From assembly GCA_033549025.1 (NCBI GenBank), contig JAWSUS010000006.1, positions 32,001 to 96,000 of the forward strand: a DNA stretch of 64,000 bases, read 5' to 3'. This DNA comes from Desulfuromonadales bacterium. GTDB lineage: Bacteria; Desulfobacterota; Desulfuromonadia; Desulfuromonadales; SZUA-540. Within the stretch, counting starts at the first letter, position 1. The number at the start of each line of letters is the position of its first letter. The position numbers were made by a program, and so were the translations under genes. The notes beneath the pieces were generated by a model that was not told the DNA's origin, did not search any database, and saw only the letters and a list, made by a program, of their open reading frames with translations. This document shows positions 1 to 64,000 of the stretch, one piece after another.

Positions 1-849
<849 letters not shown>

Positions 850-899
850 TCATGGTCTTTTGGAATATCAGTTACTTATCAAAGCGCAGGCACTGGTGG

Positions 900-929
900 A
901 TGATATCGGATAGCTCCCATGCCCGTCAA
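900..929 (-). promoter_or_regulatory. Putative sigma70 promoter for gapA
   Basis: TTGACG-N18-TATCAT on the minus strand. Confidence 0.45.
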
Positions 930-1194
930 CCTTTTTGCCAGAGTCCGTTATTTGCAGGAAGCGGTTTGTTATATTGCCCTTTACTGACTGATATGATATT
1001 TAAGGCGGGCAATAAAAGAGGCTGGGCGCACGGACCCTGGAAAATTCCGACCCAAAAGCAAACTTCTCTCAATTTACATGGCTTTTTCCAAAAATCAACG
1101 CATGCGGCAGTCCTTGACGATCTCCTTATTGTCCCACAGGGAATTGCTCAGAGGTTGATGACTTATCTTTTCCCGGAATGGCTCTGATTTTTCT

Positions 1195-3246
1195 ATGAAA
1201 AACACCCTGGAAAAGCGAATCCTTTTATTTGCCTTTCTTGTTTTGACCCTGACCATTCTGGTAAATACGGGGTTCAACATTGAAGGATTCCGGCGTGACT
1301 ATCGGGACGGCATCGTCCTTCGCTGTCAGAACCTTGCCGGAGAGCTGAAGAGCTCTATCGAAAACGTGGTGGCCCTCGGTGTGCCCATGGAGGAACTTGA
1401 TGGCCTCAACGCGCGCTTTCAGGGAATAGTCACCACCGACCCCGACATTATTTACTGCTTTCTGGAAGATCAGGGCGGTCAGCCACTTTTTGCCAACGAC
1501 CCCTCCTTTCACTTTATCAGCGGGGTGGATTTTACCTCTTCTTCCAGCACCGGCGTTTCTGTCGTCACCTTTCCGCAATGGGGTAAAACCTACGATGTCT
1601 CCCTGCCCATCAACAGTATCGGCGGTGAGACTGTCGGAACCATCCGTCTTGGCTTCCCTGATGCCGTGCTTGATGAAAAACTCGCCGCGGTCTATCAGCG
1701 CTCCATGGTCGTTCTCGGGTTCGCTTTTCTCATCGTATTTGCCCTGATCGTCGTTTTCGTCCGACGCCACCTCATCGGCCCCATTGACCGTCTCTGCTCC
1801 GTCGCCAAGGAAATTGCCTCTGGTCATTTTCGGGTCGCTATCCCCACCATGCCGACCCGTGACTTTGCCGAGCTGGCCACGGCCCTCAAAGATATGTCTA
1901 CCTCTTTGCAGGAACGGGATGAAAAGCTTCAGGAGGGCTATCAGGAGCTGGAATCCACCAATCTGGAACTGCAGAAATCCTACGAATATCAGGAAAAAAT
2001 CGGCACGGAACTGCGTCGAAGTCGTGAGATGTACCGTTCACTGCTTGAGGATGCGAGCGACGCGATCATGGTAACCGACGACGAGGATCGCGTCGTCCTG
2101 GTCAACAAAGCTGCCGAGATCTTTTTCGGGGTCAAGAAGGAGCGGGTCGAAGGAGCCAATTTCTTTTCTGTTCTGGAAATGCTGCATTGCGACCAGCTCG
2201 AAACCCTTTATGACATGCATCAGAGGATTCTCGCCGGCGAGACTCTTGAAGCGCAGATTGACTACATTCGACTCGATGACCAGCGTCCTGTCGTTGGCTG
2301 GGTGCGTGGGTCCCATGTCGTCGGGATGGATGGGCGACACATGGTGCAGACTATTGTCCGGGATGTCACCAAAGAGAAGGAGATCAAGGATAATCTGGAA
2401 AAGAGCGCTTGGGAACTGCAGCGCCTCAATCAGATGAAGGATTCCTTTTTGGGGGTGGCTTCTCATGAACTGAAAACCCCCCTGACGGTGATCGTTGGGT
2501 ACGCCGACTTGATTTTGAACGAAAAGATCGCCACGTTGGATGGGACGGTGGCAGCGATGATTCAGAATATCGCCGATGCCGCCCAGCGCCTTAGCGGCAT
2601 TGTCAGGGATATGGTCGACGTCTCCATGCTGGACAGTAAAAATATCCACCTGAAGACAACGCCCCACAATCTGAACCAGCTTGTTCGCCAGGCAACCAAA
2701 CCTATACTGCGTTCTTTTGAGCAGAGGAATCAGACCCTGGTCATGAACCTGCAGGAGGCGTTGCCGGATATCTACTGCGACGGCGAGCGTATGGTGCAGG
2801 TGGTCGGTAATCTTGTGGGGAATGCGCTTAAGTTTACCCCGGACGGCGGCAAGGTCTATGTAGAAACCCGTTTTCTCAAGACCCTTCGACCCCCCTTTAC
2901 CATTACGGCCGCAACCAGCCCCGGACTCTGTCCTTTGACTTCTTCACCCATGCCCTATGTGGAAATCGTCGTCCGAGATACGGGGATCGGCATCGCCCAG
3001 GCTGACCAGAATTACATCTTCGACAAATTTTATGAGGCCGGAACCATTGAAGAACATTCCAGCGGCAAGGTGTCTTTCAATGGGAAAGGGGCCGGTCTTG
3101 GCCTGGCGATTGTCAAAGGAATCATCAATATGCACGGTGGAGAAATCTGGGTCGAGAGTGCCGGGCATGACCCCGAAAATTGTCCGGGGAGCTCCTTCCA
3201 TGTCCTCCTGCCGCAGTATGGCGGTGCCGACCTGGTGCTTTCCTGA
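1195..3246 (+). CDS. Membrane sensor histidine kinase (TM-periplasmic-TM-HAMP-PAS-HisKA-HATPase)
   Basis: Two TM segments, HAMP (GPIDRL..IASGHF..DFAELA), PAS, H-box SHELKTPL, N-box NLVGNALKFT, G1 DTGIGI, G2 GAGLGL. Confidence 0.93.
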   Translation: MKNTLEKRILLFAFLVLTLTILVNTGFNIEGFRRDYRDGIVLRCQNLAGELKSSIENVVALGVPMEELDGLNARFQGIVTTDPDIIYCFLEDQGGQPLFANDPSFHFISGVDFTSSSSTGVSVVTFPQWGKTYDVSLPINSIGGETVGTIRLGFPDAVLDEKLAAVYQRSMVVLGFAFLIVFALIVVFVRRHLIGPIDRLCSVAKEIASGHFRVAIPTMPTRDFAELATALKDMSTSLQERDEKLQEGYQELESTNLELQKSYEYQEKIGTELRRSREMYRSLLEDASDAIMVTDDEDRVVLVNKAAEIFFGVKKERVEGANFFSVLEMLHCDQLETLYDMHQRILAGETLEAQIDYIRLDDQRPVVGWVRGSHVVGMDGRHMVQTIVRDVTKEKEIKDNLEKSAWELQRLNQMKDSFLGVASHELKTPLTVIVGYADLILNEKIATLDGTVAAMIQNIADAAQRLSGIVRDMVDVSMLDSKNIHLKTTPHNLNQLVRQATKPILRSFEQRNQTLVMNLQEALPDIYCDGERMVQVVGNLVGNALKFTPDGGKVYVETRFLKTLRPPFTITAATSPGLCPLTSSPMPYVEIVVRDTGIGIAQADQNYIFDKFYEAGTIEEHSSGKVSFNGKGAGLGLAIVKGIINMHGGEIWVESAGHDPENCPGSSFHVLLPQYGGADLVLS

Positions 3247-3274
3247 GATGAGGGGTTTTTGACCCCCTTTTCCC

Positions 3275-3303
3275 TTGCAGCGCGCGGATAATTTCGGTAT
3301 ATA
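3275..3303 (+). promoter_or_regulatory. Putative sigma70 promoter for the MBL-fold gene
   Basis: TTGCAG-N17-TATATA, just after a weak GGGGT/ACCCC hairpin with a T-run (3252-3271). Confidence 0.4.
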
Positions 3304-3337
3304 GACTGCGCTTTCATCAGGCTTCGGGAGGTTTTTT

Positions 3338-4108
3338 TTGCGGGTATGTCTTCTCGCCAGCGGCAGCAAGGGCAACGCCATCTATGTGGAAAGCCGGCGC
3401 AGCCGCATTCTGATCGACGCCGGACTTTCTGCCAGAGAAATTCGCAAAAGACTTGCGGTTATTGGCGTCCATGCGGAGGACCTTGACGCCATTTTCGTGA
3501 CGCACGAACATAGTGACCATATCCGTGGTCTGGGGCCTCTGGCCCGGATGTGTCAGCTACCGGTCTACCTACACCACCAGACGCGTGCGGCCTTAAGCGA
3601 TATCGGGAGCTTGCCGATTGTCGAAGAGTTCGATGCCGGTGAAAATCTTGCATGGCGTGATCTGGCGATCCACAGCTTTCCTGTTACCCACGACTCGGTG
3701 GCTCCCGTAGGCTTTGTTATTGAAACGGACGAGGGAAAAGTCGGGGTCGCCACCGATCTCGGTATTGCCACCCGTCTGGTTTCGGATCGCCTTAAAAATT
3801 GCCGGGTCCTGATTCTGGAATCCAATCATGATGAGGATATGCTGCGGGATGGTCCCTATCCCTGGCCGCTCAAGCAGCGGGTACGCAGCAACCACGGGCA
3901 CCTGTCCAACAACGCGGCGGCTCACCTTCTGGAAAGCGTACTCTGGGAGGGGCTTGATGCCGTGTTTTTGGCCCATCTTAGTGAAACCAACAACCACCCC
4001 CAACTCGCCGAGAGGTGTGCCAGAGAGATCCTGGAAAGTCAGGACAGGTGCCGTCCTCATCTGGTTGTGGGAGCGCAGCACGAGACCAGTTTCTGCTACC
4101 AGGTCTGA
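3338..4108 (+). CDS. MBL-fold metallo-hydrolase, YycJ/WalJ family
   Basis: LASGSKGN, THEHSDH, HD, ESNHD, GHLSN, AHLSETNN motifs; TTG start after GGGAGG. Confidence 0.9.
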   Translation: MRVCLLASGSKGNAIYVESRRSRILIDAGLSAREIRKRLAVIGVHAEDLDAIFVTHEHSDHIRGLGPLARMCQLPVYLHHQTRAALSDIGSLPIVEEFDAGENLAWRDLAIHSFPVTHDSVAPVGFVIETDEGKVGVATDLGIATRLVSDRLKNCRVLILESNHDEDMLRDGPYPWPLKQRVRSNHGHLSNNAAAHLLESVLWEGLDAVFLAHLSETNNHPQLAERCAREILESQDRCRPHLVVGAQHETSFCYQV

Positions 4109-4193
4109 GTTGGGCTGCACGACAAGAATCGCCTTGATAGATCCGTTGCGCATCAGGGTGTATCAAAGAATGGATATTTGCTGAGGAGAAATT

Positions 4194-7175
4194 ATGGCCT
4201 GGAGAATTACGGTCGGTTTACAGGACGGTGTCAAAGATGCCCGTGGCGAAAGAATCCGACGTGAACTTAAAGAACATCTGGGAGTTGAACTCGACAGCGT
4301 CCGCACGGTGGATGTATACACCGTCGATGCCGAGCTGACCGACGCCGAGATCACGGCCGCTGCCGGCGGCCCCCTGTCCGACCCCGTTATCCAGGAGTAT
4401 GCCGTCAACCGGCCCGTGGCCCACGACTTTGACATCCTGATTGAAGTCGGTTTTCGCCCCGGAGTTACGGACAATGTCGGGCGTACCGCCAAGGAAGCCA
4501 TCCAGTATATTACGGGACGCCCCTTCCGTGGCGGCGAGGGGGTTTACACCTCGACCCAATACCTGCTGTGTGGTCAGATCGACAAAGCACTGGCCGAACG
4601 GGTCGCTGCTGAATTCCTGGCCAATGGTCTTATCCAGCGGTGGACCATCGTGTCATCCGCCGAATTCGATCGGGACAAGGGGATTGCGCCTTACGTCCCC
4701 AAGGTCGTCAGCGATGCCCGGGTGGAGGTCCGACAGATAAACCTCGATGTGTCCGATGAACAGCTGATGCAGATCAGCCGTGACGGCATGCTCGCCCTGA
4801 ATCTGGAAGAGATGAAAACGCTGCAGGCTTATGCGGCCTCGCCTGAAATCAAGGCGCGTCGAAAGGATGCCGGGCTGAGTGAATTGCTGACGGACGTCGA
4901 GCTCGAAGCGTTGGCGCAGACCTGGAGTGAGCACTGCAAGCACAAGATCTTTTCCGCCCGTATCGACTATGAAGACGAAAAGGGACAGCGGGAAAGCATC
5001 AATTCCCTGTTCAAGACGTTCATTGTCGGGGCGACCCGGGACATACGAGCCCAAAAAGGGGCGGGGGATTTTTGCCTGTCCGTCTTTAAGGATAACGCCG
5101 GTGTAATCCGATTCAATCAGGACTGGAGCCTCGTATTCAAGGTCGAAACACACAACTCGCCGAGTGCCCTGGACCCCTACGGCGGCGCCCTCACGGGGAT
5201 TGTAGGTGTCAACCGCGATCCTTTCGGTACCGGTATGGGGGCCCGCCTGATCTTCAATACCGATGTCTTCTGCTTTGCCTCCCCTTTCTACGACAAGCCG
5301 CTGCCCCCCCGGTTGCTGCATCCCCGCCGCATTTTCGAGGGGGTCGTTGAAGGGGTGGAACACGGCGGTAACAAGAGCGGGGTGCCGACGGTCAATGGCT
5401 CCATCGTCTTTGATGAACGGTTTGCCGGCAAGCCCCTGGTTTACTGCGGCACGGCCGCCATGATGCCGGCCCAGGTGAACGGTCAACCCGGCCACGAGAA
5501 AAAAGCGCAGGTGGGTGATCATATTGTTATGTGCGGCGGCCGCATCGGCAAGGACGGGATTCACGGCGCCACGTTCTCCTCCGAGGAATTGCACGAAGGC
5601 TCTCCCGTTACTGCCGTGCAGATCGGCGATCCCATCACCCAGAAGAAGATGTTCGACTTCCTGCTGATTGTCAGGGACCGGGGGCTTTACCATGCCATTA
5701 CCGATAACGGCGCTGGCGGTCTGTCTTCTTCCGTCGGCGAGATGTCGGAGGATACCGGCGGCTTCGAGCTTCATCTGGACCGCGCTCCTCTGAAATATCC
5801 CGGCCTGCAGCCCTGGGAAATCCTCATTTCCGAGGCTCAGGAACGCATGACGCTGGCCGTACCACCTGAGCATCTCGAAGAATTTATCGCGCTGGCCCGG
5901 GAGATGGATGTTGAGGCGACGGATCTGGGCCGCTTTACCGATTCCGGTTACTTTCACTGCCTTTACGAAGGGAAAACGGTGGCCTACCTTGATATACATT
6001 TTCTGCATGAAGGGGTGCCTCAGCTCGTCATTCCCGCGCGCTGGGAAATCAAATCCCGTCCGGAGCCGGCCTTGGCCGAAAATCCCAACCTGGCTGATTT
6101 GCTCGCCAAGTTGCTTGGCCGCCTGAATATCTGCTCGAAAGAATCGGTGGTACGGCGCTATGACCACGAAGTTCAGGCCGGCACGGTCATCAAACCGCTG
6201 CTGGGCGTGGCGAACGACGGTCCTTCGGATGCCGCTGTGGTCAGACCGCTGTTCGATTCTTTCGAGGGGGTGGTCGTGGCCCATGGTATCTGCCCGAGTT
6301 ACAGCGACATCGACACCTATCATATGATGGCCTGTGCCATCGACGAGGGTTTGCGAAACTATGTTGCCGTCGGCGGCGATATCGATCATGTGGCCGGGCT
6401 GGACAACTTCTGCTGGTGTGACCCGGTCAAGAGCGAGAAGACGCCCGATGGCGAATACAAGGCGGCCCAACTTGTGCGGGCCAACAAAGCTCTTTATGAC
6501 TATTGTGTCGCCTTTGGGGTCCCGCTGATCTCGGGCAAGGATTCCATGAAAAACGATTACCAGGTCGGGGATACCAAAATATCGATTCCGCCGACCGTCC
6601 TCTTTTCGGTGATCGGCAAAATCGATGATGTGCGCCAGGCCGTCTCCATGGATGTCAAGCGGGCCGGCGATCTGGTCTATCTCCTCGGTACAACCCGCAA
6701 TGAACTGGGTGGGTCGGAATATTATGCCCAGTTGGGGGCCATCGGTCAGACCGTTCCCCAGGTTGATGCCGAGGTGGCGCTACAGAGATACCGCAGCCTG
6801 AACCGGGCCCAGAAGGCCGGCCTGGTTGCCTCCTGTCACGATTTGTCCGACGGGGGGCTTGGTGTCGCGCTGGCGGAAAAAGCCTTCGCCGGCGGCTTCG
6901 GTATCCGGGCCGACCTTCGCCAGGTGCCGGCCGAAGAGTGCGGACGGGATGATATCCTGCTCTTCTCCGAGTCTCAGAGCCGCTTGCTGGTGACGGTCAG
7001 ACCGGCCGACAAGGATCGATTTGAAGAAATTTTCGCCGGTCAGGGCTTTGCCCTCATCGGTGAGGTGATTGAAAACCCTGTGCTGGAAATCACCGGCTGC
7101 GGTGGGCAGATGGTTCTCCAGGCCGATATTCAGGCACTGAAAGCGTCCTGGCAGGCGCCCCTCAAGGAGCTTTAA
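4194..7175 (+). CDS. purL: FGAM synthase synthetase subunit with fused N-terminal PurS-like domains (PurSL)
   Basis: WSEHCKHK, KVETHNSPS, DNGAGGLSS, SEAQERM, SGKDSM, HDLSDGG; no glutaminase domain. Confidence 0.96.
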   Translation: MAWRITVGLQDGVKDARGERIRRELKEHLGVELDSVRTVDVYTVDAELTDAEITAAAGGPLSDPVIQEYAVNRPVAHDFDILIEVGFRPGVTDNVGRTAKEAIQYITGRPFRGGEGVYTSTQYLLCGQIDKALAERVAAEFLANGLIQRWTIVSSAEFDRDKGIAPYVPKVVSDARVEVRQINLDVSDEQLMQISRDGMLALNLEEMKTLQAYAASPEIKARRKDAGLSELLTDVELEALAQTWSEHCKHKIFSARIDYEDEKGQRESINSLFKTFIVGATRDIRAQKGAGDFCLSVFKDNAGVIRFNQDWSLVFKVETHNSPSALDPYGGALTGIVGVNRDPFGTGMGARLIFNTDVFCFASPFYDKPLPPRLLHPRRIFEGVVEGVEHGGNKSGVPTVNGSIVFDERFAGKPLVYCGTAAMMPAQVNGQPGHEKKAQVGDHIVMCGGRIGKDGIHGATFSSEELHEGSPVTAVQIGDPITQKKMFDFLLIVRDRGLYHAITDNGAGGLSSSVGEMSEDTGGFELHLDRAPLKYPGLQPWEILISEAQERMTLAVPPEHLEEFIALAREMDVEATDLGRFTDSGYFHCLYEGKTVAYLDIHFLHEGVPQLVIPARWEIKSRPEPALAENPNLADLLAKLLGRLNICSKESVVRRYDHEVQAGTVIKPLLGVANDGPSDAAVVRPLFDSFEGVVVAHGICPSYSDIDTYHMMACAIDEGLRNYVAVGGDIDHVAGLDNFCWCDPVKSEKTPDGEYKAAQLVRANKALYDYCVAFGVPLISGKDSMKNDYQVGDTKISIPPTVLFSVIGKIDDVRQAVSMDVKRAGDLVYLLGTTRNELGGSEYYAQLGAIGQTVPQVDAEVALQRYRSLNRAQKAGLVASCHDLSDGGLGVALAEKAFAGGFGIRADLRQVPAEECGRDDILLFSESQSRLLVTVRPADKDRFEEIFAGQGFALIGEVIENPVLEITGCGGQMVLQADIQALKASWQAPLKEL

Positions 7176-7177
7176 TC

Positions 7178-8011
7178 ATGGCGAAAGAAGTCAGAGCCAT
7201 AGTGATTGCCGGCAACGGCACCAATTGCGAACGGGAAGTCGCTCACGCCTGCCGGCTGGCGGGGGCCGATGTCTGTGATATTGTCCACATCGCCGAACTT
7301 TTGGCCGGACGGGTCAGCCTCGACGATTACCACTTCCTCAACCTGGCCGGCGGGTTTCTCGACGGCGACGATCTCGGCAGCGCCAAGGCGGGTGCCAACC
7401 GCCTGCTTCAGGCGGCGGTCCGCGGCAGCGAGGAGCATCTGGTTGACCAGATTCAGCGCTTTGTCAAGGCCGGCAAACTGGTTATGGGCGTTTGCAACGG
7501 GTTTCAGTTGATGGTTAAAATGGGGCTGTTACCGGCCCTGGGCGGCGACTATCAGAAGCAGTCGGTCACCCTGACCTTTAACGATGGCGGCCGCTTCGAA
7601 GATCGCTGGACCTATCTCAAGGTTGACGAGGCGTCTCCCTGTGTTTTTACACGCGGTCTGCAGGGGATCTATCTGCCCGTGCGCCATGGTGAAGGCAAAC
7701 TGGTCGCTTCTTCACAGGCGGTCCTTGATGCTATTGAAGGCCAACACCTGGCGGTGCTAAAATACTGCAAAGAGGATTACCGGGACGCGACCATGGAGTA
7801 CCCCTGGAATCCCAATGGTTCGTCCCAGGCGATTGCCGGGCTCTGTGACGAGAGCGGCCGGCTTTTCGGGCTGATGCCCCATCCGGAGGCTTACGTGCAC
7901 CGCACACATCATCCCCGCTGGACCCGCGAGGAGGAACTGCCGGAGGAAGGGATGGGGCTGTGGCTCTACCAGAACGCCATCCGGTTCATCCGGGAGGAAT
8001 TGCTGGCTTAG
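7178..8011 (+). CDS. purQ: FGAM synthase glutaminase subunit
   Basis: GTNCERE, GVCNGFQ (catalytic Cys), HGEG, GLMPHPE. Confidence 0.96.
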   Translation: MAKEVRAIVIAGNGTNCEREVAHACRLAGADVCDIVHIAELLAGRVSLDDYHFLNLAGGFLDGDDLGSAKAGANRLLQAAVRGSEEHLVDQIQRFVKAGKLVMGVCNGFQLMVKMGLLPALGGDYQKQSVTLTFNDGGRFEDRWTYLKVDEASPCVFTRGLQGIYLPVRHGEGKLVASSQAVLDAIEGQHLAVLKYCKEDYRDATMEYPWNPNGSSQAIAGLCDESGRLFGLMPHPEAYVHRTHHPRWTREEELPEEGMGLWLYQNAIRFIREELLA

Positions 8012-8126
8012 GCGGTTATTTAAGAAAGATGCCCCTGGCCTCGGCCCGAGACCAAGGATGTCTTGACGACGGGAAGTCCGGATTCCTTGGGGATTTTTCC
8101 AGGAACCAACGAGAAGGAGTGCTCAC

Positions 8127-9536
<1,410 letters not shown>

Positions 9537-9619
9537 ACAGACGGTTGAGTTAAGGCTGGCGGGAGCTCATGACTTTTCCCGTTCGTCTCTGGATTAATGA
9601 TTATTGACAGGAGGATGAT

Positions 9620-10177
9620 GTGACCCAGTCGGAGAGAAATGAATTGATGCAGATTGTTCGGGAGCTTTCCTATGAGGAAAGGGAAGTGACCCTGGCTTCC
9701 GGACGAAAGAGTAACTTTTATTTTGACGGCAAACAGACGACCCTGCACGCCAAGGGCGGCTTGCTGGTCGGCAAGGCCTTCTACGAAGAGGTCAAACAGT
9801 TTGAAGGTCGCATTGATGGGGTCGGGGGGCTCACTCTCGGTGCCGATCCTATCGCCACCGCAACTTCCATCGCCGCGTCACTGGCTGGTGAGAATATCCA
9901 CGCCTTTATTATTAGAAAAGAGCCTAAAGGGCACGGGACGGGCCAATGGCTGGAAGGTCGAAAAAACCTGCCTAAAGGTTCTCGTGTCGTTATCGTCGAA
10001 GACGTCACCACGACGGGTGGCTCTTCCATGAAGGCTGTTGAGCGGGCCCGGGAGGAGGGACTGGAGGTCGTCGGTATCGTGACCCTGGTGGATCGAGAAG
10101 AAGGGGCCCGGGATAATATTGAAAAGGAAGGGATCATCTTGCGGTCGGTCTTTACCCGCAGCCAGGTGGTCGGCTGA
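9620..10177 (+). CDS. pyrE: Orotate phosphoribosyltransferase
   Basis: LASGRKSNFYFDGK, RKEPKGHG, IVEDVTTTGGS; GTG start after AGGAGG. Confidence 0.95.
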   Translation: MTQSERNELMQIVRELSYEEREVTLASGRKSNFYFDGKQTTLHAKGGLLVGKAFYEEVKQFEGRIDGVGGLTLGADPIATATSIAASLAGENIHAFIIRKEPKGHGTGQWLEGRKNLPKGSRVVIVEDVTTTGGSSMKAVERAREEGLEVVGIVTLVDREEGARDNIEKEGIILRSVFTRSQVVG

Positions 10178-10210
10178 TTTCTTCTGGGCCTCTTTACGTG
10201 GTTCCGAATC

Positions 10211-10247
10211 CAGCCCGTCCTCTTCGCAGGGGACGGGCTGTGTTTTT
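10211..10247 (+). terminator. Intrinsic terminator after pyrE
   Basis: CAGCCCGTCCTCT-TCGC-AGGGGACGGGCTG followed by TGTTTTT, between convergent genes. Confidence 0.75.
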
Positions 10248-10269
10248 ATGGCGCCGACCTTCGTAAAAG

Positions 10270-11271
10270 TCAGTGGGTCCACAGAGGGGTTTCGGGTGCT
10301 GCTCCTCCCGACGGCGGACCTAATCCCGGCTGATTGATGCGGGCCAGAAATATTCTGACCAGGTCGGGGTCGAGAAAGGTCCCCGCCATGGATGCAATGA
10401 TGTCCATGGCTTCGTTCAGACTGTAGACCTGCTCCCGATATGGTCGACGGGTGGTGATGGCGTCGTAGACATCGGCAACAGTCACGATGCGTGCCTCCAG
10501 AGGGATGTCATCACCCTTGAGGCCAGAGGGATAGCCGAGACCATCATAGCGTTCATGGTGGTGAAGGATCGTGTTGATGACGCCGGCCTGCAGGTTGGCC
10601 TGTCTGGCCACTTCCGCACCCCAGGTAGGGTGCATTTTGAGGACTTCGAAGTCGGGGTGATCCAATTCGCCCTTGAAGTTCAGGATGTTTTCGGGAACCC
10701 CGATTTTGCCGCAGTCGTGAAGCCAGCTGCCGTGACGGATATGCATGAGCTGGTCTGGAGTCAGGTGCAGCGCCTTGCCGATCAGCAGGGCAAAGCCGGC
10801 GACGCGGTCGCAATGGCCTTTGGTATAGGGGTCTTTCAGCTCAATGGCTTGTCCGAGGGATCGAAGGGTCGCCTCGTCGGCTTCTTTAAGAGCCAATACG
10901 ACCTCGTGGCGGTAAAGGGCGTCTTTCATCGTCTGTCGCAGCGTTTCCGGTTCCCAGGGGCGAACAATAAGCCGAAAAATCTCGCCGCTGTTGAGGGCGG
11001 GCACCGATCGGGTCAGGTCGTTACTGTGGACGAGGAGGATTTTGACGGCATAGGGCGCGACGCTTTTCAGGCGCATCAGGGCTGAGGGGATATCGGGGGG
11101 AGGAATCACATCCCCGAGAACGATGGTGACTACCATTTCCCGATGCAGGACCTCCAAGGCTTGCTTCAGGCTTTCCGCCCTTCGTAGACGGATATCTTCA
11201 TCGGCAAAAAGAGGGGAGAGTGCCTCGGTTATTTTTACATCCTGGTCCAGAATCAAAATGACAGGGATCAT
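10270..11271 (-). CDS. HD-GYP cyclic-dinucleotide phosphodiesterase with degenerate receiver domain
   Basis: KDPYTKGH, LHDCGKIG, HP, HHERYDGLGYP, ADVYDA; likely start MIPVILILD at 11271. Confidence 0.9.
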   Translation of the reverse strand: MIPVILILDQDVKITEALSPLFADEDIRLRRAESLKQALEVLHREMVVTIVLGDVIPPPDIPSALMRLKSVAPYAVKILLVHSNDLTRSVPALNSGEIFRLIVRPWEPETLRQTMKDALYRHEVVLALKEADEATLRSLGQAIELKDPYTKGHCDRVAGFALLIGKALHLTPDQLMHIRHGSWLHDCGKIGVPENILNFKGELDHPDFEVLKMHPTWGAEVARQANLQAGVINTILHHHERYDGLGYPSGLKGDDIPLEARIVTVADVYDAITTRRPYREQVYSLNEAMDIIASMAGTFLDPDLVRIFLARINQPGLGPPSGGAAPETPLWTH

Positions 11272-11462
11272 AAGATTTCTTTCCGTCAGCAGAGAGGATG
11301 GATGATTTTTTATGGGTCGCTGAGCTCTTCGCTCTATTATAAGGCAGAAACAGCGACAGTAAACCATCTCCACCACATAAGAGGCAAGAACGGCCCGGCG
11401 GGTCGGTGAATCGGGATAAAGTTTTTCGATTTGCCTGCCATTCGAGGTCCATTTGACCTTCC

Positions 11463-11491
11463 TTGACAAGGTATTGGCGTTTGATTACTCT
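11463..11491 (+). promoter_or_regulatory. Sigma70 promoter for kdsB
   Basis: TTGACA-N17-TACTCT. Confidence 0.6.
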
Positions 11492-11528
11492 GTGCCCGAC
11501 TCTACGTTCGCGAAAGGACTTATCCCCT

Positions 11529-12278
11529 ATGGTTGTTACGGCGATTATCCCGGCCCGATTCGCTTCAACGCGTTTTCCCGGAAAACCTTTGGCAGACCTT
11601 ATGGGAAAGCCGATGATCCAGTGGGTTTACGAACGGACCATGCAGGCTGAAGTCGTTAACAGGGTCATTGTCGCTACCGACGACCGCCGCATATATGACG
11701 CGGTTCAGGCGTTCGGCGGTGAAGCTGCCATGACCCGCAGCGATCATCCCACGGGTACGGACCGTCTCGCCGAGGTTGCCTCTTCATTGAAGTGCGACCT
11801 CATCGTCAATGTGCAGGGAGACGAACCGCTCATCGAGCCAGCTATGATCGAAGCGGCCGTCAGGCCTCTTTTAAACGATCCCGCCATTGCCATGGGGACA
11901 CTGAAGACTCCCATACGGGATTCGCGGGAATGTTTAAGTTCCCATGTCGTGAAAGTGGTGACGGATCAGAACGACTTTGCGCTTTATTTCTCCCGATCGC
12001 TTATTCCTTTTCCTCGGGATTTTTATGACGAAATTGAGGCGAATCCCCTGAAGGTGGGAGCCTTTAAGCATATCGGGCTGTACGTTTACCGCCGGGATTT
12101 TCTGATAGACTATCCTCGTCTGGCTGTGACGCCGCTTGAGCGAACCGAAAGTCTCGAGCAATTGCGTGCTCTGGAACACGGGTACCGCATCAAAGTCGTG
12201 ACCACGGATTTGATTTCTCACGGCGTCGATACCCCGGAAGACCTGGATCGCGTTCGGGGGTTGCTGCAATCGTCTTGA
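11529..12278 (+). CDS. kdsB: 3-deoxy-manno-octulosonate cytidylyltransferase
   Basis: IIPARFASTRFPGKPL, NVQGDEP, ESLEQLRALE; start at MVVTAIIP. Confidence 0.96.
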   Translation: MVVTAIIPARFASTRFPGKPLADLMGKPMIQWVYERTMQAEVVNRVIVATDDRRIYDAVQAFGGEAAMTRSDHPTGTDRLAEVASSLKCDLIVNVQGDEPLIEPAMIEAAVRPLLNDPAIAMGTLKTPIRDSRECLSSHVVKVVTDQNDFALYFSRSLIPFPRDFYDEIEANPLKVGAFKHIGLYVYRRDFLIDYPRLAVTPLERTESLEQLRALEHGYRIKVVTTDLISHGVDTPEDLDRVRGLLQSS

Positions 12279-12323
12279 CCGTACGCGAGGATTTGGGTTT
12301 CCTTTTTAACCCCATGCGTGTAA

Positions 12324-13976
<1,653 letters not shown>

Positions 13977-14807
13977 ATGACCCAAGAAATCGCGATTGGG
14001 AATGTTGTCCTGGGGGGCAACCGCCCCTTGGCCCTCATTGCCGGCCCCTGCGCCATCGAGGACGAGGGGCTCACTCTGCGCATTGCCGAATATCTTCAGA
14101 AACTTTGCGCCGAGCTTGGCATCGGGCTGATTTTCAAGGCTTCCTATGACAAGGCCAACAGGACGTCCGTAACGTCCTTCCGTGGTCCGGGGCTTGAGGA
14201 AGGACTGCGTATCCTCGCGCGTGTTCGTCGCGAATTCGACCTGCCTGTTTTGTCCGATGTCCATGACGTCTCGCAGGTCGCAGCTGCGGCCGAAGTTCTT
14301 GACGTCATTCAGATCCCCGCTTTTCTCAGCCGTCAAACCGACCTTCTGGTGGCGGCCGGCGAGACAGGCAAGGTGGTCAATGTCAAGAAAGGTCAGTTTC
14401 TGGCCCCCTGGGACATGAAAAACGCCGTCGGAAAAATTGAATCGACGGGCAATCGCCAAATCCTGCTGACCGAACGCGGAGCCTCTTTCGGGTATAACAA
14501 CCTGGTTGTCGACATGCGCTCGCTGGTCATTATGCGTGAAATGGGGTATCCCGTCATTTTTGACGCCACCCACGCGGTTCAGCTGCCTGGCGGGGCAGGC
14601 GGTGCTTCCAGCGGACAGCGTCAATATGTCGGGGCCTTGTCCCGTGCCGCGGTCGCTACCGGAATCGACGCGCTCTTCTGGGAGGTTCACGAAGATCCTG
14701 ACCGGGCCCTTTGTGACGGGCCCAATTGCCTGCCGCTGGCCCAACTGAAGCAGTCGCTGCAGGAAGTCATGGCTATTGACCGTGTCGTTAAGGGAGTAGC
14801 GATATGA
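13977..14807 (+). CDS. kdsA: KDO8P synthase
   Basis: [31 protein letters not shown]. Confidence 0.97.
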
Positions 14808-15775
14808 CCAAAATCCTCGAAACGGCCCAAAGGGTATTGCATACGGAGGCGGACGCGGTTCAACGGCTTGTCGATCGTCTCGACGACCAGTTTGTCAAGG
14901 CGGTTCAGATGATCCTGTCGTGTTCGGGCCGCCTTGTTATCAGCGGCATGGGAAAGTCGGGACTCATCTGTCAAAAAATCGCCTCGACCATGGCCTCCAC
15001 GGGGACTCCCGCGCTCTTTCTGCATCCCGCCGAAGGCATCCATGGAGACCTGGGCATGCTGATGAAGGGGGATGTTGTTCTGGCAGTCTCCAACAGCGGT
15101 GAGACCGAAGAAATTCTGCGCATTCTGCCGGTGATCAAGCGGATGGGGCTGCCTCTCATTGCCATGAGCGGCAATGCCCGCAGTTCGCTGGCTCGCGCCG
15201 GCGATGTTTTTCTCGACATCTCGGTCCGGGAAGAGGCCTGCCCCCTGGGCCTGGCGCCCACGGCCAGTACGACCGCGACCTTGGCCATGGGAGATGCCCT
15301 GGCTGTTGCCCTGCTGATTGAACGGGGTTTCCGGGAAGAGGACTTCGCCCTCTTTCACCCCGGGGGGGCTTTGGGCAAGAAGCTTCTTCTGCGGGTCGAG
15401 GATCTGATGCACACGGGGGATGACATTCCCATGGTCGGCCAAAATACACCCCTGAAGGAAGCCTTGTTCGAAATTACCAGTAAAAAGCTCGGTATTACCG
15501 GGGTGGCGGACGTCCAGGGCGAACTGGCCGGGGTCTTCACCGATGGCGATTTGCGTCGTTCCATTGAAAAGGGGCTGGATGTCCTTAATCAGCCCATCGA
15601 AAACCTGATGAACGCCAATCCGAAGCGCATCCTGAGATCGAACCTGGCCGCCAAGGCGGTGCAGAGGATGGAAGAGTTTTCCATCACCTCCCTGTTCGTA
15701 TTCGAGGACGAAAACAGCCGGGTTCCGGTAGGCATCATTCACCTGCATGATCTGCTAAAATCGGGGGTTGTCTGA
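14804..15775 (+). CDS. kdsD: Arabinose-5-phosphate isomerase (SIS plus CBS pair)
   Basis: [37 protein letters not shown] domains. Confidence 0.95.
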
Positions 15776-16290
15776 TGAAGGACAGGCTTGCCAAAATACG
15801 GCTGCTGCTGCTGGATGTGGACGGCATACTCACCGATGGCCGGATTATCTACGATCACGACGGGGTCGAGTCGAAGATGTTTGATGTCAAGGATGGTCAT
15901 GGCCTCAAACTCATCCAGAGAGCCGGAATTCGCGTCGGGATCATAACCGGGCGCTCCTCTGAGGTCGTTGCCCTGCGCGCGCGTGAATTGGGGATCGATA
16001 TCGTTTATCAGGGAGCCAAGGAGAAGATGGTCCCTTACCGGGAGATTCTCGAGAAACTGGGTCTTGAGGACGATGAGGTCGCCTACATGGGGGATGATCT
16101 GGTGGATTTGCCGGTCCTGTCCCGGGTCGGATTCTCCGCGACGGTTGCCGACGCTGTCGAAGATATCAAGCCGTATGTTCACTATGTGGCTCAAAAAAAG
16201 GGGGGCCGTTCTGCTGTCCGGGAAGTGTGCGATCTTCTCCTGAAGGAAAGCGGGAGGTGGCCCGAGGTCACCCGCCGTTATTTTCCCTGA
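15775..16290 (+). CDS. kdsC: KDO8P phosphatase (HAD IIIA)
   Basis: DVDGILTDG, KDGHG, MGDDLVD; operon context. Confidence 0.94.
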   Translation: MKDRLAKIRLLLLDVDGILTDGRIIYDHDGVESKMFDVKDGHGLKLIQRAGIRVGIITGRSSEVVALRARELGIDIVYQGAKEKMVPYREILEKLGLEDDEVAYMGDDLVDLPVLSRVGFSATVADAVEDIKPYVHYVAQKKGGRSAVREVCDLLLKESGRWPEVTRRYFP

Positions 16291-16330
16291 GACTCTATTC
16301 AAATCCCGTGCCAATCGGCGAACATCCCTC

Positions 16331-16360
16331 TTTACAGGGTCGGGACAATGATGCTAGTAT
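16331..16360 (+). promoter_or_regulatory. Putative internal promoter for lptC-lptA-lptB-rpoN
   Basis: TTTACA-N18-TAGTAT with TGn extension, 9 nt before the lptC ATG. Confidence 0.45.
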
Positions 16361-16369
16361 GAGCACACC

Positions 16370-16939
16370 ATGGCCGGAAATGTAAATATTCGCACCATCT
16401 TGGGGTTTGTTATCGTGGCTCTCGTCGTCGCGTTGGCGGTGATGATTGCTCGTAATTTTAAAGGGTTTGAGACAACTGAAATTCTGGATAATCTGCCGGC
16501 CAATGTCGATTTGGCCATGAAGAGAATTCAGTACACGGAAACGCAGGACGGCGTGCCCCAGTGGACTCTTCAGGCCGATTCGGCCACGCACAGTTTCAGT
16601 CAGGGTGCAACGGACATTGAAAATATTCACATGGTTTTTTACGATCAGGGTGAACTTGGCGATGTAACCCTGACCGCTGACCAGGGCAGGTTTTTTTCTG
16701 AGCCCCAGGTGGTTGAGGTTCAGGGAAATGTTGTGGTGAAAAGCCCGGAGGGCTATACCTTTTATACCAATTCCCTCACTTTTACCGCTGAAGACAGGCA
16801 TATTCGAACGGATGATGATGTACGCCTTCTCTCCGGAGCCGCCGACATTAAGGGAAACGGTATGCTTCTGCATGTAGATACCAGGAAAATTACCATTCTT
16901 CGCGCTGTCTCCGCTGTTATCGAAGGGCAGGGGGCTTGA
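16370..16939 (+). CDS. lptC: LPS export protein LptC
   Basis: Single N-terminal TM then beta-rich domain; lies between kdsC and lptA. Confidence 0.88.
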   Translation: MAGNVNIRTILGFVIVALVVALAVMIARNFKGFETTEILDNLPANVDLAMKRIQYTETQDGVPQWTLQADSATHSFSQGATDIENIHMVFYDQGELGDVTLTADQGRFFSEPQVVEVQGNVVVKSPEGYTFYTNSLTFTAEDRHIRTDDDVRLLSGAADIKGNGMLLHVDTRKITILRAVSAVIEGQGA

Positions 16940-16941
16940 CC

Positions 16942-17445
16942 ATGAAAATCTGGGTTGCGTTGTTCATGCTGTTGACCTGCCTGCTGGCGATACCCTGTGG
17001 GATTTTCGCGGAAGAAAATGCCGCTGAAAGTCTCGGTGGTCGCGATGAACCGATCCATGTGGTTTCCGACCAGCTCGAAGCCGACCAGGCAGGGAAAGAG
17101 GTTCGTTTTATCGGGAACGTCGTGGCCCGGCAAGGCGAGGTCGTCATGTACGCTCAAGAGATGCGCCTGGTCTACGATAGCGAAACCCGCGAGGTTGAAA
17201 AGGTCGTCGCCACCGGTGATGTGCGAATCGTGCAGGGCGACAGAGTGGCAACGGGTCAGCAGGGCACTCTCTTTAATGCCGAAAAGAAAATGGTTCTGAC
17301 CGGAAACCCCAAACTGTTTCAGGGTGAAAATTCGGTAAGCGGCGACGAAATCACAGTCTATCTCGAGGAGGAGCGAAGCACCGTGAGCAGTGCCGGGGGC
17401 TCCAGGGTGCAGGCCATCTTTCATCCGAAAGAGGAAAGCCCGTGA
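16942..17445 (+). CDS. lptA: LPS export periplasmic protein LptA
   Basis: Signal peptide; [25 protein letters not shown]; operon context. Confidence 0.9.
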
Positions 17446-18167
17446 GTCACAAGTTGTCAGCTCGGGGACTCAGTAAGGCGTACAAGGGCCGGCAGGTAGT
17501 TCGCGGTGTGGATCTAGCGGTTTCTTCCGGTGAGGTTATCGGCCTCCTCGGGCCCAACGGCGCCGGCAAAACGACCTCCTTTTACATGGTTGTTGGGCTG
17601 ATACGCCCTGATTCCGGACGGGTTTTCCTCGATGACCTTGAGTTGACGGATTTTCCCATGTTTCAGCGCGCGAGGGCCGGTATTTCGTATCTCCCTCAGG
17701 AAGCTTCGGTTTTTCGTAAACTGACCGTGGCCCAGAATTTACTGGCTATTCTGGAAACCCTCAACATCCCTGCGGCCGAATGCAGGGCCCGGAAAGATCG
17801 TCTCCTGGAGGAATTCCGTCTCAGCCACGTAGCCGATACCTATGGATATGCACTGTCCGGTGGCGAAAGAAGGCGCCTTGAAATCGCCAGGGCCCTGGTT
17901 ATTGAACCATCTTTCATCCTGTTGGATGAGCCTTTTGCCGGAATTGACCCCATTGCCGTCATGGATATTCAGAACATTATCTCTGATTTGAAGGCCCGTG
18001 GTATCGGCGTTCTTATTTCGGATCATAACGTACGTGAAACCCTGGGTGTTTGTGACAGTGCCTACATCCTTAACGAAGGGGGAATCCTGGAACATGGAAC
18101 CCCCGCTGAAATTGCCGGGAGTGAAAAAGCTCGGGCGATCTATCTTGGGGATAAGTTTAAACTTTAA
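17442..18167 (+). CDS. lptB: LPS export ABC ATPase LptB
   Basis: [37 protein letters not shown]. Confidence 0.97.
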
Positions 18168-18220
18168 CGGCCCCCTTGGACCTGGCGAAGAAAGGGTCCA
18201 GACTTCTCTTCGGGAGTGAC

Positions 18221-19672
18221 ATGGCTTTAGAGATTCGGCAACAGCTTAAACTGAGTCAGCAACTGGTCATGACGCCGCAACTGCAGCAGGCGATCAAGCT
18301 TCTTCAGCTTTCGCGCATGGAGCTTGTTGACATGGTGCAGCAGGAACTCGAGGAAAATCCGCTTCTTGAGGAGGGGGTCGAGTCCGTCGATGAGATCGAG
18401 AAAAACCCGGATTCTCGCGATGAGGCGGAGATGGTGCAGGCCTCCTCCGAAGAGGTGAAAGAGGTCAAGGGAGAATCGGAAGGCCTCGGAGATATCGACT
18501 GGCAAACCTACCTCGAAGGATACAGCCTTGGCGGATCTACCGCCGACTACTACGAGGAAGACGATGATCGCCCCTCCTACGAAAATCTTATCACCAAAAA
18601 GGGGACCCTCACGGATCATCTGCTGTGGCAATTGAACCTGTCCCCTTTTGACGAAAGGGAGCGCCAGATTGCCGAAGAGATTATCGGCAACCTGAATGAG
18701 GACGGCTATCTGATCGCGTCTTTGGAGGAAATTGCCGAGCAGGTGCACGCTGAAATTCCAGACATAGAGTCTGTTCTCAAGAAAGTGCAGGATTTTGATC
18801 CCGTCGGCGTGGCCAGCCGCAATCTTCAGGAATGCCTTCTGAAGCAGGTGGAACAGCTTGAACTGGATAATTCCACCGTTGTGGCTATCCTGGAAAACCA
18901 CATAGGGGACCTGGAATCCCGCAAGTATCCCGCTATTGCCAAAGCTCTTGGTGTCACTCTGGATGAGGTTCTCGGTGCCGCCAAGGTTATTTCTCATCTT
19001 GACCCCCGTCCCGGCAGACCCTACTGGCAGGAAGACTCCCACTATATCGTGCCGGACGTCAGCGTATACAAAATCGGGGACGAATATGTTGTCGTTCTCA
19101 ACGACGAAGGACTGCCCAATCTTCGGATCAACTCCTTCTATCGCAGTGCGCTTTCAGGCGGTTCCGATATTGACGCGAAGGCCGGTGAGTACATTCAGGA
19201 AAAAATGCGCGGAGCCATGTGGCTGATCAAGAGCATTCATCAGCGGCAGCGGACCATCTACAAGGTGACCAAATCCATTGTGAAGTTCCAGCGCGATTTC
19301 TTCGACTGGGGCATCGAACATCTCAAGCCTCTCGTTCTCCGTGATGTCGCGGAAGATATCGAAATGCATGAATCGACTATCAGCCGGGTAACAACGAACA
19401 AATATGTCCAGACCCCGCAAGGGCTATTTGAGTTGAAATATTTCTTCAACAGTGGAATCAGCACAACGCAGGGAGAAACCATCGCCTCTGAAAGCGTCAA
19501 AAGCAAAATCAAGGAAATCATCAGCGGCGAAAACGTGAAAAAACCTTATTCTGATCAGAAACTGGTTGAGCTTTTGCGCGGCCATGGAATCGATATTGCT
19601 CGACGGACAGTAACCAAATATAGAGAAATGCTGGGGATTGGCTCATCCACCGAACGTAAGCGTCACTTTTGA
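18221..19672 (+). CDS. rpoN: RNA polymerase sigma-54 factor
   Basis: Q-rich region I (MTPQLQQAIKLLQL), HESTISRV, RpoN box ARRTVTKYRE. Confidence 0.98.
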   Translation: MALEIRQQLKLSQQLVMTPQLQQAIKLLQLSRMELVDMVQQELEENPLLEEGVESVDEIEKNPDSRDEAEMVQASSEEVKEVKGESEGLGDIDWQTYLEGYSLGGSTADYYEEDDDRPSYENLITKKGTLTDHLLWQLNLSPFDERERQIAEEIIGNLNEDGYLIASLEEIAEQVHAEIPDIESVLKKVQDFDPVGVASRNLQECLLKQVEQLELDNSTVVAILENHIGDLESRKYPAIAKALGVTLDEVLGAAKVISHLDPRPGRPYWQEDSHYIVPDVSVYKIGDEYVVVLNDEGLPNLRINSFYRSALSGGSDIDAKAGEYIQEKMRGAMWLIKSIHQRQRTIYKVTKSIVKFQRDFFDWGIEHLKPLVLRDVAEDIEMHESTISRVTTNKYVQTPQGLFELKYFFNSGISTTQGETIASESVKSKIKEIISGENVKKPYSDQKLVELLRGHGIDIARRTVTKYREMLGIGSSTERKRHF

Positions 19673-19763
19673 TGGGCCTCGGCGTGGCCATCCCCGTAAT
19701 CGGGGTTATAATTCAATAAGAAACGACTTGATCCCTCAGGGATATTTTCAACAGGAGGTATTT

Positions 19764-20312
19764 ATGCAGATTGCCGTAACATTCAGACATATGGAAACCA
19801 GCGATCCCGTTCGCACCTACGTGGAAGAAAAACTTGACCGCGTCAAAAAGTATATCGATGAGCCCATCGATGCACAGGTGGTCATTTCCGTCGAAAAGAA
19901 AATCAGGCATCGTGCCGAAGTCAATCTCGTAGCCAAGGGGATCACCATCAAGGGGTCGGAAGAGACCAACGACATGTATGCGGCCATTGACGCCGTGGTG
20001 GATAAAATCGAGCGTCAATTGAAGCGCTACAAGGAAAAACTCAAAAAACACAAGCCGCTTTCCGGGCGTGAAAGACAGGTGCAGAAAACGGTACTCGCCG
20101 CTGAAAGTATCGATGAGGGGGCTGAACAGCCCGTCATCGTGCGTACCAATCGCTTTTCGGTGAAGCCGATGTCCGTCGAAGAGGCCGTCATGCAGATGGA
20201 TCTTCTGCACAAGGAATTCCTCGTTTTCACTGATGACAAGACCGAGGAGATCAACGTGGTGTATCGCCGCAAGGATGGCAATTACGGCCTGATCGCACCC
20301 GAAAGCAAGTAA
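19764..20312 (+). CDS. hpf: Long-form ribosome hibernation promoting factor
   Basis: DMYAAID..KIERQL..YKEK plus C-terminal PMSVEEAVMQM..VVYRRKDGNYG; AGGAGG SD. Confidence 0.95.
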   Translation: MQIAVTFRHMETSDPVRTYVEEKLDRVKKYIDEPIDAQVVISVEKKIRHRAEVNLVAKGITIKGSEETNDMYAAIDAVVDKIERQLKRYKEKLKKHKPLSGRERQVQKTVLAAESIDEGAEQPVIVRTNRFSVKPMSVEEAVMQMDLLHKEFLVFTDDKTEEINVVYRRKDGNYGLIAPESK

Positions 20313-20330
20313 AAAGTAAAACAATTGCGA

Positions 20331-20361
20331 TGGGGGGAAGGATAGTGTATCCTTCCCCCCA
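20331..20361 (+). other. Perfect 14-bp hairpin without U-tract between hpf and ptsN
   Basis: TGGGGGGAAGGATA-GTG-TATCCTTCCCCCCA. Confidence 0.8.
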
Positions 20362-20399
20362 CTGATTTGAGCGAACCCTGAAAGGCTGCTTGAAGAAAC

Positions 20400-20861
20400 A
20401 TGAAGATTGCTGATTTCTTAAACGCTTCCGCTATAGCGGATGACCTGAAGGCCAGGGGCAAGAACGATGTTCTTGCCGAGTTGACGGACACCATCGTCCA
20501 TGCCGACAAGAGCCTTGATCGCGACGAAGTGATGCGAGTGCTCCAGGAGCGGGAAAAACTGGGAAGCACCGGGATCGGTGATGGGGTTGCTATCCCTCAC
20601 GGGAAACTCAAAAACATCAGCAATCTTTTGATTTCTTTTGGACGAAGTCGTGATGGGGTCGATTTTGACTCCATGGACGGCAAGCCGGCTCACCTCTTCT
20701 TTCTCCTGATTGCGCCGGAAGAATCGGTCGGCATTCACCTGAAAACCCTCGCCCGCATTTCCAAGCTGTTGAAAAACCCCGCAGTGCGGCAGAGGCTCCT
20801 CCAGGCCGAGAACGCAGGCGACATCTATTCCATTATCCTTGAAGAGGAAGAAAAGCTGTAA
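20400..20861 (+). CDS. ptsN: PTS EIIA-Ntr-like protein
   Basis: REKLGSTGIGDGVAIPHG; rpoN-hpf context. Confidence 0.92.
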   Translation: MKIADFLNASAIADDLKARGKNDVLAELTDTIVHADKSLDRDEVMRVLQEREKLGSTGIGDGVAIPHGKLKNISNLLISFGRSRDGVDFDSMDGKPAHLFFLLIAPEESVGIHLKTLARISKLLKNPAVRQRLLQAENAGDIYSIILEEEEKL

Positions 20862-20936
20862 AACAAACTCCACTCAGGTTTCTTTCAGATTGTTCGGTCA
20901 TTTCTCCATCGACTTCTTTCGTATAGGGAAAATCCC

Positions 20937-21911
20937 ATGCCAGGTCTGAGCATCCAGGAATTATTGAGTGAAAAAGAGGCTGGACTAGACCTGGAGCTGC
21001 TCGCGGGTGAAAAGGGACTGAGCAACCTGGTCACCGTGCCCCGCATCCAGAAACCAGGACTGGCGCTGGCCGGATATATCACCAATCTCCATCCTGACCG
21101 CATTCAGGTTCTGGGGTCCACCGAACTCAGCTATCTTGACCATCTCCCCCCCGATACAGCCGCCTCCAACTTGCGACAACTGATCGCGCTGGACAACTCC
21201 TGCTTTATTATTACGAAGGGGCAGGATGCTCCCGAAATGCTCATCCGGGAGACGGAAAAACAAGGCACGCCCCTTTTACGAACCCACCATCAAAGCTCCA
21301 CCTTTATTTCTCTTATTACCAAATTTCTCGAAGAACGCCTGTTGCCCGCAACAACCGTTCACGGTGTTCTTGTCGAAGTGGCCGGGGTTGGCGTCCTTAT
21401 CCTGGGTAAAAGCGGCATGGGAAAAAGTGAATGTGCCCTTGACCTGGTTTTGCGAGGGCATCGACTTGTGGCCGATGACGTTGTCAAGGTTCGGTTGAAG
21501 CTTCCCGCTGTTCTTTTTGGCGAGGGAAGCGACCTGCTGCACTATCATATGGAAATACGCGGTCTGGGTATCATCAACATCAAGCACCTTTTTGGGGTGG
21601 CGGCAATCCGTGAACGAAAAAAAATAGATCTCGCTGTGGAACTGGTGGAGTGGGAGGAAGGGCGGGAATATGATCGACTCGGACTGGAAGAGCAAACCTA
21701 CAGCCTTCTGGGTGTTGAAATTCCCCTTCTCAAAATCCCTGTGCGTCCCGGTCGGAACATGACCTCCATTGTCGAAGTGGCCGCGCGCAACCAGATACTC
21801 AAGGAAATGGGATATCACAGTGCCATCGAATTTCAGGACCGCCTGGAAAAGCGCATGGCAGAGATGGCCCGCCTTCACGCTCATACCATCATAGGGGACA
21901 ATCTGGAGTAA
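20937..21911 (+). CDS. hprK: HPr kinase/phosphorylase
   Basis: HGVLV, GKSGMGKSECALDL, LVADD, EIRGLGII, PGRN. Confidence 0.97.
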   Translation: MPGLSIQELLSEKEAGLDLELLAGEKGLSNLVTVPRIQKPGLALAGYITNLHPDRIQVLGSTELSYLDHLPPDTAASNLRQLIALDNSCFIITKGQDAPEMLIRETEKQGTPLLRTHHQSSTFISLITKFLEERLLPATTVHGVLVEVAGVGVLILGKSGMGKSECALDLVLRGHRLVADDVVKVRLKLPAVLFGEGSDLLHYHMEIRGLGIINIKHLFGVAAIRERKKIDLAVELVEWEEGREYDRLGLEEQTYSLLGVEIPLLKIPVRPGRNMTSIVEVAARNQILKEMGYHSAIEFQDRLEKRMAEMARLHAHTIIGDNLE

Positions 21912-21917
21912 TTCTGC

Positions 21918-22775
21918 ATGCGCCTGATCATTATCACGGGGATGTCCGGTTCTGGGAAAAGCACCGCTGCCCGTGCCCTTGAAGATGACGGTTTTTTTGT
22001 CATAGACAACCTTCCGCCGGTGATGCTGCCCACATTTCTTGAGGTGACCCAGGAACAGAGGACTGACGCTCAAGATATTGCTGTGGTCATGGATGTTCGC
22101 AGCCGCAGTTTTCTGCATGGCTGTGAGAGAGTTCTGGTCTCAATGGCGCAGCAGGGGCATGAAGTTGAAATCCTCTTTTTTGAGGCGACGGATGAAATGC
22201 TCGTTCGGCGGTACTCGGAAACCCGTCGCCGGCATCCCATGTCTCTTAACGGAGGGGTCCAGGAGGGCATTCTGCGCGAACGAATGCTTTTGGACCCTCT
22301 GCGAAAATTGAGCACCACCCTCATCGATACGACCCAACTGAGTCCTCATCAGTTGCGCGACAAGGTCATCAATGCGGTCTGTGGTCATGAGGGCAGTACT
22401 CCTTTGGCCGTATGTCTGCAGTCCTTTGGCTTTCGCTACGGTATCCCGCCGGGCTCCGATCTGGTTATCGATGTCCGCTTTCTGCCGAATCCTCATTTTG
22501 TCAAAGATTTGCGGCCATTTACCGGCAAGGATGCCGCCGTGCAGGAGTTCGTGTTGAATCAACCGGTCTGCCAGGAGTTTCTCGAGCGTTTTAAGGGGTT
22601 GCTCGAATTTCTGCTGCCGCAGTATCGTTCCGAAGGTAAAAGCTACCTGACCCTGTCCATTGGCTGTACGGGGGGGCGGCATCGCAGTGTGACGCTTGTT
22701 GAAGCACTACGGTCTGTTTTTGATATCGAAGGAATTTCACTCGAAGTTGTTCATCGGGATATAGCGAAAGGATAG
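21918..22775 (+). CDS. rapZ: RNase adapter RapZ/YvcJ family
   Basis: GMSGSGKS, DNLP, RRYSETRRRHP, SFGFRYG, GCTGGRHRSV. Confidence 0.96.
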   Translation: MRLIIITGMSGSGKSTAARALEDDGFFVIDNLPPVMLPTFLEVTQEQRTDAQDIAVVMDVRSRSFLHGCERVLVSMAQQGHEVEILFFEATDEMLVRRYSETRRRHPMSLNGGVQEGILRERMLLDPLRKLSTTLIDTTQLSPHQLRDKVINAVCGHEGSTPLAVCLQSFGFRYGIPPGSDLVIDVRFLPNPHFVKDLRPFTGKDAAVQEFVLNQPVCQEFLERFKGLLEFLLPQYRSEGKSYLTLSIGCTGGRHRSVTLVEALRSVFDIEGISLEVVHRDIAKG

Positions 22776-22778
22776 CTC

Positions 22779-23177
22779 ATGGTCGGTCTGGTTATCGCGA
22801 CCCATTCCAATCTGGCCGAAGAATTCATCCGGGCGGCGGAAATGATCATCGGGCCGGTCAAAAACGTCAGGGCCATCTGTATCCGGCAGGAAGACAGTGT
22901 CGAGACGATCCGGGAGCGCATCGACCAGGGCATCGAAGCGGTGGGAGGCGATGGTGATGGCGTTCTGGTTATGACCGACATGTTTGGTGGGACTCCGGCC
23001 AATATTGCGATCTCCTTTCTTGAAAAGGACAGAGTCGATGTTCTGACCGGCGTTAATCTGCCCATGATCATCAAATTGCTCAACAGCCAGGAATCCGTTT
23101 CCTTTCATGAATTGGGTGCCATGCTTAGGGCCTATGGCCAGCAGAGTATTTATCTGGCCAGCGATATGCTTTCCTGA
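22779..23177 (+). CDS. Mannose-family PTS EIIA
   Basis: IATHSNLA (phospho-His), DMFGGTPAN, GVNLPM. Confidence 0.93.
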   Translation: MVGLVIATHSNLAEEFIRAAEMIIGPVKNVRAICIRQEDSVETIRERIDQGIEAVGGDGDGVLVMTDMFGGTPANIAISFLEKDRVDVLTGVNLPMIIKLLNSQESVSFHELGAMLRAYGQQSIYLASDMLS

Positions 23178-23205
23178 GGTACGATTTCTCGGAGAATCCT
23201 GTTTT

Positions 23206-23694
23206 ATGAGCATTGTATTGGCTCGCATTGATAACCGTTTGATTCACGGTCAAGTTCTCGAATCCTGGGTGCCCGCCACGCGGGCTGATTGCATCGTCGT
23301 GGCCAGCGATTCACTGCCCGAGCAGCCTTTTCAGAAGATGCTGATGAAAGCGGCTGTGCCCAAAAATATTCGCGTTGAAATCGAAACCGTCGACGCCGCC
23401 GTTCAATTGCTGGCTTCGGACGACCTGACCGGCAAGCGGGTGATGATCCTTTTTGCCAACTCAGCGGACAGTCGCCACGCGCATGAACTGGGGATGGTGT
23501 TTTCGGAGCTCAATCTTGGGAATATGCACGGCGGCACCGGCAAGTTTCGAGTCAGCTGTACGCTGGCCCTCAATGATGAAGATGTGGAGAACCTTCGTTC
23601 TCTGGAAAAGGACGGAATCGATATCGTTTCCCAGTGCTTTCCGTCGGACAGAAAACAGAGATGGGATAAGCTGATCAAGGCTCCCATAAAATAA
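23206..23694 (+). CDS. Mannose-family PTS EIIB
   Basis: RIDNRLIHGQV (phospho-His), LNLGNMH; start at MSIVLARID. Confidence 0.93.
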   Translation: MSIVLARIDNRLIHGQVLESWVPATRADCIVVASDSLPEQPFQKMLMKAAVPKNIRVEIETVDAAVQLLASDDLTGKRVMILFANSADSRHAHELGMVFSELNLGNMHGGTGKFRVSCTLALNDEDVENLRSLEKDGIDIVSQCFPSDRKQRWDKLIKAPIK

Positions 23695-23695
23695 T

Positions 23696-24388
23696 ATGCC
23701 TATCGATAAAATTTTCCTTGCCAGTCTTGTGGCCATCTTTGCCGGAATCGATAGGACGGCCATGTGGCAGTTCATGCTTTCTCGCCCCATCGTCGCCGCG
23801 CCGCTGACAGGTGTTCTGCTTGGCGACCCCGAAGCGGGTTTGCTTGTGGGGATGCTGGTCGAACTGCTTTGGCTGGGGCGCCTTCCCGTGGGGGCAGCCA
23901 TCCCGCCGGACGATACCCAGGTGGCCGTGGCCGCCGTCGCCCTGACCGCCATATTGGGCCCCCTGCAAGGGTATGAGGGGCCGGCATTGGCCATACTGGC
24001 GACCATCGTCACGCTACCCCTCGGCAAGGTCGGGCAGCTTTTCGACAGGGCGGCACGTCATGGCAACGGACGCCTTTTAACAAAGGCGGAAGAAGCCGTG
24101 GCCGAGGGAAGAGTGGACCAGATTGAAGGATTTCACCTCAGGGGGCTGGGAAACTTCGCCTTGGCTGCTCTTGCCACCTTTGTTGTCCTCTTTGTTTCGG
24201 GGACGGTCCTTATGACCTGGCTTGGTCCATTGGTCTTTCCACTGATTGACCAATCGATCACCTGGTGGATTGTCGCCTTCCCCTGTATCGGGGCGGGCGC
24301 TATCATCGGCACCATCAATGTGACGCGCAAAGCCACTTTGTTTACGGCCTCTTTTGCCACGGTATTCCTTACTCTCTGGCTACTTTAA
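23696..24388 (+). CDS. Mannose-family PTS EIIC
   Basis: SRPIVAAPLTG.LLGD, ELLWLG..PVGAAIPPD; polytopic membrane protein. Confidence 0.9.
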   Translation: MPIDKIFLASLVAIFAGIDRTAMWQFMLSRPIVAAPLTGVLLGDPEAGLLVGMLVELLWLGRLPVGAAIPPDDTQVAVAAVALTAILGPLQGYEGPALAILATIVTLPLGKVGQLFDRAARHGNGRLLTKAEEAVAEGRVDQIEGFHLRGLGNFALAALATFVVLFVSGTVLMTWLGPLVFPLIDQSITWWIVAFPCIGAGAIIGTINVTRKATLFTASFATVFLTLWLL

Positions 24389-24400
24389 CGGATCAACGGC

Positions 24401-25153
24401 ATGAATCGTAAACTGCCTGCCAAAATTATCGCGCAAATTCTGCCGCGACTCTTTCTGCTCCAGGCCAGCTGGAACTTCGAGAGGCTGCAAAGTTTGGGGG
24501 CTCTTTACGTCATGGCGCCGGGATTGCGATTTCTCTACCAGGGGAAGGATTTGTCCATGGCTTTTCAGCGACATCTTTCATATTTCAATACCCATCCCTA
24601 TATGGCTTCGCCCGTGCTCGGGGCTGCCCTTGCTCTGGAGGAGTCTGGCGCCAACGGACAGGATTCCATGCTCGGGGTGGATGAATTCAAGGAAATGACC
24701 ATGGCGCCCTATGCCGCTATGGGCGATGCCCTTTTTTGGGGGGCTCTCCGTCCCCTGGCCGCCGGCGTCTCACTTTTTTTCGCGGTCAAGGGATCTCTGT
24801 GGGCGCCCGTGGTTTTTTTGCTCCTTTTCAACGCACCTCACTTGTGGATGAGGGTCGGCGGCTTTTTCCGCGGCTATCGCCGTGGTCTGCAGGTCGTGGA
24901 AGTATTGCAGAAGCGAAGTCTGCCCGACCTGGCGCTCCGGATCAAGGAGGCGACCGTTGTTCTGCTAGGGGGGCTGACCGCCTTCTTGTCTTTTCAGCTT
25001 ATGGAAACAGAAGAAATTTTCCCCTTGTGGGGGTTTGGAATCCTGGCCGCCATCGGCGGCGTTGCCTGGATGATTCACCGTCGGGTCTCAGTTTTATTCA
25101 TGGTTATGTTTGGTGTTTTTTTACTGATTGTGATGGCATGGTTTGGTAGCTAG
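24401..25153 (+). CDS. Mannose-family PTS EIID
   Basis: QASWNFERLQ, RHLSYFNTHP, MAPYAAMGDALFW. Confidence 0.92.
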   Translation: MNRKLPAKIIAQILPRLFLLQASWNFERLQSLGALYVMAPGLRFLYQGKDLSMAFQRHLSYFNTHPYMASPVLGAALALEESGANGQDSMLGVDEFKEMTMAPYAAMGDALFWGALRPLAAGVSLFFAVKGSLWAPVVFLLLFNAPHLWMRVGGFFRGYRRGLQVVEVLQKRSLPDLALRIKEATVVLLGGLTAFLSFQLMETEEIFPLWGFGILAAIGGVAWMIHRRVSVLFMVMFGVFLLIVMAWFGS

Positions 25154-25162
25154 GGGGAGGCA

Positions 25163-25429
25163 ATGGACGGCAAAGAATTCAGAATCCGAAACAGGCTCGG
25201 TTTGCATGCCCGGGCGGCGGCTCAGCTTGTGCAGACCGCCAACCAGTTCAAAAGTGAAATAACCGTCAAAAAAGACGACCTGGAGGTTAACGGAAAAAGC
25301 ATCATGGGCCTGCTCATGCTGGCTGCACCGCAGGGCTCGACCATTTATGTGTCCGCTGACGGCGCCGATGAAGCGGCGGCGATGACGGCGATTGGAAAGT
25401 TGATTGATGACGGCTTTGGAGAAGACTGA
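25163..25429 (+). CDS. ptsH: Phosphocarrier HPr
   Basis: GLHARAA (His15 equivalent) and NGKSIMG (Ser46 equivalent). Confidence 0.96.
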   Translation: MDGKEFRIRNRLGLHARAAAQLVQTANQFKSEITVKKDDLEVNGKSIMGLLMLAAPQGSTIYVSADGADEAAAMTAIGKLIDDGFGED

Positions 25430-27194
25430 TCTGTTGCAGGATACGATGCTCATTGGAATCGGTGCATCACCCGGCATCGCCATCGGGGAGACCTATATGG
25501 TCAACCGGGCGCGTATGTCCGCCGTGGAACGAACGATCGATGAGGAGTCGGTCGATCAGCAGATAGCGGCCTTTATGGACGCAGTCAATCTGTCCAAAAA
25601 GCAGCTCGAAGAGGTCAAGCAAAGTGTGACGGACAGGTCCCTGTCCGAGCATATCTATATCATCGACACCCACCTGATGATCCTTGAGGACCAGATGCTT
25701 CTTGACGAAACCAGGAAGCTGATCCGCGAGGAAAAGATCAATGCGGAAGGGGCACTGAAACGGACCCTGGATAAATTTCGCAAGGTCTTTGAAACGATTG
25801 ATGACGAATATCTCCGGGAACGGCGCTCCGACATGGATTTTGTGGGGGAAAGGCTTTTGCGGAATCTCCTGGGTGAACATCAGCAATCCCTCAAGGATAT
25901 CGATCGCAAAGTCGTCGTCATCGCCCACGACCTTTCTCCCGCCGACACCATGCAGATGGACAAAAGCAAGATTGTCGGATTTGTGACCGACGTCGGCGGC
26001 AGAACCTCGCATACCGCTATCCTGGCCCGATCTATGGGTATTCCCGCCGTCGTCGGCCTTGAAAACGTGACATCCTTTGTGCCGGGTGGCACGCCTGTCA
26101 TCATTGACGGCACCGCCGGCATCATGATCCTGCATCCGAGCCAAGACCTCTTTAAGGAATATTTGCGGAAAAAACAGGTCTTTGAGTATCAGGAGCGTGA
26201 ACTTCTCAGCTACCGGGATTTGCCGGCGATCACTCTCGACGACCATCGCGTGGCCTTGCGCGGAAATGTCGAAATTTCCGAAGAAGTCCCTCTGGCCCTG
26301 CAGCAGGGGGCTGAAGGTATAGGCCTCTATCGTTCGGAATTTCTGTACATGAACCGCCTGATTCCCCCTTCAGAGGAGGAACAGGTCCAGGCCTATCGCG
26401 ACATCGTCGAACAGATGAAGCCTCAAGTTGTGACGATTCGTACCCTGGATGTCGGCGGGGACAAGTTTGTTCCCGAGATTAATCTGTCGGATGAATCCAA
26501 CCCCGCGATGGGGCTTAGGGCCATACGGTTCTCCCTCAAGGAACGACGTCTTTTTAAAACCCAGTTGCGCGCCATTCTCAGAACTTCTGCCTTTGGGAAG
26601 GTTCGCATCATGTTTCCGATGATTTCCGGTGTGACCGAAATAAGGACCTGCAAATCCTGCCTGGAAGAAGCCAAAGCCGAACTGGTGGCGGAGGGAGTTC
26701 CTTTTGATGAACAGATTCCCGTAGGGATCATGATCGAGACCCCATCAGCCGCTCTCATTGCTCACCTGCTGGCCCGCGAGGTTGATTTTTTCTCCATCGG
26801 AACTAATGATCTGATTCAGTACTGCCTGGCCGTCGACCGCAGCAACGAGCATGTGGCCTATCTTTACGAGCCGCTGCACCCGGCCGTGCTCGAGGCCATC
26901 CGTATGATCTGCTCAGCAGCAAAAGCCGCCGACATCGAAATAGGCATGTGCGGTGAAATGGCGGGTGAACCTATGTACGCCCTGGTGCTCCTGGGGTTTG
27001 GTTTCACCGAACTGTCGATGAACGCCCCCGGTATCCCCCGGGTCAAACGCATTCTTCGACAGGTTCGGCGAAGCGAAGGGGATAAATTGCTGCACGATCT
27101 GATGAAGCTTTCCACGGCCAGTGAGGTGAAGCAATATCTCGAGGATGTCATGACGAGGCGATTTCCTGACCTCTTTGAACAAAAAGCCTTCTGA
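25407..27194 (+). CDS. ptsI: PTS enzyme I
   Basis: GGRTSHTAILARS, GIGLYRSE, RTLDVGGDK, SIGTNDL, CGEMAG; no GAF domain. Start at 25404 TTG or 25407 ATG. Confidence 0.96.
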   Translation: MTALEKTDLLQDTMLIGIGASPGIAIGETYMVNRARMSAVERTIDEESVDQQIAAFMDAVNLSKKQLEEVKQSVTDRSLSEHIYIIDTHLMILEDQMLLDETRKLIREEKINAEGALKRTLDKFRKVFETIDDEYLRERRSDMDFVGERLLRNLLGEHQQSLKDIDRKVVVIAHDLSPADTMQMDKSKIVGFVTDVGGRTSHTAILARSMGIPAVVGLENVTSFVPGGTPVIIDGTAGIMILHPSQDLFKEYLRKKQVFEYQERELLSYRDLPAITLDDHRVALRGNVEISEEVPLALQQGAEGIGLYRSEFLYMNRLIPPSEEEQVQAYRDIVEQMKPQVVTIRTLDVGGDKFVPEINLSDESNPAMGLRAIRFSLKERRLFKTQLRAILRTSAFGKVRIMFPMISGVTEIRTCKSCLEEAKAELVAEGVPFDEQIPVGIMIETPSAALIAHLLAREVDFFSIGTNDLIQYCLAVDRSNEHVAYLYEPLHPAVLEAIRMICSAAKAADIEIGMCGEMAGEPMYALVLLGFGFTELSMNAPGIPRVKRILRQVRRSEGDKLLHDLMKLSTASEVKQYLEDVMTRRFPDLFEQKAF

Positions 27195-27207
27195 GTCGGC
27201 AACCATC

Positions 27208-27236
27208 TTGACAGTGCTGGACATTTTGGTTACAGT
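27208..27236 (+). promoter_or_regulatory. Sigma70 promoter for metK
   Basis: TTGACA-N17-TACAGT. Confidence 0.6.
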
Positions 27237-27288
27237 TTCGCGTTTCGAGCGTTCATTGTTCACTACCTGACAAGGGAGACTAGAACCC

Positions 27289-28458
27289 ATGCCAATGACT
27301 GATTTCCTGTTCACATCCGAATCGGTAAGCGAAGGCCACCCGGATAAAGTGGCCGATCAGATTTCGGATGCCATTCTTGACGCCATTCTCAGCCAGGACA
27401 CCAAGGCCCGCGTAGCCTGTGAGACTCTCGTGACCACAGGTATGGCCATGATCGCCGGCGAGATCACCACGAGCGCTTATGTCGATATGCCGCAAATCGT
27501 GCGGAATACGATCAAAGAAATCGGTTACGACGATTCTTCCATGGGGTTCGATTACGAAACCTGTGCCGTCCTGACTTCTATTGACCGCCAGTCGCCCGAC
27601 ATCTCTCAGGGGGTCACCGAGGGAGAGGGCCTGTACAAGGATCAGGGCGCCGGGGATCAGGGTCTCATGTTCGGTTATGCCTGTGACGAAACGGCGGAAC
27701 TGATGCCTATGCCCATCATGTTTGCCCATCGTCTGACCAAGCGTCTGGCCGATGTGCGCAAGGGCAAGTTGGTTTCCTTTCTTCGCCCTGACAGCAAGTC
27801 GCAGGTTTCCATTCAGTACATCAACGACAAGCCTATCCGGGTCGATTCAGTCGTCATTTCCTCCCAGCATACCCCTGACGTAAGTTACGACACGCTCCGG
27901 GAATTCATCATGGAAGAAGTCATTAAGCCGATTATTCCTGCGGAACTTCTCGATGAAAAAACCAAGTATTTCATCAATCCTACCGGACGTTTTGTCGTCG
28001 GCGGACCCATGGGTGACTGTGGTCTCACCGGGCGTAAAATTATCGTCGACACCTACGGCGGCCAGGGCTCTCACGGCGGCGGGGCTTTTTCCGGCAAAGA
28101 TCCCAGCAAGGTCGATCGCAGTGCCTCGTACATGGCCCGCTATGTCGCTAAAAATATCGTCGCTGCCGGCCTCGCCAGTAAATGCGAGGTCCAACTGGCC
28201 TATGCGATCGGTGTTGCCGACCCCGTCTCGGTGATGATCAACACCTTCGGTACGGGGAAAATTCCATCCAACGACATTGCCAGCATCGTTCAGGAAGAAT
28301 TCGATATGCGCCCGTCCGGCATCATCAAGACCCTTGACCTGCTGCGGCCAATCTATCGCAAGACGGCGGCTTACGGGCACTTTGGCAGGGAGCTGCCTGA
28401 GTTTAGTTGGGAAAAAACCGACCGCGTCGACTCCCTGCGCAAGCGCGCCGGCATGTGA
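27289..28458 (+). CDS. metK: S-adenosylmethionine synthetase
   Basis: [36 protein letters not shown]. Confidence 0.99.
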
Positions 28459-28472
28459 GGCGTTAGAGAGTG

Positions 28473-28513
28473 AAAACAAAAAGGCGGACCTTGCGGTTCG
28501 CCTTTTTGTTTTT
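28473..28513 (+). terminator. Intrinsic terminator after metK
   Basis: AAAACAAAAAGGCGGACC-TTGC-GGTTCGCCTTTTTGTTTT. Confidence 0.8.
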
Positions 28514-28525
28514 CAGGAGGATGTC

Positions 28526-29662
28526 TTGGAGCTTTTTTCACCCGCTGAGCCTGCTCCTCAACTGTGCGTTATCGTGCCTGTCTACAACGAGGCAGCGACT
28601 CTCCCCGCTCTTTTTTCTAACCTTGAAAGTCAGGCGGGCATACGGTTTGAAGTGATTCTGGTCGATGGAGGGTCGGCCGATGATACCTTCGCCTTGGGCG
28701 AGAAATTCGCTGCCGCCGTCCCCTTTGAATGCCGAGTTCTCAGGGCCAATAAGGGGAGGGCGTCCCAACTCAATGTCGGCGCCTGCCATGCCACAGCTCC
28801 TGTGCTGCTCTTTCTCCATGCCGACTGTTGTTTTTCTCACCCCCTGGCGTTGGCCGGCGGCCTGGAATCCCTGGCGACAGCCTGGGAACACTGTGGGCAT
28901 CGACGCCTTGCCGGGCGCTTCTCCCTACGGTTTCTGCGCCAAAAGGACAAACCGTACCAGGGGTACTTTTACTACGAAGCCAAGGCACGGCTGAATCGTC
29001 CTCAATGCATCCACGGGGATCAGGGCTTCATGATGGCAGCCGACTTTTTTGACGAACTGGGCCGGTTTGATGAGAACCTCCCTATTCTTGAAGATACCCA
29101 ACTGGCTGACCGTGTTCTGGCCGTGGGGCAGTGGCTGCTTTTTCCGGCGGATATTCTGACCTCGGCCAGACGTTTCGAAACTGAAGGTCTGGTTGCCCGC
29201 CAATGTCTCAATGCTTTAATCGTCAATTTCGCCATAATCGGATTCGATGCCTTTTTCGAAAAGGCGGCCGCCCTCTATCGCACCCACGACCAAAGCCGCC
29301 CCCTGCATCTTCGGCCCTTTCTCAGGCTCGTTCATCAACTCGTGAGGCAACAATCCCTTCGGCGTCAACTGGGGATATGGTATCGCACCGGTAAATACGT
29401 TCGTTCGCAGGGCTGGCAATTGGCGTTCTGGGCAGATGTCAGTCGGGCCTTTAAGCGTGGGGTTGCGCTTCCCGAGATTCGCACCCCTTTTCTCAAACGC
29501 TTCGATCGTGTGTGGGATGCGTTCACCGACCACCCTTTAGGAAACGGGTTGGCGACAGTGTTGACCGCGATCGGCTTTTACCTGGCCTTTGCCTGGCTGG
29601 CCATGACGGAAAGCCGTTTTTTCATCAAGGTGATGCCGTTGATCAGGGGAGGAAAGTCATGA
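28526..29662 (+). CDS. GT2 glycosyltransferase, TIGR04283-like, with C-terminal extension
   Basis: IVPVYNE, VDGGS.D, GRASQLNVG, LFLHAD, HGDQG, LED, TSARRF; TTG start 5 nt after AGGAGG. Confidence 0.8.
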   Translation: MELFSPAEPAPQLCVIVPVYNEAATLPALFSNLESQAGIRFEVILVDGGSADDTFALGEKFAAAVPFECRVLRANKGRASQLNVGACHATAPVLLFLHADCCFSHPLALAGGLESLATAWEHCGHRRLAGRFSLRFLRQKDKPYQGYFYYEAKARLNRPQCIHGDQGFMMAADFFDELGRFDENLPILEDTQLADRVLAVGQWLLFPADILTSARRFETEGLVARQCLNALIVNFAIIGFDAFFEKAAALYRTHDQSRPLHLRPFLRLVHQLVRQQSLRRQLGIWYRTGKYVRSQGWQLAFWADVSRAFKRGVALPEIRTPFLKRFDRVWDAFTDHPLGNGLATVLTAIGFYLAFAWLAMTESRFFIKVMPLIRGGKS

Positions 29663-30069
29663 ATGTTCCATCTGCTACAATCGGGTCCATCAATGCCATT
29701 CCGCTATTGAAAACGCTGGGTATTGTCGCTGAGGAAATCGGCGACCGGTATGCGGTTATGCGCGTCACGGTCGATGAGAGACACTTGAATTACTATGGCG
29801 GCGCTCATGGCGGTCTGATCGCCACTCTGGTTGATACGGTCTGTTTTTTCCCGGCGCCTCTGTTGCCTGCCGGACTCGCGGTTACGACCTCCAGTTTGAA
29901 TGTGAATTACCTGCGCGCCGTTCAGCCTGGAGAAACGCTGGTGGCCAGATCCGAAATCGTTCACCTGGGCCGCCGTACCGTCAGCCTGCGCGTAGCCGTT
30001 CACAGCGAGGAAAGGCTCATCGCTCAGGGTATGGCGACGCTGATTGTACTGAACCCATCGACGGATTAA
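29659..30069 (+). CDS. PaaI-family hotdog thioesterase
   Basis: HLNYYGGAHGGLIATLVD, LNVNYLR; ATGA overlap with the GT2 stop. Confidence 0.88.
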   Translation: MNVPSATIGSINAIPLLKTLGIVAEEIGDRYAVMRVTVDERHLNYYGGAHGGLIATLVDTVCFFPAPLLPAGLAVTTSSLNVNYLRAVQPGETLVARSEIVHLGRRTVSLRVAVHSEERLIAQGMATLIVLNPSTD

Positions 30070-30149
30070 CGCGAATCCATCGATGAGGAATTTATTGTCA
30101 CCCTTCCTGTCATGACATATCCCTTGACCTGGTTCTTGGCATATGATAG

Positions 30150-30188
30150 ATCAAGAATTCCTGATTTATATAAACCGGAATTTTTGAT
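30150..30188. promoter_or_regulatory. Two putative SahR operator boxes
   Basis: Near-perfect palindrome ATCAAGAATTCCTGAT (30150-30165) and an inverted 13/16 copy AACCGGAATTTTTGAT (30173-30188) abutting the start codon. Confidence 0.6.
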
Positions 30189-31130
30189 TTGGTCCTTTCA
30201 CTCTTAAAATCTCTCGCCGATTCAACGCGTCTGAGGCTTGTTTCCCTGCTTTACCGGGGGGAATTTACCGTTCAGGAACTGACCGAAATTTTGGGCATGG
30301 GTCAGTCGCGGGTATCGCGCCACCTCAAACTTCTCCTGGATGAAGAGATTTTGAGCGTGCGGCGTCAAGGCACCTGGTCATACTATCGTGTCTGCCAGGA
30401 AAATGCGCTGTTTGTCGCGATGTGGCCGGCCCTTGATGCTTCTCTGGCCGAGGAAACCTCCAGTGGGGAAGATTTTCGGGCCATGGCGGCGATTTATGAA
30501 AAAAGGCGTCGAAAAAGCCAGGATTTTTTCAACCATTACGCCAGTGAATGGGACGGACTTTCCCGCCGCCTGCTTCCTACTGTCCCTTACGGTGAGCATC
30601 TTCTCGCTCGCATTCGTCCCTGTGAAAATCTCGTGGAGGTTGGCGTCGGTACAGGCAATCTCCTCCCTTCGCTGATGTCCCGGGCCCAGACAGTGATTGG
30701 CGTGGACCAGTCTCCGGCGATGCTGGCACAGGCCCGTCATCGTATCGGTCAGAAGGAGCATGGGCAGGTCGAACTGCGCCTTGGCGAGATGTCTCATCTG
30801 CCGGTTCTTTCCGCCAGCGCGGATACCGTTCTGGTGAGCATGGTTCTTCATCATGCCGCCGACCCGGAAAATGTCTTCAAAGAGTTTGCCCGGGTGATGA
30901 GGGAGGAAGGGACATTGGTGATCGCCGACCTGCTTCCCCATCAACACGAATGGGCCCGCGACAGCCTGGCTGATCTCTGGCTCGGCTTTGAGCGCAATGA
31001 TATCGAACGATGGCTGGAGGCGGCGGGACTTCTCCTGACAGGCTACGTGGAAATTCAGGGAACAGCCGACAGACAGGGTATTTTTATTTTAGAAGCGACC
31101 AAAAGAGGGATAAACCAGACAACCAAGTGA
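30189..31130 (+). CDS. sahR: ArsR HTH-methyltransferase-fold fusion regulator of the SAM cycle
   Basis: [25 protein letters not shown] plus [20 protein letters not shown]; directly upstream of ahcY. Confidence 0.85.
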
Positions 31131-31143
31131 AAAGGAGTCTTTT

Positions 31144-32436
31144 ATGGCAGGCAAGGATTTTAAGGTTAAAGATATGTCTCTGGCCCGGTGGGGCAGGCAG
31201 GAAATTGAGATTGCCGAAACGGAAATGCCGGGACTGATGGCGCTTCGCCAGGAGTTCGGTGCGAGCAAACCCCTCAGGGGCGCCCGCATTGCAGGCTGCC
31301 TGCACATGACTATCCAGACCGCCGTGCTGATCGAAACCCTCATTGAACTGGGCGCCGAAGTGCGCTGGAGTTCCTGCAATATTTTCTCAACCCAGGACCA
31401 TGCCGCCGCCGCTATCGCTGAGGCCGGGATCCCCGTGTATGCCTGGAAAGGAGAGACGGAGGAAGAATACTGGTGGTGTGTCGAGCAAACGATTGAAGGG
31501 CCTGATGGCTGGCGGCCGAACATGCTGCTTGATGACGGCGGCGACCTCACCCAGGTGATGCATGAAAAATACCCGGAGCTCATGGCGCAGGTCAAAGGGT
31601 TGTCTGAAGAGACGACGACTGGAGTTCACCGCCTCTATCAGATGGAAAAAACCGGCACCCTGAAGTGCCCCGCCTTCAACGTCAACGATTCGGTGACCAA
31701 GAGTAAATTCGACAATCTGTACGGCTGTCGCGAGTCGCTGGCCGATGGCATCAAAAGAGCCACGGACGTCATGGTGGCGGGCAAAGTGGTCGTCGTGGCC
31801 GGCTATGGTGATGTCGGGAAAGGATGTGCCCAGGCCATGCGAGGTCTCGGGGCCCGCGTGCTGATCACCGAAATCGACCCCATTATTTCCCTGCAGGCCG
31901 TTATGGAAGGCTATCAGGTTGTCACCATGGAAACGGCGGCTCCCCTCGGCGATATTTTCGTCACCACGACCGGTTGCCGCGACGTCATCACCCGCCAGCA
32001 CATGGACGCCATGCGGGATCAGGCCATCGTCTGCAATATCGGCCATTTCGACCTGGAAATCGATATCGCTTCGATTCGCGACCTGGAATGGATCAATATC
32101 AAGCCGCAGGTAGACCATGTCGTCTTCCCCGACGGTAAGCGGCTGATCGTGCTGGCCGAGGGGCGCCTGGTCAATCTCGGCTGCGCCACCGGCCACCCTT
32201 CTTTTGTCATGTCGGCGTCCTTCACCAACCAGGTCATGGCGCAGATGGAATTGTGGACCAACCCGGACAGCTACGAAAATAAGGTCTATATGCTGCCTAA
32301 GGTTTTGGATGAAAAGGTGGCCCGTCTCCACCTGGGCCGGCTCGGCGTCGAATTGACGACTCTGACCCCGGCGCAGGCTGAATATCTCGGCGTGCCGGTG
32401 GAAGGCCCTTTCAAGCCGGAGTTCTATCGCTATTGA
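31144..32436 (+). CDS. ahcY: S-adenosylhomocysteine hydrolase
   Basis: [40 protein letters not shown]-terminal YRY. Confidence 0.99.
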
Positions 32437-32456
32437 TAAAAGGACCATTTACGGAA

Positions 32457-32500
32457 CAAACAGCAAGAGCCCTGCCATGGAGCAGGGCTCTTGCTGTTTG
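32457..32500. terminator. Bidirectional terminator between ahcY and lptG
   Basis: 19-bp stem CAAACAGCAAGAGCCCTGC / GCAGGGCTCTTGCTGTTTG. Confidence 0.8.
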
Positions 32501-32525
32501 AAGCAAACGGTTTTTTCCAAAAAGG

Positions 32526-33611
32526 TTAGCTGCGGGTCGACAGCAGCATCCAGCCGCCAATCAGGGCAAAGAGGACATGGGCGGACCAGGCGGCTACCGC
32601 GGGGGGGGCCACGCCCGAATAACCGAAGGCCTGCATGGCGGCCATGATGACATAGTAGGCGAAGCCGATGACAATGCTCAGGGCCACTCCCGTGGCCACA
32701 TTGGTCTGCCTTCCTCTCTGGAGCGCAAAGGGAATGCCGAGCACGGCCATAATGACGTTGGCAAAGGGGGTGGCGAGGCGCGAATGCATATCCACTTTGT
32801 AGCGGACCGGGCTGTGACCCTCGCCTTCCATTTTACTGACCAGAGCTGAAAGCTGACGAAAGTTGAGGGTTTCCAGGTCCGGCTCGCTTTCTTTGAAATC
32901 TTCGGGTGTCTTGGACAGGGGCAGAACTTCCTGGGCCAGCTTTTTCTCGCCGAACATTTCGCCAGAGTGGGGCTCAAACTCCCTGTGGGTGACCTGCTGG
33001 AAAGTCCAGCCGCTATCGGCGGTATAATGGCCGGAAGCTGCATCGGTGCGCCGGGTCAGCCGAAACTGGTCGTCGACATGATAGATGGTCAATCCGGTTA
33101 TCGTTTGATTCTCCGGCTCGACCAGGCTGATATTGACGATGTCGGACCCTTCCCGGAACCAGAGTCGATCCCGTTTGAAGACGATGGACTTTCGTCCTCT
33201 GACCTCTTCCTCGTAAATCGTGTTGGCGGTTTTGACGCTTAAGGGGAGGACGTATTCGTTGATAGCCAGGATGGTCATGGCCGTCAGCAGGGAGGCCAGA
33301 AGCAAAGGCCAGGTCATGCGGATGAGGCTCAGCCCGCAGGATTTTATGGCCGTCAATTCATTGGTCCGGGTCAGGCCGCCAACGGTCATGAAGACAGCCA
33401 TGAGGACGGCCAGCGGAGTGACCTGGCTGATGATCAACGGGATTTTGTTGCCGAAATAGAGGAGGTACTGGGAAGCGGAGGCGCCATGCTCAATGAAATT
33501 GTCCACTTTTTCGAAAAAGTCGACCAGCAGGTAGATGCCCACAAAAGTGGTGCTGGCCAGGAAAAAGATCCGGATGTAGATGGATAGGATGTAGCGGTTG
33601 AGTATGGTCAC
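32526..33611 (-). CDS. lptG: LPS export permease LptG
   Basis: ILNRYI, NELTAIKSCGLS, 3+3 TM layout; paired with lptF. Confidence 0.9.
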   Translation of the reverse strand: MTILNRYILSIYIRIFFLASTTFVGIYLLVDFFEKVDNFIEHGASASQYLLYFGNKIPLIISQVTPLAVLMAVFMTVGGLTRTNELTAIKSCGLSLIRMTWPLLLASLLTAMTILAINEYVLPLSVKTANTIYEEEVRGRKSIVFKRDRLWFREGSDIVNISLVEPENQTITGLTIYHVDDQFRLTRRTDAASGHYTADSGWTFQQVTHREFEPHSGEMFGEKKLAQEVLPLSKTPEDFKESEPDLETLNFRQLSALVSKMEGEGHSPVRYKVDMHSRLATPFANVIMAVLGIPFALQRGRQTNVATGVALSIVIGFAYYVIMAAMQAFGYSGVAPPAVAAWSAHVLFALIGGWMLLSTRS

Positions 33612-33615
33612 AGGC

Positions 33616-34797
33616 CTATCTCTTGCGTTGAATAAGGCGGCGGAATCGATCCATGCCTTCCAGAAGAAGATCGAGAAGAACGAAACGTCTTTCCATGGCC
33701 GCTAGATGCAGAAGGTAGAGGCCGCCGGCCAAAAAAAGCACCGTCGGGGTCCACATCGTGGGAATTAACGGGAGAATCCCTTCGGTGGCCAGTGTTTTGG
33801 TGAAAGAAAAGAGGATGTAATAGACCAGGAAGATGATCAGCCCAATGGCGAATCCCCCTCCTTTGCCGGAGCGATGGGACTGGATGCCAAGCGGGATGCC
33901 GATGAGGGCGAAAAGTAGCGGAGCCAGGGGCAAAACCAGGCGTTTGTGCCACTGGACGCGGTAGCGCAGGCTTTCTTCCTTGGTTTTTGCCTCCCTGATC
34001 GCTGTCGCCAATTCGGAACGGCTAAGGTCTTTATCCTTTTTTTTGACAGTCTGGCCGGCTTCGAGTTCTTTTCCCATGTTGAGGCTGATGTCGTAGGCGG
34101 AAAAAGCGATGGTCTGGTAGCTGTCTCCCCGGGTTGATTTGGGAGACCGGTGGATGTTACCGTTTTCGAGGCGAAGAGTCAGGGTGTATTTTTCCGCGTC
34201 CGAAAAAATACGGCCTTGTTGCGCGAAAATCGTCGAGGCATCGCTATCCGTGCGTTGGTCAGAAATAAAAACGCCGGTCATCAGGCCGTTTTGTGCATCA
34301 AATTCGTTGGTATACAGCACGAGTCCGTCAAATTCATCGTTGAAAATTTTGGGGGCGATACCCACCGTGGCCCGGCTGGTGGCAATATCGAACACTTTGC
34401 TGCGAAAAGCCGTATTTCCGGCCGGTTCGCCATAGAGGGTGAGGGCTCCTGTCAGTACGGAGGCCAGGGTTGCCAGCAGAAAAACGGGTTTGAGCATCCC
34501 GTACAAGCTGATGCCGGAAGCCTTGAGGGCGACAGTTTCACTCTCGGAAGAGAGCCGTCCGAACCCAAGCAGTACCCCCAGCAGAAAGGAAAGCGGAATG
34601 GTGATGACCAGAAATGCGGGAAGCAGATAGGCGAAAAGGAGGAATATTTCTGTCGCCGGCACCCCTTTGTTGAGCACCATCTCGACCAGGCGGATAATCC
34701 TGCCCATGAGGATCATCAGGGTAAAGACGCTCAGGCCCAGCAGGGCAGGGACCGCGATTTCCTTCGCAATGTATCGGTGAATTCTGGAGGCTGGCAT
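33616..34797 (-). CDS. lptF: LPS export permease LptF
   Basis: IHRYIAKE, GRLSSESETVALKASGISL, QWHKRL; start at MPASRIHRY. Confidence 0.9.
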   Translation of the reverse strand: MPASRIHRYIAKEIAVPALLGLSVFTLMILMGRIIRLVEMVLNKGVPATEIFLLFAYLLPAFLVITIPLSFLLGVLLGFGRLSSESETVALKASGISLYGMLKPVFLLATLASVLTGALTLYGEPAGNTAFRSKVFDIATSRATVGIAPKIFNDEFDGLVLYTNEFDAQNGLMTGVFISDQRTDSDASTIFAQQGRIFSDAEKYTLTLRLENGNIHRSPKSTRGDSYQTIAFSAYDISLNMGKELEAGQTVKKKDKDLSRSELATAIREAKTKEESLRYRVQWHKRLVLPLAPLLFALIGIPLGIQSHRSGKGGGFAIGLIIFLVYYILFSFTKTLATEGILPLIPTMWTPTVLFLAGGLYLLHLAAMERRFVLLDLLLEGMDRFRRLIQRKR

Positions 34798-34805
34798 GGC
34801 TGCAG

Positions 34806-34834
34806 ATAATATCGGGTTATCGATGCCTTGTAAA
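34806..34834 (-). promoter_or_regulatory. Putative sigma70 promoter for lptFG
   Basis: TTTACA-N17-TATTAT, 8 nt before the ATG. Confidence 0.55.
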
Positions 34835-34854
34835 CTGTAATCCTGAAATTTTCC

Positions 34855-34883
34855 TTGAACTCCCGAGGTGGTCATGGTATAGA
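34855..34883 (+). promoter_or_regulatory. Sigma70 promoter for rpsB-tsf
   Basis: TTGAAC-N17-TATAGA with TGn extension. Confidence 0.55.
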
Positions 34884-34899
34884 CACGCGTTATCCTAAA

Positions 34900-34985
34900 A
34901 CGCACGTCCTCGGATCCGGCCGGATGGTGCCCCCTGATAGGACAGGGGGATCCGGAGGAAAAGAAGAGGGCGGAGGCAATCAACC
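34900..34985 (+). ncRNA. rpsB 5' leader (t44 / S2 autoregulatory element)
   Basis: Landmarks ACGCAC...GGTGC...GGAGGC..AACC in the expected order upstream of rpsB, with pairing GGATCC arms; boundaries approximate. Confidence 0.7.
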
Positions 34986-35002
34986 ACAAGAAGGAGTAAA
35001 AC

Positions 35003-35785
35003 ATGTCCCAGATCAGCATGAAGCAACTGCTGGAAGCCGGCGTCCATTTCGGCCACCAGACCCGTCGTTGGAACCCCAAGATGAAGCCCTACATCTTTGG
35101 GGCGCGCAATGGTATCTACATCATTGACCTGCAGAAAACCGTTCGTTACTTCAAAAGCGCCTACAGCTTCATCAAAGAAACCGTAGAGCGCGGTGACAAG
35201 GTTCTTTTTGTCGGGACCAAAAAGCAGGCCCAGGACGCCATCAAGGAAGAGAGCCTGCGGGCTGAGCAGTATTTTGTCAACGACCGCTGGCTCGGCGGTA
35301 TGCTCACGAACTTCTCCACCATTAAGGGAAGCATCGACCGCCTCAAGAAGATTGAGGCCATGAGCACCGACGGTACCTACGATCTTCTGCCCAAAAAGGA
35401 AGTTCTGCAGCTTGAGCGGGAAAAAACCAAGCTTGAAAAGAGCCTTGGCGGCATCAAGAGCATGGCCAAAATGCCCGGGGCTATTTTCGTGATTGACCCC
35501 AAGAAAGAAACGATCGCCGTCAAAGAAGCTCGCAAACTCGGTATCCCTGTCGTTGCTGTCGTCGACACCAACTGCGATCCTGATGATATCGACTATCTCA
35601 TCCCCGGCAATGACGACGCCATCCGGGCGATCCGTCTGTTTACGGCCCGTATCGCCGATGCCTGCGTGGAAGGTGGCCAGGCCCGGGAAGCTGCGATTCG
35701 CACCAAACAGGAAGGCGCTGACGAGGCTCCGGAAGAGGTGGCTGCCAATGAGGCCCCTGTTCAGGAAACTCCGGCGGAAGCCTGA
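35003..35785 (+). CDS. rpsB: 30S ribosomal protein S2
   Basis: [38 protein letters not shown]. Confidence 0.99.
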
Positions 35786-35810
35786 TCCTTCAAATCGAGT
35801 TATTTTTTCC

Positions 35811-35837
35811 AGGCGACCGGTATCCGGTCGCCTTTTC
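35811..35837 (+). terminator. Terminator/attenuator-like hairpin between rpsB and tsf
   Basis: AGGCGACCGG-TAT-CCGGTCGCCT then TTTC. Confidence 0.55.
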
Positions 35838-35922
35838 TCCGAAATAAGGGGACGGTCTTTGATGGCTTGATTGTATCAAGCCGGGCGAATGTCCCTAATC
35901 ATACAAACAGAGGAGGATTTCT

Positions 35923-37577
<1,655 letters not shown>

Positions 37578-37582
37578 AACCC

Positions 37583-38140
37583 ATGTATAAAGATGTGCTT
37601 GACAACACTCGGCAGAACATGGACAAGGCTCTTGACAATCTTAAACGGGAGTTTTCCCGTGTTCGTACGGGCCGCGCCAACGTCTCGCTGCTCGACGAGG
37701 TTCGGGTCAACTATTACGGCACGCCCACTCCACTCAACCAGGTGGGAACTCTCACTGTGCCCGAACCCCGGCTGATCACGATTCAGCCCTGGGAAAAACA
37801 GTTGATTCCCGAAATCGAAAAAGCGATTTTCAAGGCCGACCTTGGCTTGAATCCCTCTTCTGATGGGCAACTGGTACGCATTGCCATCCCCCCTCTGACC
37901 GAAGATCGACGCAAAGAGATGGTCAAGCAGGTCCGACGCATGGGTGAGGATGCCAAGGTGGCTGTCCGCAATGTGCGCCGGGATGCCAATGAGACCCTCA
38001 AAAAGCTTGAAAAGGATAAAGAGATTTCTGAGGACGATCTCAAGCGGGCGGAGAAGGAAGTACAGGACATCACCGACGCCCATATAAAGAAAATTGACGA
38101 AACTGTCACCCACAAAGAGACAGAAATCATGGAGATCTGA
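37583..38140 (+). CDS. frr: Ribosome recycling factor
   Basis: [29 protein letters not shown]. Confidence 0.98.
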
Positions 38141-38173
38141 TCTCCATCATTAATCACCTGAAGGAGAATGAAT

Positions 38174-38338
38174 ATGGCTCTTAAAATCACTGACGAATGC
38201 ATTGCCTGCGGTACCTGTGTTGATTCCTGCCCTGTCGGCGCCATTGTGGAATCCGCTGATAAGTACGCGATCACCGATGACTGCACCGAGTGCCAGGCCT
38301 GCCTCGATTCCTGCCCGGTCAACGCGATCACCGCCTAG
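38174..38338 (+). CDS. 2[4Fe-4S] clostridial-type ferredoxin (54 aa)
   Basis: My translation: MALKITDECIACGTCVDSCPVGAIVESADKYAITDDCTECQACLDSCPVNAITA; two CxxCxxCxxxCP motifs; AAGGAG SD; absent from the ORF track. Confidence 0.95.
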   Translation: MALKITDECIACGTCVDSCPVGAIVESADKYAITDDCTECQACLDSCPVNAITA

Positions 38339-38346
38339 ATCAGTTG

Positions 38347-38373
38347 AAGGGGCGCTCCCGTAGCGCCCCTTTT
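38347..38373 (+). terminator. Intrinsic terminator after the ferredoxin
   Basis: AAGGGGCGCT-CCCGT-AGCGCCCCTT then a T-rich tail. Confidence 0.75.
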
Positions 38374-38468
38374 AATTTGTTTTGAACGGTTTTTTCTCCC
38401 CATCCCCTTTCCCTTGATATATATCCTTTCCCCCCCCTGCCCATAGCCTGCCTTAATCGGGATTTCCC

Positions 38469-38497
38469 TTGTCAAATCCTCATCCTGACGGTATCCT
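38469..38497 (+). promoter_or_regulatory. Putative sigma70 promoter
   Basis: TTGTCA-N17-TATCCT upstream of the REC-kinase gene. Confidence 0.5.
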
Positions 38498-38538
38498 ACC
38501 GCTCATTTCATGAATCTTTGATCTAGGAGCGCCGCGTC

Positions 38539-39711
38539 ATGCCCGATCGAATACTGGTCGTCGATGATGAGAAAATCATTCTTGAACTCACATCCATGAT
38601 CCTCAAGAGCAAGGGCTTTGATGTCTTTACCGCTGGGGGTGGCGACGAGGGGCTGCAACTCGTCGAAGAACACCGCCCGAGCGTGGTCCTGCTTGATTAC
38701 ATGATGCCGGTCATGGACGGCATGACAGTTCTCAAGAAGATTCGGAAAAGTTTTCCCGATACGTATGTGATTATGTTCACCGGCAAGGGCAGTGAAGAGA
38801 TTGCCGTAGAACTCATGAAAGCCGGAGCCTCTGATTACGTTCTCAAGCCCTTCAACAACCAGGATCTGGTTGAACGCATCGAAAACGTCCTCAAGATCAG
38901 GCGGGTCGAACTTTTAAACAAGGAGCTTCGCCTTGAACGGGAACGTCTGCTGCGGGAGATCGAGGAGTGGAATCTCGAACTTGAGCGGCGCGTTGCGCAA
39001 AAATCCTGTGAACTTGAAAAAGCCCACGCAGAAATCGTGCAGGCGGAAAAACTGGCGACCCTGGGGCATCTGTCGGCCGGCATGGCCCACGAAATTCGCA
39101 ATCCTCTCAACTCCATCAGCCTCTTTGCCCAGATTCTCAAACCGGTAATGGCCGAAGACGCCGAAAAGGCTTCCTATATCGATAAAATCCTGAAAGAAGT
39201 GGATCGCATCGATGACATTCTGGTCAAATTGCTTGCAGCCAGCAAACGTCCGCGATTTGAACTGCAGAACCTGTCGTTGGGCGAGGTTATCCAAAATTGT
39301 CTGTCAAGTTTCCAGGAACAACTGACCAGCCAGGAAATCGAGGTCAAACTGGATTTGCGTCCGTCCTCTCCAATCCTGGCGGATCCGGCCGAACTCGAAC
39401 AGGTCTTTAACAATCTCTTCGCCAATGCCATTTATGAAATGCCGCAGGGGGGGACGTTAAGTGTCTCTCTGCAACAGGACAATACGCATCTGGACATCAC
39501 CGTATCGGACACCGGCGGTGGAATTTCACCCGAACACATCAATATGATTTTCGATCCTTTCTTCACAACCAAAAAGAAAGGCACGGGGTTTGGGCTCTCC
39601 GTTGTTCTGCGCATTATCAAGACCTACAATGGTCATATCTCCGTCGATACCCAGGAAGGCCAGGGCAGTGTATTCAACATCCGGCTGCCCTTGGCTCAAA
39701 CCTCAACCTGA
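38539..39711 (+). CDS. Cytoplasmic receiver-histidine kinase hybrid (REC-HisKA-HATPase)
   Basis: VVDDE, LLDYMMP, KPF; AHEIRNPL, DTGGGI, FFTTK..GTGFGL. Confidence 0.92.
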   Translation: MPDRILVVDDEKIILELTSMILKSKGFDVFTAGGGDEGLQLVEEHRPSVVLLDYMMPVMDGMTVLKKIRKSFPDTYVIMFTGKGSEEIAVELMKAGASDYVLKPFNNQDLVERIENVLKIRRVELLNKELRLERERLLREIEEWNLELERRVAQKSCELEKAHAEIVQAEKLATLGHLSAGMAHEIRNPLNSISLFAQILKPVMAEDAEKASYIDKILKEVDRIDDILVKLLAASKRPRFELQNLSLGEVIQNCLSSFQEQLTSQEIEVKLDLRPSSPILADPAELEQVFNNLFANAIYEMPQGGTLSVSLQQDNTHLDITVSDTGGGISPEHINMIFDPFFTTKKKGTGFGLSVVLRIIKTYNGHISVDTQEGQGSVFNIRLPLAQTST

Positions 39712-39786
39712 TCCCGCTTCCATGTTCTGCTGCCACGCGACCTTTATAGACCGATCGGCGGGTTTTTCATTGATAAAGGGGAGGAT

Positions 39787-41388
39787 ATGCCTCTTCGATT
39801 GAGGGATCTCACCCTGAATCTCGATCAGGATGAATCGCTGCTTGCCTCTCTTGTCGAGAAAGAACTCGGACTTAAGAGGGGAGAGGTGCAAGACCTCCGT
39901 GTTGTGCGTCAGGGGATTGATGCGCGCAAAAAGCCTCGCATTTTCCGGGTTTATACCGTTGAGTTTCTTGTGGGGGACGAGGCGGCCGTTTTAAAACGGC
40001 ATGGGCAGAACGCTCGTTTGGAACGGGCGGTTCCACCACCACGCTGTGAGGCGAAAAACTTGTCTCTGGCAGGCAGGATTCTGGTTGTTGGCATGGGGCC
40101 GGCAGGTCTGTTCGCGGCTTTGCGGCTCGCTCAGTACGGTTTTTCGGTGACCCTGCTGGAAAGAGGTCGACCCGTTGAAGACCGCGTCAGGGATGTGCGG
40201 GATTTCTGGTCAGGCAAAGGGCTCTGTCCGGAAAGCAATGTGCAGTTTGGGGAAGGGGGCGCCGGAACCTTTTCCGACGGTAAATTGACCACCCGCGTCA
40301 ATCATCCCTGGACGCGGCATGTGTTGGAGACTTTGGTCCGTTTTGGCGCGCCCGCTGAAATTCTCATCCAGGCCAAACCCCACGTGGGGACGGACAGGCT
40401 GCGCCTGGTTCTGATCAACTTTCGCCATGAACTCACCCGGCTTGGGGTCGATATCCGCTACCAGGCTAAACTTACGGGTATACTGACGCATAAAGGGCAG
40501 ATTTCCGGGGCGCTGCTTGGCGATGGTCAGTCTATCCATTGTGACGCTCTGGTATTGGCGCCGGGCCACAGCGCCCGCGATACCTATGAGATGCTGGCGT
40601 CCGCCGGTGTGCGTATGCAGGCCAAGCCCTTTGCCGTGGGGGTCCGGATCGAACATCCGTCCGAGTGGATCAACACCATTCAGTATGGATTTCCCCACCA
40701 CCCCCGTCTGCCTGCCGCCGAATATGCGCTGACCTGCAACAATCCCCAGAGCGGGCGAGGAACCTATTCCTTCTGTATGTGCCCTGGCGGCGAGGTGGTG
40801 GTCGCTTCTTCCGAGGCGGGAGGCGTGGTCGTCAACGGCATGAGTTATCTCAGCCGGTCCGGTTCTTTTTCCAACAGTGCCCTGGTCGTGAGTGTACGCC
40901 CAGAAGATTTCAACGGCGATGATTGTCTGGCCGGTATGCGGTTCCAGCGCGAACTGGAAAAAAAAGCCTTTCAGGCCGGGGGGGGCGATTACAATGCCCC
41001 CGCCCAAAATCTGATGGATTTCCTGGGTCTTGACAAGCTGCCGCTGCCTTCTGCCTCCAGCTGCCGACCGGGCATGCGGCCGGTTGAGCTTGAGACCCTG
41101 CTGCCGGCCTTTGTCACGCAGGAACTGCGGCAGGCCTTACCGGTCTTCAATCGCCGCATGAAGGGGTTTATCTGTCCTGAGGCTGTTCTTATCGGCGTGG
41201 AGACTCGAACTTCGGCTCCCTTGCGTATTTCGCGCGGAGAGGATGGCCAATCCCTTTCCCATCCCGGGCTTTACCCCGCCGGAGAGGGCGCCGGCTATGC
41301 CGGCGGCATTATGAGTGCGGCTCTGGACGGGTTGAAAGTCGCCGAATATATCGCCCAGAAAAAAAAGGATGAACATGGAACTGTCTAA
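39787..41388 (+). CDS. Uncharacterised FAD-dependent oxidoreductase (COG2509-like)
   Basis: GMGPAG, GEGGAGTFSDGKL, FCMCPGG, GVETRTS, GEGAGYAGGI. Confidence 0.85.
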   Translation: MPLRLRDLTLNLDQDESLLASLVEKELGLKRGEVQDLRVVRQGIDARKKPRIFRVYTVEFLVGDEAAVLKRHGQNARLERAVPPPRCEAKNLSLAGRILVVGMGPAGLFAALRLAQYGFSVTLLERGRPVEDRVRDVRDFWSGKGLCPESNVQFGEGGAGTFSDGKLTTRVNHPWTRHVLETLVRFGAPAEILIQAKPHVGTDRLRLVLINFRHELTRLGVDIRYQAKLTGILTHKGQISGALLGDGQSIHCDALVLAPGHSARDTYEMLASAGVRMQAKPFAVGVRIEHPSEWINTIQYGFPHHPRLPAAEYALTCNNPQSGRGTYSFCMCPGGEVVVASSEAGGVVVNGMSYLSRSGSFSNSALVVSVRPEDFNGDDCLAGMRFQRELEKKAFQAGGGDYNAPAQNLMDFLGLDKLPLPSASSCRPGMRPVELETLLPAFVTQELRQALPVFNRRMKGFICPEAVLIGVETRTSAPLRISRGEDGQSLSHPGLYPAGEGAGYAGGIMSAALDGLKVAEYIAQKKKDEHGTV

Positions 41389-42529
41389 AACATACATTGC
41401 GAACATTCGAGAGCGGGATTTTGTCGACAGCCCTTTTCTGGTCAGAGACAAGGTCATGGCCATGGCCAAAAATGGCAAGCCCTATATGACCTTGAAGCTT
41501 GTGGATCGCACCGGGGAAGTCGAAGGCAGGGTCTGGGACCGGGTGGACGAGTTCAATGGTCTTTTCGGAAAGGACGACTTTATCCGGGTCAAAGGCAAGG
41601 CCAGCGTTTATCTGGGGAAAATGCAGCTGGTCGTGCAGGAAATTGAACGGCTGGATGAAAAAAGCGTCTCTCTCGCCGACTTTTTGCCGGTAAGTTCTCG
41701 GGATACCGAGGTTATGGCCGCTGAATTGCGGCAGAAGGTCGAATCCCTGGGGAATCCCCATCTCCAGGCTCTGCTGAAAGCTTTCCTGGATGATGCGGCC
41801 TTTTTGCAAGCCTACTGCAAGGCGCCTGCCGCCAAGTCGATGCACCATGTTTATCTCGGCGGCCTGCTGGAGCATTCCCTGGCCGTGGCCGATCTTGCGG
41901 ACGATATCTGCAGTCGTTATCCTGAACTGGACCGTGATCTTCTGGTCGCGGGTGCTCTGCTTCACGATATCGGTAAAGTCGATGAGCTTCGTTATGTCAG
42001 AACCTTCGATTACACGGATGAAGGCAAGCTTCTGGGACACATCGTCATGGGCGTCGAAATGATCGACGAAAAACTCCGGGGACTGGAAAGTTTCCCCCGT
42101 CCGCTTGCGTTGCTTCTCAAACACCTGCTCTTGTCCCATCATGGTCAGTACGAGTACGGATCGCCCAAGCGTCCCAAAACCATGGAGGCTGTGGTTCTCA
42201 ATTTTATTGACGACCTGGATGCCAAAATCAACGGTGTTCGGACTCATATTGAAAAAGAGCCGGACAGCGACAGTGCCTGGACAAGCTATCATCGGCTGTA
42301 TGATCGCTATTTCTTCAAACCACAAAGCCCGGCCGAGCCGACGGACACTCCTAATGAAGAGCAGGAAAGGGAGGCGGTCATGGCACCGGCGCCTCCACCT
42401 CGGCCGGCGGCCCGCCCCAAAAATGACAAAAAGCCTTCTTTCGGCTTTTCTCTCGCGGATCAATTGAAGGGCAAGAGTCTGGATCTTTTTGCCGCCAACC
42501 CGGAAAAGGAGGAAGGCGATGATCGTTGA
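41375..42529 (+). CDS. yhaM: YhaM/Cbf1-family OB-fold plus HD nuclease
   Basis: NGKPYMTLKL.DRTG, APAA..MHH...GGLLEH, LHDIGK, LLSHHG, PKTMEA. Confidence 0.85.
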   Translation: MELSKTYIANIRERDFVDSPFLVRDKVMAMAKNGKPYMTLKLVDRTGEVEGRVWDRVDEFNGLFGKDDFIRVKGKASVYLGKMQLVVQEIERLDEKSVSLADFLPVSSRDTEVMAAELRQKVESLGNPHLQALLKAFLDDAAFLQAYCKAPAAKSMHHVYLGGLLEHSLAVADLADDICSRYPELDRDLLVAGALLHDIGKVDELRYVRTFDYTDEGKLLGHIVMGVEMIDEKLRGLESFPRPLALLLKHLLLSHHGQYEYGSPKRPKTMEAVVLNFIDDLDAKINGVRTHIEKEPDSDSAWTSYHRLYDRYFFKPQSPAEPTDTPNEEQEREAVMAPAPPPRPAARPKNDKKPSFGFSLADQLKGKSLDLFAANPEKEEGDDR

Positions 42530-43148
42530 ATGTCTGACCGTTGGACCATTGCAGGTCAATTGTTTTATCGTTGTGGACGAACCTTCCCGGACGGCCATGG
42601 TTGTGGATCCGGGGGATGAGGGAGAACGCATCTGGCAGTTTCTTCAAAAAAAGGGTTGGACTCTGACGGCTATCGTCAACACCCACGGACACTTCGATCA
42701 CATCGGTGGCAACCGTTTCCTGGTTGAAAAAACCGGGGCGTCTCTCATGATTCACCGTGATGATTTGCCTCTTTTGCAAAATGCCGCACAGCACGCCGCC
42801 ATTTACGGGTTGAAAACCGTTTCATCGCCAGAACCCCAGAGTCTGCTGACGGAGGGAGATGTGCTGAGACTGGGCGATCTGGCCTTTTCCGTGTTGCATG
42901 TGCCCGGGCATTCTCCCGGCGGTATCTGCCTCCATGGTGAGGGGCATCTTTTTGCCGGCGACGTTCTTTTTGCCGGCTCCGTGGGCCGAACGGACCTTCC
43001 CGGCGGGGATCACGACACCCTGATTCAGGGCATCAAGCGGAAGCTGCTGGTGTTGCCGGAAGAGACCGTCGTGCATACCGGCCATGGCCCCGATACGACG
43101 ATCGGGAGGGAAAAGAGATCCAATCCTTTTGTCGGGTTCGGCAGCTGA
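42519..43148 (+). CDS. MBL-fold hydrolase, glyoxalase II/GloC-like
   Basis: THGHFDHIG, PGHSPG, GDVLF.GSVGRTD, GHG. Confidence 0.9.
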   Translation: MIVECLTVGPLQVNCFIVVDEPSRTAMVVDPGDEGERIWQFLQKKGWTLTAIVNTHGHFDHIGGNRFLVEKTGASLMIHRDDLPLLQNAAQHAAIYGLKTVSSPEPQSLLTEGDVLRLGDLAFSVLHVPGHSPGGICLHGEGHLFAGDVLFAGSVGRTDLPGGDHDTLIQGIKRKLLVLPEETVVHTGHGPDTTIGREKRSNPFVGFGS

Positions 43149-43177
43149 AACTTTTAAGGCCGAAGGGAGAAAGTGGG

Positions 43178-44383
43178 ATGCTGAAAGGGAAAAAGATCGT
43201 TCTGGGTGTATCCGGTGGCATTGCCGTCTACAAGGCCGTCGAGCTATTAAGGCTTTACGTGAAGGCTGGGGCGGATGTCTTTGTTGTCATGACTAAAAAC
43301 GCCCAGGAGTTTGTGACCCCCCTTACTTTCCAGACCTTGTCCGGCAATCCTGTTCACACGGAATTGTTCGACCTTTTCCAGGAAAAAGAAATAGGCCATA
43401 TTTCGCTGGCCGACCGGGCGGATTTGTTTGTCGTGGCCCCGGCTACGGCCAATCTGGTGGGCAAAGTTGCCGCCGGCATAGCCGATGACCTGCTGACCAC
43501 CACCATTATGGCCACCAAGGCCCCTGTTCTTTTCGTGCCTGCCATGAACGTGAACATGTGGGAAAATCCCATCTATCGCCAAAATGAGGAGAAGCTCAGA
43601 TCTGTCGGCTACCAGGTGATGGAGCCCGCCCTGGGGATGCTGGCCTGCGGCTGGGAAGGGAAGGGGAAGCTTCCCGATCCTGCCGATATTTTCGCCGAAA
43701 CCGAAAGACTGGTCCATCCGCGGGACCTGGCGGGAGAAACGGTCCTCGTCACGGCTGGTCCTACCCGCGAAGAGATCGATCCGGTTCGCTATATCAGCAA
43801 CTATTCTTCCGGGAAAATGGGATATGCCATCGCTCGGGCTGCGTTTCTGCGCGGCGCCCGTGTTGTTCTGATCTCCGGTCCGACCTGTCTTGCTCCACCC
43901 TGCGGCCTGGAGTTCCATCGTGTCGGCAGCGCCCGTGAAATGCAGCAGGCCGTGCGGCAATTTGCCGATGAGGCCAGTATCCTGATCAAGGCTGCCGCCG
44001 TGGCGGATTATCGTCCCGCCCAGACGTCAGTGCGGAAAATCAAGAAGGAGCAGACCGACAGTCTCCATCTGGCCCTCGAAAAAAACCCCGATATTCTGAC
44101 TGAACTCGGGCAAAACAAGGGGCAGCGCCTTTTAATTGGCTTTGCGGCAGAGACGGATGATCTGTTGGAAAACGCCGCTCGCAAGCTTCGGGATAAAAAT
44201 CTGGATTTGATCGTTGCCAACGATGTCACTGAAGCGGGTGCCGGCTTTGATGTCGATACGAATATCGTCCGGTTTCTTTTCGCCGACGGCAGTCAGGAGG
44301 CTTTACCGCGGATGAGCAAGGATGAAGTGGCCCATGCCTTGCTCGATCGGATAAAATACCTGAAGGAACAAACCAGGGATTGA
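43178..44383 (+). CDS. coaBC: Bifunctional phosphopantothenoylcysteine decarboxylase/ligase
   Basis: GGIAVYK, PAMNVNM, LACG, TAGPTRE.IDPVR, SSGKMG, GFAAET. Confidence 0.97.
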   Translation: MLKGKKIVLGVSGGIAVYKAVELLRLYVKAGADVFVVMTKNAQEFVTPLTFQTLSGNPVHTELFDLFQEKEIGHISLADRADLFVVAPATANLVGKVAAGIADDLLTTTIMATKAPVLFVPAMNVNMWENPIYRQNEEKLRSVGYQVMEPALGMLACGWEGKGKLPDPADIFAETERLVHPRDLAGETVLVTAGPTREEIDPVRYISNYSSGKMGYAIARAAFLRGARVVLISGPTCLAPPCGLEFHRVGSAREMQQAVRQFADEASILIKAAAVADYRPAQTSVRKIKKEQTDSLHLALEKNPDILTELGQNKGQRLLIGFAAETDDLLENAARKLRDKNLDLIVANDVTEAGAGFDVDTNIVRFLFADGSQEALPRMSKDEVAHALLDRIKYLKEQTRD

Positions 44384-44395
44384 GTTAGCCGGCGA

Positions 44396-45307
44396 TCAGG
44401 TCTGGGAAAGCATGGCGAGGAGCTGATCAGGCTGAGTGATGCCGGATCGAAATTGCGGGCGCAGTTCGGCGATGATGTTTTCCGCTTCTTTTTCCGGCAG
44501 CTTGCCGTCAAGCCAGAGCAGGTTGAGGTTTTTGCGGATCATTTTGGCGGCATGCAGGGCCCGTTCTCCCGTCGGGTCGGCTTTCCAGTAGGGACTTCCC
44601 TCGCCGTGGACCAGGATGCTTTCCGTCGCCTCGCGGGCCAAGCCGAGATATTCCTCGTGATATTCTTCGGGAAGCACCCATTTGGATGTTGTGGACAGGG
44701 AACGGATCATTTTCTGCCATTGCTGCAGGCGGTTAAGCAGCAGCAGGGAATTGAAAAGCCTCTTGTTGGTCGTGAAGGAAAAGATGGTGTCCGAGAGCAC
44801 CGATCGCAGCATGCGGTCATTGTCCTGAAAGTTTTTCCGGGCCACTGTCCGGGCCAGTTCCCAGATGGCCGGATCGACTTTGGCCTCCAATCGCAGCTCC
44901 CAATAGGCGTGTTTCAGCAGGATCGTGTTGAAGGTGCGCACCATCTTGAAGGGGACGAAATAGGAATGCGCCACGGTGTCAGCGGCCAGGTGGCTCAGAT
45001 AGCCATAGGCGCAGGCCAGCTGGGAGTCGCTTTTGGCGGCTTCAAGGACCTTTTTGCCCATTCGCCAGCTATGGCAATGATTGAGATAGTGGGTGTGCTT
45101 TTTGCCGAGGGTGATGTCGGCGCTCATGCAGCCATAGAGGTAGTCGTTGGGGTAGGCGGTGAGCAGAGTCTGCAGGGCAGGGGCCAGGATGGAGAGGTTG
45201 GATAGAATATGCGACCCCAGTTGCAGGTGCACCCCGACCCCCCAGGCGTAGGCATCTGCAGGCAGTAGAAGAATCGTCAGAAAGAATAATAGGATAGAAA
45301 AAGCCAT
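44396..45307 (-). CDS. Zinc-dependent phospholipase C/P1-fold family protein
   Basis: Signal-like N-terminus ending AYA then WG...H; D; GYLSHLAAD...H; HAYWE metal-ligand pattern. Confidence 0.75.
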   Translation of the reverse strand: MAFSILLFFLTILLLPADAYAWGVGVHLQLGSHILSNLSILAPALQTLLTAYPNDYLYGCMSADITLGKKHTHYLNHCHSWRMGKKVLEAAKSDSQLACAYGYLSHLAADTVAHSYFVPFKMVRTFNTILLKHAYWELRLEAKVDPAIWELARTVARKNFQDNDRMLRSVLSDTIFSFTTNKRLFNSLLLLNRLQQWQKMIRSLSTTSKWVLPEEYHEEYLGLAREATESILVHGEGSPYWKADPTGERALHAAKMIRKNLNLLWLDGKLPEKEAENIIAELRPQFRSGITQPDQLLAMLSQT

Positions 45308-45334
45308 AGGCTGAAGAGTCTCTGTTTTTCTTAA

Positions 45335-45363
45335 AGATTAGTCCACCACCGGCGTGATGTAAA
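45335..45363 (-). promoter_or_regulatory. Putative sigma70 promoter for the Zn-PLC gene
   Basis: TTTACA-N17-TAATCT on the minus strand. Confidence 0.45.
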
Positions 45364-45369
45364 GGGCTT

Positions 45370-46107
45370 ATGGGGAACGATGTAAAACAACAAATCCTGG
45401 AAATTTTAGGCCAGGCGAAAAGCCTGCTCGAGGATTTATCCTTATCAGGAACCCACGAAATCCCCGTGATTCCCCGGGCTGAAGCCTTGCCGCGCTGCGA
45501 GCTCCCCCCAGGTGGAGGAGGGCAGGGGGCGGCTGTGCTTTGTCAGCGCGAGAGTCTTGAAGAAATTCTGACGGATCTCGGTGATTGCCGTCGCTGTCCC
45601 CTTTGTGAGGGTCGTAAAAATATTGTTTTTGGTGTGGGCAATCCGCAGGCGCGGTTGGTCCTGGTCGGGGAGGCGCCAGGGCGTGAGGAAGATGAGAAGG
45701 GAGAACCTTTTGTCGGCGAGGCAGGGCGACTCTTGGACCGGATTCTTCGCGCTATGGGGTTCGGGCGCGATCAGGTCTACATTTGCAACGTGGAAAAATG
45801 CCGCCCCCCTGGCAACCGCGATCCGCGACCGGAAGAAATCGAGGCCTGCGAACCCTTCCTCATCCGCCAATTGGCCTCCATCCGGCCCAACGTGATTGTC
45901 GCTCTTGGCAAATTTGCCGCCCAGACTCTGTTGCGGGACCAAACCCCCATCACCCGGCTCCGGGGGACCTGGAAGGATTACCACGGTATTCCTCTCATGC
46001 CCACCTACCACCCGGCCTACCTGCTCAGAAATCCCGCTGGAAAACAGGAGGTCTGGGAGGATATGAAGCAGGTTCTCAAGCGGCTTCAGCAGAGCGAGGA
46101 CGGATGA
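45370..46107 (+). CDS. udg: Family 4 uracil-DNA glycosylase (4Fe-4S)
   Basis: CRRCPL, GEAPG, PFVGEAG, KCRPP.NR, HPAYLLR. Confidence 0.93.
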   Translation: MGNDVKQQILEILGQAKSLLEDLSLSGTHEIPVIPRAEALPRCELPPGGGGQGAAVLCQRESLEEILTDLGDCRRCPLCEGRKNIVFGVGNPQARLVLVGEAPGREEDEKGEPFVGEAGRLLDRILRAMGFGRDQVYICNVEKCRPPGNRDPRPEEIEACEPFLIRQLASIRPNVIVALGKFAAQTLLRDQTPITRLRGTWKDYHGIPLMPTYHPAYLLRNPAGKQEVWEDMKQVLKRLQQSEDG

Positions 46108-46877
46108 CGGCAGCCAAGGGATCCTGGTTGGAGGCGGAGGGCGTCGGCGTTACACGCTGTGATGCCAAAGGATCGCCCGTAGAAATTCTCAGGGGAATCG
46201 ACATGCGGGCTCAGCCCGGCCGGCTGACTGTGGTCTTCGGCCCTTCCGGCGGCGGAAAATCAACCCTTATAAGGCTCTTGAACAGGCTTGAAGAACCAAC
46301 CGCCGGCAAAATACTTCTCGGTGGAGAAGATGTCATTCGCATGGATCCCATTCGGCTGCGCCGGCGTGTAGGGCTTGTGCCGCAGCGGCCCTTCATGTTT
46401 CCGGGCACTGTACTGGATAATCTGCAACGCCCTTTTCTCTATCGTCGTCAGGCTCCGCCCGCCGTGGATGATTCTGAGATTCTCACGGTTTTGGACGCTT
46501 GCCGCCTTTCCCGCGAGATGCTGACCCAGCCGGCCCGCACGCTGTCCATCGGGCAACAGCAGCGTGTTTCCCTGGCGCGAACGCTCATAACCGATCCGGA
46601 AGTACTGCTGCTCGATGAACCGACCAGCGCGCTCGACCGGCCGACAGGGGACCGCCTGGGGCAGACGCTGAAAGACATCTGCCGGAAGCGCAACCTGACA
46701 CTGGTTCTGGTCAGTCATGACCTGCGCATGGTCGAACACATCGGGGATTACCTTTACTACCTTGACGGTGGCTGTATCCTGGAGGAGGGGAGCGTCGGCG
46801 AGGTCCTGAGCCGTCCCCAGACAGCCTCTCTGCGCCGCTTCCTGGCGGAGCCCTGGGAACGGACAGTGGAGGAGTAG
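46104..46877 (+). CDS. ABC ATPase, FetA/YbbL-like
   Basis: GPSGGGKST, LSIGQQQR, LLLDEPTSALD; ATGA overlap with udg; start at MTAAKG. Confidence 0.85.
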   Translation: MTAAKGSWLEAEGVGVTRCDAKGSPVEILRGIDMRAQPGRLTVVFGPSGGGKSTLIRLLNRLEEPTAGKILLGGEDVIRMDPIRLRRRVGLVPQRPFMFPGTVLDNLQRPFLYRRQAPPAVDDSEILTVLDACRLSREMLTQPARTLSIGQQQRVSLARTLITDPEVLLLDEPTSALDRPTGDRLGQTLKDICRKRNLTLVLVSHDLRMVEHIGDYLYYLDGGCILEEGSVGEVLSRPQTASLRRFLAEPWERTVEE

Positions 46878-46878
46878 G

Positions 46879-47679
46879 ATGGAACAGGCGGAACTGATCG
46901 CTCTCGGCACCCTTGACCTGGTCTGGGCCTACGGCTTGATTCTGTTGACCTTCGGTCTGGCGAGGCTGCAGAAGGTCGGGCAGGAAAAACAGTTCCTCTG
47001 GGCCTCTGTGCGCATGGTGGCCCAACTGTTGGCTATCGGCTATACCCTGCACCTTGTTTTTGCCATCCGCAGCCCTTTACCCGTTCTTCTCATTCTGCTT
47101 GTCATGGCCGGGTTTTCTGTCCAGGTCATGGCCGGGCGCGTCAAAGCCAGGATGCCCGGCTTTTACAAGGTCGTCGGCGTCGCCATCCTTGTTGGCTGTG
47201 GACTCGTCTCTTTCTATTTCTGCCTGGTGGTGGTGGGCTTCACCCCCTGGTACGATCCGCGCTATCTGATTCCCCTGGTCGGGATGATTATCGGCAATTC
47301 CATGAACGGCGCCAGTCTGGCGGCCGAACGACTGCACAGCGAGCTGGCGGAGAGAAGGGACGAGATCGAAACGGCTCTTTGTCTGGGGGCGACGGCACGG
47401 CAGGCCTCTCAGGAGGCCATGCGCAGTGCCTTTCGGGCGGCCTTGATCCCGGCGACCAATACCATGGCCGCCATGGGGATCGTTTCTCTTCCGGGCATGA
47501 TGACCGGCCAGATTCTGTCGGGCACTGAGCCCGTCGTGGCGGTCAAATACCAGATCGCCATCATGTGCGCCATTACCGGTGCCGTGGCCATCACGACTTT
47601 TCTGATTGTACACCGGGGCTATCGTGCCTACTTTTCCCGGGCGCACCAGCTTCTCGATCTTACAGCGCCAAGGTCCTGA
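46879..47679 (+). CDS. fetB: FetB/YbbM-family ABC permease
   Basis: RMVAQL..IGY, YLIPLVGMIIGNSM, GIVSLPGMMTGQIL.G..P..AVKYQI. Confidence 0.88.
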   Translation: MEQAELIALGTLDLVWAYGLILLTFGLARLQKVGQEKQFLWASVRMVAQLLAIGYTLHLVFAIRSPLPVLLILLVMAGFSVQVMAGRVKARMPGFYKVVGVAILVGCGLVSFYFCLVVVGFTPWYDPRYLIPLVGMIIGNSMNGASLAAERLHSELAERRDEIETALCLGATARQASQEAMRSAFRAALIPATNTMAAMGIVSLPGMMTGQILSGTEPVVAVKYQIAIMCAITGAVAITTFLIVHRGYRAYFSRAHQLLDLTAPRS

Positions 47680-47715
47680 CGGGATGACGGGCTGGCCCCT
47701 GCGTGAGCAAATAGA

Positions 47716-49143
47716 TCAGGCGCGGCTCGACTCGGCCGTTCGCGTTTTGTGGTGGGGGTTGTCAAGGCTCAGCCGCTTCATCTTTTCCACCAGGGTCGTG
47801 CGGTTGATCTTCAGCAAGGCTGCGGCCCTGGCCTTGACTCCCTGACCCAACTCCAGCGCTTCCAGAATCATGCCCCGTTCAATATCCGCCAGAACCTGCT
47901 CCATGTTAATCCCCGATTCACTGACTTTGGGGGTCATGAAGGCCGGCCCTGACCTTTTATCCTCGCCACCACCGACGTGCTGAGGCAGATCCCGTCTCTC
48001 GATGCGCTCTCCGTCGGTGAGGGCGACTGTCCTCTCGATGACGTTTTCCATTTCGCGAACATTGCCCGGCCAGTCATAAGCCTCAAGGGCCTGCATGGCT
48101 TCGGAGGAGAGGGCCATGAGTGAACGCTTCATCTCCTTGCAGATTTTCTGCAGAAAGTGCCGTGCCAGCAAGGCGATGTCCTCGCGTCGGTCACGCAGCG
48201 GCGGCAGCAGGATTGGGATGACGTTGAGGCGGTAATAGAGATCCTCTCGGAACAATCCCCTTTTGACCTGCTCCTCCAGATTGGCGTTGGTCGCCGACAC
48301 GACCCGGACGTTGAGTTTGATTTTTTTACTCCCGCCGACCCGTTCGACTTCCTGTTCCTGCAACACCCGCAACAGCTTCATCTGCAGATGCATCGGCATG
48401 GTGCCGATCTCGTCCAGAAAGATCGTCCCGTTGTTGGCGACCTCGAATTTGCCGGGTTTGTCCAGCACCGCCCCGGTAAAAGAACCCCGCACATGGCCAA
48501 AAAGTTCGCTTTCGAGCAGGTCGGCCGGAATCGCCCCACAGTTGATGGCAACAAAGGGCTGCTCCTTGCGGCTGCTGTTGTAGTGGATGGCGCGGGCGAC
48601 GAGTTCCTTGCCTGTCCCCGACTCTCCCAGGATAAGAATTGTTGAATCGGTCTGAACGATTTTTTCCATGCGGGAAAAAACCTGCTGGATGGCCAAGCTG
48701 TTGCCAATGATGTTTTCAAACTTGTATTTGCCGCGCAGTTGCTGACGCAGATACAGGTTTTCAGCGACCAGCTGGCTCTTTTCCAGCGCCTTGGCCACCA
48801 GCACCTTGAGCTTTTCGATATTGAACGGTTTGGTGATGTAGTCGAAGGCCCCTTCTTTCATGGCCTCGACGGCCGTTTCGGCGGAGGCGTTGCCTGTAAT
48901 CAGGATGACATTGGTGTAGGGGGAGTCGGCTTTGACCTTTTTGAGGATGTCGATACCGCTGACGCCCGGGAGAAAAAGATCCGTTATGACGATCTCAAAA
49001 GGTGTGCTCTGCATGATCTGCAGCGCTTCTTCACCGGAATCCGTCGCCTGGACCCGGTAGCCGGCGCTGGTCAGCAGCATGGACAACGCATCCCTGTTGT
49101 TGGCTTCATCGTCGATGATCAAAATCTGTGAAAGGTCGTTCAT
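47716..49143 (-). CDS. Sigma54-dependent response regulator (REC-AAA-Fis HTH)
   Basis: IDDE, TDL, KPF; GESGTGKE, ESELFGH..GSFTGA, FREDLYYRL; NRTTLVEK. Confidence 0.95.
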   Translation of the reverse strand: MNDLSQILIIDDEANNRDALSMLLTSAGYRVQATDSGEEALQIMQSTPFEIVITDLFLPGVSGIDILKKVKADSPYTNVILITGNASAETAVEAMKEGAFDYITKPFNIEKLKVLVAKALEKSQLVAENLYLRQQLRGKYKFENIIGNSLAIQQVFSRMEKIVQTDSTILILGESGTGKELVARAIHYNSSRKEQPFVAINCGAIPADLLESELFGHVRGSFTGAVLDKPGKFEVANNGTIFLDEIGTMPMHLQMKLLRVLQEQEVERVGGSKKIKLNVRVVSATNANLEEQVKRGLFREDLYYRLNVIPILLPPLRDRREDIALLARHFLQKICKEMKRSLMALSSEAMQALEAYDWPGNVREMENVIERTVALTDGERIERRDLPQHVGGGEDKRSGPAFMTPKVSESGINMEQVLADIERGMILEALELGQGVKARAAALLKINRTTLVEKMKRLSLDNPHHKTRTAESSRA

Positions 49144-49260
49144 GGCATCTCCAGAAAGGAGGGAAGGGGCGTCATATCTTTGACGGTTGGTACCTTAGCA
49201 CAGCGCGCATCGGGAGGCAAGCTGCCTTGCCGTGGTCATAAATGGTTCATTGCGCCTGTT

Positions 49261-49289
49261 TTGACAGGCCTAAGGGCCTGGGGTAAGCT
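49261..49289 (+). promoter_or_regulatory. Sigma70 promoter for nfeD-SPFH
   Basis: TTGACA-N17-TAAGCT, 7 nt before ATG 49297; the spacer overlaps CAGGCC-TAAG-GGCCTG. Confidence 0.6.
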
Positions 49290-49296
49290 TTTCAGC

Positions 49297-50673
49297 ATGA
49301 ATCGATATGTGCGAACATGCCTGCTTTTGGTGCTGTTGCTGTTTTCCTGGGTCACGGCGTCGGCTGGAAATGGTGCCGATGGTATCCGCGTTGTGCGCGT
49401 CAACGGGGCGATCACTCCCCCCGTAGCCGATTTTATCGCGACTGAACTCAGCGATGCCAATAAGAGCGCGGAAAAAGCCTTCCTGCTGGAGTTGGACACG
49501 CCGGGCGGCCTTGACACCGCCATGCGGGACATTATCAAGGCGATGCTGGCCTCGCGCATTCCCGTTATTGCTTATGTCTATCCCGCCGGCGCGCGGGCGG
49601 CGTCTGCCGGAGCACTCATTACCCTGGCGGCTGATTTCGCGGTCATGGCCCCCGGTACCAATATCGGTGCCGCTCATCCGGTGGCCGTCGGCGCAGGCGG
49701 CCAGCAGGACACGACCATGATGGACAAGGTCCTTGCCGATGCGGTTGCCTATGCCCGCAGTCTCGCCGAGCAGCGAGGACGGAATGTGGACTGGGCCGAA
49801 CGTATCGTGCGGGAGAGTATTTCCACCTCTGCCTCCGAAGCCTTGCAACTCAAGGTTATCGATATGATCGCCGCCGATGAACAGGAACTGATCGAGGGGC
49901 TTCATGGTCGTCGGTATCTTCGCCAAGGGCAGGCCCTGGTTCTGGATATTGCCGGGGCCGAGTTGAACCTGGCCGAGATGAGCTGGCGGCAGAAAATCCT
50001 GGCGACCATCAGCAACCCCAACGTCGCCTATATGCTCCTGATGCTCGGGATCATGGGGATATTTTTCGAGATCTCCCAACCCGGAGGGATTCTGCCGGGA
50101 GCTCTGGGCGCCATCGCTCTGCTGCTGGCGCTCTTCGCCTTCCAAACCCTGCCGATCAACTATGCCGGCGTTCTGCTGATTCTGCTGGCGATCATTCTTT
50201 TTATTCTGGAAGTAAAAATCGTCTCCTATGGCATGCTTTCCATTGGTGGACTTGTCGCCATGACGCTGGGATCCTTGATGCTCATCGAGAGTTCCGAGCC
50301 CTATCTGCAGATATCCCGGGCCATCATCGCGGCTACCGTGGCTGTTTTCGGCGGATTTTTCCTGCTGGTCCTCTTTTTTGTGGTGCGAACACAGAAAAGC
50401 CGCTTTGTCTCCGGCGCCGAAGGCATGGTGGGGGAACGGGGGCGGGCCGTGACGCCCATCCACGGGGATGGCAAGGTCTTCGTCCACGGAGAATACTGGA
50501 ATGCTTTTTCCAAACAGCCTATCGGCGAGAATCAGGACGTGGTGGTGGTTCGCCTTGAGGGTAATCTTCGCATGGAGGTGGCCCCCTGGCCTGCCAGTGA
50601 ACCTGTGTTTCACCCTGTAGATAGCTCTATTGACCCCGGGCAGGACGTAACGATGAACAAGGAGGATTTATGA
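49297..50673 (+). CDS. nfeD: Long NfeD (ClpP-like protease, TM and OB domains)
   Basis: [31 protein letters not shown]; signal peptide from MNRYVR. Confidence 0.92.
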
Positions 50674-51449
50674 TACCTGTTGGCCTCATCGGTTGGGCGG
50701 TCGTTTTAGGATTGTTGCTGTTTATTATCGTGCAGGCGGTTCAGATTCTCATGGAATATGAACGGGGAGTCGTCTTCCGTCTCGGGCGATTTTCTTCGGT
50801 CAAAGGTCCGGGCCTGCGGTTGATCATTCCCTTTGTCGACCGCCTGGTCAAGATCAGCCTGCGCACGGTAGCCATGGACGTGCCGCCCCAGGATGTCATC
50901 ACCAAGGACAATGTCTCTGTCAAGGTCAACGCGGTTCTCTACTTCCGGGTTCTTTCTCCCGAAAAGGCTTTGATCGAGGTAGAGAACTATCTTTACGCAA
51001 CCAGCCAGTTGGCGCAGACCTCCCTGCGCAGTGTCCTTGGACAGTCCGATCTGGATGACCTGCTTTCGCACCGGGACCGCATCAATCAGGACCTGCAGAA
51101 TATCCTCGACCGGCAAACTGATCCCTGGGGCGTCAAGGTGTCCAATGTCGAGATCAAGCATGTCGATCTGCCGGCGGAGATGCAGCGCGCCATGGCCAGG
51201 CAGGCTGAGGCGGAAAGGGAACGGCGTTCCAAGGTGATCCATGCCGAAGGGGAATTCCAGGCTTCCCAGAAATTGTTTGATGCGGCCAAGGTGATGAGTG
51301 GGGAGCCGACGGCTTTGCAGTTACGTTTTTTGCAGACTCTCACGGAGGTCGCCACCGAGAAGAACTCGACCATCATTTTTCCGGTTCCCATCGACCTCAT
51401 CCAGCCTTTTCTGGATTCCCGCAAGAAGGGGTCTTCCTCTCCAGAGTAA
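50670..51449 (+). CDS. SPFH/stomatin-like (slipin) protein
   Basis: [44 protein letters not shown] overlap with nfeD. Confidence 0.94.
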
Positions 51450-51455
51450 CCCCCT

Positions 51456-51501
51456 TCAAAGCCTCCGGAAGAATCACATTGCCGGAGGTTTTGATTTTTT
51501 T
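51456..51501 (+). terminator. Intrinsic terminator after the SPFH gene
   Basis: TCAAAGCCTCCGG ... CCGGAGGTTTTGA then a T-run. Confidence 0.65.
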
Positions 51502-51764
51502 GGATATGCGAAATATGGGAAGACCTGTGAAATGAGGTTGTTTTGTGCAGTGGAATCAGGGTGTTAAAATATAGAACAATATTTTATATTGACAAGGGTA
51601 TTTGCCATTTGGTTATATGTGCGTCATCGTGTCTGTAGAGGTAAGCGTTTAAATTTACGTAAAAAAAATCATTGTAACTAAATTTTAAGTACGCCTGTAA
51701 GTGTTTTATTTTTGATAAAGACTTTTTTGTGGTTTAAAATTCTTTTTCAGTTGGAGGAGGTTGA

Positions 51765-54700
51765 ATGTCTGTCAAGAAATTCAAAAAAATACTGGCTGCA
51801 AACCGTGGTGAGATTGCCATCCGCATTTTCCGGGCCTGTACAGAGTTGGGAATCAGCACTGTCGCCATTTATTCGGAAGAGGACAAACTATCCCTGCACC
51901 GCTACAAGGCGGACGAAGCCTACCTGATCGGCAAAGGCAAGGGACCCATTGATGCCTATTTGGGAATTGACGAGATTATCGACCTGGCGCGGCGTAAAGA
52001 AGTTGACGCCATTCATCCGGGTTATGGTTTCCTGTCCGAGAATCCTGATTTTGCCGAAGCCTGCGCCCGGGCCGGCATTGCTTTTATCGGCCCCACTCCT
52101 GACATCCAGCGCCGCCTTGGCGACAAGGTTTCGGGCCGGCAGGTAGCCCTGGCCTGCGGTGTCCCCGTTGTGCCTGGCACCGAGAAGCCCATCTCCACGG
52201 AAGAGGAAGCCCTCATTTTCGCTAAATCGTGCGGCTATCCCATCATCGTCAAAGCCTCCGCCGGTGGTGGCGGCCGGGGGATGCGGGTGGTTCGCAATCA
52301 GAAAGAGCTTTTGGAAGGACTCAAATCCGCCGCGTCCGAGGCCAAGGCGGCTTTTGGCAACGCTGCCGTCTTTCTGGAAAAGTACATTGAAAACCCCAAG
52401 CATGTCGAAGTGCAGATTCTGGGCGATTCCCACGGCAATATCGTCCATCTCTATGAGCGCGACTGCTCCATCCAGCGCCGGCACCAGAAGGTTATCGAGA
52501 TGGCGCCGTCCCTCTATCTCACCGAGGAAAAGAGGGCCGAAGTGTGCGGATATGCGATGAAGATCGCCCGCGAGGTGGGCTATGTCAATGCCGGCACCAT
52601 TGAATTTCTGACAGACCAGGAAGGTAACTTTTACTTTATAGAAGTCAATCCCCGCATTCAGGTCGAGCACACGGTGACTGAGATGGTCACCGCGCGCAAC
52701 CTGGTCCAGGCCCAGATTCGTATCGCCGAAGGGCACAAGCTGTCCGATCCGGAGATCAGCATCCAGAGCCAGGACGATATCCAGATGCGCGGCTATGCCA
52801 TTCAGTCCCGCATTACCACGGAGGATCCTCAGAACAATTTTGCTCCCGATTTCGGCACCATCAAGGCGTTCCGCACGGCGGCCGGCTTTGGTGTACGTCT
52901 TGACGCGGCGGCAGGTTATGCCGGCGCTCAAATCACGCCTCACTACGACTCCTTGCTCGTTAAGGTCTCCGCCCACGGTCTGACCTTTGCTGATGCTGCC
53001 CGCACCATGAACCGGGCTTTGCAGGAATTCCGTATCCGCGGAGTGAAGACCAACATCAGTTTTCTGGAAAAAGTCATCACCCATCCGACCTTTTTGGCCG
53101 GCAAGTGCGATACCTCCTTTTTGGACAACCATCCCGAGTTGTTCGTTCTGCCGGCCAAGAAAGACCGCGCCACCAAGATTCTACGCTGCATCGGCAACAC
53201 GGTGGTCAACGGCTATCCCGGTATCAAGGTTCCGCTGCAGTTCAAGGATCTGCGTGAGCCCGAGGTGCCGGATATCCCTTACGGACAGGCCCATCCGCGG
53301 GGCTCGAGGGATATTCTGCTCGACAAGGGACCGGAAGGGCTGGCCGACTGGGCACTGAAGCAGAAGAAACTGCTGCTGACCGATACCACCATGCGGGATG
53401 CTCACCAGTCTCTCATGGCGACGCGCTTCCGCACCTTCGATCTCGACCGGATTGCCGAGGCCACCAGCCACCTGGGCGGTTCGCTGTTCTCCCTGGAAAT
53501 GTGGGGTGGGGCGACCTTCGATGTGTCCATGCGTTTTTTGCGGGAAGACCCCTGGGAGCGCCTCGATCGCCTGCGCAAGAAGGTTCCCAACATTCTGTTT
53601 CAGATGCTGCTGCGCGGCTCCAACGCGGTCGGGTACACCAACTACCCGGACAACGTGGTACAGGAGTTTGTGGCCAAGGCGGCCGAAAGCGGCATCGATA
53701 TCTTCCGGGTTTTTGATTCGCTGAACTGGACCAAAGGAATGAGCGTCGCCATGGATGCCGTGCGCAAGAACGGCGCCGTGTGCGAGGCGGCCATGTGCTA
53801 TACCGGTGACATTACCGACCCCAAGCGGCATAAATACCCCCTGAAGTACTATGTCGATCTGGCCAAAGAGCTTGAAAAGATGGGGGCCCATATTCTGGCC
53901 ATCAAAGATATGGCCGGGCTTCTCAAACCCTTCGCGGCCGAAAAACTGATCAAGGCCTTGAAAAACGAGATCGGTATTCCTATCCACCTGCATACCCACG
54001 ATACTTCGAGTAACGGGGGCGCCATGCTGCTCATGGCGACACAGGCCGGGGTGGATATCGTCGACTGCGCGCTCTCTTCCGTGTCGGGGTTGACGGCACA
54101 GCCCAACCTCAATGCCCTGGTTTCTACTCTTAAAGGGACCATCTGGGATCCGAAGGTCGATGAAGAAGGCCTGCAGAAACTGGCCAACTACTGGGAAACG
54201 GTCAGACCCTACTATGCGCCCTTCGAGTCCGAGCTGCGCAGTGGTACGGCCCAGGTTTACTATCACGAAATTCCCGGCGGGCAGTACTCCAACTACAAGC
54301 CACAGGTCGAAGGACTCGGTCTCGGCCACCGCTGGGAAGAGTGCAAGGAGATGTACCGCAAGGTCAACGACATGTTCGGGGATCTGGTCAAAGTGACGCC
54401 TTCTTCCAAAATTGTCGGCGACATGGCCATGTTCATGGTGCAGAACAACCTGCAGCCTGAAGATGTCTTTGAGCGGGGCGAGGAACTCACCTTCCCGCAG
54501 GGGGTGGTCGATTTCTTCAAGGGGATGATTGGCCAGCCCTACGGTGGTTTTCCTGAGGAGTTGCAGAAGATCATTCTCAAGGAGGAGGCGCCCCTGACCT
54601 GCCGGCCGGGCGAACTGCTGGAACCGGTGGATTTCTCCGCCAAAAAGGCCGAGGTGGAAAAGAAGCTTGGGCATGCCATCAGCGACCGTGAAGTCCTCTC

Positions 54701-55211
54701 CGCTGTCCTTTACCCCGGTGTTTTTGAGGAGTTCGACCGCTACCGCCAGGAGTACAGCGACACCTCGTTCCTGCCCACCCCCGTCTTCTTCTATGGCCTG
54801 GGCGTCGGTGACGAGACCAGCATTGACATCGAACCGGGCAAGACCCTGATCATCAAACTCAATGCCATCGGACGCGTTCAGGAAGATGGCACCCGGTCCA
54901 TCTATTTTGAACTCAATGGCGAGCCCCGGCAGGTCAGCGTCAAGGATCTCTCCATCGAAACCGGCGAGGTCTCCCACAAAAAGGCGGACCCTGACGATCC
55001 CAAACAGGTTGGCGCCCCGATGCCCGGCAAGATTTTCAAGATTCTGGTCAATGTCGGCGACGAGGTGGCGGCCGGAGATACGCTGCTGTCGACGGAGGCC
55101 ATGAAGATGGAAACCAACGTCAAGGCCAAGAAGGATGGCGTGGTGGGCGAGATCCTCTTTAAAGAAGGGGAGCAGGTGCAGCAGGGCGATTTGCTGATTG
55201 TGCTGGAATAA
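51765..55211 (+). CDS. pyc: Pyruvate carboxylase (single chain)
   Basis: ANRGEIA, ERDCSIQRRHQK, RDAHQSL, WGGATFD, IKDMAG, HTHD, EAMKME biotin site. Confidence 0.99.
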   Translation: MSVKKFKKILAANRGEIAIRIFRACTELGISTVAIYSEEDKLSLHRYKADEAYLIGKGKGPIDAYLGIDEIIDLARRKEVDAIHPGYGFLSENPDFAEACARAGIAFIGPTPDIQRRLGDKVSGRQVALACGVPVVPGTEKPISTEEEALIFAKSCGYPIIVKASAGGGGRGMRVVRNQKELLEGLKSAASEAKAAFGNAAVFLEKYIENPKHVEVQILGDSHGNIVHLYERDCSIQRRHQKVIEMAPSLYLTEEKRAEVCGYAMKIAREVGYVNAGTIEFLTDQEGNFYFIEVNPRIQVEHTVTEMVTARNLVQAQIRIAEGHKLSDPEISIQSQDDIQMRGYAIQSRITTEDPQNNFAPDFGTIKAFRTAAGFGVRLDAAAGYAGAQITPHYDSLLVKVSAHGLTFADAARTMNRALQEFRIRGVKTNISFLEKVITHPTFLAGKCDTSFLDNHPELFVLPAKKDRATKILRCIGNTVVNGYPGIKVPLQFKDLREPEVPDIPYGQAHPRGSRDILLDKGPEGLADWALKQKKLLLTDTTMRDAHQSLMATRFRTFDLDRIAEATSHLGGSLFSLEMWGGATFDVSMRFLREDPWERLDRLRKKVPNILFQMLLRGSNAVGYTNYPDNVVQEFVAKAAESGIDIFRVFDSLNWTKGMSVAMDAVRKNGAVCEAAMCYTGDITDPKRHKYPLKYYVDLAKELEKMGAHILAIKDMAGLLKPFAAEKLIKALKNEIGIPIHLHTHDTSSNGGAMLLMATQAGVDIVDCALSSVSGLTAQPNLNALVSTLKGTIWDPKVDEEGLQKLANYWETVRPYYAPFESELRSGTAQVYYHEIPGGQYSNYKPQVEGLGLGHRWEECKEMYRKVNDMFGDLVKVTPSSKIVGDMAMFMVQNNLQPEDVFERGEELTFPQGVVDFFKGMIGQPYGGFPEELQKIILKEEAPLTCRPGELLEPVDFSAKKAEVEKKLGHAISDREVLSAVLYPGVFEEFDRYRQEYSDTSFLPTPVFFYGLGVGDETSIDIEPGKTLIIKLNAIGRVQEDGTRSIYFELNGEPRQVSVKDLSIETGEVSHKKADPDDPKQVGAPMPGKIFKILVNVGDEVAAGDTLLSTEAMKMETNVKAKKDGVVGEILFKEGEQVQQGDLLIVLE

Positions 55212-55228
55212 TCTGCGCCTGTCTCTCA

Positions 55229-55276
55229 AACAAAAAACAGGAGGCGACCTCTCGGGGTCGCCTCCTGTTTTTTGTT
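55229..55276. terminator. Bidirectional terminator between pyc and the RND operon
   Basis: 21-bp stem AACAAAAAACAGGAGGCGACC / GGTCGCCTCCTGTTTTTTGTT. Confidence 0.85.
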
Positions 55277-55314
55277 GCGCAACTTTCTCCAACGTGCAAA
55301 AGAAATCAGCTCCT

Positions 55315-55527
55315 CTAGCCGGAGTTGTCGTCAGACACCGGATTGTCCTCCTCATCTATCTCCTGCCGTTTTTGGCTGAGGGGGTAGATGAAAGCCGTCA
55401 GAGCGATTAAAAAAAAGGCGGTGGCCAGCAACACGCCATAGAGGATCAACGGATCTCGGACGATCCGATTGAAGCCGGGCCCAAAAAGAAAGAGCAACAA
55501 CCCCCCGCATAAAATAACCGCTTTCAT
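55315..55527 (-). CDS. Small hypothetical membrane protein (70 aa) closing the RND operon
   Basis: Two hydrophobic stretches and an acidic tail; TGA-C-ATG junction with the outer membrane factor gene; ends just before the terminator. Confidence 0.55.
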   Translation of the reverse strand: MKAVILCGGLLLFLFGPGFNRIVRDPLILYGVLLATAFFLIALTAFIYPLSQKRQEIDEEDNPVSDDNSG

Positions 55528-55528
55528 G

Positions 55529-56935
55529 TCAGACCCCGCCGCCCATAACCCGGTAGAGCGTTACCTGATTGGCCTGGCGAGCCAGAAGCGCGTTGATGAG
55601 ATTCTGCTGCGCGCTGAAGAGGGCGCGCTGAGAATCAAGGACGTTGAGAAAACTGCTGATCCCTTTGCTGAAACGGGCTTCCGACAGCCGGTAGGTTGCC
55701 GCTGTCGCTTCCACCAGCGCTGTCTGTGCGGCGATCTCTTCATCAATGGTGCTCCGCTGGGCAAGTGCGTCACTGACCTCCCGAAAAGCCGCCTGAATGG
55801 CGCCTTCATACCGCGTGAGCAGAATGTCCCGATCGACCTTGGATACCGCCAGCCTGGCTCGCAAGCTGCCGGCATTGAATATGGGCAAGGTCAGTCCTGG
55901 CGCAAAAGTCCAGGCCCGAGAGTCGGAATCAAAAAGGTCGGACAACTCGGTGCTGGCCAGCCCGGCCGAGGCCGTGAGGGAAATGCGGGGGAAAAAGGCG
56001 GCCCTTGCCGCGCCGATATTGGCGTAGGCTCCCTTGAGATGGTGTTCGGCGGCCAGAATGTCGGGCCGGCGCAGCAGGACTTCCGAGGGAAGGCCAGCTG
56101 ATACAAGGTTGATGTCGACGACCTGGCTTAGGCTGTCTGGCAGCCGGTCGGTTGGCAGTTCTGTACCGGTCAGCAGTCGCAGGGCGTTTTCTCCTTCCGC
56201 CACTATGCGGGTGTACACGGCGATTTGAATTCTGGCCCCTTCGACGGTGGTGCTGGCCTGGCGCACTTCGAGTTCGGAGGCAACCCCAGCCTCGAAGCGA
56301 CGGTGGGTCAAGTCGTAGGTCGCCTGGTGGCTCTTCAGGGTTTCTTCCGCCAAGGAGAGCTGTTCGTGGGCGGCAGCCAGTCTGAGATAGCTTGCGGCCA
56401 CCTCGGAAATCAGGGAAATCTGCGCTGCGCTCCGGGCTTCCTCGCTGGCCAGATAGGCTTCGAGAGCCTGTTTTTTGAGACTGCGAAGGCGCCCGAAAAA
56501 GTCGATCTCCCAGGAGCTTAACCCCAGGTTGACATCAAATTGCTCCCATGTCCGTTCGCTGCCGGTCAAAATGCCGGGATCGTGCTGGCGTGAAAATCCG
56601 GCCCCGGCATTGACGGCCGGGAATAGCCCGGACCGCTGGATGCGGTACTGGGCACGGGCGCGTTCGATGTTGAGGGTGGCCTCACGCAGGTCACGGTTAT
56701 GTTCCAGCGCGTTGGCGATAAGGGTGCGCAGGTTCGGGTCGGTGAAGAAGGTCTGCCACGACAGGTCGGCCATCGTCTTGTCCGCTGAGAGTTCGGTCCT
56801 GCTTTGGTACGCCGCACCCTGGGGCCAATTCTGCGGTACGGGGGCCTCGGGGCGTTGGTAGTCAGGTGCCAGGGTGGCGCAGCCGGCCAAGGCGGGACCT
56901 ACGCATAACATCATAATTATAAGTAACTTTCTCAT
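55529..56935 (-). CDS. OprM-family outer membrane efflux lipoprotein
   Basis: Lipobox LAGC, WEIDFFGRLR, LLRRPDI, ARAAFFP, AFREVSDAL. Confidence 0.95.
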   Translation of the reverse strand: MRKLLIIMMLCVGPALAGCATLAPDYQRPEAPVPQNWPQGAAYQSRTELSADKTMADLSWQTFFTDPNLRTLIANALEHNRDLREATLNIERARAQYRIQRSGLFPAVNAGAGFSRQHDPGILTGSERTWEQFDVNLGLSSWEIDFFGRLRSLKKQALEAYLASEEARSAAQISLISEVAASYLRLAAAHEQLSLAEETLKSHQATYDLTHRRFEAGVASELEVRQASTTVEGARIQIAVYTRIVAEGENALRLLTGTELPTDRLPDSLSQVVDINLVSAGLPSEVLLRRPDILAAEHHLKGAYANIGAARAAFFPRISLTASAGLASTELSDLFDSDSRAWTFAPGLTLPIFNAGSLRARLAVSKVDRDILLTRYEGAIQAAFREVSDALAQRSTIDEEIAAQTALVEATAATYRLSEARFSKGISSFLNVLDSQRALFSAQQNLINALLARQANQVTLYRVMGGGV

Positions 56936-56936
56936 G

Positions 56937-59900
56937 TCAATGCCCCTTTGCTGCTTGGGCTGCAGCTGCTCTGGCCTCCGCGCGCGCCTTATCCCGCCCG
57001 AAGGTCTTTTTGATCAGTACGTAAAACAGGGGAGCGAAAATCGTCACCAGGAAGGTCGAGGTAACGACCCCGCCCAAAACTGCCGTGCCGATGGCCGTCT
57101 GCGCTCCGGCGCCGGCGCTGCTGGCCAGCGCCAGTGGTAAAACACCGAAACCGAAGGCCAGCGATGTCATGATGATGGGTCTCAGCCTGAGTTTGGAGGC
57201 TTCGAGAGTGGCTTCTATCAGGTCCATGCCGCTATCGACCCGGTCCTTGGCAAACTGGACGATGAGAATAGCGTTTTTGGTGGTCAAGCCCAGAGTCGTC
57301 AGCAAACCGATCTGGAAATATACGTCATTGGGTTTGCCGAGCAGAGTCGAGGCGATAACGCCACCGATGGCTCCTAGCGGCAGAGTCAGCAAAATGGAGA
57401 AGGGGATCGGCCAGCTTTCGTACAAGGCCGCAAGACACAGGAAAATAACCAGCACCGAAAAAGCGTACAAGAGCCCTGTTTGCGAACTGCCTTGCCGTTC
57501 CTGATAAGAGAGGCCATTCCAGTCGTAGCCAACCCCTTGCGGGAGTTTGGTCACGAAATCCTCCATTTTGGCCATGGCTTCGCCGGAACTGTATCCCTTG
57601 GCAGGTTCCCCCAGGATGTTAATGGAAGGAAAGCCGTTAAAGCGTTCCAGACGGGGACTGCCGTAACTCCAGTTGCCGGTGGCAAAAGCGCTGAATGGCA
57701 CCATCCTCCCTTTATCGTTGCGTACATAGAGTTTTTCCAAATGTTCCGGCAGCATTCGGTAAGGCGCATCGGCCTGCACATAGACCCGTTTAACCCGGCC
57801 GCGCTGAATAAAATCGTTGACGTATGCGCTGCCAAAGGCCGCGGAGATTGTGTTGTGAATGGTGTTGATGGATACGCCCTGAGCCCCGGCTTTTTCCCAG
57901 TCGACATTGACGCGGTATTCGGGTACGTCTTCCATGCCGTTGGGGCGGACCTTGGTCAGAACATCGCTCTGCGCCGCCATGCCGAGAAGCTGGTTGCGGG
58001 CCTCCATCAATTTGGCATGACCCAGCCCACCGCGGTCGATGAGCTGGAAATCGAATCCCTGAGCTTGTCCCAATTCAACTACCGCCGGTGGTGCAAAGGC
58101 AAACACCATGGCGTTGCGGATTTGAGAAAACTGGCCCATGGCTCGCCCCGCTACCGCGTCCACTTTCAGGCGCGCCTCCTCTCGCAAAGCCCAGTCTTTG
58201 AGTTGAACGAAGGCCAAACCGGCGTTCTGGCCGCGTCCGGAGAAGTTGATGCCGGAAATGGTCATGATCGATTCAACCGCATCAGCCTCATCCTGAAGGA
58301 AATAGTCCCGCACCTGATCCATGACTTCCTGGGTCTGTTCCAGTGTCGAGTTGGCCGGCAGCAACGTCTGGACCATCAGGGTTCCCTGATCCTCATCCGG
58401 AAGATAGGCGGTCGGCATGCGCTGGAAGAGAAGGCCGAGACCAACGACAATCAGCCCGAAAACCAGCATGTATCGCAGCTTTTTACGCAAGGCCTGATCG
58501 ACGATGCGAACGTAAATTGAGCGACTCTTGTAAAAGATTTTGTCAAACCAACGGAAAAAGGGCCGCAGAAACCAGATGGCATTATCCGAGGGTTCATGAC
58601 CTTTGGCGATCGGTTTGAGCATCGAAGCACAAAGAACCGGGGTCAGTACCAGGGCTACCACCACGGAAAGCATCATGGCCGAGATGATCGTCACGGAAAA
58701 CTGGCGATAGATGACCCCGGTGGAGCCGCTGAAAAAAGCCATAGGACCGAATACGGCCGAGAGCACCAGGCCTATGCCGATCAGGGCGCTTGAAATCTCG
58801 CCCATTGATTTATAGGTCGCTTCGCGCGGACCGACCCCCTCCTCGGCCATGATGCGCTCGACATTTTCGACTACGACGATGGCGTCATCCACCAGCAGGC
58901 CGATCGCGAGTACCATGGCGAACATGGTGAGCATGTTGATGGAAAACCCGAACAGGCCGAGGATGGCGAAGGTGCCGAGAATAACCACCGGCACCGCCAT
59001 GGTGGGGATGAGGGTGGCGCGGATGTTCCCCATGAAGAGATACATCACCAGAAAGACGAGCAGGATGGCTTCAAACAGCGTCTTGACCACGCTGTCGATG
59101 GCTACCTCCACGAAGGGGGTCGTGTCATAGGGATAGACCACCTTCATGCCGGGGGGGAAATAGCGACTCATGTCATCCAGCGTGCTGCGGATGGCATCGG
59201 CGGTCTCCAGGGCATTGGCCCCAGCCGCCTGGCGAATAGCGAGACCGGCAGTCGGCATTCCGTTGTAAAACGCCTCGATGTCGTAGGATTCGGTCCCCAG
59301 TTCGGTGCGTCCCACATCGCTGATATGCACAACGGAACCATCTTCATTCACCCGCAACGGAATGTCGGCAAATTCTTCCGGCGTCTGCAGCATACTCTGA
59401 ACAATAATGCTGGCATTGAGGCGCTGCCCCTCAACCGCCGGGGCACCACCGAACTGACCGGCCGAAACCTCGACGTTGTAGGAGCGAAGAGCCGTGACGA
59501 CCTCATCCACCGTCAACCGATATTCCACCAGTTTGTCGGGGTTGAGCCAGATCCGCATGGAATACTGGCTGCCGAAGACCTCGACCTCACCAACACCCGG
59601 CACCCGTGAGAGGGTCTTCTCCAGGTCGGATTGGGCATAGTCGCGCAAGTCGTTGCCGTCCATGCTGCCATCTTCGGAAATCAAGCCGACAACCAGCAGG
59701 TAGTTACGGGTCGACTTACTGACCTTGACCCCCTGGCGTTGTACGACCTCCGGTAAGCTTGCCATGGCCAACTGCAACTTGTTCTGTACCTGAGACCAGG
59801 CCATGTCGGGATCGGTTCCCGGCGCGAAGGTCAGTTCGATACGGGAAGCGCCAGCCGAGTCACTCGTGGCCGACATGTAAAGCATTCTGTCGAAACCGGT

Positions 59901-60110
59901 CATCTTCTGCTCAATGACCTGGGTGACGCTGTTTTCCACGGTTTCCGCCGAAGCCCCCGGATAAAAAGACGTAATGGCGATGGAGGGTGGCGCGATGGGC
60001 GGATACTGGGAAATAGGCAGATTGTAGATCGCCAGGCCGCCGGCCACCATCATGATGATGGCGATAACCCAGGCAAAAACCGGACGGGCAAGAAAGAATC
60101 GTGACAGCAT
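56937..60110 (-). CDS. HAE1 RND efflux transporter (AcrB/MexB family)
   Basis: [47 protein letters not shown]. Confidence 0.97.
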
Positions 60111-61324
60111 CAGACCCCTCCCTCTTTGCGGGTGGTGGACGCCTGTCCAATGGCTTCGATGACACTTTCGTCTTCATCCTGAATGAGCTCCACCTCCACC
60201 CGATCGCCGGGGCGCACTTTCTGCAAGCCTTCCACAATGAGATGTTCACCCACAGACAGGCCGGAGACAATGAGCCATTGGTCCCCTATGGCTCGCCCTA
60301 CCTCCAGTTGCCTCTGCTCCACCTTGCCCTCTTTGTTTGCCACCATAGCCACTGCCTCCCCTTTGGGATTGCGGGCTACCCCTTGCTGCGGCACCAGAAT
60401 GGCCTGGTCCATGGTTCCTTCTTTGACTACGGCTCTTACGAACATGCCGGGCAAAAGGAGGCGATCGGGGTTGGGGAAGAGCGTACGCAAAATAACCGAA
60501 CCGGTACTCGGGTCGACACTGACATCGGAAAATTGCAGGCGACCGGTATGGGGATAGGGTTCCGCTGTTTCCAGGCGCAGAGAAACCTCGGCTGACTCAG
60601 GGCCTCCGTTGGTCAATCGACCGCCGGCCAGCTTCTGTTTAAGACTGAGAAGTTCCGAAGTGGAGCGGGTGACGTCGACATAGATCGGATCCAGTTGGTG
60701 GATCACCGCCAAGGCCGCAGGCTGGTTGGCTGTCACCAGGGCGCCAACCGTTACGGCGGAGCGCCCTATATGGCCGGATATGGGAGCCTTGACTTCCGTG
60801 TAGCCGAGATTGATGCGGGCGCTTTCCAACGCGGCCCGGGCAGCTTCCACCTGTGCTTCGGCTTGACCAAGGCCTGCCTGGGTATCATCGTACTCTTGCT
60901 TGCTGACCGCATTGACATCGACCAGTTCACCGTAACGCTTTTCCCGCAAACGTATCGTTCTGAGGTCGGCTTCTGCACGAGCCAGTTCAGCCTTGGCCCG
61001 GTTGTAGGCAGCCTGGTACGTCGCCGGATCGATCAGATAGAGGAGTTGCCCGGCTTTGACGTCTTCACCTTCAGTAAAAAATCGCTGTTTGATGATGCCG
61101 GTAACCTGAGGGCGTACCTCGGCCACCTTGAAGGCCGCAGTACGCCCAGGGAGTTCTGTTGACAACGATACGCTGCGAACGCTGACATTAACGGCGCCAA
61201 CCTTGGGTGCTGCCGGGGCTGCCTGTCCGGATGACTGGGGTTCACCCGTTCGCTGGCATCCGAAAAGGGCCAGGGAGAGCGCTATGAAAAGAAAAATTCC
61301 GCATCCTGTTAATTTTTTTTGCAT
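60110..61324 (-). CDS. RND periplasmic adaptor (AcrA/MexA family lipoprotein)
   Basis: LFGC lipobox, [35 protein letters not shown]. Confidence 0.95.
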
Positions 61325-61389
61325 GAGACACCTCTGTAATGAAGATAAGCCCCGGCAGAAGCCGGTGGACGACGTGGCCTGGTTTATGA

Positions 61390-61962
61390 TTATTTGCGGA
61401 CGGCATCCCAGCAGGCGGCCACCGTCTGGTCGATCAAAGATTCATTCAACACAATAAAACCGAGATCCTGGTCCCGGATCAGGCAGATCAAGGGACCAAA
61501 AAACAGAGCGCAAAGGATTTCGATGGGTAGGGGTTTGAGCGCTTTTTCTTTCAGGGCTTCCATCAGAATGTCGTGCAGAAAGCCTGATCCTGAGGGGCCC
61601 AGCAGGCGATCTCGGCGATAGGTCACGCCGAAAGGCGAATTCTGAAATTGTTCCAAAAAGCGAAAATCCATGGGAGCCTGCTGGCAGTAATCCATAAAGA
61701 AACGGCCAATATGAAAAAAACGCTCCTGCATGAGCAGATCTGTTGGCAAATTCTTCGTCATCGCTGATTGAAACCGGTGTTCCAGGGTTTCGTACAAAGC
61801 GTGAATCAGGCTTTCTTTGCTGTGAAAGCAGCGGTAAATCGTGCCCATGGCGATCTGAGCCTGACTGGCAATGACCGACATTGGCGAATCGTGAAAACCA
61901 TGAATGGAGATAACCTCCAAGGCGGCCTGCAGGATTTTTTCCGGTCTGTCATTCGTGTGCAT
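61390..61962 (-). CDS. TetR/AcrR-family regulator 1
   Basis: ILQAAL...GF...IA..A.IA.GTIY..F.SKE HTH. Confidence 0.9.
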   Translation of the reverse strand: MHTNDRPEKILQAALEVISIHGFHDSPMSVIASQAQIAMGTIYRCFHSKESLIHALYETLEHRFQSAMTKNLPTDLLMQERFFHIGRFFMDYCQQAPMDFRFLEQFQNSPFGVTYRRDRLLGPSGSGFLHDILMEALKEKALKPLPIEILCALFFGPLICLIRDQDLGFIVLNESLIDQTVAACWDAVRK

Positions 61963-61981
61963 AAACCAAACCTTTAATTAA

Positions 61982-61997
61982 TTGACTAGTCAGTCAA
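61982..61997. promoter_or_regulatory. Putative TetR operator 1
   Basis: TTGACT-AGTC-AGTCAA inverted repeat upstream of tetR1 and the efflux operon. Confidence 0.7.
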
Positions 61998-62041
61998 AAA
62001 AAGACCGAACCATTTAGACGGTCGACAGTTTTACGGCAAGT

Positions 62042-62608
62042 TTAACTCTTCAGGGCGTCCCAGCAGGAAGAGATGGTTAACTGAACCATCTCGTCATCGA
62101 CGGGGGTACCGCGATTGGCGTGTTCTTTGGCCAGCGAAGACAGGGGGCCAAAGGCTAGCGCCTCAAGGCACAGAAGGGGGATGTTTTTAATGATGCGCTG
62201 TTCGCGAGCTTGCAGGAGCAGGGTGTGAAAGAGCTGATTTTCCTCACGAAAGCCCTGACCTTGATCGTTGAGAGGGGAATAATGATAGAGTTCAGCGAAT
62301 TTGAATTCGGCCGGGTTGGTGAGGAAATAACGCAGAAGGTTAAGCAACATGCGGTGGAGTCGTTCCTGAGTGGAGAGGTCGGCGGAAACATCTTTCAAAA
62401 CCTCAGAATCAATTCTTTCACGAATTTCTTTGAACAGAGAATGGATCAGTTCCTCTTTGCTTTTGAAATGAAAGAAAAGTGTGCCACTGGCCACACCGGC
62501 TCTTTCGGCGATGAGAGCGGTAGAGGCCCCGTTGAAACCGTTTTCGGCAAAAAGCTCCAAAGCCGCCTGGAGCAGGGCGCGACGTTTTTGTTCCTTTTTC
62601 CCTGACAT
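62042..62608 (-). CDS. TetR/AcrR-family regulator 2
   Basis: ALLQAALELFAENGF...IAERAGVASGTLFFHFKSKE; start at MSGKKEQ after GGAG. Confidence 0.92.
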   Translation of the reverse strand: MSGKKEQKRRALLQAALELFAENGFNGASTALIAERAGVASGTLFFHFKSKEELIHSLFKEIRERIDSEVLKDVSADLSTQERLHRMLLNLLRYFLTNPAEFKFAELYHYSPLNDQGQGFREENQLFHTLLLQAREQRIIKNIPLLCLEALAFGPLSSLAKEHANRGTPVDDEMVQLTISSCWDALKS

Positions 62609-62621
62609 AAAATCTCCAAAA

Positions 62622-62668
62622 ATGACTGACCAGTCAATTAAAATATGGACGATCAATCCTTTTGTCAA
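62622..62668 (-). promoter_or_regulatory. tetR2 promoter plus putative operator 2
   Basis: Minus strand TTGACA-N17-TATTTT followed by TTGACTGGTCAGTCAT (62622-62637), matching operator 1. Confidence 0.7.
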
Positions 62669-62747
62669 GACAAAATTCAACTGGCCTAAAACCTTTTGAC
62701 TTCACGGTGTTCTCCATTGGCTGGAGTTTTACCCCAGCAGGAAGGCC

Positions 62748-63347
62748 TCACGGAGATGATTTCTGCATGAGGACCGTACTGAATTCATCCAGCATTCGGT
62801 TGCGGATAACTTGACAGCCGAGCCGTTCGTACTTCTGGCGAACGTCATAGTTATATTCCCAGAGCATCCCAGACAATAGAATATGAGCGCCTGGAGCCGC
62901 TTTTGGCACAAGCGCGTCAGCAACGGCGAGGAGAATGTCGCCATAGATGTTCGCCAGAATGAGGTCAAAAGATCCGGCGGCAACCTGGTCCAGAGTGCCG
63001 CACAGGTGATCAATTTTATCAACGACGCCGTTGAGATGACTGTGGTGTTGGCAGGTGGCGACCGCCGCTGGATCGATATCGACACAAAGTGCGTGGGATG
63101 CCCCGAGTTTGAGGGCCGCGATGGCCAGAATGCCGGTGCCGCTGCCCAAATCGAGCAGGGTTTTTCCGGACAGATCGGGTAGGTCCTCCAGGATTTCCAG
63201 GCAACTGGCGGTGGTTTCATGTTCGCCCGATCCGAAGGCTCCGGAAGCCATAACCAAGGGCAGACGGTCCTCCTGAACTGGGGTATCGTCAGGGGGGTGA
63301 ATACGAAAACGGTGTCCTACGGTAAAGGGGGCGTACTCGCGTCCCAT
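62748..63347 (-). CDS. Short PrmA-like SAM-dependent methyltransferase (no N-terminal substrate domain)
   Basis: AFGSGEHETTASCL, LDLGSGTGILAIAALKLGA, DIDP, ANI, LSG; about 199 aa; AAAGGA SD. Confidence 0.85.
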   Translation of the reverse strand: MGREYAPFTVGHRFRIHPPDDTPVQEDRLPLVMASGAFGSGEHETTASCLEILEDLPDLSGKTLLDLGSGTGILAIAALKLGASHALCVDIDPAAVATCQHHSHLNGVVDKIDHLCGTLDQVAAGSFDLILANIYGDILLAVADALVPKAAPGAHILLSGMLWEYNYDVRQKYERLGCQVIRNRMLDEFSTVLMQKSSP

Positions 63348-63376
63348 AAAGGAATATCCTTTCAAGGTGATCCAAT

Positions 63377-64000
63377 TCAGGTCACACAGATAAAGTCGTG
63401 CTGATCCTTGAAGCCGTTTCGATCAGCCCACTGACGGATTTGCTGCCGAGCGCCGGCGGCACCAACCGTAATGAGCATTTTGCCTTGATCCGTCCGAAGT
63501 TCTGTGGGGGCGATGACCGGGGCCCCATGGATGGTCTGGCCCACTTTGCGAGGATCGATATCCACCCAGCGTGCCACGTGAATTCCCTGGCGCAGCAGAA
63601 CCTTCCGCCAGGCTTTGCCTTCGAGCCCGGCGCCCCAGAGAGTAACCTCCCGCTGGCCCCTTAAGTAGTCCTGACAGAGATAGTGGATTTTGCAGTCCCG
63701 CATAGCGGTCAGCGTACAGTTCGCGGCCGTACGGGTCAGTCTGTCGGGGCGGTCTCGCCAGTAGAAGAGGGTGCCGGGCAGGCGCGCAAAGCGGGCACCG
63801 GCGCGGATAAGACGAAGCCAGAGATCGTAGTCTTCCGCCCAGGGCAGCGCACGATAGCCGCCCGCCTCCAGGACCGCCTGACGTCGGAACATGACGCTGG
63901 GATGGGCCAGGGGGGACTCGACGTAGCGGTCGCGCTGAATATCGTCATGCGTGAGCAGGCTGTTTTGCCAGGCCTCGTAGGTTTTCATCCCCTCCGAAAG
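63377..64000 (-). CDS. GT2 glycosyltransferase with C-terminal Rossmann-like domain (QTGAL/B3GNTL1-like); 5' part outside the window
   Basis: Frame stays open to base 64000 (LSEG before MKTY); AHPSVMFRR, AEDYDLWLR, WGAGLEGK, VDIDPRKVG. Confidence 0.85.
   Translation of the reverse strand, partial: LSEGMKTYEAWQNSLLTHDDIQRDRYVESPLAHPSVMFRRQAVLEAGGYRALPWAEDYDLWLRLIRAGARFARLPGTLFYWRDRPDRLTRTAANCTLTAMRDCKIHYLCQDYLRGQREVTLWGAGLEGKAWRKVLLRQGIHVARWVDIDPRKVGQTIHGAPVIAPTELRTDQGKMLITVGAAGARQQIRQWADRNGFKDQHDFICVT

Follow-up and report, generated by a model that had tools for sequence, protein, structure and literature searches.

The window analysed here is a stretch of 64,000 nucleotides (G000:C6:32001-96000, G000 being the source genome) that ends inside a minus-strand gene for a GT2 glycosyltransferase. 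The preliminary description of this DNA had read its last open reading frame as the C-terminal ~207 aa of a GT2 enzyme carrying a Rossmann-like domain, and this reading was correct: the frame runs from 64000 to 63377 and encodes 207 aa. The gene continues for 387 bases past the window end, where its first 129 codons occupy G000:C6:96001-96387, and its ATG start overlaps the stop codon of the upstream gene. An O-antigen or capsule cluster on that side had been named in advance as evidence against a role in tRNA modification; the upstream gene encodes an AEC-family transporter instead. The downstream neighbor does encode a PrmA-like methyltransferase, as described before. The features are as follows.

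G000:C6:95377-96387, minus strand: complete QTGAL-like GT2 gene (P0001), 336 aa, intact.
63377..64000, minus strand: C-terminal 207 aa (residues 130-336) of the QTGAL-like GT2; open reading frame with the stop included.
63897..63970, minus strand: family signature W140, N142, P159, H162, and P163 in the acceptor half of the GT-A domain.
63830..63835, minus strand: ED motif (E185-D186), invariant in 33/33 bacterial and 31/31 eukaryotic rows.
63380..63712, minus strand: linker helix and C-terminal Rossmann-like half domain (C-domain, approximately residues 226-336).
62748..63365, minus strand: PrmA-like SAM methyltransferase, 205 aa, without the N-terminal PrmA part, 11 bases from the stop of the GT gene.

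Pfam assigns residues 7-173 of the 336-aa protein to GT2 (E 1e-30) and gives a weak, sub-threshold CoA_binding match at residues 247-322, and no NCBIfam model reached its cut-off. In the AlphaFold model (pLDDT 94.6), a linker helix stands between a GT-A domain and a small β-α-β domain. The DxD motif is formed by D92/D94/D95. The C-domain contains a glycine-rich loop (residues 251-257) and D276/D278/K281, which are common to the queuosine (Q)-tRNA galactosyltransferase QTGAL (B3GNTL1), and it has a more distant likeness to the nucleotide-binding domains of Rex, PglD/PerB, and WbaP. A strongly hydrophobic stretch of 19 residues is absent from the protein and from 104 relatives, indicating that there is no membrane segment. 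The GT2 protein is thus a soluble GT-A enzyme with DxD and ED motifs, and it is predicted to be stand-alone and cytoplasmic. Its nearest named homologues are from Desulfuromonadales. Promoter and terminator scans at the locus stayed at chance level, and contigs from the RNA libraries of two sediment studies cover the gene partially and at low depth, showing neither transcription nor a joint transcript.

When the C-terminal 203 aa were used as the query, 37 of 301 genomes of the same phylum were matched. Twenty-nine of the matches covered nearly the whole query, four its first 140 residues (the one inspected is full length), and four were short matches to generic GT2s; the 33 carriers in this phylum have one copy each. 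A motif derived from the carrier alignment detected 25/30 family loci and 0/50 generic GT2 loci. Across GTDB, this motif occurred in at least 120 stretches, 119 of which are family members, and the record titles point to Myxococcota, Gemmatimonadota, Chloroflexota, Verrucomicrobiota, Bacteroidota, Acidobacteriota, Planctomycetota, Nitrospirota, Pseudomonadota, and one Firmicute. Many clusters of equal length in the ESM Atlas are named GT2 and nothing more, and members bear the database label "glycosyltransferase involved in cell wall biosynthesis." The family is widespread over many phyla, patchy, and unnamed, and has no Pfam or NCBIfam model of its own; it is single-copy and of near-constant length in monoderm and diderm phyla alike. 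Phage records gave no match to the family, and plasmid records gave one weak match, to the C-domain. A scan of viral contigs returned 50 loci, all of them generic GT2s that were reused as controls, and a BFVD search likewise returned generic GT2s only. Among longer proteins, 11 matches were found, none from a eukaryote. An apparent fusion to UvrA (P0126) is probably a miscalled join of neighbors. The GT lies behind a 2-thiouracil desulfurase domain in P0373 and behind a methyltransferase domain in P0124, each a single protein that could also be a miscalled join.

The likeness to QTGAL suggested by the preliminary description goes beyond chance and holds over both domains. The eight bacterial motifs quoted there are all present and in the same order; the human B3GNTL1 counterparts given for them were compared with the orthologues of other animals. 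The eukaryotic profile comprised 31 sequences, of which 23 were database proteins (most named QTGAL or B3GNTL1) and 8 came from metagenome contigs. Metagenomes scanned with a short motif yielded 31 loci, of which 29 are QTGAL-like and several seem to be interrupted by introns. Database homologues of one metagenome QTGAL, from many animals, carry the name queuosine-tRNA galactosyltransferase or B3GNTL1 (53-62% identity), with no human protein among the 120 matches listed. In hhalign, the profile of 33 bacterial sequences aligned with the eukaryotic one at a probability of 100 (E 9.6e-47, 320 columns, 21% identity), collinearly from residue 3 to 335, and the C-domain profiles alone aligned at a probability of 98 (E 3e-13, 103 columns). 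With single sequences the signal is lower: the C-domain of the GT2 protein reached 37 against that of QTGAL, whereas the other Rossmann domains of G000 stayed below 1, and the QTGAL profile scored it at 13 bits. In the predicted model of an echinoderm QTGAL (pLDDT 92.2), helices and strands follow one another as in that of the GT2 protein, except that the animal C-domain has one or two additional short helices. Searches of the PDB by sequence, profile, and fold gave generic GT2s and C-domain matches of the Rex, PglD, and WbaP types and no QTGAL structure.

In the reciprocal search, the best match of the QTGAL profile in G000 was the GT2 gene (83 bits; next GT2, 28 bits), and it was the sole significant match when the N-terminal half of the profile was removed. 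At E 0.001, a threshold at which the G000 gene itself was missed, this truncated profile matched 29 times in 26 of the 301 genomes. The best 12 matches, and all 12 that extended past profile position 130, belong to the family, and 15 are short matches to generic GT2s. The QTGAL C-domain profile scored 59/104 family proteins versus 0/53 generic GT2s. The full-length profile was rejected as a discriminator: it did not separate the family from generic GT2s (medians of 81 versus 71 bits), nor could the two be separated with it over the 301 genomes.

A comparison of 104 family, 121 eukaryotic, and 44 generic GT2 rows identified P126, W140, N142, W251, G254, D276, D278, and K281 as residues common to the family and QTGAL and rare in generic GT2s. 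From the family signature, P159 and P163 are also common to QTGAL. For W140 and N142, the family counts carry some circularity, since that motif had served to find most of the rows; in the 33 rows found without it, W140 is likewise invariant. Two divergent sequences on the QTGAL side, L217 and P0363, retain the bacterial spacing in the acceptor loop. In a quick tree of 83 rows, unfinished and with two short rows dropped, generic GT2s stood apart from the family plus QTGAL (SH-aLRT 89). A careful GT-A tree of a 42-row subset, from which six generic rows were omitted as near-duplicates or long branches, gave the family as a clade (100/99) and left QTGAL, on a long branch, unplaced among generic GT2s; joining QTGAL to a generic subgroup was not rejected (AU p 0.497). 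A search of cluster representatives with a mixed profile, crowded by multidomain GT2s, showed no intermediates among the best 150. Since the catalytic-domain trees are indecisive, the special relationship rests on the shared architecture and the signature residues. The two groups share the two-domain layout, near-equal length, the DxD, ED, and W-x-N motifs, the C-terminal end, and the glycine-rich loop and D-x-D-x-x-K of the C-domain, and both are soluble and single-copy. The bacterial family differs in its shorter loops, its own H162 and arginine-rich stretch, and its more basic character (median pI 8.2 versus 6.5). Homology over both domains is supported by the sequence comparisons, and the bacterial family is best filed as QTGAL-like, not as QTGAL.

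Synthesis of Q in the source genome had been raised beforehand as a point on which a Q-related function depends, and the genome has the whole de novo pathway. G000 contains queC, queD, an adjoining queE-like gene, queF, two tgt genes, queA, queG, and gluQ, and its tRNAs with a GUN anticodon are those for Tyr, Asp, Asn, and His. A search of G000 for QueH gave no match, and a search of the window found no tRNA gene. The two tgt genes, at C6:113180-114313 and C1:192213-193301 outside the window, are 56% identical and both score above the curated cut-off; several genomes of the same class also have two. In a set of 80 carriers selected to be widely spread (50 from the 79 loci found with the motif in GTDB and 30 from the 33 carriers of the same phylum), 79 have tgt and 77 have queA, and the only one without tgt is a MAG that has queA. 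Over all carriers examined, tgt was found in 90/91. The result from Chloroflexota looked contrary at first. There, 12 of 201 genomes carry the GT gene, with tgt in 12/12 and queA in 2/12, compared with queA in 146/201 overall; these tallies count G376, G508, and G511 as GT-negative and queA-positive. No carrier occurs among the 23 Chloroflexota that have neither tgt nor queA, which is not significant (p 0.37) because one or the other is common anyway (178/201). Within the 55 queA-negative Chloroflexota, tgt was found in 10/10 carriers versus 22/45 noncarriers. In the five queA-negative carriers tested, queG was not found.

The queA-negative Chloroflexota carriers, 10 from the sample and one Oscillochloris genome (G347, locus L154), have a distinctive TGT. 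In all 11, the pocket loop is shortened to GGSLG, with Leu replacing the pocket Cys. The motif GG[LS][AS]G is described as typical of queuine-salvaging TGTs in the available text of PMC11570991; GGSLG is no literal fit to this consensus, and the accessible part of the supplement models it as leaving room for queuine, at a distance of 4.0 Å. These carriers therefore probably salvage queuine, judging from the pocket sequence. With a GGSLG TGT, no queA, and probable salvage, the GT gene appears to follow tgt and not the de novo steps. The 11 carriers look like one lineage and consequently count as approximately one event, and the GT gene is absent from five relatives that share this TGT type.

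The lineage (genomes G347, G374, G414, G423, G450, G459, G475, G491, G515, G531, and G547; loci L251-L259 and L261-L267) shows further peculiarities. Its TGT without queA combines a 20-residue insertion with the GGSLG pocket. A second, divergent TGT paralogue is present in eight of its genomes, two of which have it in pieces, and at four fetched loci this paralogue is followed by a gene for an FmrO-like 16S rRNA methyltransferase. A gene with the QTMAN_N domain occurs in 11/11 of the queA-negative carriers, and the set recalls the two-subunit TGT and both Q-glycosyltransferases of animals. QTMAN_N also accompanies the GT family in 14/61 other carriers. It is found in 43 of the 301 genomes of G000's own phylum, without enrichment in carriers (7/33 versus 36/268), and was not found in G000. 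Among cultured carriers of the GT gene, Geomonas edaphica Red53 (L151) also has QTMAN_N and gluQ; others are Geothermobacter ehrlichii (P0069) and Sorangium or Minicystis strains (L083, L156, L160), where QTMAN_N was not found in the two tested. Seven que queries gave no match within the fetched flanks of the QTMAN_N loci L294-L305 and L312-L322. Mutual exclusion of QTMAN-like genes and GluQ was considered and did not hold (GluQ above cut-off in 6/40 versus 15/40). The Q_salvage family (PF10343) matched nowhere, controls included, and is uninformative.

Here, we propose, with confidence evenly balanced, that the bacterial GT2 family may attach a hexose to Q34 of tRNAs with a GUN anticodon. The enzyme would be a stand-alone, cytoplasmic, inverting GT2 and the bacterial counterpart of QTGAL. 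By homology, its N-terminal half, with the DxD motif at residues 92-95, would bind a metal ion and a UDP-type hexose donor, the sugar of which is likely, not certainly, galactose. D186, the presumed catalytic base according to established GT2 chemistry, would deprotonate a hydroxyl group of the cyclopentene diol of queuosine 34, by analogy in tRNA-Tyr, while W140, N142, and the C-domain may position the anticodon loop. The product would be a β-glycoside, hexosyl-Q. QTGAL itself uses UDP-galactose and forms a β link to the homoallylic hydroxyl of Q34, its substrate being tRNA-Tyr, according to the available text of a preprint (bioRxiv 10.64898/2026.06.28.735034) and of PMC12518689; the former describes the reaction as an SN2-type step, and the latter reports selectivity for this hydroxyl. 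In mosquitoes, loss of QTGAL is linked to loss of galQ, according to the available text of PMC11705514, which gives m/z 572.22 for hexosyl-Q. The wider implication, that glycosylated Q occurs in bacteria and is older than animals, with hexosyl-Q formed by this family in many phyla and an animal-like set in one Chloroflexota lineage, is held tentatively, at slightly less than even confidence.

Two other enzymes acting on Q serve for comparison. GluQ-RS (YadB), a synthetase paralogue whose gene is present in G000, resembles the proposed enzyme in acting on the cyclopentene diol of Q34 and has no homology to it. QTMAN/GTDC1 (Pfam QTMAN_N, PF12038), the other animal Q-glycosyltransferase, also has patchy bacterial homologues. 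It belongs to an unrelated GT4-type family, and the animal enzyme uses GDP-mannose to form an α link on tRNA-Asp; its bacterial homologues are already named in Pfam, unlike the QTGAL-like family. GluQ-RS transfers glutamate to the allylic hydroxyl of Q, as stated in the available text of PMC10690763.

GT2 acceptors change easily. A serious alternative, to which we give roughly a third of our confidence, is that the family is a true relative of QTGAL acting on another cytoplasmic acceptor, Q specificity having arisen only in eukaryotes. Candidates include another modified base of tRNA or rRNA, a free nucleoside, a small diol, a protein, or a lipid head group. The 21% identity to QTGAL, the long branch of the latter, and the well-supported separate clade of the bacterial family (100/99) are in line with such a change, as are the residues after the ED motif, where the bacteria have three conserved arginines and QTGAL has Y-R-Y-H. 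The fusions P0373 and P0124 point to nucleic-acid chemistry generally, not to Q. Linkage to que genes is not beyond chance either: a que gene lies within the fetched flanks of 2/79 loci, against a rough expectation of one. These are L126, with tgt two genes upstream, and L158, with a queE-like gene directly downstream (274 bits; cut-off 300); in G000, queA-tgt lies 16 kb from the GT gene. On the other hand, both groups retain W140/N142 and the C-domain in full, and tgt accompanies the gene even where queA and (5/5 tested) queG were not found, which argues for Q as the acceptor.

That the gene encodes an orphan envelope glycosyltransferase (for lipopolysaccharide, capsule, exopolysaccharide, glycolipid, or glycoprotein) standing away from its cluster is unlikely. 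Every GT2 relative found with a solved structure acts on glycans or small sugars, and the C-domain resembles those of the sugar enzymes WbaP and PglD. SpsA, TarS/TarP, chondroitin synthase, EpsE, and TuaG share the GT-A domain (VIA Z ~23, Foldseek TM ~0.5), and for none of these envelope-type enzymes does a single sequence match take in the C-domain. The NCBIfam models of envelope GT2s all stay far under their cut-offs on the protein (EpsE, EpsD, TuaG, WcaA, and PgaC; EpsE, 102 versus 450), and the single copy and nearly uniform length of the gene, in monoderm as in diderm phyla, also argue against an envelope role. Envelope GT2s usually lie in gene clusters. Flanks of up to 6 kb at 79 loci showed no neighbor conserved across phyla. 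Of 146 heuristically called first neighbors, 142 were scanned and represent mixed housekeeping genes, with no flippase or polymerase family reported among them. A GT4, GT2, epimerase, or CpsB-like gene lies in the flank of 12/79 loci, including four Chloroflexota loci (L082, L099, L134, and L145) with a GT4-like gene next on the same strand; 67 have none among the neighbors already recognized, to which these queries were limited. Pairs of sugar genes occur at 3/79 loci and triples at none. At a few unrelated loci the first neighbor is tRNA-related, namely trmL (L103, L106), tsaC/sua5 (L108), a ttuA-like gene (L121), and aat (L160). With mixed neighbors and few sugar genes, the context therefore speaks against an envelope cluster and weakly for tRNA. 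It is highly improbable that two common domains were joined independently in bacteria and eukaryotes to give a generic likeness: the catalytic-domain tree does not place QTGAL and the single C-domain scores weakly (hhalign 37; 13 bits), but the alignment is collinear to the last residues, other Rossmann domains of G000 score below 1 in the same comparison, and the W/N/P signature is shared and bridged by L217 and P0363.

QTGAL was reportedly described by Zhao et al. in 2023 (Cell). That paper or its supplements may mention bacterial homologues; no published report of a bacterial QTGAL homologue or of bacterial glycosyl-Q was found in the parts of the literature available. Sugar-modified Q is assigned to vertebrates and glutamyl-Q to bacteria only in the available text of PMC10690763. 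A 2026 review of bacterial RNA modifications does not mention glycosyl, galQ, manQ, or QTGAL in the 300,000 characters available (PMC13602947), and in the accessible text of both sources galactosyl- and mannosyl-queuosine are treated as animal and glutamyl-Q as bacterial. If the family glycosylates Q, a new tRNA modification would extend across many bacterial phyla, and the animal enzyme would have a bacterial counterpart. A small soluble enzyme would then be at hand for the first structure of the QTGAL type, and the purpose of Q glycosylation could be approached by bacterial genetics. If the acceptor differs from Q, the family would still show what QTGAL evolved from.

Some further observations concern the surroundings of the gene. 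The AEC transporter and the PrmA-like gene were considered as conserved partners and rejected, recurring at one other locus only (L053 among L053-L161). G000 has a second PrmA-like match at C10:70959-71549 (34% identity), which may be its ordinary prmA. In Gemmatimonadota (L090, L097, L114, L119, L139, L149, and others), the GT gene directly follows uvrA, often just before gyrA. Within the window, the minus strand between 55529 and 62680 encodes two tandem TetR-like regulators and then an RND efflux set (membrane fusion protein, pump, and outer-membrane channel), as named from the translations.
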